Assembly (NCBI GenBank): GCA_965213925.1
Contig: OZ243927.1
Coordinates: forward strand, 3,872,001-3,936,000
DNA length: 64,000 nucleotides
DNA from: Trueperaceae bacterium
Lineage (GTDB): Bacteria > Deinococcota > Deinococci > Deinococcales > Trueperaceae
Reading direction: 5' to 3'
Below are positions 1 through 64,000 of the stretch, one piece after another (the stretch's first letter is position 1; every line of letters begins with the position of its first letter). Under the pieces are notes generated by a model. It searched no databases and was not told the origin of the DNA. It saw only the letters and a list, made by a program, of their open reading frames with translations. The translations under genes were made by a program, and so were the position numbers.

Positions 1-935
1 CGGTCAGCAAGGTCTGCGGCAGCGGCATGGAGTCGATTATTCAAGCAGCGAGAGCGGTGATGGTCGGCGACGCCAACGTCGTCGTCGCGGGCGGCATGGA
101 GTCGATGACGAACGCGCCTTACCTCGTTCCCGGTGCTAGGGGCGGCTTAAAGATGGGCGACAAGCAACTCGTAGACCACATGGTCAATGACGGTTTATGG
201 GACGTCTACAACGACAAGCACATGGGCGCGTGCGCGGAGATGTGCGCCGATAAGTACAGCTTCAGCCGCGAAGACCAGGACGAATTCGCCACAGCGTCTT
301 ATGAGCGCGCAGCCAAGGCGAACAAGGACGGCGGCTTCGACGACGAGATGGTCTCGGTTGAGGTCACGGGGCGCAAGGGCGACGTTACCGTCATCTCCGA
401 GGACGAGGAACCTTCAAAGCTCAACAACGATAAAATCTCTAAACTTCGTCCGGCTTTTAAGCGTGACGGCGGCAGCGTCACGGCGGCGAATGCCTCGGGC
501 ATCAACGACGGAGCAGCGGCGGTTATCGTCACCTCGGACGAATACGCGAAGGCGAACGGGATGCCTATCCTTGCAACCATCGAAGGCTACGCCGCTAACG
601 CGATTGACCCCGAGTGGTTCACCATCGCTCCAGTTGGCGCGATGAAGAAGCTCTTTGAAAAAACAGACAGCAAGCCTGAAGATTATGGGCTCTATGAGGT
701 CAACGAAGCCTTTGCCGTGGTGAGCATGGCGGCGATGGAGGAGTTTGGCATCTCGCACGATCAGCTCAACGTGCACGGCGGCGCGGTAGCGCTCGGTCAT
801 CCCATCGGCGCGTCCGGCACGCGCATCGTGGTGACGCTGCTGCACGCGATGAAGCAGCGCGATCAGGAGCGCGGTATGGCGTCCATCTGCATCGGCGGCG
901 GTGAGGCGTTGGCGATGGCGGTGGCGCTCGCTTAA
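1..935 (+). CDS. Acetyl-CoA C-acetyltransferase (thiolase), 5'-truncated by window edge
   Basis: Frame is open from position 3 (VSKVCGSGM, active-site Cys motif); NEAF, GHPIGASG and CIGGG thiolase motifs. Confidence 0.95.
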   Translation, partial: VSKVCGSGMESIIQAARAVMVGDANVVVAGGMESMTNAPYLVPGARGGLKMGDKQLVDHMVNDGLWDVYNDKHMGACAEMCADKYSFSREDQDEFATASYERAAKANKDGGFDDEMVSVEVTGRKGDVTVISEDEEPSKLNNDKISKLRPAFKRDGGSVTAANASGINDGAAAVIVTSDEYAKANGMPILATIEGYAANAIDPEWFTIAPVGAMKKLFEKTDSKPEDYGLYEVNEAFAVVSMAAMEEFGISHDQLNVHGGAVALGHPIGASGTRIVVTLLHAMKQRDQERGMASICIGGGEALAMAVALA

Positions 936-955
936 AAGCTCACTTTCTAGCTGTT

Positions 956-990
956 GAGGGCGGACGAAAGTCCGCCTTCTCTTTTTCTTT
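956..990 (+). terminator. Intrinsic terminator after thiolase
   Basis: GAGGGCGGAC-GAAA-GTCCGCCTTC hairpin followed by T-rich tract. Confidence 0.8.
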
Positions 991-993
991 CGG

Positions 994-2043
994 TTAGCGC
1001 AGCACAAGCGTCGCTCGAACGGGTAGATGATCAGACGCCAGTTTAGGTCCGCGTTCAACCTCGGCAATGTCAAAGGCGTCGCTGTACCAGATGTAGTCGA
1101 GTCTTAGCAAAAGAGGTACAGGTAGACCGCTCTGCAATTCAGCCGGCCATGTGTTCCCCCAACCTACACCCGCTGCGCGAAAAGCGTCTTGCATAACCTC
1201 AGCGACACGCCCATAGGTAGCAGCATGTTGGCTCATATTGAAGTCGCCTGTGACGACGTAAGGCAAAGACTCCTGCCGTAACGAGTCGATGAGGAGACCA
1301 ATCTGCTGATTTCTGATGGTGTCGTCGTACCTCGAGAGGGCGTTGACCTCAAACCAGGGGAGGGAGGAAAAGCGAGGCTCGCCGATAGGCCAGCGCAAAT
1401 GCACGTTGTAAAGCGCGACACTGCGCCCATCAATCTTTATCTCTATGCGTTGTATTTTTTCTGTGCCTACACTGCTCATCTCGGTGAGAGGGTAACGGGA
1501 CAGTACCATCTTCCCCCAAGCTTCCGGTTGGCTTACTTGATGAGGATAGGCCTCGAGCAGCGCGGGCGCACCTTTGGTATACGACTCGGGAACCTCTTGT
1601 AAAGTCACAATATCGGCGTTTAGCGTCCGCAACCAAGCCTCGAGCCCGTCAGGATTGGCTCGCATGTTGTAGGTGACGACCTCGAGCCTAAGCCCCTCAG
1701 GTACATCTCGAGGACCAAGTGAGAGAACAGGACCAAACCACAGAAGTCCTACGACGCCAAGCCAAGAGGTCAGCACAAACCCTAAATGCCAACGTTTAAG
1801 CCAAGCCGCAGGTAGAGCTGCGACTAGAGGCACGAAGAGAAGAGGTGCAAAAGTGTTGAGGAGCGACAGCCACCAAAGGCTGTCCCCGAAACTGAAACGT
1901 AAGACGAGGTAGAGACAGAGCGTGCTCAGGTAAATGTAAAGAACAGTGCGTAGCACAAGCAAGCCTAGCTTTTCGGAGCGTGTGATACGGATTCCGCTAT
2001 ATTCCCTATCACCGAGAAAAGCGTTCGATGATAGTCCATACAC
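994..2043 (-). CDS. Membrane-anchored endonuclease/exonuclease/phosphatase (EEP) family protein
   Basis: N-terminal TM helices; TYN, LQE, NVHL, GDFN, RLDYIW and SDHLP motifs; TATACT 6 nt before GTG (leaderless). Confidence 0.85.
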   Translation of the reverse strand: MYGLSSNAFLGDREYSGIRITRSEKLGLLVLRTVLYIYLSTLCLYLVLRFSFGDSLWWLSLLNTFAPLLFVPLVAALPAAWLKRWHLGFVLTSWLGVVGLLWFGPVLSLGPRDVPEGLRLEVVTYNMRANPDGLEAWLRTLNADIVTLQEVPESYTKGAPALLEAYPHQVSQPEAWGKMVLSRYPLTEMSSVGTEKIQRIEIKIDGRSVALYNVHLRWPIGEPRFSSLPWFEVNALSRYDDTIRNQQIGLLIDSLRQESLPYVVTGDFNMSQHAATYGRVAEVMQDAFRAAGVGWGNTWPAELQSGLPVPLLLRLDYIWYSDAFDIAEVERGPKLASDHLPVRATLVLR

Positions 2044-2209
2044 TCCATCAGTATATTTTTCCTACTCGCAGAGGAGTCCTCAACCGGGCGTATCATGCCG
2101 TTAATTATTGCTTGCATTAGCTATTCGTTGATGTTACCACCGGTTGAAGACTCTTTCGCTCGGATTGATTCGCTGACATGCGTGAATCAATCGGAATTCG
2201 TATGAGAGG

Positions 2210-2920
2210 TCAAACTTTATCCGGCATCCGCCCCTGCTGAATCGCCTCCGCCACCGTCCCCGGCAAACCCCACGCCACGATGTCAAACGCAACCGCGGCA
2301 AAGTCGTACTCGACCTTATCCATCGAAACCTCGACTGAGCCTTCGCCGATATCGAGGAGCGCGTAATCCGCCCCCGGCTCACCGTTGAGTGACAAACCGA
2401 CCGAGCCCGGATTGATGATCCAGCCCATCGGCAGCTTTTTGTAGAAGGGGACGTGCGTCTTGCCTGTCGCGAGAATCGTGCAGCGGTATTCCTCTAAAAG
2501 CTTGGTCAGCCCGATGACGTCTTGGTCTAAGTCGAGGCGTCCGCCGCCGAGCGTGCTGTGAAAAAAACGCATCCTGCCCACGGGCGTATTGATGCGCTGC
2601 TGTGAGGGGAGGTTGCGCAAGAAGTCGATGTGGCGCGGCTCGATGACGGTGCGCGTCCACTCCAAAATCTCATCGGCGACGCCGGCTCGCTGCTTCTGGG
2701 GTTTAGCGAAGTCAAACGCAATCTGCTCGTCGGCTGCGCCGAGCGTGCACATGGCCCCTTCTTGGCGCAAGAGGTCGATGGTTTCGTTGGGCGAGGGACC
2801 GTAGCCGACCAGATCGCCCAAGCAGACAATGGTGTCTGCGCCCCTATCTCTAAGCACGGCTAAAACCGCCTCGAGCGCCAAGATGTTCGCGTGAACGTCG
2901 CTGATAACTCCTAAAATCAC
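2210..2920 (-). CDS. Metallophosphoesterase (YfcE/MJ0936-like)
   Basis: ISDVHAN, LGDLVGYGP, THVP and NPGSVG motifs. Confidence 0.88.
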   Translation of the reverse strand: MILGVISDVHANILALEAVLAVLRDRGADTIVCLGDLVGYGPSPNETIDLLRQEGAMCTLGAADEQIAFDFAKPQKQRAGVADEILEWTRTVIEPRHIDFLRNLPSQQRINTPVGRMRFFHSTLGGGRLDLDQDVIGLTKLLEEYRCTILATGKTHVPFYKKLPMGWIINPGSVGLSLNGEPGADYALLDIGEGSVEVSMDKVEYDFAAVAFDIVAWGLPGTVAEAIQQGRMPDKV

Positions 2921-3237
2921 GGGCTCAGTGTAGCATTAGATAACCTAAATTACTTAAAAATGTAGGGAACTTCTCAAAGCGGCAAGCAGAAACTGTATGC
3001 TCCCCTCTTCCCCTCGAGCCACACACCTCATAACCTCATCGACGCGCCCATCACATTCGCTCCAACCCAGTGCGCCGTCTCAGGCTAGGCGCTATATTAG
3101 GTTTTGATTTGCGGTCTGTGGTATTTTTCGCATTGAGCGAGGTAGTTTAGAGTGCACATGCGAGCGGGGACCTCTCTGAACGCACCTTACTATTCGCAGC
3201 AAACCTAGCTGAATTTGGATTTGAAAGGGGAACTCAC

Positions 3238-4272
3238 ATGAATAACGCAGCTTCAAAATTTCGTCTGGTGGTACTGGCACTTCTGCTCAGCTTCGGCGTG
3301 GTGGCGTGCGGAGGCGGCGGGGGTGGCTCGGAAGAGAGCGGCTCGGGAGCTGAAAACACAGAAGGCGTTAGCGACGCAGAGGATACAGCGGACGCAGAGG
3401 TCGCAGACGCTGCGGAAGAGGGGGGCGCGGCGACGGGCGGCGCAACAGGGGGCACAACTGGAGGTGCGGCGACAGGCGGCGCGGCAACTGGGGGCGGCGC
3501 AGGTGGTGTTAGCGGCGCGGCGGCTGGAGCGGCTGGTGCAGCGGGCGCGGCGGCTAGTGCGCTGACTGGAGACGGAACGGGTGGCGCAACCGGTGGGATG
3601 GCGACGGGCGGCGCAACCGGAGGTGCGGCGACAGGGGGTGCAACAGGGGGTGCAACAGGCGGCGCGGCGACGGGCGGCGATGAGACAGGTGGTGGCATAG
3701 GTGAGGCTATTTCAGGCGCAGCAGCGGCGGCAGCGGGCGCAGTAGGGGGTGCGGCAGCGGCGGCCGTTGACGCCGTGACCGGTCAGGATTCGGAAACGGG
3801 CGGCGGCGCAACAGGGGGCGGCGCGACAGGGGGCGCAACCGGAGGTGCGGCGACAGGGGGTGCAACGGGTGGCGCGACAGGCGGTGCAGCAGCGGGTGGT
3901 GCGGCTCAAGAAGGTCAAGTCACCGTCAACCTCTCTAACGAGAGCAACACCGCTTGGATCGTGACCTCGGTTGACGGCGGCGACAACGTCGCTGAACTGG
4001 ACACGCAAAACCCTACCCTCAGCCTGACGACGGGTCGGCGCTACATGTTCGAGACATCCGACGGTCCCATCGACTTTCGTGACGAGAGCGGCAGCTTCCT
4101 CCTCGCGCAGGGGCAGCCTCAAGGAACGTTAGAGGACAGCTCGGAGGTCAACTTCACCGATGAGGGCGGCAGTGTGATGTTTACGCTCACGCCTGAACTT
4201 GCCGAACAACTGGCGACGTACTCGAGCACCATTTACCCCGCGATGAGCGGCAGCGTCGAGGTCAGTCAGTAA
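3238..4272 (+). CDS. Lipoprotein with Gly/Ala/Thr (ATGG) repeats and a C-terminal cupredoxin-like domain
   Basis: SD AAGGGG; lipobox VVAC; long GGA(A)TGG low-complexity stalk; globular C-terminus ending YSSTIYPAMSGSVEV. Confidence 0.75.
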   Translation: MNNAASKFRLVVLALLLSFGVVACGGGGGGSEESGSGAENTEGVSDAEDTADAEVADAAEEGGAATGGATGGTTGGAATGGAATGGGAGGVSGAAAGAAGAAGAAASALTGDGTGGATGGMATGGATGGAATGGATGGATGGAATGGDETGGGIGEAISGAAAAAAGAVGGAAAAAVDAVTGQDSETGGGATGGGATGGATGGAATGGATGGATGGAAAGGAAQEGQVTVNLSNESNTAWIVTSVDGGDNVAELDTQNPTLSLTTGRRYMFETSDGPIDFRDESGSFLLAQGQPQGTLEDSSEVNFTDEGGSVMFTLTPELAEQLATYSSTIYPAMSGSVEVSQ

Positions 4273-4309
4273 AGAACTGAAGAAACAACCATTTGGAACC
4301 ACTGAGTAG

Positions 4310-4342
4310 GCTCGAGGCTGCGCAAGGTCTCGAGCTTTTTTT
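4310..4342 (+). terminator. Intrinsic terminator
   Basis: GCTCGAGGC...GTCTCGAGC stem plus T7. Confidence 0.75.
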
Positions 4343-4523
4343 GGGAACGATTCATGGAAATACCGCCGAACGCTGGCGCTAGGCGAGCGTAGCTTCAACG
4401 CGGTTGCACGGTCTCTCAGCACAATGTAAGTGTTATCTATCTGGCGAGGCTGGTGCTCCGAGAAACTGCGTACATCGTCACTAGCTGCTAGCAGCCTATC
4501 TATGTGATAGACTCCTCTTCGCT

Positions 4524-5378
4524 ATGCGCGTCGGTATGATTTCTCAACTTCTCTGGGCTCGCTACGGCGACCTGTGGGAAAGACTCCTCACGGGAGTGGG
4601 GACAGAGGTGCAGCGCGCCGCACCCGAAGAGGTCGCAAAGGCTTTGCAAGATGAGCGCTTAGGCGTCGTTTCCGGCTTCGCCTTCAAGCTCGCCGCCGCC
4701 GAAGCGCTGGCGTTTGAGAATGCCGACGTCATCCTCGCACCCGAACTTAACCCCAACACCGACTCGTTACGCGGCAGCGGGCAAGACCCGTTTATCTCGA
4801 GCTTCCCCGAGGCGTTAAGCACCTCTGTAAGCGGCTTGCCACCCATCCTAAGCGTACCTGCGTCATTAGAAGGCAATGTAGAAACGCTCGTCATCAGCAC
4901 CCTTCATACGCTCACTAGGGACCCCGCCTTAGTGCGGCGCGTGTGGGAGCGGCAGCGCTCCTCGGCGAGAGCGCCCAAAATAGCCGAACCGCGCTGGCGC
5001 GTGCGCCCGTCAGAGGGCGGAACTGTAGGCGTCATCGCTCAGCCCTGGTTGCTGCGAGAAGAGGTCATGAGAGCGGCTTTAGGAGAGACGGAAGTGCACG
5101 TCGTCTCGCAGAGCCAGTTGGACCCCGCCATGCTCCGCGCCGAAGGATCGCGCGTGGACGAACGCCTCATTCCCACCGACAGCGAAGTGTTGGGGGCGGC
5201 GCGTTACTTAGGTCGCAAGGGCAGCGTGAGCAAGCTCCTGATGATTGCAGACGCATCCTCCGGGGCAGATGCTTGGCTCGTAAGGCGGGTGCAGAAGTTG
5301 ACGCACAAACCCTTCGAGGCCGTCTACCTTCAAGATAGTTTAGAACCGGACGCCCTCACCTCTGCGTTCTTGTCCTAA
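4524..5378 (+). CDS. Hypothetical protein, DUF2229 / acyl-CoA dehydratase activase-related-like
   Basis: N-terminus MRVGMISQLLWARYGDLWERLL..G.EV resembles the DUF2229 start (recalled, not searched). Confidence 0.5.
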   Translation: MRVGMISQLLWARYGDLWERLLTGVGTEVQRAAPEEVAKALQDERLGVVSGFAFKLAAAEALAFENADVILAPELNPNTDSLRGSGQDPFISSFPEALSTSVSGLPPILSVPASLEGNVETLVISTLHTLTRDPALVRRVWERQRSSARAPKIAEPRWRVRPSEGGTVGVIAQPWLLREEVMRAALGETEVHVVSQSQLDPAMLRAEGSRVDERLIPTDSEVLGAARYLGRKGSVSKLLMIADASSGADAWLVRRVQKLTHKPFEAVYLQDSLEPDALTSAFLS

Positions 5379-5696
5379 ATGCCGCTACTTGCCGCCGTCA
5401 TCACTGCGCTCTACGCTTTCGTCAACGCTTTCGGCGCGTGGATAGTTATTCGGCGTAAACCTTGGGTCGCGGGGCTCTTTATGCTCGCCGCCGCCGTGCT
5501 GATGGTCGCCGCCGCCGCGACGGTTTCCTCTATCCCTTATACGAGAGTGATTCTCGCCGCCGGCCTGGTGATGGCGTCCGCGACCTCGTTACTCAACGCT
5601 CAGGTCGTGATAGGCAAAATAGAGGCAAAAAACCATGTGATTCGCGCTGCAGTTGCTACCGGTATCTACCTCTTGGTAAACGCAGCAGTAGGATGA
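5379..5696 (+). CDS. Small membrane protein
   Basis: Starts immediately after the upstream stop; 3-4 hydrophobic helices. Confidence 0.7.
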   Translation: MPLLAAVITALYAFVNAFGAWIVIRRKPWVAGLFMLAAAVLMVAAAATVSSIPYTRVILAAGLVMASATSLLNAQVVIGKIEAKNHVIRAAVATGIYLLVNAAVG

Positions 5697-5758
5697 TGCG
5701 CCCGCTCGAGTCCAACCGGCTAAAAGCCGCTTTTTTGCTTGGGACGTATTCTCGTACC

Positions 5759-5787
5759 TTGACCCTCTCACGGCGCCATGCTAGAGT
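5759..5787 (+). promoter_or_regulatory. Sigma70-type promoter for argG
   Basis: TTGACC-N17-TAGAGT with an extended -10 TG. Confidence 0.7.
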
Positions 5788-5788
5788 T

Positions 5789-5822
5789 TGCAAAGTTATC
5801 GCTTACACTGCATAACTAATCA
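5789..5822. promoter_or_regulatory. Putative tandem ArgR (ARG) boxes
   Basis: TGCAAAGTTATCGC (weak) and TGCATAACTAATCA, 20 bp apart, over the predicted transcription start of argG. Confidence 0.45.
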
Positions 5823-5831
5823 AAAATTCGT

Positions 5832-5876
5832 ATGCTATCTATCGTACCCTTAGCCAGCCGCGCCCGACGCCGTTAA
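5832..5876 (+). CDS. Putative Arg-rich leader peptide MLSIVPLASRARRR
   Basis: ATG...CGC GCC CGA CGC CGT TAA within the argG leader, overlapping the 5' arm of a long stem; no SD. Confidence 0.55.
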   Translation: MLSIVPLASRARRR

Positions 5877-5986
5877 AACCGCCCCAGCGGTCCTTTCGTC
5901 GTGTTGTGCGGGCCGTCTCACTTGGCTAGGGATATCCGTCGTTACCTCAATCCAAAGTCACACCGGTATATCAAGAGGAGAAGATA

Positions 5987-7210
5987 GTGAAGAACAATGC
6001 TCAGGTTAAAAAGGTCGTCCTCGCTTACTCGGGCGGGCTCGACACGTCGGTTATTTTGCACTGGCTTAAAACCCACCTCAGCACCGAAGTCATCGCGTTT
6101 ACCGCCGACATCGGTCAGGGTGAAGAGGTCGCGGAGGCGAAGGCGAAGGCGCTCAAGACGGGCGCGGTGAATGCTTATGCAGACGATCTCACCGAAGCGT
6201 TCGTCACCGACTTCGTCTTCCCAGTGCTGCGTTCCGGTGCGACGTATGAGGGCTACTACCTCTTAGGCACCTCATTCGCCCGCCCACTTATCGCCAAGCG
6301 GATGATCGAAATCGCCAAACGCGAAGGCGCGGACGCGGTGGCGCACGGCGCGACGGGCAAAGGCAACGATCAAGTGCGCTTCGAACTTTCCTCTTACGCC
6401 TTAAACCCCGACATCAAAGTGATCGCACCCTGGCGCGAGTGGGATTTGAAGGGGCGCGAAGACTGCGTCGCGTACGCCGAAGCGCACGGCATCCCTGTTC
6501 CCGTCACCAAAGAAAAACCTTATTCGACGGACGCCAACCTCTTTCACACCTCTTACGAAGGCGGCGTTTTGGAAGACCCATGGGCGGAAGCCCCTAAAGG
6601 GATGTGGCAGCGCACCGCCGACCCGGAAGACGCGCCGGACACGCCGCAGACCCTAGAGATCGACTTCGAAGCGGGCAATCCTGTCGCGATTGACGGCGAA
6701 CCCCTCTCCCCCGTTGCTCTCTTACAGCGCGCCAACGAGATTGCAGGCAAACACGGCGTCGGGCGCATCGACATCGTGGAGAACCGCTTTGTCGGCATGA
6801 AGTCGCGGGGCTGCTACGAGACGCCCGGCGGCACGCTCCTCTATCACGCCCACAAAGCAGTGGAGTCCTTGACGCTCGACAGGCAGGTGCTGCAACTCCG
6901 CGACGAACTCGCGCCGAAATACGCAGGAATGGTCTACAACGGCTTCTGGTACGCGCCCGAGCGGGAAGCGCTACAAGGGATGCTGGACGAGATACAAAAG
7001 CCCGTTACGGGTACGGTCAAGCTCAAGCTCTACAAAGGCAACCTCACAGTTTTAGGACGCAAGTCGCCCAACAGCCTCTACCGCCAAGACGTCGTGACGT
7101 TCGAAAAGGACGACGTCTACCACCAGGGCGACGCCGACGGCTTTATCAAACTGAACGCCCTGCGGCTGCGCATCGCGGCGCAAGCGGGGAAAGAGCCTGT
7201 CAACTCGTAA
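5987..7210 (+). CDS. argG: Argininosuccinate synthase
   Basis: [24 protein letters not shown] and [10 protein letters not shown] motifs; SD GAGGAG. Confidence 0.98.
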
Positions 7211-7337
7211 AAGAGGTTTTTTCGAAGGTGTCCCGTTTTGTGTATACATGGAAATTGATTTTCGTCTCTTACAGACATTGCGCCACCATATGCACAAAAC
7301 GTGGTACACCGCCGTTTTTAAGGTAAAGGAGAAAAGC

Positions 7338-7808
7338 GTGGCACTCGTACCACAAGAACGCTCACAGCAAAAAACAAGAGGGCAAGCCGCTAAGGTGAGG
7401 CTTGCGGAACTAGAGGACGCTCCAAACGTCGCGCAATTTCTCGGTGAGGTTAGGGAAGAATCCACAACGCCTGAAGAGGTCGAAGTAAACCTCGAGCAGG
7501 GCGGCGCACTCCTCCTAGAGGGTTCAGGCACGCTGCTCTGCGCGCTTTTGTGGCTCGAGACCCCGCACGGCTGGACCCTGGAGCAACCCGCCGTAGCGGA
7601 AGCGTACCGCGACCAAGAGCTGGACCGCTGGGTCCTGACGAAGTTGGAGGCGTTGGCGATCAGGCGCAACATCCCCTTTCTTAGAATGAAGCTCAGGGAC
7701 GAAGCGCTGCTCGCCTACTTCGGGCGCATGGGGTATCGGCTCGAGGCGGGACGTGACCTCTTGCTGAGTAAGCGCGTCGGGGGAACGTGGCAGACGCAAG
7801 GAGCCTGA
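7338..7808 (+). CDS. GNAT-fold acetyltransferase-like protein
   Basis: SD AAGGAG before in-frame GTG at 7338; AVAEAYR..EL and YFGRMGY GNAT-like motifs. Confidence 0.6.
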   Translation: MALVPQERSQQKTRGQAAKVRLAELEDAPNVAQFLGEVREESTTPEEVEVNLEQGGALLLEGSGTLLCALLWLETPHGWTLEQPAVAEAYRDQELDRWVLTKLEALAIRRNIPFLRMKLRDEALLAYFGRMGYRLEAGRDLLLSKRVGGTWQTQGA

Positions 7809-8004
7809 ACTTCTGAATATATTTACATGAATTATACAAAAAGCTAAATATGGCAACCTTTTGTCAACCTTCGACCTCTACAATGAAAGTAACCTCACTC
7901 GGACAGGAGGAGAAGGTTGCTTTCTTGCGACTTTTGCGCCGCTTGTACACCCTGCTGGTTGGAGGATGCAACATAAATAGGAGGGCGTGCGAAAGCCTCT
8001 TCAC

Positions 8005-8039
8005 ACAGTACTACTGACTGTCGGTAGTACTGTTATACT
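8005..8039 (+). promoter_or_regulatory. Palindromic operator plus extended -10 of the leaderless TA operon
   Basis: ACAGTACTAC-TGACTGTCG-GTAGTACTGT abutting TGtTATACT, 6 nt before ATG 8046. Confidence 0.75.
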
Positions 8040-8045
8040 TGCAGC

Positions 8046-8453
8046 ATGGACAGCGTGAAATGGAAGCTCAAGGCGTATCTGGAGCACCACAAGCTGAGCG
8101 CGTATGCGCTCACGAAGGCGACTGACCTCTCCCCGAACACGGTTTATACCATCGCAAGAGGAGACACGAATCAGGTTAGGCTCGAGACACTTGCGGGGCT
8201 TCTAGGGGGGCTGCGCAAACTTACGGGGCGTGAGGTGAGCTTAGAAGACGTGCTCGAGCATGAATACCGGCCCGAGTCTGAGGAGAACGCCTTAGAGCGT
8301 GAGCATGCGTTATGGGAGAGCGCCCTTTTAGAGGCGAGCGGCAGCCCGGTGCATGAACCTTATGACTGGGGTGACGTTAGTCCTGAGACGCTAGGCGAAC
8401 CCCTACGCTACATCGAAGGTCGAGGCTGGGTAGAGGGCGACGAGCGTGGCTAA
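8046..8453 (+). CDS. Xre/Cro-type HTH protein, putative antitoxin
   Basis: HTH (SAYALTKATDLSPNTVYTIARG) and acidic C-terminus; overlaps the downstream toxin start. Confidence 0.75.
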   Translation: MDSVKWKLKAYLEHHKLSAYALTKATDLSPNTVYTIARGDTNQVRLETLAGLLGGLRKLTGREVSLEDVLEHEYRPESEENALEREHALWESALLEASGSPVHEPYDWGDVSPETLGEPLRYIEGRGWVEGDERG

Positions 8454-8811
8454 CGCACCGCAGATCGGCGAGGTTCTACTCGCACGCTTGCCCAGACACC
8501 TCCCTTCCGGGCACGAGCAGGAGGGAACGCGCCCGGTGATTGTCGTTGGTGAGCCTGAGCGCGTCGGCTCGTCGCGCTTTCCGCAGGTCGTTGTTGTTCC
8601 CGTGACCTCTCAGGTCGGCGCATGGTCACAGGGTAGCGGGCTCTACCTAGCTCTTGAAGCAGGCGCGGGTGGACTGACGCGAAACTCGGTGGTGATGCTC
8701 GACCATGTGCGCGGCATAGATGCAAAGCGCATCATGCGGCGTTTGGGCAGGCTGAATCAGGACGAGTACGCACCTATCGCGCAGAGCGTAGGGACGATGT
8801 TCGGCTTGTAA
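8446..8811 (+). CDS. mazF: PemK/MazF-family endoribonuclease toxin
   Basis: GHEQEGTRPVIVV, VVPVTS and SVVMLDHVRGID..RI..RLG motifs. Confidence 0.9.
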   Translation: MANAPQIGEVLLARLPRHLPSGHEQEGTRPVIVVGEPERVGSSRFPQVVVVPVTSQVGAWSQGSGLYLALEAGAGGLTRNSVVMLDHVRGIDAKRIMRRLGRLNQDEYAPIAQSVGTMFGL

Positions 8812-9445
8812 TGTCTTTTCAGCTCTAAAGAAAACCCCCATCTCTCCGTTTCAGGCCTGAAATCTGGTTATTGAGAACATGAACGATTTGAAGATGACGC
8901 CACAAGAGGTAAACGCAATCAATCGTAACAATGAACACTCCGTGAACGTAAGAGCGTGAAAAACAGAACGTCCTATGTGCTTCTGTACAGCGTTCTGCAC
9001 GCTTTTCCGGCACCATGAGGCGTGATGAGGCGCGCTTTAGAATCTCTACTCAGCAACGTGTGTGGGCGGATGCGCAGACGCACCTTCGTGCCGCTCGTGA
9101 CGCTGGGCTACGCGGTGCTCTTCGTGCCTTTTCTGCTCGCTACCATTGCGCCGGGGCTCGTTTTACTCGAGCTAACCCCCGCCCTCACCACGCTTTTAGC
9201 GGTTATCAACTTCGCCGCGCTCGGCTTTGTCTACGTTGCGACGGCTTTTGTCGCGGCGAAGCGGCTTCAAGATATGAACCAGTCGGGCAAATCTGCCGTT
9301 TTGACCCTCTTACCCGGCGGCTTTCTCCTGTTACTATGGATAGCCACGCAGCCACCCGTCGATAGCGAGCGCGGAGGCAACCGCTACGGGCGTAACCCGC
9401 GCGTGGCGTGGGGAGCAACCCAGCGGGAACAAAGAGGTGAACACC

Positions 9446-10891
<1,446 letters not shown>

Positions 10892-10926
10892 CGCAAGTCT
10901 AGCCCATTAGGAAGGTCCCGAGCGGC

Positions 10927-13900
10927 TTACTCCACCGTGACGATGAAAGGCGTTTCGAAGGTGGCTCTGGCATTCTCGTCGAAGCTTGCGATCGTGTTGT
11001 CTAGCGCGACGGGCGTCGAATTCGAGTCCGGCGCGATGTCGCCTGCGCCGTAGTTGTCGCCGCCATAGATACCTGCGTAGAGGTTGACGGTCGTACCGGC
11101 GTCCGGCTGCCCTTCAAAGCCCAGCACCGTCCAAGGAATCGCAGCTTCGGTGGTGAACGCGGGCGCACTGCCCGCTGTGGCGACGGGGTAGCGCGCGGTC
11201 AGGCGGGTCACGTCAGTATCAGAAGCGACGTCGTAGAGCTGCGCGTCTTGTCCTTCGAACTGCGAGAGGAAGAAGTCGACGGGCTCGCTAAAGGTGACGA
11301 GGCGCGGCAGCGTACTGAAATTTTCCGCCGACGCGCTGCCGCCCTCCATTGCGTCTAGGTAGAGGATGACGAAGTTGCCCGACGCCCGGTAGGTGTAGCC
11401 GAGGTAGAGGTAGGTCTCGTCATAGTCTACGAGCAGCGCCTCGAAGTTGTTGTCGGGTCCGAACACACCTTCGCTCGGGCTTTGTAGTGACGTCGCCGGC
11501 TCCGTCCAGTCAGAGAGGTCGCCGTCGATGACGTACTCCGTAACCCCGGTCTGCGCAGGTTCCAGAGAGAAATCCACGTTTTCGGCGGGCGCGGTGGCGT
11601 CTTGGGTGGCGTCGTTCAGACCTGTCCTCGAGGCGGTAAGCGTCGTGCTCTCCCCCGTCGGAAAGGGCAGGTAGTAAGACCCGTCGGAGAAGGTGAAGGC
11701 GTAATAAGCGGCTGGATTAGCTGACGACTCCACGAGCACTGTGCTGAGCGGTGCGCCTTCCGAAGTAACGGTGCCTTGAATGGCGGCGTCAGGCACGGGC
11801 GTAACGATGAAGTCGTAAACGCCTTCGTAAGTTAGCTCAGCTTCGTCAATGAGCAGGGGGCGGTTCGTCGTGCCGGAGAGTCCGTCCTCGTAGCCAGCAT
11901 TCTTCGCGTTCGGCGCGTCGTTGGAGAACTTAAAGGAGATTTCGCGGAGCAAGGGAAGCTCCAGCGTCGTCCTGTAGAAGCCGCGCTGACCCTCCACGGG
12001 CGTCATCGGGTACTCCAACTGCTCACCCGTGTCGAAGCGGCGGATTTCGATGTCGGCGCTACTCCCTTGCGAGCGGGCGTCCACGGTGAAGGTCACTTGG
12101 GCGGTGGCATCGGGGTCTGGCGTGGCGGTGACCGAAGTGCCGTCCGACTCGCGCCCGTCACTGTCCACCGTGACCACGTTGAACTCGTAGGAGGTGCCGT
12201 TCTCGAGCGTGTAAACCACGGCTTCGGACGCCGTCACGCTGGTGAACTGCCCAGCTTGAAATTCTCCACCTTCCGCCCGGTAGAGCACGCGGTAGCCGAC
12301 AGCCGCATCGTCTTCGACGGGCGTCCAACTGAGCTTGACCGCGCCGTTACCCGGTAGCGCGGAGAGGTCGGTGACGTTAGCTAGGTCGGGGTTGCTGCCG
12401 CCGCCTTGCCCCGCCTCGGCGCTCAGCGCGAGCAGCGTGCGCGCAGGAATCGTCCCGACGAGAAGTCCGTTTTGCAGACTCAAGGGGTTGTCGCGCCCGG
12501 TCACTTCGCTCAGGGCTGCGCCGTCTGCAAAGGTTCCTAAGAGCGGTACGCCGTCAGCGGGTAACGTTGAGAGGTCGATGGCTTCGTCCGAGTTGTTAAG
12601 CACCGCCACAACGGGCTGTTCGCCCTCTAGGGTGCGGCGGTAGGCTAAAATTTGCGTCCCCGTATTGCTCGGCTGCGCCAACACCTCATGTGCGCCTCGC
12701 GTAAGGGCAGGGTAAGCCGCTCTCGCCTCGGCTAACGCTGCCAAGCGCTCATCCAAGGAGGAGTCCGCCAAGCGGGAGAAGTCCATATCTGCACGGTTGT
12801 CGGGGTCGTTGCCCCCTTGCAAGGCGATCTCCGTGCCGTAGTAGACCATCGGATGACCGCGCGAAGTGTAGATGAGCGAAAGCCCTAGGTCCAGGCGCTC
12901 TTGCGCATTTTCGTACGAAACACCTTTGTTTTGCGAAACCGTCACGAACCGCGCCACGTCGTGGTTGTCCACAAAAGTCGTGAGGCGCGTAGGCTCATCA
13001 TAGGCAGCGTCCTGCGCGAAGATATCCGCCACGCCGTCCAAGTTTCCGTCCGGTCCTGAAAGTTCCTCGTTGATCGCGTAATGTAGTGGGAAGTCGAACA
13101 GGGAGGGAATGCCGATGTCGTTCTGATATTTGGCGATGAGCCCTACGTCACCGCTAAAGACCTCGCCTACCGTCCAGATGCGCTCGGGGTCGCCCGCGCC
13201 GCCCGGCGCGAAGAAGTCCTCCCAGTAGAAGTCGGGCACGTGCTTGACCGTGTCCATGCGGATGCCGTCAATGCCGATTTCTTCGACCCAATAGCGCACG
13301 GTTTCATCCAAGAAGGGCGGCACCTCTTCGTTCGCTTGGATGAAGTCGGGCAGCTCGGCGAGAAGACAGGCTTGCTCGTTCGGGGCGGCGTCGGTGTAAC
13401 AGATGGGCTCGTCACGCAGCCACTCGGGGCGCGTCTCCATCATCGTTGAGCCGTAACCTGTGTGGTTCACGATCATATCTTGGATGATCTTGATGTCGTT
13501 CTCGTGGGCGGTGCGCACGAGCGTCTTAAGGTCGTCCAAGGTGCCGAAGTGCGGGTCGGTGCGCAAGAAGTCCTCCGCCCAGTAGCCGTGAAAGCCCGCG
13601 AAGGGTCCCTCGTCTTGAAAGAACTCAAAGTTATCCATAAGAATCGCGGGGACCTGGTAGTACACGGGCGAAATCCAGATGGCGGTGAAGCCAAGCTCAC
13701 CGAAGTAGCCCTCTTCTATTTTCTGCGTGATGCCCGCCCAGTCGCCGCCGTGCCAGAGGCGTTCGTTGCTGAGGTCGGCTTCGTCGAAGGCATCCGGACG
13801 CGCCGCGCCATCGTCGTTGCTGGGGTCGCCATTGTTGAAGCGGTCCGTGAAGGCGAAGTAGATGTTCTCGTCGCGCCAATCCACCCCTTCAATGCGCTGA

Positions 13901-14397
13901 GGCTTGGCGGAGTCGGGCTGGACACCCTCTAGCTCGAGCGTCAAAGTTCCCGACTCGCTCACGTTACACGCCACACTCTCTTGCGCGGTGAGCGTGCCCG
14001 ATAAGGTATCGGTGAGGATGAGGTCAGCGTCTAGGGTCGCCTCGACATCACCCGATAAGGTCGCTGTGCCCGTAACGGTTTCACCTGAAACTGTCCCCTC
14101 GAACGGTCCTGACGCCATCAGTCCTGTCTGCCCGCTGACGAGCGAGAGCGTCCCACTCAGCGCGTCACCTTCTCTCGTGAAGCTAAGCTCGCTGACGACG
14201 AAGGTGTCGATTTCGCAGAGTTGAAAGGGAACTTCGGAGGCTCGCCACACCTGCGCGGCGTCCCCCCCTACAGGGTCGTTCACAGTATTTTGAGGCGTTA
14301 GACCGCACCCAGCGAGGGCGATAATTAAGGAGAAAATCGCGGCAAACCGATAAGACCTGCACCCAGCTATGAACTTTTTCATACGTGAGATTAACAT
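10927..14397 (-). CDS. Modular GH13 alpha-amylase-family lipoprotein with Fn3-like and carbohydrate-binding-like C-terminal domains
   Basis: Lipobox LAGC; DRFNNGD, FHGYW, IVNH, GIRMDTVKH, GEV and DNHD GH13 motifs; Fn3-like LSWTP..GYRV. Confidence 0.9.
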   Translation of the reverse strand: MLISRMKKFIAGCRSYRFAAIFSLIIALAGCGLTPQNTVNDPVGGDAAQVWRASEVPFQLCEIDTFVVSELSFTREGDALSGTLSLVSGQTGLMASGPFEGTVSGETVTGTATLSGDVEATLDADLILTDTLSGTLTAQESVACNVSESGTLTLELEGVQPDSAKPQRIEGVDWRDENIYFAFTDRFNNGDPSNDDGAARPDAFDEADLSNERLWHGGDWAGITQKIEEGYFGELGFTAIWISPVYYQVPAILMDNFEFFQDEGPFAGFHGYWAEDFLRTDPHFGTLDDLKTLVRTAHENDIKIIQDMIVNHTGYGSTMMETRPEWLRDEPICYTDAAPNEQACLLAELPDFIQANEEVPPFLDETVRYWVEEIGIDGIRMDTVKHVPDFYWEDFFAPGGAGDPERIWTVGEVFSGDVGLIAKYQNDIGIPSLFDFPLHYAINEELSGPDGNLDGVADIFAQDAAYDEPTRLTTFVDNHDVARFVTVSQNKGVSYENAQERLDLGLSLIYTSRGHPMVYYGTEIALQGGNDPDNRADMDFSRLADSSLDERLAALAEARAAYPALTRGAHEVLAQPSNTGTQILAYRRTLEGEQPVVAVLNNSDEAIDLSTLPADGVPLLGTFADGAALSEVTGRDNPLSLQNGLLVGTIPARTLLALSAEAGQGGGSNPDLANVTDLSALPGNGAVKLSWTPVEDDAAVGYRVLYRAEGGEFQAGQFTSVTASEAVVYTLENGTSYEFNVVTVDSDGRESDGTSVTATPDPDATAQVTFTVDARSQGSSADIEIRRFDTGEQLEYPMTPVEGQRGFYRTTLELPLLREISFKFSNDAPNAKNAGYEDGLSGTTNRPLLIDEAELTYEGVYDFIVTPVPDAAIQGTVTSEGAPLSTVLVESSANPAAYYAFTFSDGSYYLPFPTGESTTLTASRTGLNDATQDATAPAENVDFSLEPAQTGVTEYVIDGDLSDWTEPATSLQSPSEGVFGPDNNFEALLVDYDETYLYLGYTYRASGNFVILYLDAMEGGSASAENFSTLPRLVTFSEPVDFFLSQFEGQDAQLYDVASDTDVTRLTARYPVATAGSAPAFTTEAAIPWTVLGFEGQPDAGTTVNLYAGIYGGDNYGAGDIAPDSNSTPVALDNTIASFDENARATFETPFIVTVE

Positions 14398-14490
14398 GGT
14401 TCGCTCGGAAGAGGTAGCGTCAGCTCTTCATGAATGTCTCTGTAGATTTTGAGAAGATCAAGATATGTAGATTCAAATGTCTATAAAGCG

Positions 14491-15360
14491 TCAACTCGTG
14501 ATGAATTTATTGAAGCAAGCCATGTCTACTTCATAAACTATTTTTGGGTGCAGACCAAGCTCGACTTTCTCGAACATCTCAATAAGCTTTGTGCCGTCAA
14601 CTAATTCAATCTGCGGGGCTCCATCGCGATTGGCTTCTTTCGTCGCTTCAGCCGTGAAGGTGCCTGTTGTTAGGATTGTGCCCTTCTCCGCGCGCCCGAT
14701 CATCGCGTTCCTAAAATCGCCTACCTGGGACCTCGAGACTGATCCCTTATAACGCTTGCACTGAAAAAGCACTTTGAAACTTACAAAGAGGTTAAGCTCC
14801 AATACGCCGTAACCATCAATGCCACCGTCATGAGAAGCGCCCGTCACCTGAACGTTTTCGAATCCGTGTTCGCGCAAAAGCTCGCGGCAGATTCGCTCAA
14901 AACCTGATGGGGGAAGTTCGCGGAGTATTTCGAGCAAGCTGAGCGACGTTTCTTGCTCGTACTCTTCCGGGGCTTTCTCCTCTTGTTCTCGGATGACCTT
15001 ACTGTTCGCCTTCGCCTCTCTTGCTCTGCGGTGAATCTCCACCCACTTGAGAAAAAGCTCGCGCGATTGGTCTCTGTTGAGCGTTGTGTGTTTACCTTTT
15101 TCAGTTAGCTTCCACGTCCCATATTTAGATGAGTCGAGCAATCCTTCCCAAACAAGATGCTGCCTCGCCCACGCGACTTGATTGTGGAAGCGGCTCGCAC
15201 CTGACTTTAGGGTTTCATCTAACGTCTCGTTACTCAGATCGAGATTCTCCGCAATCTTGCTAGAGACCTCTCGAGGTTTGCCAGAATCCCCCAAATCTCT
15301 CAGCGCATTCAAAACAGGACCGAACCACTTCACGAACTCAGCTTGCTTTTTTCTCGCCAT
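14491..15360 (-). CDS. mrr: Mrr-family (type IV, modification-dependent) restriction endonuclease
   Basis: Mrr_N-like RFHNQVAWAR..L...G; catalytic DGGIDG...QCKRY; more AT-rich than neighbours. Confidence 0.9.
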   Translation of the reverse strand: MARKKQAEFVKWFGPVLNALRDLGDSGKPREVSSKIAENLDLSNETLDETLKSGASRFHNQVAWARQHLVWEGLLDSSKYGTWKLTEKGKHTTLNRDQSRELFLKWVEIHRRAREAKANSKVIREQEEKAPEEYEQETSLSLLEILRELPPSGFERICRELLREHGFENVQVTGASHDGGIDGYGVLELNLFVSFKVLFQCKRYKGSVSRSQVGDFRNAMIGRAEKGTILTTGTFTAEATKEANRDGAPQIELVDGTKLIEMFEKVELGLHPKIVYEVDMACFNKFITS

Positions 15361-15444
15361 ATCGGTCTTAATTGTACAACGTTAGCTTTATCTAAATCAC
15401 AAAAAAGGACGCCCGCAAGCGCCCTTCTCGAGAGATAGACTAAA

Positions 15445-15675
15445 CTACGATTTCTCTACCCAATCCCCATTCTCATTCTTCTCGTACTTCTGCTCCACCG
15501 CCGACCACGCCACCCTATGCGACACCTCTTCACGCGAGGCGTCCCCTCGGCGGTCCTCGGGGTCTTCGTACTGCTCCCAAGCACTGTTATACGCCGACTG
15601 GTAAATCTCTTGGGCGTGCTTGGGCAAATTATCCGTTACGGAGTCAGGCAGCTCGCTCCGCTTGTCGTAGGGCAC
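15445..15675 (-). CDS. chaB: ChaB family protein
   Basis: MPY...ELP..V...LP.HAQEIY..AYNSAW and HRVAWSAV motifs. Confidence 0.92.
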   Translation of the reverse strand: MPYDKRSELPDSVTDNLPKHAQEIYQSAYNSAWEQYEDPEDRRGDASREEVSHRVAWSAVEQKYEKNENGDWVEKS

Positions 15676-15676
15676 C

Positions 15677-16537
15677 CTAGCCTCCTATCACGGTACCGCC
15701 GTTAGGATGCAGCGTCTGCCCGGTGATGTAAGAGGAATCGCTTGAGGCTAAAAACACGTAGCAGGGCGCAATCTCTTCGGGTTGACCGGGCCGACCTAGC
15801 GGCACGTGCTCGCCGAAGCCTTCGACCTGCTCGGGCGGAAAGGTCGCGGGGATGAGGGGCGTCCAGACCGGGCCGGGCGCGACCGAATTGACGCGGATAT
15901 TTTTGGACGCGAGGTTCTGTGACAGCGCGCGCGTGAAGGAGACAATAGCACCCTTCGTCGAGGAGTAGTCGATGAGCGTCGGGTTCCCTTGAAAGGCCGT
16001 GACCGAGCAGGAGTTGACAATGGCGTCGCCTTCGCCCAGGTGCTGCAGAGCCGCTTTGCTCATGAAGAACATGCCGAAGATGTTCGTGCGGAAGGTGCGC
16101 TCGAGCTGCTCCTTGCTGATGTCGGTCAAGCTCTCGCACATGTGCTGTTCGCCGGCGTTGTTCACCAAGACGTTGAGCTTGCCGTACTCGTCCACCGTCT
16201 GCTGCACAGCCTGCTGTGCGAAGCTCTCGTCGCCCACATCGCCTTTGATGGCGAGGCAGCGCTTGCCTTCGGCCTCAACAAGGTCTTTAGTGTCGTTAGC
16301 GTCGTTGTCCTCTTCCAGGTAGACGATAGCGACGTCTGCGCCTTCTCGCGCGAACAAAACAGCTACCGAGCGCCCGATGCCGCTGTCGCCGCCCGTAATA
16401 AGGGCAACTTTGCCGTTCAGCTTGCCGCTCCCCTGACGTTCCGGTTGCGTCGTCTCGGGTTGCGGCGTCATCGCCTCTTCGCTGCCGGGTAAGGACTGGT
16501 CCTGGGCGGGTGGTGACTTGTGTTGGTCGTCGCTCAT
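15677..16537 (-). CDS. SDR oxidoreductase, general-stress YdaD/YhxC-like
   Basis: TGGDSGIGR, NNAG, YSSTK and PGPVWTPLIP motifs. Confidence 0.9.
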   Translation of the reverse strand: MSDDQHKSPPAQDQSLPGSEEAMTPQPETTQPERQGSGKLNGKVALITGGDSGIGRSVAVLFAREGADVAIVYLEEDNDANDTKDLVEAEGKRCLAIKGDVGDESFAQQAVQQTVDEYGKLNVLVNNAGEQHMCESLTDISKEQLERTFRTNIFGMFFMSKAALQHLGEGDAIVNSCSVTAFQGNPTLIDYSSTKGAIVSFTRALSQNLASKNIRVNSVAPGPVWTPLIPATFPPEQVEGFGEHVPLGRPGQPEEIAPCYVFLASSDSSYITGQTLHPNGGTVIGG

Positions 16538-16748
16538 GCTGCTTCCCCCTTGGTTGTAACTAGATTAGGATGCGGTCTCGGGGCGCACTGCTACTGTCTT
16601 CAATCGTTGAAACTGAAGCACCGCATTTTGAATTCTTTAGCGAGGTGTCCGTCTTGCCCCAACACCCGTTATATGAAAAATTTCGCGTTCAAACCGTAGC
16701 ATAGCGTGGTAACTCGCGTAAGTGCTGAGTTGGGGCATGCGTACTGCG

Positions 16749-17549
16749 TCAGCTTGCTTGCGCCGTCGAAATGATCTCCTCATCCTCCTCTTTATCCGTG
16801 AGGACGCTGCGCATCAGGAAGCCGTAACCGATGATGCCGATAGCGGCAAACGAGAACCACTGTAAGGCGTAACCTAAGTGCGAGCCTCCGCTGAGTTCGG
16901 GGGGCGCAGGGGAAACCGGAAGTTGGGAGGATTGTTGTGGCGTCTGTCGGTTGAGTTCGAGGTAGATAGGCTCGAGTCTATACGGCAACTGTTTCTCCAA
17001 CCGCTCCGTATTGACGAAGAAAACGGCGTCGAGTTCACCCTCAAGCGGGTCTTTCGGACCGAATCCCACCGGCTGCTCCTGCGTCGGGAAGAGAACACCC
17101 GTCACGCTGACCTCTCCGGTAGGCGGCGCAGCTTGGGCGATGGGTGGCTCGTCGAGGTCGAAAGGAACCCAACCTCTATCGACTAAGAGGGCTCGGTTGT
17201 CGTTCAGTATTAAGGGCGTAAGGACGTGGTAGCCGGGCTGTCCGTCCAGGGCTCTCGAGCGCAGCAGCACCTCGTTCTCCGCGTCGAAACGCCCCGTTAC
17301 CTCAGTGCGACGATACGCGGCGGCGTCCTCCACCGCTTCGGGTGCGGTGAGGTCGTACGCCTCTTTCAAGCGGCCAAAAGGTTGCGGCGCAGCCTCTAGG
17401 CGAGACTCTAAGAGGGTGTTGTAAGTTTGGCGCTGGTCTAAGCGTCTGAGCTGCCATAAACCCAAACTAACGAAAAGCACAATGAGCGAGAGGGCGAGTA
17501 TATGCCCGGCTATCCAGCGCGGTGTGAAGAGTTGTCTGTAGCGTTCCAT
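16749..17549 (-). CDS. SURF1 family cytochrome c oxidase biogenesis protein
   Basis: LGLWQLRRL, PGYHVLTPL, VDRGWVP and HLGYALQWF motifs; next to the oxidase genes. Confidence 0.92.
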   Translation of the reverse strand: MERYRQLFTPRWIAGHILALSLIVLFVSLGLWQLRRLDQRQTYNTLLESRLEAAPQPFGRLKEAYDLTAPEAVEDAAAYRRTEVTGRFDAENEVLLRSRALDGQPGYHVLTPLILNDNRALLVDRGWVPFDLDEPPIAQAAPPTGEVSVTGVLFPTQEQPVGFGPKDPLEGELDAVFFVNTERLEKQLPYRLEPIYLELNRQTPQQSSQLPVSPAPPELSGGSHLGYALQWFSFAAIGIIGYGFLMRSVLTDKEEDEEIISTAQAS

Positions 17550-17561
17550 AGCTCCTAAAGA

Positions 17562-17600
17562 GAGAGGGCTGCACAGAATTCGGTTCCGTGCAGCCCTCTC
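17562..17600 (-). terminator. Strong hairpin between oxidase subunit I/III and SURF1
   Basis: GAGAGGGCTGCAC...GTGCAGCCCTCTC 13-bp stem; only a weak U-tract. Confidence 0.5.
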
Positions 17601-17625
17601 GTGAATGTCACTTAGCGGTGGGCGG

Positions 17626-20391
17626 CTAGTTGCCCGGCGCGCCCTGCGGGTCTTCTTGAATGTTTTGCTCGGAGTTAGGGACAGGCTCCTCGACGGTTGG
17701 CGCTGCCGTTTCTCCAGTGGCGGGCGGCGCAGTTTCGGCGGGAGCGGACTCGTTGGTTGGCTCGACCGACTCGACCTCGGGTCCAGGCGTGACCGTCTCG
17801 GGGCGTCCCGGCGAGGTCTGCGCGGGCTTGCCAGGGCCGCCTGCGCCGGGAATGGTGGAGTCGGGAATCACAGGAATACCCCTTTCAGTTGCGCCCGGCG
17901 TGTCGGGTACGAAAGAGTCTTCCATATAGACCGCGAAGGGGTCGGTGACGTTGACGACTTCGCTCGGTCCTTTGTAGAAGATCGGCAAAACGTAGACGAA
18001 CAAGAGGACGAAAATCCACACCACATCGACCATGTGCCAGTACGCAACGGGGGCAGAGACGCCCGCGTGAATCTTAGGCGAGTACGCGCCGCGCATCCCT
18101 CTAACGAAGGCGACCGCCAACATAAAGAGCCCGATAACCACGTGGAGCATGTGTAAGCCCGTGATGGCGAAGAAGGCGGAGTAGTAGAGGTTCTCGCGCG
18201 GGTCGATGTGGGAAATAATCTCAGCCCACTCGATGCCCGTAATCCCCAAGAAGATCGCGCCGAAGCCGAGCGTCGCGGCTAAGAGACCTAAGAAGGTCTT
18301 GCGCTTATTGTGCATGAGGTCGTGGTGGGCGACGTGAACGGTGATCGAACTCGAGACCAAGAAGAGCGTGTTGAGGAGCGCCAGCGTCACCGAAGGTAAC
18401 TCTTCAGGGAAGGCGAAGCGTCCGGTGAAGTAGAGGTAGAAGTACGCGGAGAAGACCATTGCGAAGAGCGCAGCTTCCGAGCCTAAGAACCAGTACGTCG
18501 CCATCATGCCGTTGCCCATTTTGGTGCGGTTATGGTGCTCGACCTCTAACTCGACCTCTTCGCTCTCAAAGGCTTGCTCTCCCGCCCATAGCACCATCGC
18601 GAAGAGCGATATGCCCAAGCCTACGATCCAGAGCGGTCCTTGCATGACCAACCCGGCTAGGAAGACCGTCAGCCCGACCGAGGTGATAAAGGGCCAAATG
18701 CTCGGTTTCGGCAGGTGAATGTCAGAGGGACGCAAGGTCGCCTCTTCACCAACGGGCCACAAACCCATCTTCTGCCAGTCGTACAAGGGGCGCTCACTGC
18801 GGAATTCGGTGGGGAGTTCGACGCCGAAATTGTATTCGGCGGGAGGGCTGGTGGTGGCCCACTCGAGCGTATAGCCGTACTTCCAGGGGTTCGGTCCGGC
18901 GGTTTTAGGTCCGCGCAAACTTACAACGACGTTGTAGATGAAGAGCAAGAAGCCCGCTGCCAACATGACCGAGCCCAAGGACGAGAGCCCGTTCCAAATC
19001 TCCCAGCCGATGCCCTCGGCGTAGGTGTAGATGCGGCGCGGCATACCCAAAAGACCTAGGATGTACTGTGGGAAGTACGTCACCATGAAGCCCACGAACC
19101 AGAGCCAGAAGAGCCACTTGCCCATGCGCTCGTCCAAGAACTTGCCCGTCATCTTAGGGAACCAGTAAAAGGTGCCCGCCATGACGATGAAGATGGAACC
19201 GCCGATCAGCACGTTGTGAAAGTGCGCCACGACGAAATAGGAGTCGTGCATCTGCCAGGTGAAAGGCACGATAGCGAGCGCGACGCCCGAGATGCCGCCG
19301 ATGGTGAAGAGAAAGATAAAGCCCAAGGACATAAGCATCGCCGTGTTGAAGACGATTTTCCCCTTCCAGATCGTGGCGAGCCAGTTGAAAATCTTCACGC
19401 CTGTAGGCACCGCGACGAGCATCGTGGTGAAGGCGAAGACCGAGTTCATCAGCGGGCTACCCATCGAGGTGAACATGTGGTGCGCCCACACGAGGTAGCT
19501 GACCAGAGCGATACCCATCGTCGCGCCCGCCAGTGCGGTGTAGCCGAAAATCGGCTTGCGCGTGAACGTAGGCAAAATTTCCGAGACGATGCCGAACCAG
19601 GGCAGCACCATGATGTAGACCGCTGGGTGCGAGTAGAACCAGAAGAGGTGCTGGTACAAGACGGGGTCGCCGCCGATGGCAGGGTTGAACAAGCTGATAC
19701 CAATGGTGCGGTCCAAAAAGGTCATCATCGTTGCAGCGGTGACGCCGGGCGTCGCCAAGACCTGTAAGAACGAGGTGGCGAGAATCGTCCAGCCGAACAT
19801 CGGCAGTTGCCGCCAGCCCATGCCCGGCGTGCGGAGGTTGACGATGGTGACAATGAAATTGATACCCGCAAAGATGGACGAGAAGCCGACGAGCTGCAAG
19901 CCTAAAATCCAGGTGTCCATCCCTGCGCCGACCTGATAATCCGAACTCGAGAACGGGAAGTACGACACCCAGCCGCCCTCGGAGAAGCCGCCGAAAAGCG
20001 GCGCGGAGTAGATCAGCAAGCCGCCGAAGAGGTACAACCAGTACCCGAAAGCGTTCATGCGCGGCAGCGCCATGTCCCGTGCGCCGATCATCAGCGGGAT
20101 GAAGTAGTTGCCGAACGCCGCCGCGATGGGGATGATGAACAAAAACTGCATCGTCGTGCCGTGTGCCGTTAAGATTTGGTTATAGAACTCGCCTACGAGC
20201 ACGTCCATGTTCGGGCGCGACAACTGCAAGCGGATGAGAAGCGCTTCGATGCCGCCAATGCCGAAGAAGACAAAGGCTGTAATGAGATACATCAGCCCGA
20301 CTTTCTTGTGGTCAACGGTCGTTAAGAGGTCTAGCCAGACGGGTTTAGAGCGGCCCTCCTGCGCGCTCTGCCCTGCGGAAATACTGCTCAT
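17626..20391 (-). CDS. ctaD: caa3-type cytochrome c oxidase subunit I+III fusion
   Basis: FWFYSHPAVYI, VWAHHM and VVAHFH (subunit I); TGLHMLHV and YWHMVDVVW (subunit III). Confidence 0.95.
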   Translation of the reverse strand: MSSISAGQSAQEGRSKPVWLDLLTTVDHKKVGLMYLITAFVFFGIGGIEALLIRLQLSRPNMDVLVGEFYNQILTAHGTTMQFLFIIPIAAAFGNYFIPLMIGARDMALPRMNAFGYWLYLFGGLLIYSAPLFGGFSEGGWVSYFPFSSSDYQVGAGMDTWILGLQLVGFSSIFAGINFIVTIVNLRTPGMGWRQLPMFGWTILATSFLQVLATPGVTAATMMTFLDRTIGISLFNPAIGGDPVLYQHLFWFYSHPAVYIMVLPWFGIVSEILPTFTRKPIFGYTALAGATMGIALVSYLVWAHHMFTSMGSPLMNSVFAFTTMLVAVPTGVKIFNWLATIWKGKIVFNTAMLMSLGFIFLFTIGGISGVALAIVPFTWQMHDSYFVVAHFHNVLIGGSIFIVMAGTFYWFPKMTGKFLDERMGKWLFWLWFVGFMVTYFPQYILGLLGMPRRIYTYAEGIGWEIWNGLSSLGSVMLAAGFLLFIYNVVVSLRGPKTAGPNPWKYGYTLEWATTSPPAEYNFGVELPTEFRSERPLYDWQKMGLWPVGEEATLRPSDIHLPKPSIWPFITSVGLTVFLAGLVMQGPLWIVGLGISLFAMVLWAGEQAFESEEVELEVEHHNRTKMGNGMMATYWFLGSEAALFAMVFSAYFYLYFTGRFAFPEELPSVTLALLNTLFLVSSSITVHVAHHDLMHNKRKTFLGLLAATLGFGAIFLGITGIEWAEIISHIDPRENLYYSAFFAITGLHMLHVVIGLFMLAVAFVRGMRGAYSPKIHAGVSAPVAYWHMVDVVWIFVLLFVYVLPIFYKGPSEVVNVTDPFAVYMEDSFVPDTPGATERGIPVIPDSTIPGAGGPGKPAQTSPGRPETVTPGPEVESVEPTNESAPAETAPPATGETAAPTVEEPVPNSEQNIQEDPQGAPGN

Positions 20392-21544
20392 TGATCACCT
20401 CTCGAGGTCAGAGAATTAGCGTCTATAGTGGTGGTGTTCGGTGCTGTTTCAGGTGCTGCGGCGTCCTCTAGGTCCATCATGGAGCGCACATCAACGTCAG
20501 GTAAGGTGAGCGTCTCGAGATACGCCGTCAACGCTTCCGCTTCCTCCTGCGTCAAGCCTAAGTTGGGCATCGCGACGCCCGGCTTGACCGTATCGGTGTA
20601 GCGGAGCCAGCGGATCATATTCTCGGGGGTGTTCTCCAACATCCCCGCCGCGATGCTCGTGCGGCTGCCGATGTGCGAGAGGTCCGGGCCGACGCGGTTA
20701 TAGGTATTCACACCCTGCACCGCGTGGCAGTTGACGCAGCCTTTCGAGATGAAGAGCTGGCTGCCCTCTTGCACCAATGGGCTCTGCGCGGACACCTGCG
20801 TCGCGACGGTGGCGGGCTGCTTCGCTGCAACCGCCCAAGCATTGTATTGCTCTTGGGACATCGCCACGACGCGCAGGCGCATGTTCGCGTGCGAGTCGCC
20901 GCACAGCTCGGCGCACTGACCGTAGTAAACGCCTTCTTTTTCAGCCGTGAAGTAGAGCGTGCGTTTGTTGCCGGGAATAAGGTCCACCTTGCCCGCCATC
21001 TGCGGAATCCAGAAGGAGTGCATCACGTCTTCCGAGGCGAGGTTGACCTTGACGGCGCGTCCTACGGGGACGACCAACTCGTTCGCGGTGACGACCTCTT
21101 CGTCCAAGTACGCCATTTCCCACCAGAACTGCTTACCAACGACGTTCACTTCGATGGCGTCGTCGGGAGCGGAAATCGCGTCGAGGTTGTAGATAGAGCC
21201 CAAGGTAGGCACGAGCAACACAGCTAAGATAATCAGAGGAATGACGGTCCAGGCGACCTCGAGCTTCAAGTTGCCGTGCGTCTGCGGCGGCTCTTCGTCC
21301 GAATGCACGTCGCGGTCACGAAACGCGCCGACGATGCCCGCGATCATGAACGCGGTGACGATGATCATCACAAAGGTGCTGAAACCGACGACGAGCCAGA
21401 ACAGCCACGCGATCTCCTCCGCCTGCGGCGACGCTGGGTTAAGGATATTGGGCAGCGACGATAGAGCCCCGTAGGGTCCCTCGTCCGTCGCCGCTAACGC
21501 GAGCGGCAGCGCTAATAAAAAGGTAAAATTTTGAAATATTTCAC
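20388..21544 (-). CDS. coxB: Cytochrome c oxidase subunit II with fused cytochrome c; apparent 1-nt frameshift in the signal peptide
   Basis: DVMHSFW and CAELCGDSHANM (CuA); CVNCH; coding frame extends 5' of 21371; SD GGGAG plus GTG 21544 joins it if the A5 run at 21517-21521 is A6. Confidence 0.92.
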
Positions 21545-21555
21545 AAACACTCCCG

Positions 21556-22476
21556 TTACAGTGAGGTGAAGGCGCGGTCCAGCGCCATCGTCAAGAAGAT
21601 TAGGGCTAAGTACGACATCGAATATTTGTAGAGGCTTAGGGCGGTAGGGCGGTCGATTGGCTGGTCGTTACGCACCAACACGAAGAGCCGCGCAACACGT
21701 ACGAGTAACACAATATTCAGCAACAAGGCTGCAAGAAAGTACGCAACGCTGAACTCGTGAAGCGCGAAAGGGATGATCGTCAGTACGGCGGTGAGCACCG
21801 CGTACATCACCATCTGCATGACGGTCGCTCGCTCGCCGATCACCACTGGAGCCATCGGCACGCCCACCGCCGCGTAATCATCCTTAATCATGAGCGCTAG
21901 CGCCCAGAAGTGGACGGGCGTCCAGAGGAAAACGAGTCCGAACAAAAACCACGCCAGGAGGCTCAGCTCGCCCGTGACCGCCGCCCAGCCGACGAGGGGC
22001 GGAATCGCGCCCGCCGCGCCGCCGATAACGATGTTCTGCCAGGTGCTCCTCTTGAGCCACATCGTATAGATAATGACGTAGAAGGCGATGCCCGCCCAGG
22101 AGAGGAGCGCCGCTAGAACGGTCGAGGTGAGCGCGATGATGACGAACGAGCCGAGCGTGAGGACCGCAGCGAAGAGAAGCGCGTGCGAGTTTGAGATCAC
22201 CGATGTGACCGTCGGGCGCTTCGCGGTGCGGCGCATCCGCACGTCGATATCGCTGTCGTAGACCATATTGAAGACACCCGCCGCGCCCGCCGACATGTAG
22301 CCGCCCACAAGCACACCGAGCAGCGGGACAATTCCAGGAAAACCCCGCGCCGCCACGAACATCGCGCCGACTGTCGTGAAAAGGAGCAAGCTGATAACTT
22401 TGGGTTTGGTCAGCGTAACATAGTCGCGCCAGGTAGCTCTAGCGATTGGAGCGGGTTGTATTTGTGGTTGGCTCAT
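21556..22476 (-). CDS. ctaB: Protoheme IX farnesyltransferase (heme O synthase)
   Basis: LTKPKVI, D.DID..M.RT..RP and WTPVHFWALA motifs; ATGA overlap with the ctaA stop. Confidence 0.95.
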   Translation of the reverse strand: MSQPQIQPAPIARATWRDYVTLTKPKVISLLLFTTVGAMFVAARGFPGIVPLLGVLVGGYMSAGAAGVFNMVYDSDIDVRMRRTAKRPTVTSVISNSHALLFAAVLTLGSFVIIALTSTVLAALLSWAGIAFYVIIYTMWLKRSTWQNIVIGGAAGAIPPLVGWAAVTGELSLLAWFLFGLVFLWTPVHFWALALMIKDDYAAVGVPMAPVVIGERATVMQMVMYAVLTAVLTIIPFALHEFSVAYFLAALLLNIVLLVRVARLFVLVRNDQPIDRPTALSLYKYSMSYLALIFLTMALDRAFTSL

Positions 22477-23477
22477 CTCACCGCTTTCTTGGCGTATGAC
22501 TTGGTGGAGGGTTCGGCTCGAGGATTGAATGAAGGATGAGTAACGGTGACGGGGCTTCCTAAAGCGTAGATACCCAGCGCCGCGAGTAGCCCGAAGGCGA
22601 GCACGGCGGTGAAGAGGTGCGCGAGCTGTAAGACCGTAGGCGCGAGAAAGGCGAGGTTGGCGCTGCCGATGACGAGCTGAACGATATAGACGCCGAGCAG
22701 CGCTTGGGCGAGCCGCTTCGCCTTGAGCACGGGCTTGAGCCACCAGCTCAGCCCCAAGCTCAGGAAGAGGTACACACCGACGGTAATCGCGATGAGCGGG
22801 TGCAGGATGCGCAAACGAATGAGGAGGTGCGAGGATGCGTCGAAGTCAGCGGCGAGACCCGCCGCGAGACTTTCAGAAGGGAACATCGTGTTGCCCATCG
22901 CCGCGATGCCGCCTGAAAAGCTCAGCACGAGCATCCCGACCAAACCGACGCCGAGCACGGTGGCGAGCATTCCTTGACCGCGCAGTTTAGGTAGTCCGAG
23001 TGTTCTATCTCTGGCGTAGACGAGCGTCGCGGTAAGCGCCCCGACGAGGAGCAGCGAGTTGACCAGGTGAGAGGCGACCATGAGACCTCTTCCTACCGTC
23101 GCGTTGTCACCCGTCAAGCCGAGCAGCACCGTCGCCGCGCCTAAAAGAGCTTCAAAGATGAGAAAGACGAACGAAGCGAGCGCCGCACCCCACAGCGCGG
23201 GTCTTTCTTTGCGCATGCGCCACGCGGCGATGAGGAGCCACGCACCGATAAGGAGCGCGCCGAGCGAGAGCAGACGGTGGGAGAACTCGATGAGCGTTTC
23301 GGTACTGGGCGCGAGCGGCACGACCTCACCGTTACAAAGGGGCCAGTGGCTGCCGCAACCCGCCCCAGAGCCCGTTGCACGGACGACTGCGCCTTGCAGA
23401 ATCACGATGAGGTTGACGCCTAGCGCTGTCCACGCCAGCGTACCCATAGAGACCCCTGCACGTAGACGCTTCAACAC
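22473..23477 (-). CDS. ctaA: Heme A synthase (COX15/CtaA)
   Basis: GAGCGSHWPLCNG and IEFSHRL motifs; start uncertain (23447-23540). Confidence 0.9.
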   Translation of the reverse strand: MLKRLRAGVSMGTLAWTALGVNLIVILQGAVVRATGSGAGCGSHWPLCNGEVVPLAPSTETLIEFSHRLLSLGALLIGAWLLIAAWRMRKERPALWGAALASFVFLIFEALLGAATVLLGLTGDNATVGRGLMVASHLVNSLLLVGALTATLVYARDRTLGLPKLRGQGMLATVLGVGLVGMLVLSFSGGIAAMGNTMFPSESLAAGLAADFDASSHLLIRLRILHPLIAITVGVYLFLSLGLSWWLKPVLKAKRLAQALLGVYIVQLVIGSANLAFLAPTVLQLAHLFTAVLAFGLLAALGIYALGSPVTVTHPSFNPRAEPSTKSYAKKAVR

Positions 23478-23860
23478 GCGCTCCTTCTTTGTATTTGTCT
23501 TAACATCTCTTACTCCCTCTATAAAGCTACGCCAACGCATCTCAATACCCTCGTATCTTAATACCTTAGTATACGAACTCAGACGCCACTCACCTCTAGG
23601 ACAATTGTCCCCTCCCGCACCCGCTAGCGCGTGTTTATGATAGAGCTTTTGGCGTGTTGGGGACTCTATCTTAGAGGCTCATGCTCGAGCCCGACGTAGG
23701 GTCAAGCGTACCATTTGCTTACTCAGCTATCATGACGCGGGAGCACGTTTCTCAAGGTTCACGTCAGCTTACGCTTACCCACCTCAAAACACAGGTCACA
23801 GTCCTCTTTGCAAGAATTCAAAGTGTGCAATACTCTGCCTAACACTCTCTAGGAGGCACT

Positions 23861-24385
23861 ATGCTCTTACCTCTGCTGCTCTCATCGGTTGCTGCTGGTT
23901 TTATCGCCACCTCGGTCATGGTCTTTTTTCTCTACTTGCCGCTCACCTGGAATGGAGAATTTTATGACGTGCTGGGCGCATTAGGCTCAGCGATCACGCG
24001 GCAAGTCGATGGACGTTCGCGTTTTCTAGGTAGCATCATCTATTTCGCGGGCGGCATCCTCTTCTCTATCTTTTACGGCTGGGTCGTCATGGCGCTCATG
24101 ACCTCGGGCTTTCCCGTGCCTGAACTTATTATCTTTCCGAGCTTCCCGGTCGAAATCAACCTCTTCTATCCGATCCTCGGTCTTGCGCTTGGTTTAGGTC
24201 ACGGTATCTTGGTCGGCTTTCTGGTGACAATCGTCGTTATTGAGCACCATCCTTTAGAAAGGTTTCGCGAGCGTTTTATCCTCGTTATTTCACAGATTAT
24301 TAGTCACATCGCCTTCGGCGTCACCGTGATGTTCTTTCAGCATCAGTTTTTACAGCTTTTCTTCAACATAGGAAGCAACACCTAA
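23861..24385 (+). CDS. Hypothetical membrane protein
   Basis: SD AGGAGG; four hydrophobic helices with His residues. Confidence 0.7.
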   Translation: MLLPLLLSSVAAGFIATSVMVFFLYLPLTWNGEFYDVLGALGSAITRQVDGRSRFLGSIIYFAGGILFSIFYGWVVMALMTSGFPVPELIIFPSFPVEINLFYPILGLALGLGHGILVGFLVTIVVIEHHPLERFRERFILVISQIISHIAFGVTVMFFQHQFLQLFFNIGSNT

Positions 24386-24395
24386 ACCCTTCGCA

Positions 24396-25097
24396 ATGCG
24401 CCTCCTCGCTGTTCTCGCCCACCCTGACGACGAACTCGGTTGCGTCGGCACGCTCGCGAAGCACGCGGCGCGGGGCGACGCCGTCAAGCTCGTCTGGACG
24501 ACCCACGGCGAGTTGGCGAGCCAGTTCGTAGAAGAGTCTGAGGAGGAGGTGCGCCGCGTCCGGCAGGAGCACGGGGCGTGGGTCGCGCAGAAGTTGGGGG
24601 CGAGCTATCAGTTTTTCGACATGGGGGACTCGAGGCTTACGGGCAGCCGCGCCGAAGCCTTGGAGCTAGCGCGGCTCTACGCCGAGTTTAGGCCTGACGC
24701 CGTCGTCACCTGGAGCGACGACCACCCGCACCCCGACCACCGGATGACCGCCAAAATCGCCTTTGATGCAATTACGCTGGCGCGAATTCCGAAAATTCTC
24801 AATGAAGGCTTAGGAGACGACGCTCAACTCGGGGCGCACCGCAAGAGCGTGCGCTTCTACCAGTACCTCTCCTTCGCCTCGCCGACGCGCTACCCTACCG
24901 TTCACGTGGACACGTCCGAGCACATCAGCGTTGCGCTAGACGTCTTCAGGCTCTACCGCGACTTTTACGGCTGGACGCTCACCGCCGAACAGTTCGAGCG
25001 GAGCCGCGCCAATCGGGGGCGAGAGGTCGGGGTGGCTTACGCGGAGGTCTTCGAGGTGCGCGGGCGCTACGCGCCGCCACTGGATTATCTTCACTGA
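24396..25097 (+). CDS. PIG-L/LmbE family deacetylase
   Basis: AHPDDE and HPHPDH motifs. Confidence 0.9.
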   Translation: MRLLAVLAHPDDELGCVGTLAKHAARGDAVKLVWTTHGELASQFVEESEEEVRRVRQEHGAWVAQKLGASYQFFDMGDSRLTGSRAEALELARLYAEFRPDAVVTWSDDHPHPDHRMTAKIAFDAITLARIPKILNEGLGDDAQLGAHRKSVRFYQYLSFASPTRYPTVHVDTSEHISVALDVFRLYRDFYGWTLTAEQFERSRANRGREVGVAYAEVFEVRGRYAPPLDYLH

Positions 25098-25306
25098 ACG
25101 CGCTCATCCCTAGACGATCTAAAGCGTACGGGTATACTTAAAAACGCACTGGGTGCTAAATTGACGTGACCAATATTAAAGGGAGGCACACGCCTATCTC
25201 ACGCAGGTTCGTCATGATAGACGCATCAGATGTGCTTGCTTGAGGAGCGTCTGGCTGTTAGACTAATACGGTTTGCTCATAGGTTCACTGTCTATGAGCG
25301 ACGCTG

Positions 25307-26389
25307 TTGGAGGACGGAACTGTGATGACGCGCGCTTTAAGTTTATCGCTCCTGCTACTTCTCGCGACCTCATTCGCGCAGGAGACGGGTGACCTCACTA
25401 CCGAGGAGCTGTTGCAACAAGGAGATTTCTACTACGCTAGGGGCGACTGCTTAACGTCACAGTACCTCTTTCAGCGAGCGCTAGAGAAGGAACCGGACAA
25501 TGCAGACGCGATGCTCGGCAAGGGGCGAGCACTCGTCTGCCAGGGCGCGCTAGAGCTGGGCATCGAAGAGTATCAGAGCGTCCTCGACGCCCATCCCGAC
25601 CAGTTAAGCGCATATATCCAGCTCGCCAACGCTTATAGGGAGCAGTACCAAAGTGACCCGGAGCGCTACGCGGGCAGATTGGGAGACGCTTTAGACCTCT
25701 TAGAGCGCGCTGAAGAGATGGGAGAGAGCAACGCGGCACTGAGTAACACGAGGGGCGTGCTGCTCTACGAACAGGGCAACATGGACGGGGCGCAAGCAGC
25801 CCTCGAGAACGCCGTCGCGTTAGAGAGCGACAACGCCAGCTACCAAGCGAACTTGGGCGCGGTGTACCGCAGTGCCGGCGAACTAGAAGAGGCGCTCATC
25901 GCGTTTAAGCGCGCGGTGGTGCTGCAACCCAACAGCGCGAGCTTTCGCAACGACTTGGGGGATATCTACTTCAAGCTAGAACGCTGCGAGGACGCCGAGT
26001 TCGAGCTGCGCCAAGCGGTCGAAATTGACGAGAACTTGCTCGAGGCGAACTTTAACCTCGCGCGCACGCTCTTCGACTGCGGCGAGGTCAGCGCGTCGGT
26101 CCCTTACTTTCAAAAGGTGATCGACATCGACGCGGTCTCGCTGCCGCCCGCCTATACATACTTGGCGAGGGCGTATATCCAGCAGAGCCAACTCGATAGA
26201 GCCGTTACCGAGGCGACCAAGGGCGCACTCTTGCCCCCCGCCAACGCAGAAGCCTACTACTGGCTCGGTCAAGCCTACGAGATACGTGGCGGCGCGGACG
26301 ACCTAGCGAAAGCTAGAGATGCTTACGAACGCGCTTTAGAGATCGACCCCGACTTTGCATCGGCGAGAGAGGCATTAGGTCAACTTTAG
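25307..26389 (+). CDS. Secreted tetratricopeptide repeat protein
   Basis: Signal peptide (likely ATG 25325 after GGAGG) and multiple TPR repeats. Confidence 0.85.
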   Translation: MEDGTVMTRALSLSLLLLLATSFAQETGDLTTEELLQQGDFYYARGDCLTSQYLFQRALEKEPDNADAMLGKGRALVCQGALELGIEEYQSVLDAHPDQLSAYIQLANAYREQYQSDPERYAGRLGDALDLLERAEEMGESNAALSNTRGVLLYEQGNMDGAQAALENAVALESDNASYQANLGAVYRSAGELEEALIAFKRAVVLQPNSASFRNDLGDIYFKLERCEDAEFELRQAVEIDENLLEANFNLARTLFDCGEVSASVPYFQKVIDIDAVSLPPAYTYLARAYIQQSQLDRAVTEATKGALLPPANAEAYYWLGQAYEIRGGADDLAKARDAYERALEIDPDFASAREALGQL

Positions 26390-26510
26390 GGTTATTCTAT
26401 AGAGTTGACTTTTTAGAGTTGACAACAGGGTCGCTGCGGCAGCGGGATGTCCGCACTGACCCGCAATCTCTACACAAAATTTTCGCTCAACGTCCCGCTT
26501 TGGAGGCTGT

Positions 26511-27443
26511 ATGTCGTATTTGGGAATGAAGCAACTTTTAGAGGCTGGGGTTCACTTCGGTCACGAAACGAAGCGTTGGAACCCCAAGTTCAAGCGTTAT
26601 ATCTTCGCGGAGCGCAACGGTATCTTCATTATCGATCTGCAAAAGACGCTCGTCGAATCAGATAAAGCCTTTAACTATCTGCGCGAAGTCGCGGCGAGAG
26701 GCGGCACGATCCTCTTTGTCGGCACCAAGAAGCAGGCCCAAGAGATTTTGGCGGCGGAGGCGAAGCGCTGCGGGATGCCGTACCTCAACGAGCGTTGGTT
26801 GGGCGGCACGCTGACGAACTTTAAGACGATCCGCAGCCGGGTCGAGCGTCTCAAGGAGTTGGAGAAACAGTTCGAGGACGAGAGCATCTTGCGCTACGGC
26901 AAAAAGGAGCAGATCGAACTCGGCAAAGAGCTGCTGCGTTTACAGCGTTACTTGGGCGGCATCAAAGAGATGAGCCGCTTACCCGACGTGCTCTTCATCG
27001 TCGATCCGACAAAGGAAGCCATCGCGGTGCGCGAGGCGAATAAGCTCGGCATCCCCGTCGTCGCACTCGCCGACACCGACTCCGACCCCGACGTGCTCGA
27101 TTACATCGTGCCCGGTAACGACGACGCGATCCGCTCTATTCAGCTCGTCACGGCGCGCCTAGCCGACTCGATTGTCGAGGTGCGCGGCGGCGCTCAAGCA
27201 GAGAGCGAAGCGCCGAGCGAAGAGGTCCAGGGCGAACAACGCGAAACGCTGCCTACCCCGCTCTCTTCACCAGAGCGTACCATCGCCGAAGCGGCTCAGC
27301 GCGGCGGTCAGGGCAGTGGTGGTCAGCGCAGTGGTGGTCAGCGCAGTGGTGGTCAGGGCAGTGGTGGTCAGGGCAGTGGAGAAGCGGCGCAAGAGGCTCA
27401 AGCTGCGCCCGCAGCTGAGCAAGAAGACACGCAACCCGCTTGA
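26511..27443 (+). CDS. rpsB: 30S ribosomal protein S2 with a long C-terminal extension
   Basis: [19 protein letters not shown] and PGNDDAIRS motifs. Confidence 0.98.
27303..27377 (+). repeat. 5 x 15-bp tandem repeat encoding GGQ(G/R)S
   Basis: GG(T/C)GGTCAG(G/C)GCAGT x5 inside the rpsB tail. Confidence 0.9.
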
Positions 27444-27574
27444 CCTGAAGCTAGACCGGTACACAACCTTGCAGGGCGACGCCGAGACTTTGGGAGAGTC
27501 TCGGCTGAGCGCTGACGATAAGTCAGAGAAACAAGACTGAGAAATACAAAGAACCATACTGAAAGGGGAATACC

Positions 27575-28872
<1,298 letters not shown>

Positions 28873-29212
28873 TTTGGATATCGATTTCATCATGGTTTTA
28901 ATTTGCGCTTAGCTTAATGTCGGACAAGCTCTGTGACGCGATATAGTAGGTGATACGGTTTCCGGTTAAATACGAAATGTTTATTTCGTACTTGACCCGA
29001 GTGTAACGAGTTGAAAAAAACACGGATTCTGATGAGTTTCACGAAGTACTCCCGACTCCGCAGAAGCGCGTAGCGTCGGGAACGGAAGAAACTCTGCAAG
29101 AGTTTATGCAGTCATCAATCGAAATCCGTATAAAGCATAGCTCGAGTTCTCACGGCTGCGCGCCTCACCGCGCTTCTCTTGAGACAACTCGAGCCAAAGA
29201 AGGAGGCATAAG

Positions 29213-29767
29213 GTGCAAACAGTTCTTAAAGAGACGCGGCAGCGCATGGATAAAACGCTAGAGGCGTTCGAGCAAAACATCGGTATGGTGCGCACCGGAC
29301 GCGCTAATCCTGCCATCTTGAACCGTGTCCAGGTCAACTACTACGGCAGTTCGACGCCCTTAAATCAGCTCGCGAGCATCTCCAGCCCGGACCCACGTAC
29401 GCTCCTTATCTCGCCCTACGACAAGAGCGCCGTCGCCAACATTGAAAAAGCGATTCGCGACAGTGACCTGGGCTTTAATCCGAGCAATAAAGGCGACAGC
29501 ATCTTTATCAGCGTGCCGCAGCTCAACGACGAGCGCCGCCGCACGCTCGTTAAAACGACGAAAACAATGGCGGAAGAAGCCCGCGTCTCGGTGCGCAACA
29601 TCCGCCGCGACGCCAACGATGAGCTTAAAGAGATGAACAAAGAGAACCTCTTGACCGAAGACGACTTGCGTCAGGGCGAGAACGAAGTGCAGAAGATTAC
29701 AAACGACTACATCGGTAAAATTGACGCACGAGTCAAGTCCAAAGAAGAGGACATTATGGCGGTTTAG
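29213..29767 (+). CDS. frr: Ribosome recycling factor
   Basis: RTGRANP and VRNIRRDAND motifs; SD AGGAGG. Confidence 0.97.
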   Translation: MQTVLKETRQRMDKTLEAFEQNIGMVRTGRANPAILNRVQVNYYGSSTPLNQLASISSPDPRTLLISPYDKSAVANIEKAIRDSDLGFNPSNKGDSIFISVPQLNDERRRTLVKTTKTMAEEARVSVRNIRRDANDELKEMNKENLLTEDDLRQGENEVQKITNDYIGKIDARVKSKEEDIMAV

Positions 29768-29798
29768 GCGCACAAGTAGGGAGAAAAATAGCCAACGG

Positions 29799-29845
29799 AA
29801 GGGATGAGAATAGAGGCGACTTTATTCTCATCCCTTTTCTCTTTC
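29799..29845 (+). terminator. Intrinsic terminator after frr
   Basis: AAGGGATGAGAATAGAG-GCGA-CTTTATTCTCATCCCTT plus T-rich tail. Confidence 0.75.
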
Positions 29846-29871
29846 TTCTTCATCCCAACAGATAGCGCTAG

Positions 29872-30789
29872 GTGCGACTCCTTTCCTCCGCTCGGGTTAA
29901 GCTCTCTTTACTTATGTTTGGTCTCAACTTCCACCTGCCCTACCCCCGCGTGACCTCGAGCTTCTTCGGCTTCATCGCCGCACTCATTATCATGTGGGTA
30001 GGCTTACCCCTTTTAGCCCCCGCCTATCTCGTTTTGTCACTCGTTGCGCTGCAAGAATACGCCGTGCTGATGAACCTGCGCGGTATCCCGATTCGGCGGC
30101 GCAGCCTGTGGGTGGCGACGGTCTTAACGCTGCCCGCCTCACTGCCGGTCACTTACGAGGGACTTTTCAACATGCAACCCCTCTTCGACGGCATGAGCTG
30201 GCGCGAAGCGCTTTTAGGCCTGCTCGCGCTCTACCTCATCGGCTTAGAGGTTATCCGTCCGAACGACCGCTCGGTGCAGAGCGTGATCTACTCGCTGTTT
30301 GGCTACTTCTATATTCCTTGGCTTTTAGGTTACGGTATCACCTTGCGCTACACGCCCGACGGTACTTTGGGGCTCTGGTACCTGATGCTGCCTATCTTAG
30401 CGATCTTCGCGAGCGACACAGGTGCATACGTCATCGGCAAGTTCTTCGGGCGTCAGAAGCTCGCGCCGCAGGTGAGCCCAAACAAGACGCTCGAGGGGGC
30501 TTTCGGCGGTCTCGGCTTCGCGGTCTTTATCGTCTCGGTCACGACCTACAGTTTAGAAGCTATCTCGAACTTGCGCATCGATATCTACGACACGATCCTT
30601 TTTAGCATTTTGGTCGCGAGCGCGGCCCAACTCGGCGACCTCTTCGAGTCGCTCATCAAGCGCTGGGCAGGCGTTAAAGATGCTGGGTTTTTCTTGCCGG
30701 GGCATGGCGGCGCGTTGGACCGCATCGACGGGATGCTCTTCGCGGTGCCGATTACGTATTACTTCGTGACGTTTGTGATTTTGAGATAG
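29872..30789 (+). CDS. cdsA: Phosphatidate cytidylyltransferase
   Basis: SDTGAY, SPNKTLEG, GDLFES.IKR..GVKD and PGHGG.LDR.D motifs; start uncertain. Confidence 0.95.
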   Translation: MRLLSSARVKLSLLMFGLNFHLPYPRVTSSFFGFIAALIIMWVGLPLLAPAYLVLSLVALQEYAVLMNLRGIPIRRRSLWVATVLTLPASLPVTYEGLFNMQPLFDGMSWREALLGLLALYLIGLEVIRPNDRSVQSVIYSLFGYFYIPWLLGYGITLRYTPDGTLGLWYLMLPILAIFASDTGAYVIGKFFGRQKLAPQVSPNKTLEGAFGGLGFAVFIVSVTTYSLEAISNLRIDIYDTILFSILVASAAQLGDLFESLIKRWAGVKDAGFFLPGHGGALDRIDGMLFAVPITYYFVTFVILR

Positions 30790-30802
30790 TGTTTAGCGTC
30801 AT

Positions 30803-30833
30803 AAAAAAGCCGTCCCTTAAAGGGACGGCTAAA
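30803..30833 (-). terminator. Terminator between convergent genes
   Basis: A6-GCCGTCCCT-TAA-AGGGACGGC. Confidence 0.8.
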
Positions 30834-30852
30834 CTGATGGTGCTCGGGAAGT

Positions 30853-32952
30853 CTACTCTACCCCTACCGGACGGAGGAGGACGATTCCCTGATCGTCCGT
30901 GCCCTTGCTCTCATCGAACTCGGAGATGTAGAGATTGCCGTTTGTCGTATCCTCGACGAGGTCGATAGGATCGCTGAAGTCATCCAAGTCGTCGGGCGTC
31001 TCCGCTTTGCTGATGTCGTTATTAGGACCACTGGGGTCGAGTACCAAAATGTCATCCTCGTTGCTGTAGCGAGCGATGAGCAACTTGCCTTGGAGCGCTC
31101 CGTCAAAGTTGTCGCTCTTATATTCGATGACACCGTTGGGTGATTTGTTCTTGTCGAAGTCGTAAGCGAAGCCACGGTAGTCAGGATCGGGGTCAGTATC
31201 GCTCTCGTAAATGTCGACTTGTGCCGCGCTATCTCGGTAGTTGCCACCGCCGTTAAGAATCCATTCGCACCGCTTAGGATTGGGGTGACCGTAGTAGCCG
31301 CCTTCCTCGACGCGGAAGAGGAAGTCACTCTGCACTTGCTTTTCGACCAACCAGCCGTCGGTTTGGTCGCTCACATACTTGCCGTCCACGTCGCCCGGAC
31401 TATCCAACACGGGACCGCTATAGCCGTCGCAAACGCCCGCGTCAAGCCCGGAGAGGTCGTAGCGCGGCACGATGCCGCCCAAGTTGGAGCCGTTCGTCGG
31501 CACGTATAACTCGCCGTTCGAGTGCCAAACGAGGTCGTACGCATTACGGATGCCGCTGCCAAAAACGGTAAGCGGCGCACCTGGAGCGAACGGGTCGTAC
31601 GGATTGTCAGTATCTTCAGTCTGAACATCGAGGGGAGGTGACGACACGGCGCTGATGTCGAAGCGCAGCGTCGCAGCGGTGAGGAGTTGCTCTTCGCGGT
31701 AGTTCCAGGCGCTGTCAGGCGCACCCATCGCGGAGTTGCTGCCTTGATTGAAGTACAGTACGCCGGGCTCGGCGGGATTGAACGCGACGCTATTCGTGAC
31801 GTGGTCTTTAGACGAGCGTGGCAGTCCGACTACGTAGTCTTGAACAGTCCCTAAATCGGGTCCGCTGAGGCGTGTAATCTTACCGCTCCAGGGCTCATTG
31901 ATGTTTTTTAGTTTGAATTCAGGGTCGACGTAAGTGTGGCTCACCCAAGCAATCAGATTGTCTGCTGTCGCCGAGGGGTCAAAAGCGAAGCCGATGAGCA
32001 GCCTTGCGCCGCCTTCAACCTGCTGCAAAGAACTAATGACTTCGGCGCTGCCCAACGTTCCGTCAGCGTTGATAGGGAAGCGCTTGATGCGCCCATCTAT
32101 AGTTGCGGCGTAGAGTTTGCGATCAGGTCCGATGGCGAGCGAGGTATAGGAATCGTTGTCACTACTTGGGGTCACGGTCTCGCGGTCGAATCTGACATTG
32201 CCAGGCGTATCTGGGTCTTTATCACCAGTTGTAAAGGTGCTCGAGAAAGGAATAAAGGCGTTGCCCCCCTGATCTTCAAGCCCGTCCGTCGTCTCGACGC
32301 GGTACTCGGTGTTTTCCTTGAGAGGTTCGGTAGGGTTGAGCGTGATGATATCGAAGCCGCCCGATGTACCCCGAACAACGTTGACGGACGCACCTGTCGC
32401 CACCTCGGTGAGTTTTACGTTCGAGGCAGTATTGGTTGAGTTCTCAAGTCCGCCGTCCGTATTCGCAGGATAGAGCGACACCGAAGCCTCGGGGTTGACG
32501 CCCGTATCGCGGTTGCGAGGTTCTGAGCGGGCGATGCGGGGGCGGTCGCTTGTCTCGAAAGTCATTCTATAAGGCTCGACCGACATGCCGCTCTCATCTT
32601 TGACACCGTCAGTAATTTCGAAGGCGTAGCGCACGTTGACGTCTAAAGTGTTATTGGGAAGGAAGATAATCTCATCACCTGAAAAAGAGATGTCGCCGGC
32701 CAAAAGCGGCGCTTCATCTGCCCTGGTTAGCTTGACCGTACCGTTGCCGAGCGTGTCTTCATCAATAGGTCCGTTGGGAAGCTTTAGCTCCGCTACAACC
32801 TCAGTATTTGGCGACACGACGTTTGCGCCGTTTCCGGGATTGGTATCGACTACAGAGGGCCGTTCTTTCGACCCGCCGCCGATAATCGGATCGAGGATAC
32901 CGCACGATACAAGACTCAAAAGCAAGAAGGTGAAGGGGACAATTCTTTTCAT
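30853..32952 (-). CDS. Lipoprotein with two Ig-like (Big_5/SbsA-like) domains and a glucose/sorbosone dehydrogenase-like beta-propeller
   Basis: Lipobox LVSC; P.L..NT.Y...T.G..D..G Ig repeats; GIRNAYDL and GGYYGHP motifs. Confidence 0.7.
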   Translation of the reverse strand: MKRIVPFTFLLLSLVSCGILDPIIGGGSKERPSVVDTNPGNGANVVSPNTEVVAELKLPNGPIDEDTLGNGTVKLTRADEAPLLAGDISFSGDEIIFLPNNTLDVNVRYAFEITDGVKDESGMSVEPYRMTFETSDRPRIARSEPRNRDTGVNPEASVSLYPANTDGGLENSTNTASNVKLTEVATGASVNVVRGTSGGFDIITLNPTEPLKENTEYRVETTDGLEDQGGNAFIPFSSTFTTGDKDPDTPGNVRFDRETVTPSSDNDSYTSLAIGPDRKLYAATIDGRIKRFPINADGTLGSAEVISSLQQVEGGARLLIGFAFDPSATADNLIAWVSHTYVDPEFKLKNINEPWSGKITRLSGPDLGTVQDYVVGLPRSSKDHVTNSVAFNPAEPGVLYFNQGSNSAMGAPDSAWNYREEQLLTAATLRFDISAVSSPPLDVQTEDTDNPYDPFAPGAPLTVFGSGIRNAYDLVWHSNGELYVPTNGSNLGGIVPRYDLSGLDAGVCDGYSGPVLDSPGDVDGKYVSDQTDGWLVEKQVQSDFLFRVEEGGYYGHPNPKRCEWILNGGGNYRDSAAQVDIYESDTDPDPDYRGFAYDFDKNKSPNGVIEYKSDNFDGALQGKLLIARYSNEDDILVLDPSGPNNDISKAETPDDLDDFSDPIDLVEDTTNGNLYISEFDESKGTDDQGIVLLRPVGVE

Positions 32953-33029
32953 CTATACTCCTTGGCGGCGGACTGAGTCCGCCGCCGTTTTAGGTTCTGG
33001 CTCTGCGCCAAACATTCTACTTTAACGTA

Positions 33030-35435
33030 TTATTCGGCTTCGGCAGGTTCGACGTTGGTGATGAGGTACATGTTGTCGTTGAAGTCACAGTTGGCGGTGT
33101 CCGAGGTGCCGCAACCGTTCTCTACGAAGTCCTGCGCGACGATGTAGGTGTTAGGGATCACAGTGTCGTTGCGCTCTGCCGGCCAGAAGCGGACGCCTAA
33201 GTTACCGTTGTTTCTCGAGCCAGTCACCCAGTTGGTGCTGTAGCTGTTGCGGACGACGAGTTCAAAGGGTCCGCCCGGCGAAACGGTCATCTCGGCGGCT
33301 GCCGTATCCGAGCCCTGTACGGGAGGCAACACGGATTGCCCGTAGACTTCGGCGTGCTCGAACCTCTCGAGGATAGTGCCGTCAACGATTACTCTAAGGT
33401 CGTCGTTGGAGGAGGAGGAGCAGCAGCTATGGAAGGCGGCAAGTTGGCGGATATGAATGGGTGCACTGCCGTTAGCGCGTTGCCAGAATTTCGAGATGAC
33501 CTCGTCGCCTGCAGGTCCGGTGAAGTCGTCGTCGTCCGGGGAGGCTGCGCTGGTAATTGCGCCTCTGGAATTTGTACCCATATCCGTGCTGTAGCCGAAC
33601 GCTTCAACGACTCTGCCTAAGTACTCTTCGCGACCGCCTTCGGGAGCCGTCTGGAAGATGCCCGCAAGCTCAACTTCGACGGTTTCACCGCCTACTTGCA
33701 TCTGTAAGGTCGCCTCGCGTATGCCTCTGTCGCCTTCGGTTTCAACGAATTCGACGGTGAGGTCTTCGCTTTGACTTACGCCAATGCTGAAGCCTGAGCC
33801 ACCGTTGCGAAGGACGAAGGCGTCGCTCGACTCGCCCGTGATCGTCAAATTGCTGACCGTGACCGTGCTGCTTCCGGTGTTGCTGAGGCGTAGAACGTTC
33901 AAGGTGTGGCATTTGAGTTCGGTGAAGGGCTCTATTCTGTCGCCGAAGTTGCCGCTGATGTTATTGATGCGGCTGAAGACCAAGCGGTCTCCGAAGGGCG
34001 CGCCCGTGAGGTTCTGTAGCTCGAGCGAGCCTCTCGTCACGCTAGCCGGTCTGTTCGAAATAATAGGCTCTACCTGGTTGCACGACGTCGCTTCGCTCGA
34101 GGGCATGACGTTGCGCACGATAACGACGATATCGTTGTAGTCGTAGCCCTGCGTGAATTCTTCGGTGGCGAGTACATATGCGTTGCTCTCTCCGGGTAGC
34201 GGGTAGGCGCGTACGTGATGCGGTATCGCGTCAGAGAAAGTGTTGAGGATATCTTGCGTATAAACGTAACGTTGACCAAAAAAGTCATTCTTAGGCCAGA
34301 AAGAGTAGAAACCGAAGCTCGCGCTGCCGGGGTCGAAACTTAGAGGTCCATCTGTATCGGGATTGAGCGTCTGAGCATTTTCTACGCCGTTCGTAACGTC
34401 GAAGAGTTTGTTGCGCGCGTCTGCGTCGCCCGCTTCGTACCAACCGAACTCGGCTACAGGCGTGTTGTTTACGCCGTAAGCGGCGAGCACTTCAACGGTC
34501 ACGTCGCCTAAGCCCGCTTTTTGAAAACGCTGAATGATGCGCTCGTCACCGAGAGCGTTGTTGAGGCCGCTACGCGCCTCCTCGTCGCCGTCTGGTACGT
34601 TCGTGATGGGCGTGGTCGAGTCGTCGTCGTCCCCGGTATCAACAGCGAGCCCGAAGGTATCGAAAATCCACTGTAGGGAGGGCTCGTTATCGCCGCCGTT
34701 CCCTACAACGCTGAGGCCGCGCAGACCGATCTCGGACGCTAAGCCGTTGATGTTGAGCGTCGTAATCTGCGGACCTAACTCGGTCGGCTCGAACGTGACC
34801 GTCACCTCGACGGAGTCACCCGGTGCGATGTCTGTGGGCAGGCTTGGTTCATTCGCAAGCGTGAACTGGCCGCTCCCAGGCGCTAGGCTCGTCAACGTAA
34901 ACGCTTCTGAGTCCGCATTAGTTAGCGTCAGGGTTTGTGGCTCGCTCGTCCCGTTATTCTGCGTCTCGAAGATGAGGGGCGCGGCGCTAGGCTCGAGCGG
35001 TCCAGAGACCGGCGTTTCGTCTTCGGCGGCGGTCGTAAAGGTGCTCGTAAATGCTTCGAACGAAGCGCCGCTCGTGTCTTTGACCGCGGAGCTGACTGAG
35101 AAAGTGTAGCGCGTCGAGAAGGCTAAGGAACCCTCAGGCGTGAGCGTAAGCGTGTTGTCCGATACGCTCGGCGTCGCGAGCACCGGAATATCTGCGCCAT
35201 CCGCGCGTAGCGTCACGGTCTGGTCGCTAACAGTCGTCTCGTTGAGGTCGCCGTTGGGCAACGTGAGCGTCGCGCTTATGTTCCTATCAACAGAAACTTT
35301 GTCCGCGCCGTCCGCGGGCGAGACGCTGCTGACTAAGGGCTCGTCTACCTCAGGGCCGGGCCCTGAACCTCCGAGTAGATCGCAGGACACCAAGCTCAAC
35401 ACAAGGAGGGGCAGGAGCGCAACGTTTCTCTTCAT
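33030..35435 (-). CDS. Surface lipoprotein with Ig-like and choice-of-anchor/ASH-like domains and duplicated beta-sandwich modules
   Basis: Lipobox LVSC; two modules ending DYNDIV...NV.P and DFNDNM...NV.P. Confidence 0.65.
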   Translation of the reverse strand: MKRNVALLPLLVLSLVSCDLLGGSGPGPEVDEPLVSSVSPADGADKVSVDRNISATLTLPNGDLNETTVSDQTVTLRADGADIPVLATPSVSDNTLTLTPEGSLAFSTRYTFSVSSAVKDTSGASFEAFTSTFTTAAEDETPVSGPLEPSAAPLIFETQNNGTSEPQTLTLTNADSEAFTLTSLAPGSGQFTLANEPSLPTDIAPGDSVEVTVTFEPTELGPQITTLNINGLASEIGLRGLSVVGNGGDNEPSLQWIFDTFGLAVDTGDDDDSTTPITNVPDGDEEARSGLNNALGDERIIQRFQKAGLGDVTVEVLAAYGVNNTPVAEFGWYEAGDADARNKLFDVTNGVENAQTLNPDTDGPLSFDPGSASFGFYSFWPKNDFFGQRYVYTQDILNTFSDAIPHHVRAYPLPGESNAYVLATEEFTQGYDYNDIVVIVRNVMPSSEATSCNQVEPIISNRPASVTRGSLELQNLTGAPFGDRLVFSRINNISGNFGDRIEPFTELKCHTLNVLRLSNTGSSTVTVSNLTITGESSDAFVLRNGGSGFSIGVSQSEDLTVEFVETEGDRGIREATLQMQVGGETVEVELAGIFQTAPEGGREEYLGRVVEAFGYSTDMGTNSRGAITSAASPDDDDFTGPAGDEVISKFWQRANGSAPIHIRQLAAFHSCCSSSSNDDLRVIVDGTILERFEHAEVYGQSVLPPVQGSDTAAAEMTVSPGGPFELVVRNSYSTNWVTGSRNNGNLGVRFWPAERNDTVIPNTYIVAQDFVENGCGTSDTANCDFNDNMYLITNVEPAEAE

Positions 35436-36018
35436 AATTGTACTTCTTTCGGTCTGCGCGCAGCTAAGGCGGCGTGCGCCTCGGACCGTAAGAACGGAGC
35501 TTGCACTCCACAGCGTTCTGCTCGATGTTGTTCTTTCATTACGTTCTAGCCTCCTAATTGAGCTATCCTAGGGGTGTTTAACTATCTCTATCTCGTTAGG
35601 TCTCTTTTGCTGCTCTTTGATATGCACCTATGTGAGCTTAATTTCGCGTCTTCACTCTCGCTACACCATAGGCAGCCCCGATGAGCAACCTCTTAGCATT
35701 CTAAGGTGTGCGCGTGGCATTTTAGCGTACGAGTATTACAAGAATTTCACACCGGGAGCGGTTTTTTGAACCGTGAAGACATGTTAATAGTTGGCAAAGC
35801 TGCGCAGCGATTTTCTCGAGCCCTTTAGCGAGGTCGGGGCGTCACCTCTAAAGGTCGGTTGAGTAAGCTATCCCGCTGAGCGAGGACAGAATGCCTAACT
35901 TCTTCCTGTATTCTTGAGTCCATCCAACCGACTCGCATACCCCCAGACCGCACCAACCCTCAGCACTCAGTATGGCAGCGCGGTACACTCTAGCTTATGT
36001 CGCACTTTGCACCGGACC

Positions 36019-36447
36019 ATGTCAGCCGTTAGGGACACACTCTGGGGCGAGCAGCGCGAAGCGATCGAACGCAACCTCGAGCACCTCGACCCCGACCTCG
36101 CCAAGCTCGTCTTCGAGGTTGCCTACAATAGCGTTTTAGCGCAACCCGGCTTGGCGCTCAAGACGAGAGAGCTTCTAGCGGTCACGGCGCTCCTGAGCGT
36201 CGGCAGCGAGAGCGAGTTAAAGACGCACATGCGCGGCGCGCTGCGCTGCGGGGCGACCTTCGGCGAACTCAAGGAGACCGTGCTGCAAGCCGCGATGTTT
36301 CTGGGCTTTCCAAGGGCGCTCATGGGGATGCGCGTGCTGCAAAGCGTGCGCCCTGACGCTCCGGCACATAACGAAGCCTCACGCGCTAGTGCGTCAGAAA
36401 GCGCGCCGCATGTCGAGCCCGAGCAACTGGGCGACGACGACGCCTAG
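36019..36447 (+). CDS. Carboxymuconolactone decarboxylase family protein
   Basis: L.LKTRELLAVTALL, HMRGALRCG and FLGFP motifs. Confidence 0.85.
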   Translation: MSAVRDTLWGEQREAIERNLEHLDPDLAKLVFEVAYNSVLAQPGLALKTRELLAVTALLSVGSESELKTHMRGALRCGATFGELKETVLQAAMFLGFPRALMGMRVLQSVRPDAPAHNEASRASASESAPHVEPEQLGDDDA

Positions 36448-36702
36448 TACCACGCCCACGGCGAGGAGCAGCGGCAAGAGTCGCGCCCAGTCCACGCTGC
36501 TTTTATCCTCTTTGGTGGATGCGCCGCTACTCAGCTCGAGCAGCAGCAGCAACCCGTACATCTCGCGTAGGTCCCCCTCCGCTTCGGACCCCTCAGAGAG
36601 GGACTCGAGCTTGTCTAACATACGCCTGAGCAGGGCTAGCTCGAGGTCTCGCCGAGCTGGTTTAGAGGCGTATTTTAGGTACCCACATAACGGCTTACGC
36701 AT
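36394..36702 (-). CDS. Hypothetical protein with a C-terminal TM helix
   Basis: SD GAGGGGAG; hydrophobic C-terminus; convergent overlap with the CMD gene. Confidence 0.45.
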   Translation of the reverse strand: MRKPLCGYLKYASKPARRDLELALLRRMLDKLESLSEGSEAEGDLREMYGLLLLLELSSGASTKEDKSSVDWARLLPLLLAVGVVLGVVVAQLLGLDMRRAF

Positions 36703-36953
36703 GACTTCTCCCCTCGTCTCGCATAACGGCGTCGCACGGGCTACGTGCTTACCGGGAACGTATCGTGTTGATTGGGACAGCGTAGTTTATAACGGCAGCT
36801 TACGGTGACAAGCTAAATAGTGCTGACAGTGACCTATGACAGTAAATAACTTTTGCAGTAAGTGAACGCACCACGCAGTTTGCGGTAAGTCGGTGCGGCG
36901 CTATAGGCACACCCCCCTTTACTCCCATATGCGAGTAGTTTATTATTACATAT

Positions 36954-37709
36954 GTGAGTGAGTCAAGCGCCCAAGTTACACCTTCGCCGCGAACGTCGAA
37001 AGGGTCAGCTAAAGGTCCTTTCCAGTCGCGAATTGCCGCGCGCATGACCGAATTCGGCATGAAGCGCCTAGAGGAGTTTGCCGACCATTTCGGCCTCGGA
37101 CGAACGACGGTGTACGGTCTCTACCACGGGCGCGTCTCGCCTAAAGGCAGCGTCGTTAAACCGAGCGTCGACACGCTCGTCAAACTCGCCGACGCCCTAG
37201 AAGTGCCGCTGCACGTGCTGGTGTACGAACTCGAGCCCGATGCTCGCGGCGCAGACCTCTTGACTGACCTCAAACCCATGCCCCCCCTCCAACGCATCGA
37301 GGTGCGCATGGCGGGTTGGGTCGGCGCGGGTCCAGATCAAACCGAGGAGATTTTAGACGAGCAACTCTGGGTCGAGGAGGAGTTCGCGAGAGGTCGCGAG
37401 CTTTTGGGTTTTAAGATTCGCGGCGACTCGATGGCGGCGGGTAGACACCCGATTTACGACAGCGATACCGTCCTGGTGGACAGGAACGCTAAAGGGCACA
37501 ACAACAGCCCTGTCGTCGCCCGTTTAATCGACAACGGTTACGTCTGTAAGCTGCTCAAAGAGGACCGCTTCAGCCACATCGTTAAGTTAGCCAGCGCCAA
37601 CCCCGAACACCAGAACGGCACGCCCACCGCCATCGCACCTGAGCAGATTGAAGAAATTGTAGGGCGCGTCGTGCGCATCGTGCATGACCAGGTATTCTCG
37701 AGCGTCTAG
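36954..37709 (+). CDS. Xre-HTH + peptidase S24 (LexA/CI-like) repressor
   Basis: HTH; VGAG cleavage site, GDSM catalytic Ser and VCKLL Lys. Confidence 0.88.
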   Translation: MSESSAQVTPSPRTSKGSAKGPFQSRIAARMTEFGMKRLEEFADHFGLGRTTVYGLYHGRVSPKGSVVKPSVDTLVKLADALEVPLHVLVYELEPDARGADLLTDLKPMPPLQRIEVRMAGWVGAGPDQTEEILDEQLWVEEEFARGRELLGFKIRGDSMAAGRHPIYDSDTVLVDRNAKGHNNSPVVARLIDNGYVCKLLKEDRFSHIVKLASANPEHQNGTPTAIAPEQIEEIVGRVVRIVHDQVFSSV

Positions 37710-37762
37710 CTTTCAGCTATTTCTTCGCAGCTTCAGTACACCTTCTGGCAGATGATGAACCA

Positions 37763-37961
37763 TGTCATTCGGAATGTGGCGCGGCGGAGCGAAGAATCTC
37801 TGATAATGGGTCAAGGTCGAATGACGCGCCTCGTGAGCGGAATCCAACTCCCGCTAACCAACAAGGGGTTGCAACCCCTTGTTCATATTTCATATTCAGT
37901 GAGCATTCCAGAGAAAGCCACTACCCGTAAGACTTCGTCCTACTGCGCGAATAGGGTGACA
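37763..37961 (+). repeat. MITE/REP-like element copy (divergent)
   Basis: TGTCATTC.GAA...GAATCTC...AGGGTGACA; internal 24-bp palindrome at 37860-37883. Confidence 0.6.
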
Positions 37962-38075
37962 AGTACGCTATAGAACTCAGTTGACGGTGTAGTCAGTCGC
38001 AGGTACTACAAATCTGGGGTGTTTTCTACGGAGCAGCTCGCTCCCATCTCTTATACTTTCCCTCGAGGTGACGTC

Positions 38076-39137
38076 ATGCATAAGTTAGTCCGCCGCTCGG
38101 CGCGCAAAGTCGGGCAGGCTCCGGGGACGATGGTCTATACCGGCGACGCGCAAGATGAGGCGGTGCGCGTCGCCCTATTCACATATGGCGCTTCTGGAGC
38201 GCAGCACCGCGAAGCGCTAGAAGCGCGTGAGGCGCTCGATTTATTGGACGCAGAGCGGGTCAACTGGCTCAATGTAAGTGGCTTACACCGCCCTGAGGTC
38301 ATCCGCACGGTAGGCGAGCACATCGGTCTTCACCCGCTGACGCTAGAGGACATCGTCAGCACCGGGCAGCGCCCCAAAGTCGAGTTTTTCGACGCCTACG
38401 TCTTTATCGTGTTACGGATGCTCAACCTTCAAGGAGCGGGCACCATCCGCGACGAACAGGTCAGCATCATTGTCACGAAAGACGCTGTGTTTTCCTTTCA
38501 AGAGCGGCAAGGCGACGTGTTCGACCCTGTGCGCGCGCGCATCAGAGGCAATAAGGGAAGAATTTGCAAGTCCGGCTCCGACTACCTCGCGTATACGCTC
38601 TTAGACGCGGTGGTGGACTCCTACTTCACCGTGTTAGAAGGGGTGAGTGAGCGGCTCGAGGCGTTAGAGGAGACCCTTATCACCGAAGCCACCCCCGACA
38701 CCTTAAAAGAGATCAACACTTATAAACGCGAGATGCTCTTCTTGCGTAAAGCCGTCTGGCCGCTCCGCGAGGTGCTGAGCCTCTTGATGCGCGAGGACAG
38801 CCCCCTTATCAGCGCGCATACGCTCACGTACCTAAGAGACGTTTACGAACACACCGTGCAGGTCATCGACACGGTGGAGACCTTCCGCGACATCCTCACG
38901 GGGATGCTCGACGTGTACCTGTCCAGCGTCTCGAACCGCATGAACGAGGTGATGAAGGTCTTGACCATCATCGCCACGATTTTCATCCCGCTGACCTTCA
39001 TTGCGGGCGTATACGGTATGAACTTCATCTACATGCCCGAGCTGTCGTGGCGCTGGGGCTATCCGGCGGTGTGGCTCCTTATGCTCGCAGTCGCGCTCAG
39101 TCTTATCGTCTACTTTAGGCGGAAGCGTTGGCTATAG
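38076..39137 (+). CDS. corA: Magnesium/cobalt transporter CorA
   Basis: HPLTLEDI, QRPKVE and YGMNF.YMPEL motifs; SD GAGGTG. Confidence 0.96.
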   Translation: MHKLVRRSARKVGQAPGTMVYTGDAQDEAVRVALFTYGASGAQHREALEAREALDLLDAERVNWLNVSGLHRPEVIRTVGEHIGLHPLTLEDIVSTGQRPKVEFFDAYVFIVLRMLNLQGAGTIRDEQVSIIVTKDAVFSFQERQGDVFDPVRARIRGNKGRICKSGSDYLAYTLLDAVVDSYFTVLEGVSERLEALEETLITEATPDTLKEINTYKREMLFLRKAVWPLREVLSLLMREDSPLISAHTLTYLRDVYEHTVQVIDTVETFRDILTGMLDVYLSSVSNRMNEVMKVLTIIATIFIPLTFIAGVYGMNFIYMPELSWRWGYPAVWLLMLAVALSLIVYFRRKRWL

Positions 39138-39309
39138 CATTTCTCCTTAAGATCTCTTAACTTCTGTACTCTCGGTTCTCGAAAAGCAGTAGAAATTAGC
39201 GCATGGTTGTCCTACTAAAACATGCTATAACACAAAGTCAACCCTGCAGCTTACGCCTACCACGCTATCCGCGCTGTGGGATAGGTTATACTGTTCTTTA
39301 GGAGGATTC

Positions 39310-40239
39310 ATGAAAAAACTGCTTACGTTTCTATTAACATCGTCTTTGCTGTTGGTTAGCGGTCTCGCCCTCGCGCAAGACCCTGTTCGTGTTGGCTCCA
39401 AACAGTTTACCGAAAATGTCGTGTTGGCGAAAATCATCATCACGGCGTTGGAGAACGCGGACATCCCTACGACCGACCAGACGCCCTTAGGCGCGACGGA
39501 CGTGAACCGCTCGGCGCTCGTCAACGGCGAAATCGACGTTTACCCGGAGTACACGGGCACAGCAATCAGTAACTTCTTAATCAATGAAGGCGCGGACGTA
39601 CCTGAAGGTGCCTCGAGCGACGGCGAGCAGTCGTACGGAATCGTCAGCGAGTACGACCAGGAAAACAACAACTTGTGCTGGCTCGAGCCCGCCCCCGCGA
39701 ATAACACCTACGCCATCGCCGTCACCGAGTCGTTTGCCGAAGAGAACGGTTTAGAGACGCTCGCCGACTACGCCGAATACGTCAACAGTGGTGGCGAAGT
39801 CATGATGCCTGTCGGCGACGAGTTCGCGCAGCGCCCGGACGGTCTGCAAGCTTTCGAGGAGACGTACGGCTTCGACCTTACCCAAGACCAGCTCCTCGTT
39901 ATCGCTGGCGGTCAGCCCGCGCAAACCGAGCAGGCTCTAGCCGAAGGCGCGAACGGCGCGAACGCGGCGATGGCGTACGGCACGGACGGCGCACTCATGG
40001 CGTATAACTTCCGCGTGTTAGAAGACCCCGAGGGGGCACAGCCCGTCTTTCAGCCGACGCCCGTGTTCCGCTGCGGCGTGCTCGAGACCTATTCCAGCAT
40101 CCCCGAGGTCTTAAATCCCATCTTCGAAACGCTCGACAACGAAACGCTGCAAGAACTCAACGCTCGCGTAGACGTGGACGGCGAAAACCCCGAAGCGGTC
40201 GCGCAGAGCTTCCTAGAGGAAAACGGCTTTTTAGAGTAA
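39310..40239 (+). CDS. osmF: Osmoprotectant (glycine betaine-type) ABC transporter substrate-binding protein, OsmF-like
   Basis: Signal peptide; VGSK.FTE, DVYPEYTGT and ANNTYA motifs. Confidence 0.88.
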   Translation: MKKLLTFLLTSSLLLVSGLALAQDPVRVGSKQFTENVVLAKIIITALENADIPTTDQTPLGATDVNRSALVNGEIDVYPEYTGTAISNFLINEGADVPEGASSDGEQSYGIVSEYDQENNNLCWLEPAPANNTYAIAVTESFAEENGLETLADYAEYVNSGGEVMMPVGDEFAQRPDGLQAFEETYGFDLTQDQLLVIAGGQPAQTEQALAEGANGANAAMAYGTDGALMAYNFRVLEDPEGAQPVFQPTPVFRCGVLETYSSIPEVLNPIFETLDNETLQELNARVDVDGENPEAVAQSFLEENGFLE

Positions 40240-40393
40240 GCGTTAAGACCCTCACTGCGTTTTCACTACTTCAACCTTGGGTCGAGTTTGCTCAACTCGA
40301 CCCTTCGTCTTGGGAAATAATCTTGAGTTTCGACGTTCAACTACGAAGTCAGCTCGGTAAAACGTACGGCGCGTATCCTTTGGAGGTGAAACT

Positions 40394-42016
40394 ATCGTCA
40401 ACAGAATTGCGATTCTCGGTGGACTCACGGCAGTTTTCGGCTTTTTCTTTTTGCCCCTCATTGAACTCAAGCCGAACCGCCTCGCTTCGGGGCTCAGCTT
40501 TCAGCTCTTGGAGCTAGAGGGCGACCTGCGCTACCCCTTTCTCTTCATCTTGGCACTCATCGCCATCGGCGCGGCGCTCTCGGCACGCTCCGCCACGCGC
40601 GGCTGGACGCTCGCCGGACTCGGCAACGCGCTCCTCTACTTGACGCTCTTTTTGCCTGCCGTCGCCGGGCAAAACCTCATCGACAACGCGAGCGACCTCT
40701 TGGGCGAAACCGTGCGCGTCAGCAACCCGCGCCTCTTGCCCTCGGGCGCGCTCGTCGTGGGGCTCATCGGCAGCTACGTCGTGCTCTACGGCGGGCTGCG
40801 CGACCTCATCGCGGCGGAGGCGTCGCGCTCGGCACGCTTCATCGCCGCGTGGGGCGGTGTGGCGCTCGTCGTGATCGGCTTTGTCACCGGACAGTTCGAC
40901 GTGTACTCGGTCATGGTCGAGCTTGAAGCGCGAGGCGAGCAGCTCGGGCAGCGCACGATCGAGCACATCATGTTCGTGGGTGTATCGCTCGTGATCGGCT
41001 TTGTCGTCGGCGTAGGGCTGGGGCTGTGGGCGCACCGCGACGAGCGCAGTTCGCCTATCGTCCTCTACGCGGTGGGGATTATCCAGACCATCCCGAGCCT
41101 GGCGCTTTTCGGCGTGCTGTTAGAGCCGTTGGCGCGGCTCGGCGGTCAGCGGGCGCTCAGCGTGGGGCTCTTCTTTATCGTCTCGTTGGCGGTAGCCGCG
41201 GCGCTCATCTTCGCCTACCGCCGCTTCGCGACTAGCCTCTCTGAGAATGTACGTCAAGTGTTTCTCATCCTAAGCGCGATCATCGCTGCTGTGCCACTCG
41301 CCCTCTTTACCGTCGTCTTAGCGAGCTTTCTCTTCCGTGCAAGCTTGGTGACGTTCACGTCCAATGCGGGTCTATTGCCGACGCTCCGCACGGTCATGCT
41401 CGTCTCGCTCATCGTCGGCTTCGCCCTCTGGATAGGCTTGCGTTACTTCAAGGGAACTGTGAAGCGCGTCGTTCGCTACGGCGCGTGGCTCGGTTACGGG
41501 GTGTTCGCGGTCGCGCTCCTCGTCGCGCTCGCCCAGGGCTCGAATCAGTTCTTAGGCGACGTCGGCGCAGGGCTCACCATGCGCAACCTCGGCGTGTCGG
41601 GCATCGGCACCGCGCCCGCCGTGATCGCGCTAACGCTCTACTCGCTCTTGCCGCTCGTCAGGAACACCTACGCGGGACTTAACAACGTGGACGCGGCGAT
41701 CGTCGATTCGGGGCGCGGCATGGGGATGAACGCGGGACAACGCTTTTTCCAGATCGAGTTGCCCATCGCCTTGCCCGTCATCATGGCAGGCGTGCGTAAC
41801 GCGGCCATCGCCTTAGTCGGCATCGGCACGGTGGCGACGATCATCGGCGCGGGCGGTTTGGGGGACTTTATCATCGGCGGGGTGGTGAACACGTCCATTG
41901 ACCAGATTCTTTTAGGTGCGGTGCCAGCGGTACTTTTAGCTGTGGCGTTGGATGCGGCGTTGCGGGGTTTGGAGAGGCTGATGGTGTCGCCGGGGATTCA
42001 GCAGATGCAGGATTGA
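40394..42016 (+). CDS. Osmoprotectant ABC permease (YehY-like); probable non-canonical or frameshifted start
   Basis: QTIPSLALFG, LLPLVRNT and GRGMGM...ELP.A.P motifs; frame open upstream of TTG 40451 to ATC 40394 behind GGAGGTG. Confidence 0.85.
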   Translation: MVNRIAILGGLTAVFGFFFLPLIELKPNRLASGLSFQLLELEGDLRYPFLFILALIAIGAALSARSATRGWTLAGLGNALLYLTLFLPAVAGQNLIDNASDLLGETVRVSNPRLLPSGALVVGLIGSYVVLYGGLRDLIAAEASRSARFIAAWGGVALVVIGFVTGQFDVYSVMVELEARGEQLGQRTIEHIMFVGVSLVIGFVVGVGLGLWAHRDERSSPIVLYAVGIIQTIPSLALFGVLLEPLARLGGQRALSVGLFFIVSLAVAAALIFAYRRFATSLSENVRQVFLILSAIIAAVPLALFTVVLASFLFRASLVTFTSNAGLLPTLRTVMLVSLIVGFALWIGLRYFKGTVKRVVRYGAWLGYGVFAVALLVALAQGSNQFLGDVGAGLTMRNLGVSGIGTAPAVIALTLYSLLPLVRNTYAGLNNVDAAIVDSGRGMGMNAGQRFFQIELPIALPVIMAGVRNAAIALVGIGTVATIIGAGGLGDFIIGGVVNTSIDQILLGAVPAVLLAVALDAALRGLERLMVSPGIQQMQD

Positions 42017-42053
42017 TAGCAGGTATCATCTGATGGATAGCAGGTATCATCTG
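42015..42053. repeat. 18-bp direct repeat
   Basis: GATAGCAGGTATCATCTG x2 with a 21-bp period. Confidence 0.85.
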
Positions 42054-42226
42054 GTCACAGACGCTCTTAGTGGATAAGAAAAGTGCCTAGCCCTTCAAAG
42101 ATGATATCTGCGGCTCCAAGCTCTCAGCAAAGGATCAAACAAGGTCTTGCAGCATGTTGCGAAGAAAACGTACCTTTTCAGTCCTTTGTCAGTCCCCCAC
42201 TTCTCACCCACAGAAAGTGAGACCCT

Positions 42227-43405
42227 ATGATTGAATTCGATAACGTCGTCAAGCAGTACCCGAACGGCTTCAAAGCGGTCGACGGTCTGAGCGTCACCGT
42301 GCCCGAAGGCGAAATCTGCGTTTTCATCGGTCCTTCGGGCTGCGGCAAGACCACGACCATGCGCATGGTCAACCGCCTCATCCCCATTACGGGCGGGCGC
42401 ATCAACATAGAAGGGCGCGATAACCGCGACATCCCGGCGGAAGAGCTGCGGCGCAAGATCGGCTACGCCATCCAGCAGATCGGGCTCTTCCCACACATGA
42501 CGATCTTCGACAACGTCGCGGTGGTGCCGCGCCTGCTGAACTGGGAGGAGGACCGCATCGCGAAGCGCGTGGACAGGCTTCTGGGACTCGTCGGCTTGGA
42601 CCCCGACGTGAACCGCGACAAGTTTCCGCGTCAGCTTTCGGGCGGTCAGCAGCAGCGCGTCGGCGTGGCGCGGGCGCTCGGAGCCGACCCGCCTATCATG
42701 CTCATGGACGAGCCTTTTGGCGCGGTGGACCCCATTACCAGGGAGGTTTTGCAAGAAGAGTTTTTGCAGATTCAAAAGGAGATCAGCAAAACCATCATCT
42801 TCGTCACGCACGATATCGACGAGGCGATCAAGATGGGCGACCGCATCGCGATTTTGCGCGAGGGTAAGCTCGTCCAGTTTGACACGCCCGATACCCTCTT
42901 AGCGCACCCCAAAAACCACTTCGTGCGCGATTTCGTCGGGGCGGACCGGCAGCTCAAGCGGCTCGGCTTGGTGCGCGTCCACGAGATTATGGACACCGAC
43001 CCGCCCGTGGTCCAGTTCGAGGGCAAGGCAGAGGACGCCCTCCGCGCAATCGAGCAGCGCGAGGTGCGCAACGCCTTCGTCATCGACCGTGACGGCAAGC
43101 TCAAAGGGTGGGTAGACAGAAAAGCCATCGAGCGGAGCGACTCTCTGTTAGAGGCGATGTACGAGGCGGACTACTGGGATATCTCTGTAAAGGAGACCGC
43201 GACCGTGCGTGACGCGCTCTCGGCAATGGTCACGCGCGGCTTCAAGGTGACGCCCGTGGTGGATAGCGACGGACTTTTGACTGGCTCGATCACGCTCAAA
43301 GCGCTGCAAGAACTCGTCGAGCGCAGCGACCCTGAGCAGCAAGCTGAGCGTTCGTCCAGGGACCGCTCGGCTAAAGAACAGACAGAACAAGAGGTCAGCG
43401 CGTGA
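42227..43405 (+). CDS. Osmoprotectant ABC ATP-binding subunit with CBS domains
   Basis: GPSGCGKTT, LSGGQQQR and MDEPFGA motifs; C-terminal CBS pair. Confidence 0.93.
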   Translation: MIEFDNVVKQYPNGFKAVDGLSVTVPEGEICVFIGPSGCGKTTTMRMVNRLIPITGGRINIEGRDNRDIPAEELRRKIGYAIQQIGLFPHMTIFDNVAVVPRLLNWEEDRIAKRVDRLLGLVGLDPDVNRDKFPRQLSGGQQQRVGVARALGADPPIMLMDEPFGAVDPITREVLQEEFLQIQKEISKTIIFVTHDIDEAIKMGDRIAILREGKLVQFDTPDTLLAHPKNHFVRDFVGADRQLKRLGLVRVHEIMDTDPPVVQFEGKAEDALRAIEQREVRNAFVIDRDGKLKGWVDRKAIERSDSLLEAMYEADYWDISVKETATVRDALSAMVTRGFKVTPVVDSDGLLTGSITLKALQELVERSDPEQQAERSSRDRSAKEQTEQEVSA

Positions 43406-44442
43406 CGGCGCGTTTAGAACGCAACGTTCCCTTCTTGGTGTCGGGCGCAGCTTTAGCCTGGTTGGGGTTTGCGCTCTTCTTATTCATCCTGAGCTTCATC
43501 TCGTTCGACCTTAAAAATTTGCCGGAAGAGACGGGCACGCTCGTGCCGACCTTGTGGCTGCCGACGCTAGGCGTCAGCGCCACGACGATCATCCGCGTGG
43601 ACGCTTTCGACACGGGCATCAACCTGATCCCCTTTCTCGTGCTCTTCGCGCTCGTCGAATGGGGGCTCGCGTACCTCTACCGTGACCGCGACGAGAAGCT
43701 GGTGCGCCCACTTTTTAGAACGGCGGCGATCTTTCTTACTATTTGGTCGTTCTTCGGACACTTGCCGCTCTGGGACGTTTTTCTCAGTTGGCTCTTTCCA
43801 AATAGCCCGCGCGTCCTCTACCCGCAAGGGAGCGTGATCGGGCTGACTGCCGATCACCTGGAACTCGTCATTCTCTCCTCGGTCATTACGGTGAGCGTCG
43901 GGCTGGCGCTGGGCATTCTGGTGACGAGGGATCAGTTCCGCGAGTTTTTGCCGCTCGTGAGCGACTTCGTGAACGCCGGGCAGACGCTGCCAACGCTGGC
44001 GATTGTCGCAATTATGGTGCCGGTTATCGGTTTGGGTTTTTGGCCCGCCATCGTCGCGCTTATCCTCTACGGCCTCCTGCCCGTCGTGCGCAACACGATT
44101 GCAGGCTTAGAGGCGGTCAACGACTTCATGATCGACTCGGCGCGAGGGATGGGCATGACTGCCAGCCAAATCCTCTGGCAGATCGAGCTGCCCAACGCAA
44201 GTAGCATCATCCTGGCAGGCATTCGCACGAGCGTCGTGATCAATATCGGCACGGCGGCGCTGGGTGCGTACGCGGGCGCGAGCGGGTTGGGTCGCCCGAT
44301 TGCCGGGGGGCTTTCGCAAAACATCGTCCCTTACGTGATTTACGGCGCACTGCCCGCCGCGATGCTCGCCATTTTAGTCGATTACGTCTTGGAACGGGTA
44401 GAGTTTGTTTTGACGCCTAAAGGGTTGCAGGTGGAGAGTTAG
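43402..44442 (+). CDS. Osmoprotectant ABC permease (YehW-like)
   Basis: GQTLP.LA, YGLLPVVRNT and ARGMGM motifs. Confidence 0.88.
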   Translation: MTARLERNVPFLVSGAALAWLGFALFLFILSFISFDLKNLPEETGTLVPTLWLPTLGVSATTIIRVDAFDTGINLIPFLVLFALVEWGLAYLYRDRDEKLVRPLFRTAAIFLTIWSFFGHLPLWDVFLSWLFPNSPRVLYPQGSVIGLTADHLELVILSSVITVSVGLALGILVTRDQFREFLPLVSDFVNAGQTLPTLAIVAIMVPVIGLGFWPAIVALILYGLLPVVRNTIAGLEAVNDFMIDSARGMGMTASQILWQIELPNASSIILAGIRTSVVINIGTAALGAYAGASGLGRPIAGGLSQNIVPYVIYGALPAAMLAILVDYVLERVEFVLTPKGLQVES

Positions 44443-44605
44443 ACCTTCCGTGCGGGCTTGCGTAGCGAGAAGAATTTGAGGAAACTCGCTCGAGCTGTTG
44501 CTGAGTTGCCTCGAGGCTTGTCGCGCGGCTGTGAAGTGAAAAAATACGAATTTCGATAACGGTGAAATTCGCATCACTCGAGAAAGCATCAATCCAAAGA
44601 CAACG

Positions 44606-44637
44606 AAAAAAGCCGCCACATATGTGGCGGCTTTTTT
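44606..44637. terminator. Bidirectional intrinsic terminator
   Basis: Perfect palindrome AAAAAAGCCGCCACATATGTGGCGGCTTTTTT. Confidence 0.9.
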
Positions 44638-44650
44638 ACGGATAAGAAAA

Positions 44651-44776
44651 TTACCGGTTCACTCTAAAAATCTTCGTTGTAGGTACGTCGTTCTTGACGC
44701 TTTTGCCAGCCGACGCTGCACCGAAAAGGCTGAAGGAAAGGGCAACGACCAAGACTTTGATAGCAACTTTTTTCAT
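44651..44776 (-). CDS. 41-aa secreted peptide MKKVAIKVLVVALSFSLFGAASAGKSVKNDVPTTKIFRVNR (absent from the ORF track)
   Basis: GGAGGAG SD 5 nt before ATG; n-/h-region and ASA signal peptidase I site; terminator directly downstream. Confidence 0.8.
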   Translation of the reverse strand: MKKVAIKVLVVALSFSLFGAASAGKSVKNDVPTTKIFRVNR

Positions 44777-44834
44777 AGCATCTCCTCCCAGAGACTTCGC
44801 TTAAAGCGAAAGTGAGTTGTTCCGGGAAGAGTTC

Positions 44835-44905
44835 CCGGCCGGTTGCGCTACTAGCTCCGTCTACCCTAAGCGCCCAATTACAGGATAGAGATCATCGCTT
44901 CCGTG
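44835..44905 (-). ncRNA. Class II c-di-GMP riboswitch (c-di-GMP-II)
   Basis: Minus strand reads GGAAGCGAUGA..UCUAUCCUG-UAAUUGGGCGCU-UAGGGUAGA-CGGAGCUAGUAGCGCAACCGGCC: 9-bp stem, GCGCU/AGCGC pseudoknot, tandem GA kink-turn; matches the recalled consensus. Confidence 0.85.
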
Positions 44906-44994
44906 GAGGCTTTTGCGCCTCGAGATACAATGTAGCATTCATATAGTTAAACTTGCGAGAAGGTTTTTACAAGGGGTTTAGGTAGTGGCGCAGC

Positions 44995-45960
44995 TTACGC
45001 GGCGTTAGGTTGCTCACTGAGCCTACTCAGCGCTGAGATAAAGGCGGACACGACCTCTTTAGGATAATGAAGCCCAGCGTACTGCTTTAACTCACCGAAC
45101 GCTTGCTCGGGGCTTAGGGCCCGGCGGTAAGGTCGATCTGTGGTCATCGCGTCATACGTATCCGCCACAGCCACAACCGAGGACTCGATCAAGATGTCGT
45201 CGCCCGACAGTCCATAGGGGTAGCCCGACCCGTCACGGCGCTCATGGTGCTGCTCGACAATTGCGCCCGCCTCTTTAAGGTAGGTCGTTTCTAACAGCTC
45301 GCGCCCGAAGGTCGGGTGCTGTTTGACAATATGCCACTCCGGAGCGCTCAGCGCGGAGGGTTTTTGTAGGATGTCGAGTGGCACCTTGACCTTGCCCACG
45401 TCGTGCAAGTACGCGCCGTAGTCGAGGAGGTAAAGTCTATCGGGGGGCAAACCCAGCTCTTGCCCGGTCGCGTAGGAGAGCGTCTGCAAGCGGCGGCAGT
45501 GCCCGGCGGTGTAGCCGTCGCGCAGTTCGACCTCGACCGCTAGGCGCATCAACTCGTCGAGTTCTTGGCTGAGGGTATGAAAGATGGGCTTCGTGGTGAA
45601 GTATAAAAAGCGCACTTCGGAGAGCGCTGAGAGCGTGCACGCCTCGTCGAGTCCAGAGGTGACGATATAGTCACCCGTGCCCAGGGTCGACGCGCCGTAG
45701 CGCAAGGTACCCGCTAAGATATAGTACGTTTCGGTCGCGTCCCCTGAAGAGATGAGCGTCATGCGCTCGCCTTGCCTGAGAGTTCCCTCGAGTACCTCGG
45801 TGCCTTGTCCGGCGACAAGTAGCCGCACGTCAACCGCTTTCGAGGCGACCCTCTCTAAACTTTCACCCCGCTTATGAAAGCGTAAACCTAGGGGCGCAGC
45901 GTCTTTCACCGCATTGTCCAACTCTGAGCGTTCATCACACATATTCGCTAAGTATGGCAC
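44995..45960 (-). CDS. HD-GYP cyclic dinucleotide phosphodiesterase with an N-terminal cupin-like domain
   Basis: YTAGHC, LHDVGK, HHERRDGSGYPYGL and DAMTTDRPYR motifs; beta-rich N-terminus (ETYYILAG.L....L..GDYI). Confidence 0.9.
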   Translation of the reverse strand: MPYLANMCDERSELDNAVKDAAPLGLRFHKRGESLERVASKAVDVRLLVAGQGTEVLEGTLRQGERMTLISSGDATETYYILAGTLRYGASTLGTGDYIVTSGLDEACTLSALSEVRFLYFTTKPIFHTLSQELDELMRLAVEVELRDGYTAGHCRRLQTLSYATGQELGLPPDRLYLLDYGAYLHDVGKVKVPLDILQKPSALSAPEWHIVKQHPTFGRELLETTYLKEAGAIVEQHHERRDGSGYPYGLSGDDILIESSVVAVADTYDAMTTDRPYRRALSPEQAFGELKQYAGLHYPKEVVSAFISALSRLSEQPNAA

Positions 45961-46087
45961 TCACCGCCGTACATAGACGTTGAATATTTCGTGCAGCGCG
46001 AGGTTATTTACATTATTTCAGCAGAGGAAGCGAGAGGCTGCAACCCCTCGCTCACATCGGTTAGCGCTGGGCAGGGACGTCGCTACC

Positions 46088-46819
46088 TTACATATGATGT
46101 CCACCGTTGATGCTCAGCACCGTGCCCGTCACGTAGCTCGCCCGTGGCGAGAGCAAGTAAGCCACGCCCCACGCGATTTCGTCCGGCTGACCGAAGCGCT
46201 TAAAGGGAATTTCGGAAGTGATTCGGTCCTTAACCTTGTCGGGCACGCCCTCTAACATGTTCGTCTCGATAAAGCCCGGCGCGACGACGTTCGTGCGAAC
46301 CTTGTTCTTCGCGCCCTCGCGCGCGAGCGATTTACCGAAGCCCATCAAGGCGGCTTTGGCGGCGGCGTAGTTAGCTTGCCCCATGTTGCCGCGCTCGCCC
46401 ACGATGGACGAAATGAGCACGATCGAGCCCTCGCCGTGCTCGTTCATCTTGGACATCACCGGACGCACCGTGTTGTAGACGCCTGTCAGGTTCGTCTCGA
46501 TAACGGTGTTCCACTGCTCCAAATCCGACTTGACGAACAGTCCGTCCTTGGTAATGCCCGCGTTCGCCACCACGCCGTAGATCGGTCCGAGTTCTTGTTC
46601 GGTGCGCTCGGCGGCCTCTTTCATCGCCGCTTCGTCGCGCACGTCCGCCTGGATCGCTAAGGAGCCGTGCTCGCCCTCGCTCGTGCGGTAGGTATACGCC
46701 ACCTTCGCGCCCGAGTCTTCCAAGAGGTCGACGATCGCTGAGCCGATGCCCTTGTTGCCGCCCGTGACCAAAATGACCTTGTCCTCTAAACCGAGTGTCG
46801 CCGCCACAAAACCACCCAC
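46088..46819 (-). CDS. Acetoacetyl-CoA / 3-oxoacyl-ACP reductase (PhaB/FabG-like SDR)
   Basis: TGGNKGIG, NAGITKD, GQANYAAAK and INGGHHM motifs. Confidence 0.88.
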   Translation of the reverse strand: MGGFVAATLGLEDKVILVTGGNKGIGSAIVDLLEDSGAKVAYTYRTSEGEHGSLAIQADVRDEAAMKEAAERTEQELGPIYGVVANAGITKDGLFVKSDLEQWNTVIETNLTGVYNTVRPVMSKMNEHGEGSIVLISSIVGERGNMGQANYAAAKAALMGFGKSLAREGAKNKVRTNVVAPGFIETNMLEGVPDKVKDRITSEIPFKRFGQPDEIAWGVAYLLSPRASYVTGTVLSINGGHHM

Positions 46820-47103
46820 CTATCTTGTTGATTTGCCACACTATACAGGTCAGGTGAGAGGAGCACAAGGGTAGGAAGAGGTCGTACTAAAAATCGGTTG
46901 AGCAGAAGTTATCTTCGCTCGACTGTCATCCTGTTCGTTTCGTGGAGCCTTGCAAATGCGAAGCCTCGCTGCGTTCGCCTTCTCCTCTAGCCGAGCCTGG
47001 AAGGGTAACGAGGAAGTATCGGGCAAACCTCAGCTCACCGTGTCGGGAAGCTCGAGCAGGATAGAACTGAGCAGCGCGTAGCATATGCGCGCTTTTCGCT
47101 AGG

Positions 47104-47775
47104 TCAGACGATGACCTTCACCACTTCTACCCCATTTCGCGCCAACTGGTGTAAAAAGAGCGCGTGGTAGAGGTCGCCGGGGTGATCGGGGGCGTCCCAG
47201 GTCTGCACGCAGCTTTCTGGCACGATCACGCGCTGCCCCAGTCCGCCCGCGAGGTTGCGCACCTGCAGGTGCAGCGCTAGCGTATACAAACAGAGGTCGG
47301 TCACGTCGCCTACGGCGATGAGGTTCTTAACCTGCAAAGATTCCAACCACCTGTTAAACCCCTCGCTCGTATGGCTAGCGATGCTGTTCTTCTCGAAGTG
47401 CTGATAGTTGCTCCAGTGCGGAAGCTCTTTAAGCTCAGCCACCGCTTCGGCTTCGTCGGTGCCTTTCACGCAGTGCTCGGGGTAGGCGTTAAACTCCTGC
47501 GCGTTTTGTGGGTGGGCGTCCTGGACGAAGGCAACGTTGCTAGGCGGGACGCCGTGGTTAGTCACGCGTCGCACCAGCTCCACCACACTCGGGATAATCG
47601 CTTCGACCCTCGGGCTGGCGAGCGCGCCCTTGCGGTGAAAGCCTTCGATGACGTCCACGCTGACGAGAGCGGTATCACCTGGTTCTAATTCCGCCAACGC
47701 AAGCTCAGGCAAGTCCGCGAGCCAGTTGTCTAAGAGGTCAGCGTAGTCTGTCGCTTGGGTTTTTAAGTCGTTCAT
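47104..47775 (-). CDS. Isochorismatase/nicotinamidase family cysteine hydrolase
   Basis: VDVIEGF, QDAH, YPEHC and GDVTDLC motifs. Confidence 0.88.
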
Positions 47776-48013
47776 AGCTCTAGTCTAACGAAACATCTAC
47801 GACGCGACTGTTTGCAGTACCGTAGTACACCCTCACCCTACTATCATTTCTCTGATCTTATGTTAGACTAGATGTAGCGGAAGAACGTTTACGTTCGACG
47901 TTCCACTTAGACCACAACATTTTGCACTTTCTTACGCGACTTATTCTTTCTGTCAAGTTTTGACGACGCGAGGGTAAAACTAAGACTCACGGGGCAGCTT
48001 TTGGAGGCGTGGC

Positions 48014-48289
48014 ATGGCAAAAGCAACCAAAGTCGACATCTATGGCACGAACTGGTGCGGTCTGACCCAAAGTTTCCGCGATGACCTCGCCTCTGCGGAT
48101 GTCCCTTTCGAGTATCACGACATCGAGTCGGACAGCGACGCGGAGGAGACGGTCATCGAACTGAACGGCGGCAAGCGCAAGTTCCCGATGGTCGTCGTCG
48201 GCGACAAGGCGCTCAAGAATCCCGCTTTAGAGGAACTCGACGCCGCGCTCACTGAATTAGGGCTGCTCGAGCCGCAAAAGACGCTCTAA
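48014..48289 (+). CDS. Glutaredoxin/mycoredoxin-like protein (CxxT)
   Basis: YGTNWCGLT, DIE and NGG.R.FP motifs; SD GGAGG. Confidence 0.8.
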   Translation: MAKATKVDIYGTNWCGLTQSFRDDLASADVPFEYHDIESDSDAEETVIELNGGKRKFPMVVVGDKALKNPALEELDAALTELGLLEPQKTL

Positions 48290-48370
48290 GCATTCGTAGA
48301 GGTCGAATTTATTAACCCGACCCGGTGAGGATTTGCATCGCTGCGCACCTCTACGTCTCTTTGCATCATC

Positions 48371-48612
48371 ACTAGTACACTGTCAACTAAGTATTGCTAC
48401 CTCTTGTATGTCACCCTGTTCACGAAGTAGAGCGAAGCTTCGGCGAAGGCGTAAGGGTCTCGTTTGGCTACTGCCAAAACTTTGTAACTCGCAGTCTCGG
48501 CTGGTTGGGAATGAAAGACGAGATTCTTTCACTCCACAGCCTGCCCTGAGCAACGTCGAATGGGTTGCGTTCAGAATGACATCACTCATTTTTTACTTGA
48601 CAGTGTACTAGT
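48371..48612. mobile_element. MITE-like cassette with perfect 16-bp terminal inverted repeats enclosing a TGTCA...TGACA repeat (48409-48581)
   Basis: ACTAGTACACTGTCAA / TTGACAGTGTACTAGT; inner element is an inverted near-copy of 51253-51449. Confidence 0.6.
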
Positions 48613-48758
48613 ACACTGTTCATTAAGTTTCGCGGTATCCGCGAATGTCACCCCGAGTCCAGTTGAGGGGCCTCGTCTAGCTGCGCTAAAACTGCGTGAC
48701 TTGCACTCTCTGTCAGAGGAGAAGGTGGTTTAGGTTGTCGAAGCTGAGGTACTTACAA

Positions 48759-50525
<1,767 letters not shown>

Positions 50526-50582
50526 CTCTCAAGCCTAACGCGAGACTCATGAAGAGGTCGTCTCACACGTTATACTTCCGAG

Positions 50583-51248
50583 ATGGAAACGCCCCTCGTA
50601 CCGCGCCCGGTCCGCTTAGCGGGACACTTACCTTACCTCTTTTATGCGCCCGATGCTCAGACTGCAGGACTGCCCCTCGTCCTCTTCCTGCACGGCTCGG
50701 GTGAGCGGGGCGACGATCTCGAGCGCGTGAAAACGTACGGCTTGCCCGACGTGCTTAAAACCCGCAATCCCTTCCCTGAAGACGTCCTCGTCCTCGCGCC
50801 GCAGTGCCCCGAAGAGACGCGCTGGACAGACCACTTGGACGCGCTCGAGGCTCTTCTGGATGACGCAGTAGCGCGCTACGACGCAGATGTGAGCCGCATC
50901 TACCTAACAGGGCTGAGCTTAGGAGGACAAGGAGTTTGGTATCTGGGCGCGGCGCATCCCGACCTCTTTGCCGCGCTCGCGCCCGTCTGCGGCAGGAGCG
51001 ATCCGGAAAGGGCGTGCGCGCTTAGGGAGATGCCCATTTGGGCGTTTCACGGCGCAAAGGACGACCGCGTGCCCCTAATCGAATCTACCCAGATGGTTGA
51101 CGCCGTAAACGCTTGCGGCGGACACGCGAAACTAACCGTTTATCCGAACGTTGGACACATCTCCTGGGACCATGCCTACGGTACGCCTGAACTTTACCAT
51201 TGGCTGCTAAAACAAGCGAAATTTAGTACGCCGTTAAGTAAAAAATGA
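50583..51248 (+). CDS. Alpha/beta hydrolase (predicted esterase/peptidase)
   Basis: FLHGSGERG, GLSLGG, FHGAKD and GH motifs. Confidence 0.88.
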   Translation: METPLVPRPVRLAGHLPYLFYAPDAQTAGLPLVLFLHGSGERGDDLERVKTYGLPDVLKTRNPFPEDVLVLAPQCPEETRWTDHLDALEALLDDAVARYDADVSRIYLTGLSLGGQGVWYLGAAHPDLFAALAPVCGRSDPERACALREMPIWAFHGAKDDRVPLIESTQMVDAVNACGGHAKLTVYPNVGHISWDHAYGTPELYHWLLKQAKFSTPLSKK

Positions 51249-51252
51249 GTGG

Positions 51253-51449
51253 TGTCATTCCGAACGGAGCGACAGCGGAGCCCTTTACAGGATAGGCTTC
51301 GCCTGATGAAAGAATCTCTGACCTTGCTGACTCCTCTTGCTGAGATTGAAAGTTACAGGGTTTTGGCTATTGCCAAACGAGACCCTTACGCCTTCGCCGA
51401 AGCTTCGCGTCACTGCGTTCCCGCTGGCTACTTCGTGAACAGGGTGACA
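51253..51449 (+). repeat. MITE/REP-like element copy
   Basis: TGTCATTCCGAACG...TGAAAGAATCTC...GCCAAACGAGACCCTTACGCCTTCGCCGAAGCTTCGC...CTACTTCGTGAACAGGGTGACA. Confidence 0.75.
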
Positions 51450-51632
51450 ACAATATCGCATTTCTTACTTAACGCTGTATTTAGCTAGACTTACCCCTGT
51501 TATGAAGGAAGCCGCGTTTCCCGACCTCTTCGCACAACCTCTGCTCAGCGTCGTAAAATCTTCAAGGTGTGAGTGTTCTTACATCCTAAGGAAAAGATGT
51601 ACACTTGCGTTTGGAGCGAAAGGAGCGTGGTC

Positions 51633-53615
51633 ATGAGAACTCGAGCCCACCAATTCCGTATTGGTACACGTCAGGCCTTAATCACAGTGTTGGCTAGCGT
51701 CCTACTTTTATTCAGCGCGGCTCACGCGCAGACCTCCCAAAACACACCTTCTTTTTCCTTCGAAGCGCCCGAAGTCGCGCTCGCGGGCATCCCGTTCAGT
51801 CAGACCATCGAGGCGTCAGGACCGGTGGGCGAGCCCCTCGAGCTTGAGGTCGGCGGACAACGTTATCCCATCGCCCCCAACGCTTTCAGCGAAGCCGGCT
51901 TGGGCTTTGAGGCGACGGTAGAAGACATCCAGGTGCCGGTAGGCAGCTTCGACATGCGGCTCGTCCAGGGCGGGGAGACGCTCTCGGAGGGGTCCTCGAG
52001 GGCCATCTTCGGCTGGCTCGCGATTCTGCCGCCGCTCATCGCTATCGCGGTGGCGCTCGTCACGCGCCAGGTGATTCCGGCGCTCTTTCTAGGCATTTTA
52101 GTCGGCGCAGTGACCAGTCACGGCTTTTCGCTCTCCGGTGTGTGGACGGGGCTTTTAGAGACGCTCAACCGTTATGTACTACAAGCTCTCGTCCCACCCG
52201 ACGGCAGCACGGGGCACGCGGCGATCATCGTCTTTACGCTCATGATCGGCGGGATGGTCGGCATTATCTCGCGTAATGGCGGCATGAAAGGGGTCGTGAA
52301 CCGCATCACGGGCTTCGCCTCGACGCCTAGGCGTGGTCAAGTAGCGACGAGTTTTTTAGGCGTCGCCATCTTCTTCGACGACTACGCGAACACGCTCGTC
52401 GTCGGCAACACCATGCGCCCCGTGACCGACAGGCTCAAGATTTCGCGGGAGAAGCTCGCCTACATCGTGGACTCGACGGCGGCTCCGGTGGCAACCATTG
52501 GGCTGATCACGACCTGGATAGGCTTCGAGGTGGGGCTCATCGGCGACGCGGTCAGCAACATCGAGGGCTTCGATATGGCAGCTTACACCATCTTCCTCAA
52601 CTCGATTCCTTACAGCTTCTATCCCATCCTCGCGGTGCTGTTCGTCTTCATGGTGGCGCTCTCCGGGCGGGACTACGGAGCGATGCTCCAGGCGGAGCGG
52701 CGCGCTCGGCGCACTGGGTCGGTGATGCGGGAGGACTCGAGGGTCGACGACATCGGCGACGAGATGGAGCCCAAAGAGGACGTCCCCGAGCGCGCGCTCA
52801 ACGCGATCATCCCTATCGTGGTGCTTGTCGCCGTGGCGATCGTCGGGCTTTTCGCGACGGGCGAAGGCGACAATGTGCAAGACATCATCGGCAGCGCGGA
52901 CTCCTTCACCTCGCTCGTGTGGGCGTCGCTCTTGGGCGTGCTCGCGGCGGCGCTACTCAGCGTGGGTCAGCGAATTTTGTCGTTAGATGAGACGGTAAGC
53001 GCGTGGTACAGCGGGCTTAAAAACATGCTCTTCGTCATCATCATCTTGATCTTGGCGTGGGCGCTCTCCGGCGTGACGGACGTGCTGCATACAGGCGACT
53101 ATCTGGTCTCCATTTTAGGCGAGAGCCTAGCGCCCGCCGTTTTGCCCGCGCTCATCTTCGTTGTGTCGGCGGCGACGGCGTTCGCGACGGGCACGAGCTG
53201 GGGGACGATGGGCATCTTGGTGCCGCTCACGGTGCCGCTGACCTGGGCCATTTTGCAGGCGAACGGGATGGCGTCGCCCGAGCATTACGCGATTCTTTAC
53301 GCCTCGATCGCGTCGGTGCTTTCAGGCGCGGTTTGGGGCGACCACTGCTCGCCGATTTCAGACACCACGATTATCTCGTCGATGGCGTCGGGGTGTGACC
53401 ACATCGACCACGTGCGCACGCAGCTACCCTACGCGCTCACGGTCGGCGTTGTCGGGCTGCTCATCGGCTTGTTGCCAGTTGGTTTGGGCGCGCCCTGGTG
53501 GGTGATGATGCTCGCGGGCGCTCTCGTGCTGGCAGGGGTGCTCTTCACGTTCGGGAAAAACGTTGAGGCGACGGAGGAGAAACAAGCTGGAGCAACAGCC
53601 GCAGAGACAGCTTGA
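51633..53615 (+). CDS. Na+/H+ antiporter NhaC family protein with an extracellular N-terminal domain
   Basis: FFDDYAN, DSTAAP, GTSWGT and GDHCSPISDTT motifs; SD AAGGAG. Confidence 0.9.
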   Translation: MRTRAHQFRIGTRQALITVLASVLLLFSAAHAQTSQNTPSFSFEAPEVALAGIPFSQTIEASGPVGEPLELEVGGQRYPIAPNAFSEAGLGFEATVEDIQVPVGSFDMRLVQGGETLSEGSSRAIFGWLAILPPLIAIAVALVTRQVIPALFLGILVGAVTSHGFSLSGVWTGLLETLNRYVLQALVPPDGSTGHAAIIVFTLMIGGMVGIISRNGGMKGVVNRITGFASTPRRGQVATSFLGVAIFFDDYANTLVVGNTMRPVTDRLKISREKLAYIVDSTAAPVATIGLITTWIGFEVGLIGDAVSNIEGFDMAAYTIFLNSIPYSFYPILAVLFVFMVALSGRDYGAMLQAERRARRTGSVMREDSRVDDIGDEMEPKEDVPERALNAIIPIVVLVAVAIVGLFATGEGDNVQDIIGSADSFTSLVWASLLGVLAAALLSVGQRILSLDETVSAWYSGLKNMLFVIIILILAWALSGVTDVLHTGDYLVSILGESLAPAVLPALIFVVSAATAFATGTSWGTMGILVPLTVPLTWAILQANGMASPEHYAILYASIASVLSGAVWGDHCSPISDTTIISSMASGCDHIDHVRTQLPYALTVGVVGLLIGLLPVGLGAPWWVMMLAGALVLAGVLFTFGKNVEATEEKQAGATAAETA

Positions 53616-53676
53616 ATGTTGACTGCCGAAGCTTAGCGTTACGTGCGCTTTCACCTAGCTAATCGCTGACCGAATA

Positions 53677-53715
53677 GAGAAGGAAGCCCGCTGTGCCCGA
53701 GCTTCCTTCTTTTTC
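53677..53715 (+). terminator. Intrinsic terminator
   Basis: GAAGGAAGC...GCTTCCTTC plus T-tract. Confidence 0.7.
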
Positions 53716-54064
53716 ATCTCGGGCGCAGCGAGCGTTCCTGGCGCTGCAACGGTGCACGTGAACCGTTCACGATGAGGTCGACGCGGGTGACGCAGCGTCA
53801 TTCCAGCGAGCGCCAGGCTGCATAGTAGGAAAATTTACAAGACTGCTAAACGCAGTGTGCAACGCTTACTTCTTGTGGGAGTGGGGCTCGAGCTTTTCCT
53901 CGTCCACCCGCGCACTCTTACATCGCTCTGACGCGGTAAAAAATCACACAGGTCGCCTACATGATCTCTTCATACTTTGTTCATGCAGTGCATTAGAGCT
54001 TGATTAGAAGCGTAGTAGGGTCTACCATGTGAATAATTCCATAGGAGGGATTACGGAGGCAACT

Positions 54065-54304
54065 ATGTTCTTTTCATCTTCTTTAGACCGAGCCGCCGAC
54101 CGGCACGTAAGAGCGCAGCTCAAGGCGCGCGAGGCGAAGCGCCAGCAGCGCGGCGTCGCCGAGGCGCTCACCGAACTGCGGCGAGCCGAGGCGCACTGGA
54201 ACGCTGTCTGTAGCGGCGCACCGCACGAAGCTCAGTCTAGCCTCATCGGACGGATTTTCTCCTTAGAAGCGTTCCGGGCGGCGCTCTGGATGATCAAATC
54301 GTAG
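54065..54304 (+). CDS. Small hypothetical protein
   Basis: GGAGG SD 5 nt before ATG; helical 79-aa ORF. Confidence 0.55.
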   Translation: MFFSSSLDRAADRHVRAQLKAREAKRQQRGVAEALTELRRAEAHWNAVCSGAPHEAQSSLIGRIFSLEAFRAALWMIKS

Positions 54305-54906
54305 CACCCGGTGTTGGAGCTGCGAGTTCGTGTCTACGCCGGCGGTCCGAAAACGCTCGACCTTATGGATGGTCGGGACACGCAACTGCTAACCTAGCGA
54401 GCTGTACCCCTTACAATTTCACGGATTATTTTATAAACCTCTACCTGGTTTTCATCGTGGCTCTCCAAAGCTGCGTTTATAGCAGTTCATATAAGCGTTG
54501 AGCTTGATTCATGTAAGCCTTATCTCCGTAAGTACGTGCTAATCGATTAAAGGTGAGACTAGCTCAAACCACACCTGCTACCGACGTCTGCCGAGGTCAC
54601 GGAGTGACGTCTTCCAGCGCTCGCCGTCGCAAACTTCTGCGCACGCGACGTTCTACACGCCTTACGCTATTTGAGAAACATCTTTGGTAGGGCGCTTAAC
54701 AGAGCCCTAGAGGTTTATGTGCTCTACTTTGACGTGTAGTTCTTCACATTTGTAGCGCATACTATCGGGGCTGTAAGACTGTTTTATAGAGGCGGGGAAG
54801 GGCGCTTATGTCGAATAATCCTCGATGAAACTAGGACGGACCAAACGAGGACCGTGTTGCGGCGCTGCTTAGTAGATGTGAACTGCTACAGACGTTAGGA
54901 GGCAAC

Positions 54907-55821
54907 ATGCGCAGATTGACTTTAGTCCTACTCTCCGTTCTCCTCGTGAGCTTCGGCTCCGCGCAAAAGGGAACGCTCACGATCGGCTCGAAGGTTGACA
55001 CCGAGGGAACGGTATTGGCGCAGATTATCCGGCTGATGTTGGAGCAAAACGACTTTGCTGTGAACGACCGCTCAGGCTTCGGGACGACCTCGGTCGTGCG
55101 CGAGGCGCTCTTGGCGGGCGAGATCGACCTCTACCCCGAATACACCGGCTCCGCTTTGACCTTCTTCCCCGACGCGGCGTTGCCCGAAGGCGTCTCCACG
55201 GACGCCCAAGCGCTGTACCAGACCGTGAAAGACCTCGACGCGGAGCGCAACAACGTGACGTGGTTAGAGCAAGCGCCCGCAAACAACACGTGGGCGATCG
55301 CCGTCCCGGAGAGCCTAGCGCAGGAGAACAACCTGGAGACGATGGGCGACCTCGCGACTTACATCAGCGAGGGCGGCGAGTTCAAGCTCGCGGCGAGCCA
55401 GGAGTTCGTGGACCGCCCCGACGCGCTTAAAGCGTTCGAGAGCACCTACGGATTCGAAGTCTCTTCAGATCAGCTCGTCATCTTAGCGGGCGGCAACACC
55501 ACCCAGACCGAAACAGCCGCGGCGCAGGGCACCGACGGCGTCAACGCGGCGATGGCGTACGGCACCGACGGCACCATTTCGGCGCTCGGTCTCACCACGC
55601 TCTCGGACCCGCAAAACGCCGTAGCCATCTACCAGCCTGCGCCTACCGTTCGCGGCGAAATCGCGAGCCAGTACCCCGAACTCGCCGAGATTCTCAACCC
55701 CGTGTTCGAATCGCTCGACGAGGAGACGCTGCAAAACCTCAACGGGCAAGTCGCCGTAGACGGTCTCGACCCGGCGCAGGTAGCCGAGGAATACCTCACC
55801 ACCGAGGGCTTCTTGCAGTAG
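54907..55821 (+). CDS. osmF: Osmoprotectant ABC substrate-binding protein, OsmF-like (second paralog)
   Basis: IGSKVDTEG, DLYPEYTG and ANNTWAIA motifs. Confidence 0.9.
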   Translation: MRRLTLVLLSVLLVSFGSAQKGTLTIGSKVDTEGTVLAQIIRLMLEQNDFAVNDRSGFGTTSVVREALLAGEIDLYPEYTGSALTFFPDAALPEGVSTDAQALYQTVKDLDAERNNVTWLEQAPANNTWAIAVPESLAQENNLETMGDLATYISEGGEFKLAASQEFVDRPDALKAFESTYGFEVSSDQLVILAGGNTTQTETAAAQGTDGVNAAMAYGTDGTISALGLTTLSDPQNAVAIYQPAPTVRGEIASQYPELAEILNPVFESLDEETLQNLNGQVAVDGLDPAQVAEEYLTTEGFLQ

Positions 55822-55938
55822 TTGTAGCAAGACTTTGAGAGTACATGATGACAAGTCTATGGCGAGAACGAAGGGCTGGAACACTCCAGCCCTTTCGCGT
55901 TTCGCTCGCGGAGAACTCGAGCCGATAACGAGGTGGCT

Positions 55939-57351
55939 ATGCGCGAATCCGTCAACCCTGTAACGCTCTTAGCGAGCGCGGTCGGCATTCTGGGCGTGCT
56001 CGGCACGAACTGGCTGCTCCTCAAGGAGAACCGCATCGTCGAGGGCGAGGCGTACAGCGCCTTCGCGCTGCCACTGGTGTGGGTCTCCCTCTTGCTCGGC
56101 GCTTGGCTCGCGCTTGCGGTGGTGAGCGCCGTCAAATTTAAGGGGCGTCCCTGGGTACTCGGGGGGCTTGCGTCGGCGGGACTTCTTTTAGGCATCGCGC
56201 TGATTAGCCAAGGCACCGAAACGCTGCTCGGTGAGGTGGCGAACGCTGAGCGGGCTAGAGTTTCGCCGCGTGGCGGCGTCTGGCTGACGCTGCTGGCGTA
56301 CTACATCGGCATCTTCGGCACGCTCGGCGAACTGCGCGGCCCTAAGTGGAGGTCCGCGGCGGTCGTCGCGCCGGGGCTCCTCGGCGCGGCGCTCCTCCTC
56401 GCGTTCGGGGCGCTCAGCGACTTGGGGCTCGCCCGCGAGTTCGCGGTGCGCGGCGAAGACTTCGTCTCAGAAGTGGTGCGCCATTTAGCGCTCTCAGGGA
56501 CGAGTGTGCTGCTCGCGGCTGCCATCGGCGTGCCCGCCGCCATCCAAGCGGCGCGGAGCGACCAGGTGGCGGCGTTCGTGCTGCCGAGCGCCAGCTTGCT
56601 GCAGACGCTGCCGTCGTTGGCGCTTTTCGGCCTGATGCTGGGACCGCTGGCGCAACTCGGTAACGGGGTGAGCGTAGGGGCAGCGCTGCTCTTTATCCTG
56701 GTTGGGCTCATCGTCACGGCGGCGCTCATTTGGGGCTTTCGGAGGATGCGGCAGATGCTTTCGGACGCTTTGGAGAGCGTCTACTTGGGCATCACGGTTC
56801 TCGTCGCCCTCGTCCCGCTCGCGCTGCTCACAGTGATTTTGGCGGTTTTTCTCAACGACCTCATCGTAGCAGTGTTCAGCTTCGACTTTAGCGGGCTCGG
56901 CCTTCCTAGCCTCACCGCGTCCCTCTCGGCGCTCGGCGTGCGCGGCATCGGTACGGCTCCGGCGCTCATTGCCCTGACGCTCTACGCGCTCTTGCCGATC
57001 GTGCGCAACTGTTACACGGGCGTCAAAGAGGTGCCTAGAGCCGCGATTGAAGCGGGGCGCGGTATGGGGATGAACCAGCGGCAGATTCTACGCCGCGTCG
57101 AGCTGCCTTTGGCGCTTCCGCTCATCGTGGAGGGGCTGCGGGCGTCGGCGGTGCTGACGATCGGCATCGCGACGGTCGCATTTTTGATCGGGGCGGGCGG
57201 TTTGGGCACCTTTATCGAGAGCGGCATCAGCCAGCAAGTCCCCGACCTCATCCTACTCGGGGCGATCCCAATCATTCTGCTCGCGCTCCTCGTCGACGCG
57301 CTTTTGCGCGGCGTGGGGGCACTCTTGACCTCGCCTGGAATTCGCACGTGA
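55939..57351 (+). CDS. Osmoprotectant ABC permease (YehY-like)
   Basis: QTLPSLALFG, LLPIVRN and EAGRGMGM motifs. Confidence 0.88.
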   Translation: MRESVNPVTLLASAVGILGVLGTNWLLLKENRIVEGEAYSAFALPLVWVSLLLGAWLALAVVSAVKFKGRPWVLGGLASAGLLLGIALISQGTETLLGEVANAERARVSPRGGVWLTLLAYYIGIFGTLGELRGPKWRSAAVVAPGLLGAALLLAFGALSDLGLAREFAVRGEDFVSEVVRHLALSGTSVLLAAAIGVPAAIQAARSDQVAAFVLPSASLLQTLPSLALFGLMLGPLAQLGNGVSVGAALLFILVGLIVTAALIWGFRRMRQMLSDALESVYLGITVLVALVPLALLTVILAVFLNDLIVAVFSFDFSGLGLPSLTASLSALGVRGIGTAPALIALTLYALLPIVRNCYTGVKEVPRAAIEAGRGMGMNQRQILRRVELPLALPLIVEGLRASAVLTIGIATVAFLIGAGGLGTFIESGISQQVPDLILLGAIPIILLALLVDALLRGVGALLTSPGIRT

Positions 57352-57427
57352 ACGTCGTCTGTTTTGGCAAACCGAGCAACATACCTACTGAGAGACGTTA
57401 CGAAAGGCTTCGTGAGAGGGGAACGCG

Positions 57428-58534
57428 GTGATTCGACTCGAGAACGTAACCAAGCGCTACGGCGACGAAACGGCGGTCAAATCGCTGTCCTTCGAGATCG
57501 ACGAGGGCGACCTCGTCGTCCTCATCGGCCCGTCGGGCTGCGGCAAAACCACCACACTCAAGATGATCAACCGCCTGATCGAGCCGACCTCGGGCAAGAT
57601 TTACGTGGACGCTCAAGACACGGAGGACGCCGACCCGCAAGCCCTGCGGCGCGGCATCGGCTACGTGATCCAGAGCATCGGCTTATTTCCCCACATGACG
57701 GTCAAGCAGAACGTCCAGGTCGTCCCCGACTTGCTCGGTTGGGATAAGAAGCGGAGCGCGGAGCGCGCGGACGAACTCCTGCACCTCACCGGCTTGGACC
57801 CTAAGCGCTACCGCGACTCGTATCCCAAGGAACTCTCCGGGGGTCAAGCGCAGCGCGTGGGCGTGGCGCGGGCGCTGGCGGTGGACCCGCCCGTGCTGCT
57901 CATGGACGAGCCCTTCGGCGCGGTGGACCCCTTGACCCGCGAGCGGCTCCAGGAGGAGTTTTTGAAGCTCCAGGGTCAGCTCAAAAAAACCATCGTGATG
58001 GTCACACACGATATCGATGAGGCCATCAAGATGGGTGACAAGGTCTGCGTGATGAACGCGGGCGAGTTGGAGCAGTACGACGCCCCGGAGACGCTCCTGT
58101 CCCACCCTAAGAGCCGCTTCGTGCGGCAGTTCGTGGGGAGCGACCGCGCTTTGAAGCGCCTCAGCCGCGTGAAAGTCAGCGAGTTGTCTCGAGAGGTCGC
58201 GTCGCTAGAACTAGACGCCGCGCCGAAAGAAGCCGAAGCCGCGCTCGCCCAGCGCAGCACGGTTTACGTGACGAAAGAGGGAAGGCTCGTGGGCTGGCTC
58301 GACCGCCGCGCCTTCGCTGACACCAAGGTCGTCGCGGACGCCTACACCGAAGCGGACGCCGAGGTCTACGGCGTCTTGAGCGGCGACGACGCCAAGGACG
58401 CCCTCTCGAGGATGCTCAGCCAGGGCGTCACCGAGATGCCCGTCACCGACGAGCGCGGGCAACTTGTCGGTGTTATCGATATGCAAGTGATTTTAGAGCT
58501 GACTAGCGAACGCGAACAGGAGGCTGCCGCGTGA
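57428..58534 (+). CDS. Osmoprotectant ABC ATP-binding subunit with CBS domains
   Basis: GPSGCGKTT, LSGGQAQR and MDEPFGA motifs. Confidence 0.93.
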   Translation: MIRLENVTKRYGDETAVKSLSFEIDEGDLVVLIGPSGCGKTTTLKMINRLIEPTSGKIYVDAQDTEDADPQALRRGIGYVIQSIGLFPHMTVKQNVQVVPDLLGWDKKRSAERADELLHLTGLDPKRYRDSYPKELSGGQAQRVGVARALAVDPPVLLMDEPFGAVDPLTRERLQEEFLKLQGQLKKTIVMVTHDIDEAIKMGDKVCVMNAGELEQYDAPETLLSHPKSRFVRQFVGSDRALKRLSRVKVSELSREVASLELDAAPKEAEAALAQRSTVYVTKEGRLVGWLDRRAFADTKVVADAYTEADAEVYGVLSGDDAKDALSRMLSQGVTEMPVTDERGQLVGVIDMQVILELTSEREQEAAA

Positions 58535-59313
58535 GTGCGCTGACCGGACAGCTCCCCGGCACATCGGAGAAGGCGAAAGCGTGGCTGCAGGTCGCCTTCG
58601 CGGGCGTCGCCTTCGCCGCGCTTTTCTGGCTCTTTGCGCAGCAAGCGTGGTGGGGTGCGCTGCTTGGCTGGCTTTTTCCCGCGCAGCCCACCGTACTTTT
58701 TGAACGTAACACGCTTCTGGAGCTTGCCGTGCAGCACCTCATCATCGTGGGCTCGGCGCTGGCGCTGATCCTCGCCATCGGCATTCCGCTCGGAGTGTGG
58801 CTCACGCGCCCGTCGGGGCGGGCTTTTCTGCCTCTAGCCTCGAGCCTCCTCTCGGTCGGTCAAACCTTCCCGCCCATCGCCGTGCTCGCGCTCGCGCTGC
58901 CCTTTTTCGGCTTCGGTCTGCGCCCGACGCTCATCGCGCTCGTCGCGTACGGGCTCTTGCCCGTAACGAGGAACACCATCGCGGGCTTAGAGGCGGTCCC
59001 GACCACGCTGCAAGAAGCCGCCAAGGGGATGGGGATGGGACCGTGGGAGCGGCTCTTTCGCCTCGAGCTGCCGCTCGCGCTCCGCGTCATGCTCGCAGGC
59101 GTGCGCGTGAGCGCGATCTACACGATCGGCACAGCGACGGTCGCGCCCATCATCGGGGCGGGCGGCCTGGGCGTACCGATCATCGCTGGGCTGACGAACC
59201 GCAACTTGGCGTACGTTTTAGAGGGCGCGGTTCCGGTGGCGCTCTTAGCGCTCGTCGTGGACTTCGCGATTGGACGGCTCGAGGTCGCGCTCACGCCGAC
59301 GGGGTTGGATTAG
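58531..59313 (+). CDS. Osmoprotectant ABC permease (YehW-like)
   Basis: GQTFPPIAVLA, YGLLP..RNT and EAAKGMGM motifs. Confidence 0.9.
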   Translation: MSALTGQLPGTSEKAKAWLQVAFAGVAFAALFWLFAQQAWWGALLGWLFPAQPTVLFERNTLLELAVQHLIIVGSALALILAIGIPLGVWLTRPSGRAFLPLASSLLSVGQTFPPIAVLALALPFFGFGLRPTLIALVAYGLLPVTRNTIAGLEAVPTTLQEAAKGMGMGPWERLFRLELPLALRVMLAGVRVSAIYTIGTATVAPIIGAGGLGVPIIAGLTNRNLAYVLEGAVPVALLALVVDFAIGRLEVALTPTGLD

Positions 59314-59318
59314 TGTGG

Positions 59319-60037
59319 CTACTCCTCTTTCGGTTTATGCTTCGCCGCCCACGTCACCTGCCGCCACAGCCCCCTCAGCGCCAAGACCTCACGCTCGCTC
59401 AGCTCGGCGCGGTCAAAGATGCCGCGGAAGAGTTCGCGGGCACTCGCCTCGCGCTGGGCGTCGGTGTAGCCAATCAGGTGGAGCGTCCTGAATAAGTTGG
59501 GCGTACATGGGCTCGAGCACCTCCCTAGGCGCGAGGTCTGAGAGGTCTTTCACCTTTTTTCTTTCTGCGACCTCTTGACGCGCCACGAACCACTCGTACG
59601 CCACGAGCTGCACCGCCTGGGCGAGATTCAACGAGGCGTAGTCGGAGGTGGGAATCTGGATGTAACCCTGGCAGTGGTCCAGGTCCTCGTTGCTGAGCCC
59701 GAAGTCTTCAGGTCCGAACGCCACCGCGACCTCTTCGGCGGGGAGCGTCTGCGCGGCTTCCCTAGCGCTATAGACGCGCTGGTTGTTCGTCCTCGGTCGC
59801 GCCGTCGTGCCGAGGACGAGCTTGCAGCCCGCAACAGCCTTCAGCCAGAGAATTACACTGAACAGCGTTCTCTAAAACGTCACCCGCGTGAGAGGCGAGC
59901 GCGAAGGCACGTTTGCTAAGCGGTCTTTGCGGCGAGACGAGGTAGAGCGCCTCGAGCCCGAAGTTCTTCATCGCGCGGGCGGCTGCGCCGACGTTCGCGG
60001 GTTCTTTAGGGCGGACGAGGATGATTCTTAGGGGCAC
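59319..60037 (-). pseudogene. trmJ: TrmJ/TrmH-family SPOUT RNA methyltransferase broken by two +1 frameshifts (pseudogene or sequencing error)
   Basis: NVGAAARAMKNFG, FGPEDFGLSN and SLNLAQAV motifs; coding sequence split over three frames; removing single bases at about 59840 and 59494 restores 239 codons including the stop. Confidence 0.8.
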
Positions 60038-60126
60038 ATGGGAGTATAGCAATTCGGCAAAACACCAGTTGAAACACCGCAATCTGATACAAGAACGGCG
60101 GCGCGAACCCGTGCTACCTTGTGAAC

Positions 60127-60711
60127 ATGTTAGGTAAAATCTTCCGAAAAGAGCCGGATAACCCCAAAGTCCCCGCCGGACAGAGCGTCACCGAGCGTTT
60201 TCCCGTCTTGACGTACGGACCGACGCCGCGCGTGAGCGAAGAGGAGTTCGAGCTGCGCGTGTTCGGGCTCGCCGAAGCGCAGACGTTCAACTGGCAAGAC
60301 CTCATGGCGCTGCCGCAGACGACGCTGACCAGAGACTTTCACTGCGTGACGCACTGGTCGAAGCTGGACGTCGGCTGGACGGGCGTCCTCATGACTGATT
60401 TGATGAAGGTGCTCAAGCCTCAAAGCGACGCTACCCACGTGATGTTTCACTGCTACGGCGGCTACACCACGAACCTCGAGATGGACGACTTTTTGGCAGA
60501 CGGGTGCATGGTGGCACATAAGTTAGAGGGCGAGCCCATCCCCACAGAACACGGCGGACCGGTCCGCACGATTATTCCTCACCTCTACGCCTGGAAGAGC
60601 GCCAAGTGGCTCTCGGGCATCGAGTTCATGGACGGCGACAGACCGGGGTTCTGGGAGCGCAACGGCTACCACATGCGCGGCGACCCGTTTAAGGAGGAGC
60701 GCTACAGCTAA
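60127..60711 (+). CDS. Sulfite oxidase-like molybdopterin oxidoreductase
   Basis: P.GQ....FPVL, DFHCVTHWS, HGGPVR and YAWKSAKW motifs; TGcTACCTT 6 nt before ATG. Confidence 0.9.
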   Translation: MLGKIFRKEPDNPKVPAGQSVTERFPVLTYGPTPRVSEEEFELRVFGLAEAQTFNWQDLMALPQTTLTRDFHCVTHWSKLDVGWTGVLMTDLMKVLKPQSDATHVMFHCYGGYTTNLEMDDFLADGCMVAHKLEGEPIPTEHGGPVRTIIPHLYAWKSAKWLSGIEFMDGDRPGFWERNGYHMRGDPFKEERYS

Positions 60712-60778
60712 AGGCTGGCGAATGAGGGTAAAAAGTGAGGTGGACGTGCAGCTCGAGACGCGTTGAGAGGGGCAAGAG

Positions 60779-61120
60779 ATGGCCAAAGACCAAGAGCAGA
60801 TCAAAAACGAATTTGACGATCTCGTTAATATGACATCCAAGCAGCTAAACGAGTGGTTGGAGACTGAGAAGTCTCAGAGTGTCGGTCAGGACGCGGGCGA
60901 CGGCGAGGCCAAAGGGCACAAGTCGGGTCGGCACATCGTGGACATCTTGCAAAAGAACAAAGCCGACCTCACAGGTGACGACCTGGACCACATGAACAAA
61001 GTCGTGAGCTACATCAAGCGCCACAGAGCGCAAGGGCCTTCAGGCGACGCCGAGGAGAGCGACTGGCGCTACTCGCTGATGAACTGGGGACACGACCCGT
61101 GCAAGGAAGGCAACTGCTAG
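60779..61120 (+). CDS. DUF3140 family protein
   Basis: F...VNMT..QL..WL, GHKSGR.I and WRYSLMNWGHDP motifs. Confidence 0.88.
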   Translation: MAKDQEQIKNEFDDLVNMTSKQLNEWLETEKSQSVGQDAGDGEAKGHKSGRHIVDILQKNKADLTGDDLDHMNKVVSYIKRHRAQGPSGDAEESDWRYSLMNWGHDPCKEGNC

Positions 61121-61161
61121 TTGACGCCGCTCACGCGCTGAAGAAACGTGCACCAAAGAAC

Positions 61162-61200
61162 AAGACCGGACGAGCAGCTAAGCTGCTCGTCCGGTCTTTT
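61162..61200. terminator. Terminator between convergent DUF3140 and rpsT
   Basis: 18-bp perfect inverted repeat AAGACCGGACGAGCAGCT-A-AGCTGCTCGTCCGGTCTT. Confidence 0.8.
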
Positions 61201-61213
61201 CCTAATAACGCTT

Positions 61214-61480
61214 TTAAGCTCGTATCTCTTGCAAGCGTTTCGCCAAACGCGACTTCTTGCGCGCGGCGGTGTTCTTGTGGAGCGTCGAGCCTTTCGCGGC
61301 TTTGTCGATGAGGCTCACCGCGACTTTACGGTACTTCTCGGCGTTGGCGCTGTCGCCCGCTTCGGCGGCGGCGACCGCTTTTTTGCTAAAGGTGCGAATT
61401 GTGCTCTTCATCGCGCGGTTTTTCGCGCGCGCCTCTTGCGACTGGCGGTGGTACTTCATTGCGGATGGATTTCTTGCCAT
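61214..61480 (-). CDS. rpsT: 30S ribosomal protein S20
   Basis: SAMK..RQS....NR..KS.IRT and [22 protein letters not shown] motifs. Confidence 0.96.
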
Positions 61481-61780
61481 GCTCTTCCTCTTTCTTAGCC
61501 CCTATGTCGGGTATTCAAGGTGTGCCCATTTTTTAACCTAAAGATAGCGCCCAGCGCTGTAACCTTGAAAGTGTAGCATAGCGAGGTGCGTAGAGGCAAC
61601 GCCGTGAGACAGAAGAAATTGCCTAAAGGTTACACAATTTCTCGGCTCTGAACGACGGACCTCTTTTGTGTATCGCTTGAAAAAATCTGACTGGGGCGGA
61701 ATCTCGAGACTCTCGCAGAACTTAACCAACGCCGTATTTAGATTGCTCGAGCAAACCGACGCCGATTCTTACAAACTCAC

Positions 61781-62470
61781 TCAACGTTCCTCGGACAACC
61801 CCACGTGCTCCATCAGCCGGGCGACTTGCGCTCTAAGCGCCGCGACCTCTTGACGCAGCGAGGCGACCTCACTTTGCGGCGAAGCGTAGCTCGGAGGTGC
61901 GGCAATGCCTGAACTCGAGCCCGAGACGACTCTCGGAGGCTCCCCCTCGGTCCCGCGCACCCTCGGCTTGAGCTTTTCCGGGTCGACGCCTAGCGTGTGG
62001 TTCCAGCGGTCCTGGCTCTGCCCGGGCCCGCGTCCATAGTTTTTGACCAGGGGCGGGCGGTGCTCTTGCAGCCGCGCCAAGCTCTCCTGGGCGGCGGCCA
62101 CGTCTGGAAAGTGCGTGTAGCGCTCCGTGCGCGTGCGCAGCTCGCCGGGCGTCTGAGGACCGCGCAGCATCAGCACGGCGAGCACGGCGAGGTCGCGACC
62201 TCGCACGTCGAGCGCTTCGACCAGTCTATGGTGATGCTTGACGGCACGTTCGCTCACGCCTCTTGAAGATTGCGTCAGACCTTTGTCGCTCAAGAGCCGC
62301 AAGGTAGCCTCGACCTCGAGCGAGTCGTAGGCAGTCACCGGGTCGCGATTAGTCTTCTGGTTGCACGCCAGCACGAGCGCGTTGGTCGACAGGGGGTACG
62401 CTTCGGGGGTGGTGCGCTCCTTCTCGACCAGCGAGCCGAGCACGCGCAGTTCGATGTCGCTTAAACTCAC
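61781..62470 (-). CDS. YceH (DUF480) family protein
   Basis: RVLGSLVEK..TTP..YPLS.NAL..ACNQK.NRDPV and LRGPQTPGELR motifs. Confidence 0.92.
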   Translation of the reverse strand: MSLSDIELRVLGSLVEKERTTPEAYPLSTNALVLACNQKTNRDPVTAYDSLEVEATLRLLSDKGLTQSSRGVSERAVKHHHRLVEALDVRGRDLAVLAVLMLRGPQTPGELRTRTERYTHFPDVAAAQESLARLQEHRPPLVKNYGRGPGQSQDRWNHTLGVDPEKLKPRVRGTEGEPPRVVSGSSSGIAAPPSYASPQSEVASLRQEVAALRAQVARLMEHVGLSEER

Positions 62471-62561
62471 GTCAAGAGTGTAGCAAATTGGGGCTTTTCG
62501 TGCCTACTTCTGAGAGAAGAATATGAAACCTCTCACAAGGCACATGGTCGCGGAACAAGAC

Positions 62562-63071
62562 TCAGAAAGAGACGCTGATGCTGCCGTTCTCGAGGATGAT
62601 GCGCTGATTCGCCTCGAGAAACGAACTCCCCGCCAAAGACGCGCCCAGGTAATAGTTTGGTCTGGCGATGAGGTCAGCCAGTGCGCCGCTGTATTCGCCG
62701 CCGCCGACCTCGATGGGTTTTGTCTCACCGGGCTCGAGTCGGGTAACATCTGACAGCACGATATCGGCGTCTGAAGCGTCGGCACAGAACGCTTGGTCCC
62801 CTTCTCGCCCGGCGGGGGCGGCTTCGCGTCCGTAGACCCGGAGGGTCACAGCCTCGGGCTCACCGATCAAACTGCTCGATTCGTAGGTCGCGTCCGCCCG
62901 GTAGGTCGCCCTGCGAAAGTTCGCCGGTGCGCTCTCCGTGCTCAGCGCGTAGCAAACGCGGCCGTTGCTGCTTCCGGCGGGCAATTCGACGTCGGGCACG
63001 GAGATACGAACGGGGGCAAACGAGCACCCCGCTAAGAATACAAGAATGATTGCGCAAAAAATTCTGGTCAT
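62562..63071 (-). CDS. Hypothetical lipoprotein
   Basis: Lipobox LAGC; SD GAGG. Confidence 0.7.
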   Translation of the reverse strand: MTRIFCAIILVFLAGCSFAPVRISVPDVELPAGSSNGRVCYALSTESAPANFRRATYRADATYESSSLIGEPEAVTLRVYGREAAPAGREGDQAFCADASDADIVLSDVTRLEPGETKPIEVGGGEYSGALADLIARPNYYLGASLAGSSFLEANQRIILENGSISVSF

Positions 63072-63501
63072 AAAGAACCTCTCAGCTCGGTATACCTAGA
63101 GATTGTGCAAAGGGATGTGAAAAGGCTTAAATCCATCCGGTAGACAATTGATGCATCGCACTTTAGCGTATCACCTATCCTATATCTATGAGTTTACCAT
63201 TTGTAATTCGTTAAGAAACCTTAATTTTCTCCACATGAACTTGGGGTGTGAAATGTTTCATAGTTGACTCTAGTTAATGAATTTCATGAACGGAGGCTAC
63301 CAAATACCGTTGCGCTACCGAGCCCTACGGGTTGTTCTTAGCACGCTAAGAGACACCTAGAGAGTGTCGCTATAGCAAGTCGCGGTCTTTGTTGATGGCG
63401 TCACACATTGCAATCCACGCCTTAGATTGCCCTATCTTGATTGCCCGGTGACGAAACATTCCGCTTTTATTACGACTTTCCACAGAATAGGACTTGTTTT
63501 T

Positions 63502-64000
63502 ATGACCTTACGGTATCTTATGGGGCGCTCACGCCTTCGCTCATCTGTATTTTTTGCGGTCACGCTCGCGCTTTTGCTCACGGCTTGTACGAGCGGTCTA
63601 GAAGACGCCCCCGAATTAGAGACTGCAGCGACCAAGACCACCACCTCGCGCATCAGCTCCGACCGCGACGACGCCGAAGAGCGCGCCTCGGGCAAGGTCG
63701 TGACCAGCAGCACCGACATTGAGCTGACCGACGACATCAAGCGCGGGCAGCAGCGCGTCGGACTGCGCTTCAACAACGTCAAGGTGCCACACGGCACGGA
63801 TATCAAAGAGGCGTACATTCAGTTCAAAGCCGACGAGACCGACTCGGGCGCGATCAAGGTGCGCATCCACGCGCATGATACGAACGACGCGCCTGGCTTC
63901 TCGTCGGGCAAAAAGAGGGACATCTCCAAGCGGAAGAAGACCTCAGCGTCGAAGAGCTGGAGCATCGCGAGTTGGAAGAAGCGGGGCGAAAGAGGACGCA
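63502..64000 (+). CDS. Lipoprotein with a DNRLRE/CBM96-like domain, 3'-truncated by window edge
   Basis: Lipobox LTAC; DDAEE...SSTDIEL...VGLRFNNVKVP.G..I..AYIQF; no stop before the edge. Confidence 0.7.
   Translation, partial: MTLRYLMGRSRLRSSVFFAVTLALLLTACTSGLEDAPELETAATKTTTSRISSDRDDAEERASGKVVTSSTDIELTDDIKRGQQRVGLRFNNVKVPHGTDIKEAYIQFKADETDSGAIKVRIHAHDTNDAPGFSSGKKRDISKRKKTSASKSWSIASWKKRGERGR

Follow-up and report, generated by a model that had tools for sequence, protein, structure and literature searches.

In the analysed stretch of DNA from a Trueperaceae bacterium (64,000 nucleotides, in the following called the window), a gene for a cupin-HD-GYP enzyme, a c-di-GMP-II riboswitch and a small gene for an exported peptide follow one another on the minus strand, and this arrangement can be confirmed as a real observation. 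The peptide does not stand alone but appears to be a reduced version of proteins that form a wider exported family. What is new here is this exported-partner family, which is genetically tied to cupin-HD-GYP genes in Trueperaceae as well as in Bacillota. The reading that we tentatively prefer for the locus is that the riboswitch-gated exported peptide encoded behind the enzyme gene carries, in its tail ...IFRVNR, a ligand for the cupin domain of the enzyme.

The initial annotation had described six parts on one strand, and all of them (cupin-HD-GYP gene, extended -10 element, aptamer, SD sequence, 41-aa ORF and terminator) were found again where they had been placed. The bidirectional intrinsic terminator (44606..44637), whose stem measures 14 bp and which has T runs on either strand, closes the peptide unit as well as a convergent ABC-transporter operon. 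The proposed linkage of enzyme, riboswitch and sORF also recurs in relatives: between genera only HD-GYP, aptamer and sORF are common, and they stay together though the flanking genes differ.

The enzyme gene (44995..45960, minus strand) encodes 321 aa, which the AlphaFold2 model (pLDDT 91.2) and Foldseek divide into a cupin domain (approximately residues 36-122, nt 45595-45855) and an HD-GYP domain (approximately residues 127-316, nt 45013-45582). Pfam HD_5 matches residues 144-300 (E 9.8e-30), and the C-terminal domain resembles the HD-GYP structures 4mcw, 4r8z and 9rbz (Foldseek, E 9e-13 to 2e-11; 26-31% identity). Neither the HD motif nor the HHExxDGxGYP motif varies among 29 homologues; the residues concerned are H186, D187, H238, H239, E240, D243, G244, G246, Y247 and P248. 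The N-terminal domain is all-beta and similar to solved cupins at approximately E 1e-6 (Foldseek: ectoine synthase 5by5, TM1459, Cupin_2 5j7m and 2q1z), although it misses the Pfam cupin cut-offs (Pirin_C is best with E 0.005 and 17.5 bits vs 27). The N-domain of a Bacillota homologue stays below the cut-off as well (Cupin_2, 23.3 bits vs 27.2). Both domain assignments of the initial annotation are upheld in this way. Classical cupin motifs carry conserved metal-binding histidines. Since no invariant or near-invariant His was found in residues 1-125 among the 29 homologues, in which L47, E55, E77, G84 and G96 are the conserved residues of the N-domain, the domain is likely a non-metal, ligand-binding cupin. 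The enzyme model contains neither a signal peptide nor a membrane helix, and the protein is predicted to be a cytoplasmic c-di-GMP phosphodiesterase. Furthermore, it gave no TPR match in Pfam, the AlphaFold2 model or Foldseek and consists of cupin and HD-GYP only, as expected from the earlier suggestion of a signalling loop lacking a TPR receptor.

The pre-peptide gene (44651..44776, minus strand) has 41 codons. Its product starts with MKK, followed by a hydrophobic stretch and then by ASA and GK; judged by eye, residues 1-23 (nt 44708-44776) form a signal peptide, and the predicted mature peptide GKSVKNDVPTTKIFRVNR (nt 44654-44707) has 18 residues including the conserved tail ...P-x4-F-R-V-N-R. 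Three species, and three to four paralogous loci, retain the frame and length of the ORF, the SD, the signal peptide and the tail. The differences between G000 and G001 at the first, second and third codon positions amount to 7/7/21 for p1, 3/0/8 for p2a and 6/1/14 for p2b. Because the ORF is kept in relatives and shows such a third-position substitution bias, it is, by these evolutionary signatures, a real gene, which bears out the claim of a 41-aa signal-peptide ORF behind a strong SD. The related peptide genes beside the enzyme comprise 41-46 codons with P32 and N40 invariant, and the conservation of the family is concentrated in the C-terminal tail.

A scan of the genome (4.7 Mb) for signal-peptide ORFs with such a tail gave four matches, all located beside three of the four cupin-HD-GYP paralogs. 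One further observation from this genome is that a repeat-element insertion has destroyed one member of the family. Over 128 Trueperaceae genomes the peptide HMM found 11 matches of at least 38 bits and one of 29 bits, and all 12 are situated within about 1.3 kb of a cupin-HD-GYP gene; a weak match at locus L159 (genome G110) was left out of all claims. In G019, the sORF behind an aptamer is devoid of the tail. That the sORF might represent only the truncated N-terminus of the secreted proteins (156/190 aa) which riboswitches control elsewhere in this genome was considered and rejected, because full-length 41-codon orthologues and paralogues exist.

A small, cationic and secreted peptide could also be the precursor of an antimicrobial, toxin-like or modified peptide with no role in signalling, and there is indeed a faint NCBIfam match of the bacteriocin type (E 0.0095, 16.2 bits vs a cut-off of 40). 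This match is limited to residues 1-32, i.e. the signal-peptide part, the neighbourhood holds no conserved genes for immunity, modification or dedicated export, and the constant neighbour of the peptide gene is a signalling enzyme. We therefore regard such a precursor as extremely unlikely.

Between the two genes, positions 44828-44911 (minus strand) match the Rfam model RF01786 significantly and over its full length (model positions 1-84 of 84; 69.1 bits vs a gathering score of 53.5; E 2.1e-13). The proposed element is, by this covariance-model match, a class-II c-di-GMP riboswitch aptamer, for which binding of the ligand is predicted. The riboswitch-peptide unit probably has its own promoter at the extended -10-like element TGCTACATT (44929..44937). 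Here the initial annotation stands in so far as the element is present and a TG/GG-n-TAnnnT element was seen by eye 20-27 nt upstream of the aptamer in seven of nine related modules; the consensus promoter scan, on the other hand, listed no minus-strand promoter, TGCTACATT included. About 40 nt further upstream, a TTGTAAAAAC box (44963..44972, found by eye) is a possible regulator site. Boxes similar to TTGTGAAAA were also seen by eye in the upstream sequences of related modules. Just 5' of the aptamer model and overlapping its start, the MFE fold contains a leader hairpin GAGGC-GCAAAA-GCCUC (44906..44921), whose place is filled by GAAGG/CCUUC in G005, G055 and G056 (by eye).

From the end of the aptamer to the ATG of the peptide gene there are 51 nt. 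The SD GGGAGGAG stops 5 nt ahead of the ATG at 44776, and the SD region CUGGGAGGAG covers 44782..44791. An anti-SD CUCUUCCCGG (44822..44831) is able to pair with the SD; this pairing is present in the MFE fold and equals the RNAalifold consensus helix of six sequences. A second predicted helix, hairpin B (CCGGGAA-CUC-UUCCCGG, 44822..44838), takes the 3' strand of the aptamer stem P1 as its 5' arm and part of the anti-SD as its 3' arm. Across six genus sequences, 34 of 36 cells permit this helix, and compensatory changes are not seen. When the aptamer is locked, the SD has a predicted unpaired probability of about 0; an alternative fold that contains hairpin B costs 0.4 kcal/mol more than the MFE. 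From these folds an OFF switch is predicted, in which high c-di-GMP would shut off translation of the peptide. This direction is uncertain and only a prediction, because the unconstrained MFE already hides the SD, no compensatory double change was found in hairpin B or the anti-SD helix among the six sequences, and the terminator-type platforms of G005 and G054 showed no clear alternative pairing and no switch logic.

Class-II aptamers are not restricted to this position. The genome carries 11 RF01786 matches, of which 10 directly precede ORFs with signal-peptide or lipobox starts (by eye), while the eleventh stands in tandem ahead of another aptamer. Between enzyme and partner gene, eight modules have a c-di-GMP-II-clan aptamer at or over the cut-off and four have one below it; the p2 aptamers, which have large insertions, score below it. 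In four Bacillota loci, c-di-GMP-I or -GGC aptamers are located upstream of partner-HD-GYP operons. Two c-di-GMP riboswitch classes have accordingly been recruited before partner genes, class II in Trueperaceae and class I in Bacillota. Locus L044 of G008, with a non-cupin HD-GYP and a downstream riboswitch, was not counted as a module, as its next gene encodes a 183-aa secreted protein outside the partner family.

The partner family is an unnamed family of exported proteins of approximately 95-118 aa, ending in ...PVDPFxF[SN]x. Among 49 examined Trueperaceae cupin-HD-GYP genes, 36 adjoin a partner, a single gene is accompanied by another kind of signal-peptide sORF, and for the remaining 12 no partner passed the filters applied; the 49 are the 56 N-domain matches minus G139 (two), G053, G070, G108 (two) and G088. 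Distant homologues extend this picture: among the matches listed, 12 of 18 loci (17 from Bacillota, one from Kosmotogaceae) adjoin an exported partner ending in ...[VI]DP-hydrophobic. The useful loci among these matches are L054-L072, the others being mostly unrelated HD-GYPs. No Pfam or NCBIfam family matched the partner proteins, and no ESM Atlas match of at least 0.9 and no Foldseek PDB match at E <= 0.001 was obtained. The 68 database homologues are unnamed or "hypothetical", and two further clusters carry an ill-fitting JGI label. A folded domain with two conserved Cys characterises the full-length partners, which often carry a lipobox as well and whose Asp-Pro is invariant. In the AlphaFold2 model of one of them, the last seven residues are without secondary structure.

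The mini peptides, in turn, retain only the signal peptide and the tail, and their tails IFRVNR, PFRFSR and LFEFNR can be compared with the full-length ends DPFRFNR and DPFRFNN. The window peptide shows the traits of the family, namely a signal peptide, a place beside a cupin-HD-GYP gene and an aromatic-x-hydrophobic-[NS]-[RKN] end. Profile-profile alignment (hhalign) of the peptides with the full-length partners aligned the signal peptide only (probability 51%). From the likeness of the tails and the position of the gene, we infer that the window peptide is a miniature member of the family. At least four genera have mini peptides, which in a quick tree account for most members of one HD-GYP clade. 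Several paralogous enzyme/peptide pairs exist per genome, and the tail is tandemly repeated in G005c (twice), G001p5 (twice) and G054b (three times).

A decayed locus, in which a full-length partner gene would have eroded to a functionless sORF behind a relic riboswitch, would agree with the broken family member in this genome and with the related genus aptamers whose large insertions bring them below the cut-off. The features kept across species and paralogous loci, the third-position excess and the spread of the mini peptides over several genera all stand against decay, and the tandem repeats argue for selection on the tail. Hence, we consider decay very unlikely.

A functional link between the cupin-HD-GYP enzyme and its exported partner is well supported, because the adjacency recurs in Trueperaceae and Bacillota, the tails repeat and riboswitches were recruited. 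The co-variation of peptide and cupin suggested as a check gave a result of the same tendency. Controlling for the catalytic domain, tail and cupin have a partial correlation of 0.29 (n=33), a value reached in 0 of 2000 permutations; controlling for the cupin, that of tail and catalytic domain is 0.02 (808 of 2000 permutations). Tail divergence may thus track the cupin rather than the catalytic domain, but the evidence is weak because related sequences are not independent, and a faster-evolving cupin domain simply tracking recent ancestry better may explain the co-variation.

It is a serious possibility that the link is of an indirect, regulatory nature. The peptide and the partners would then act only outside the cytoplasm, e.g. 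on the envelope, the matrix or another receptor, the enzyme would be adjacent due to c-di-GMP gating or co-expression, and the cupin would sense an unrelated small molecule. The peptide does fit an ordinary exported c-di-GMP regulon, because the other c-di-GMP-II riboswitches of the genome all precede exported enzymes or surface proteins; moreover, the full-length partners are folded, Cys-containing and often equipped with a lipobox, whereas the enzyme has no export signal. However, no riboswitch was seen in 25 of 37 partner-bearing Trueperaceae modules and in 8 of 12 Bacillota modules, and c-di-GMP gating can therefore not explain the ancestral pairing. Furthermore, the pairing is specific to cupin-type HD-GYPs, every strong peptide match adjoins one of them, the cassettes multiplied as enzyme/partner pairs and, as a weak additional point, the tail diverges with the cupin. 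The pairing of enzyme and exported partner in two phyla therefore leads us to favour, still tentatively, a signal from the peptide tail to the enzyme.

In this preferred scheme of tail signalling, the HD-GYP enzyme would degrade c-di-GMP, low c-di-GMP would free the SD, and translation of the pre-peptide would be followed by Sec export and cleavage behind ASA. The tail, perhaps trimmed further, could then reach the enzyme, most simply via uptake by an oligopeptide transporter as in Rap-Phr, and would alter its activity in either sense, so that c-di-GMP level and output of the peptide would be coupled in a closed loop. Since the enzyme looks cytoplasmic and the peptide is exported, the scheme requires either uptake or binding ahead of export. 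The 13 SBP_bac_5 peptide-binding-protein genes of the genome represent uptake capacity only. Full-length partners may act outside the cell themselves, given their folded domain with two conserved Cys. The feedback module of the initial annotation thus gains from the aptamer, the linkage, the paralogous pairs and the conserved tail, and needs correcting in that most modules have no riboswitch.

If the cupin bound the C-terminal tail of the precursor before its translocation, its readout would be the load on secretion or the amount of precursor and not a signal from outside the cell. Such sensing would not need re-import, the tail is the part that leaves the cytoplasm last, and 41-aa, 100-250-aa and lipoprotein partners would be suited equally. 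Tandem tail repeats fit released peptides better, and we judge pre-export sensing to be unlikely. It is possible, yet doubtful, that the tail-ligand scheme can be generalised, such that cupin-HD-GYPs are receptors for gene-encoded peptides and the released tail of a partner is read by the cognate cupin domain to set c-di-GMP. The partner, conserved from Bacillota to Deinococcota, would in some lineages have been shrunk to a signal peptide plus tail, multiplied into specific pairs and put under c-di-GMP riboswitches.

The signal that the sensor domain reads is unknown in the majority of HD-GYP enzymes and of other enzymes of c-di-GMP turnover. The locus supplies a candidate ligand for one sensor type that can be synthesised, namely the tail of the adjacent exported peptide. 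If the proposal is true, peptide signalling, from cell to cell or from envelope to cytoplasm, reaches beyond the Gram-positive RRNPP receptors into Deinococcota, a secreted signal is tied directly to second-messenger turnover, and a riboswitch gates a signal peptide. Together these would form a self-contained circuit with feedback between peptide and second messenger, and peptide signalling in diderm bacteria would gain a new class that does without a TPR receptor. Even if the link is indirect, the conserved pair of cupin-HD-GYP and partner represents an unannotated two-gene module in two phyla, which includes a family of approximately 100-aa exported proteins without a name or a known fold.

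Among known systems, c-di-GMP-II riboswitches of Clostridioides difficile precede pilus and surface-protein genes. The aptamer of the window is similar to them in being full-length, above the cut-off and placed in the 5' leader of a gene whose product is exported. In contrast, the gene here encodes only an 18-residue mature peptide with a terminator at once after it, the platform has an extra inverting helix and is predicted to be OFF, and the unit is locked to the gene of a c-di-GMP-degrading enzyme. In Xanthomonas, the cell-cell signal DSF activates an HD-GYP phosphodiesterase via RpfC/RpfG; DSF is a fatty acid, and its sensor is a membrane kinase with a REC domain as the target of phosphorylation. 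In both cases a self-made extracellular signal would become c-di-GMP degradation by an HD-GYP enzyme, but the scheme proposed for this locus relies on a gene-encoded peptide and a cupin domain and involves no kinase. The catalytic fold matches those of PmGH (4mcw), PA4781 (4r8z) and DvhD (9rbz), with intact motifs here, whereas their sensor domains, going by the entry titles, are not cupins; no solved cupin-HD-GYP structure occurs among the Foldseek matches listed. The word "cupin" appears 0 times in the main text of an HD-GYP census preprint (10.1101/2021.11.05.467447). In line with the initial annotation, which knew of no described system of this layout, our literature search found no published description of such a cupin-HD-GYP/peptide system.

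A close parallel is offered by the Rap-Phr/RRNPP(A) cassettes of Bacillota (PMC3601957, PMC11343458), in which a pre-peptide gene of 40-50 codons with a Sec-type signal comes after the gene of a cytoplasmic receptor, which for Rap is an enzyme. Some RRNPP(A) propeptides have tandem duplicated peptide units (PMC11343458). The window shares with these cassettes the enzyme gene followed by a small pre-peptide gene with an export signal (by eye) and a conserved C-terminal part, and with Rap-Phr also several diverged paralogous cassettes per genome and tandem tail units in some precursors. It differs in that the peptides here seem to be derived from a folded exported protein of 95-118 aa, with binding and import only proposed, and in that the proposed output is c-di-GMP hydrolysis. 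Moreover, a cupin domain takes the place of the TPR repeats, the host is a diderm member of the Deinococcota, and the peptide gene is gated by a riboswitch.

All parts of the minus-strand arrangement described in the initial annotation were confirmed in the genome of 4.75 Mb (G000, G+C 58%; the window is G000:C1:3872001-3936000). The cupin-HD-GYP gene (44995-45960, minus strand, 321 aa) matches Pfam HD_5 over residues 144-300 (E 9.8e-30) and is followed on the same strand by a spacer of 83 nt with the -10-like element TGCTACATT (44937-44929), a c-di-GMP-II aptamer (44911-44828), a platform of 51 nt carrying the ribosome-binding site (SD) GGGAGGAG, and the small gene of 41 codons (sORF, 44776-44651) encoding the signal-peptide product MKKVAIKVLVVALSFSLFGAASAGKSVKNDVPTTKIFRVNR. 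A bidirectional terminator with a 14-bp stem (44637-44606) closes the locus opposite a convergent ABC-transporter operon. The aptamer, the only Rfam match in the window, is an ordinary member of RF01786, since the covariance-model check gave a match over the full model with 69.1 bits (cut-off 53.5, E 2.1e-13). A TTGT[AG]AAAA-like box at 44963-44972 (minus strand), which occurs at the same place in the related loci L014, L015, L042, L171 and L173, may be a candidate regulator binding site; with approximately 40 nt to the -10 it lies too far upstream for a -35 element. Pfam cupin models matched the N-terminal domain of the enzyme only below their cut-offs. In the AlphaFold2 model (pLDDT 91.2, pTM 0.81), residues 36-122 form a beta domain for which Foldseek found solved cupins (E approximately 1e-6), and the helical domain matched the HD-GYP structures 4mcw, 4r8z and 9rbz (E approximately 1e-12).

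The leader contains three competing pairings. Hairpin B can arise between the 3' strand of P1 (CCGGGAA) and UUCCCGG; the latter segment also belongs to the anti-SD CUCUUCCCGG, which pairs with the SD CUGGGAGGAG. The SD is sequestered in the unconstrained minimum free energy fold (-54.1 kcal/mol), the fold with hairpin B enforced reaches -53.7 kcal/mol, and with the aptamer helices locked the unpaired probability of the SD is approximately zero. RNAalifold recovered the anti-SD:SD helix from six genus sequences, and hairpin B was formable in 34 of 36 cells for six such sequences; compensatory double changes were found neither in hairpin B nor in the anti-SD:SD helix in a fixed alignment of six sequences. 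Given the competing pairings, the SD sequestration with the aptamer locked and the RNAalifold helix, we predict with moderate confidence that the window leader is a translational OFF switch. The leaders of G005 and G054, two genomes of another genus, have an intrinsic terminator ahead of the SD instead, and no clear alternative pairing was found there.

Several genomes likewise have an aptamer and a signal-peptide sORF 3' of the closest HD-GYP homologues, and the linkage of all three parts, proposed as a module, exists in G001 and G002 (same genus; aptamers of 30.9 and 47.5 bits, each carrying insertions in a loop), in G005 and G054 (64.4 and 57.5 bits) and, in a third genus, in G019 (64.9 bits), whose sORF has a different tail, i.e. 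C-terminal end. Differences between G000 and G001 fall on codon positions 1/2/3 as 7/7/21 in the sORF and as 3/0/8 and 6/1/14 in two paralogous peptide genes. An alignment of nine peptides shows invariant P32 and N40 and the terminal pattern P-x-x-x-x-[FY]-[RE]-[VF]-N-[RC]. Judged from these sequences, the sORF is a genuine gene for a peptide whose export is predicted from a signal peptide read by eye. Variable-loop insertions of approximately 20 to 75 nt, resembling extra hairpins, explain the scores below the Rfam cut-off of genus aptamers at L013:1239-1400, L014:2506-2606, L042:1971-2074 and L140:2564-2721.

The genome contains four cupin-HD-GYP paralogues, the window cassette being p1. Behind the p2 gene (C1:1040172-1041095) come an aptamer-like element containing an insertion of 70-odd nt, which scores a sub-threshold 28.2 bits (43.8 bits for the G001 orthologue), and two tandem peptide genes ending in QKFRVNR and QKYRVNR. 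Ten nt behind p3 (C1:4016593-4017597) lies the gene of a 118-aa lipoprotein ending in PVDPFRFNN. In G001, p3 has in addition a divergent upstream gene for a 41-aa peptide ending in PVTNPFRFDN, the G000 counterpart of which was destroyed by a dispersed repeat element. This repeat (C1:4016266-4016400, outside the window, approximately 120-135 nt) leaves a remnant ending in TRFDN-stop; approximately 12 copies of at least 90 nt and 69-85% identity occur in G000, none of them inside the window, and in G001 (L013) the element also occurs 3' of the p1 peptide gene. The wider p3 region (C1:4013816-4017963, outside the window) comprises, in this order, a c-di-GMP-II riboswitch, a 750-aa secreted metalloprotease-like lipoprotein, p3 and the 118-aa partner. 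This order is preserved in G001 and G002; the secreted protease adjoins a partner whose tail may need release. Next to p4, simple filters found no partner. A genome-wide scan of G000 yielded exactly four signal-peptide ORFs with such tails, each adjoining p1, p2 or p3. Likewise, a peptide HMM found 11 matches of at least 38 bits and one of 29 bits in 128 Trueperaceae genomes, all next to cupin-HD-GYP genes and from two genera; weaker matches were signal peptides of large proteins.

A search with the N-terminal domain found 56 genes in 32 of the 128 Trueperaceae genomes (14 of 36 genera). Among the 49 genes whose neighbourhoods were examined, 36 adjoin an exported partner, one (G019) has the different signal-peptide sORF, and for 12 simple filters found no partner. 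Long partners (93-118 aa, one of 255 aa) are encoded 10-120 nt downstream of the enzyme gene, contain the motifs QEGxH and HYYIWxCxGxxC, and their last residues read [IV]PVDPFxF[SN]x. Short partners (41-46 aa) consist only of signal peptide and tail (IFRVNR, LFEFNR, KFEVNK, KFWPSK, PFRFSR), and three peptides contain tandem tail units (PVTNPFRFS[NR] twice, GFKISN twice, NGFTVT-type three times). Because the profiles of both forms aligned at the signal peptide only, it is from tail likeness and gene position that we infer that the short peptides belong to the long-partner family. Among the matches listed for distant enzyme homologues (approximately 40% identity; 17 Bacillota loci and one of Kosmotogaceae), 12 of 18 loci have an adjacent exported protein, the C-terminal part of which aligns with Trueperaceae partners and keeps an invariant Asp-Pro. 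For the partner family, neither Pfam nor NCBIfam offers a model, Foldseek gave no match, and none of its 68 database homologues is informatively named. In the AlphaFold model (pLDDT 83), the full-length partner forms a small alpha/beta domain, and its last seven residues, which make up the tail, have no secondary structure.

In eight Trueperaceae modules with scores at or over the cut-off (G000p1, G005, G054, G055, G056, G019, G084, G060) and in four with scores below it, an aptamer of the c-di-GMP-II clan separates the enzyme gene from the partner gene. The partner in G084 is full-length (97 aa), and in G060 the c-di-GMP-II-GAG variant RF03169 (L191:2054-2139, 55.1 bits, cut-off 40) replaces the standard aptamer. 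Among the matches listed, four Bacillota loci have a c-di-GMP-I or -GGC aptamer upstream of a partner-HD-GYP operon. That two different aptamer classes accompany this module, in two phyla, suggests that control of the partner by c-di-GMP has been selected for. The majority of enzyme-partner modules have no riboswitch; the enzyme-partner link itself is hence older and independent of RNA control. In a Paenibacillus MAG, a c-di-GMP-I-GGC aptamer (L059:3866-3948) lies on the opposite strand just 3' of a cupin-HD-GYP gene without recognisable partner.

The sORF also fits into a regulon of exported products, because 10 of the 11 RF01786 matches in G000 (8 exceed the cut-off) lie immediately 5' of ORFs starting with a signal peptide or lipobox, as judged by eye. 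Apart from the sORF product, by far the smallest member, and two small secreted proteins of 156 and 190 aa, their products are large, secreted and enzyme-like (390-750 aa); the remaining aptamer stands in tandem ahead of another one. Outside the window, three aptamers occur within 1.4 kb (C1:3694670-3696087; L001, L005, L008), two of them in tandem 155 nt apart upstream of the 156-aa protein and the third before the related 190-aa protein. Two identical copies of a riboswitch together with the beginning of the gene for a 666-aa lipoprotein (C1:3021070-3021156 and 3986137-3986223) indicate a recent large duplication in this genome.

The initial reading, in which c-di-GMP sets peptide output and the processed peptide may act back on the neighbouring enzyme, is partly supported. 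Support extends to the genetic module and the logic of the feedback: the aptamer and the gene for the exported peptide are real, and the pairing of cupin-HD-GYP enzyme and partner is specific, repeatedly inherited and duplicated. In the proposed loop, low c-di-GMP would permit synthesis of the peptide, which would be exported and cleaved after ASA; its tail would reach the cupin domain and alter the activity of the enzyme, which would degrade c-di-GMP, and the loop would be closed. Such a direct link is favoured by the pairing, which in most modules exists without a riboswitch, by the fact that the bare tail is kept and repeated in tandem, and by the multiplication as enzyme/partner pairs, with tails that a quick tree suggests are common to orthologous enzymes. 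For the expected co-variation of peptide and cupin there is weak evidence: in partial Mantel tests, tail distance followed cupin distance in the full set of 33 rows (r 0.29, a value reached in 0 of 2000 permutations) and in a thinned set of 22 (r 0.27, reached in 23 of 2000), and not catalytic-domain distance (0.02 and -0.07 in the full and thinned sets). The compared rows are relatives of one another, and a domain that evolves faster may just follow ancestry more closely. Against a direct link speak the predicted cytoplasmic location of the enzyme, opposed to the export of the partner, and the folded domain that long partners are predicted to have of their own; the thirteen Opp/Dpp-type binding-protein genes in G000 represent uptake capacity only.

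That no described system with this layout is known is in line with our full-text literature searches, which found no description of the module for HD-GYP with cupin, c-di-GMP riboswitch with signal peptide and small ORF, c-di-GMP-II with Deinococcus, HD-GYP with peptide, or HD-GYP architectures. In the main text of an HD-GYP census preprint (10.1101/2021.11.05.467447), cupin, peptide, secreted and riboswitch are each absent. The module is of high interest, because it offers a candidate, testable peptide ligand for an orphan sensor domain of a c-di-GMP enzyme. Unlike Rap-Phr and other RRNPP systems, it lacks the defining TPR receptor and is, hence, not a member of the Rap-Phr family. Nevertheless, the Rap-Phr cassette is closest in its way of working, as the module combines an enzyme-type, putatively cytoplasmic candidate receptor with an adjacent, probably Sec-exported pre-peptide, and shares with it a C-terminal candidate active part, the presence of more than one paralogous pair, and peptide units arranged in tandem, the latter being described for Rap-Phr-type propeptides in PMC11343458.
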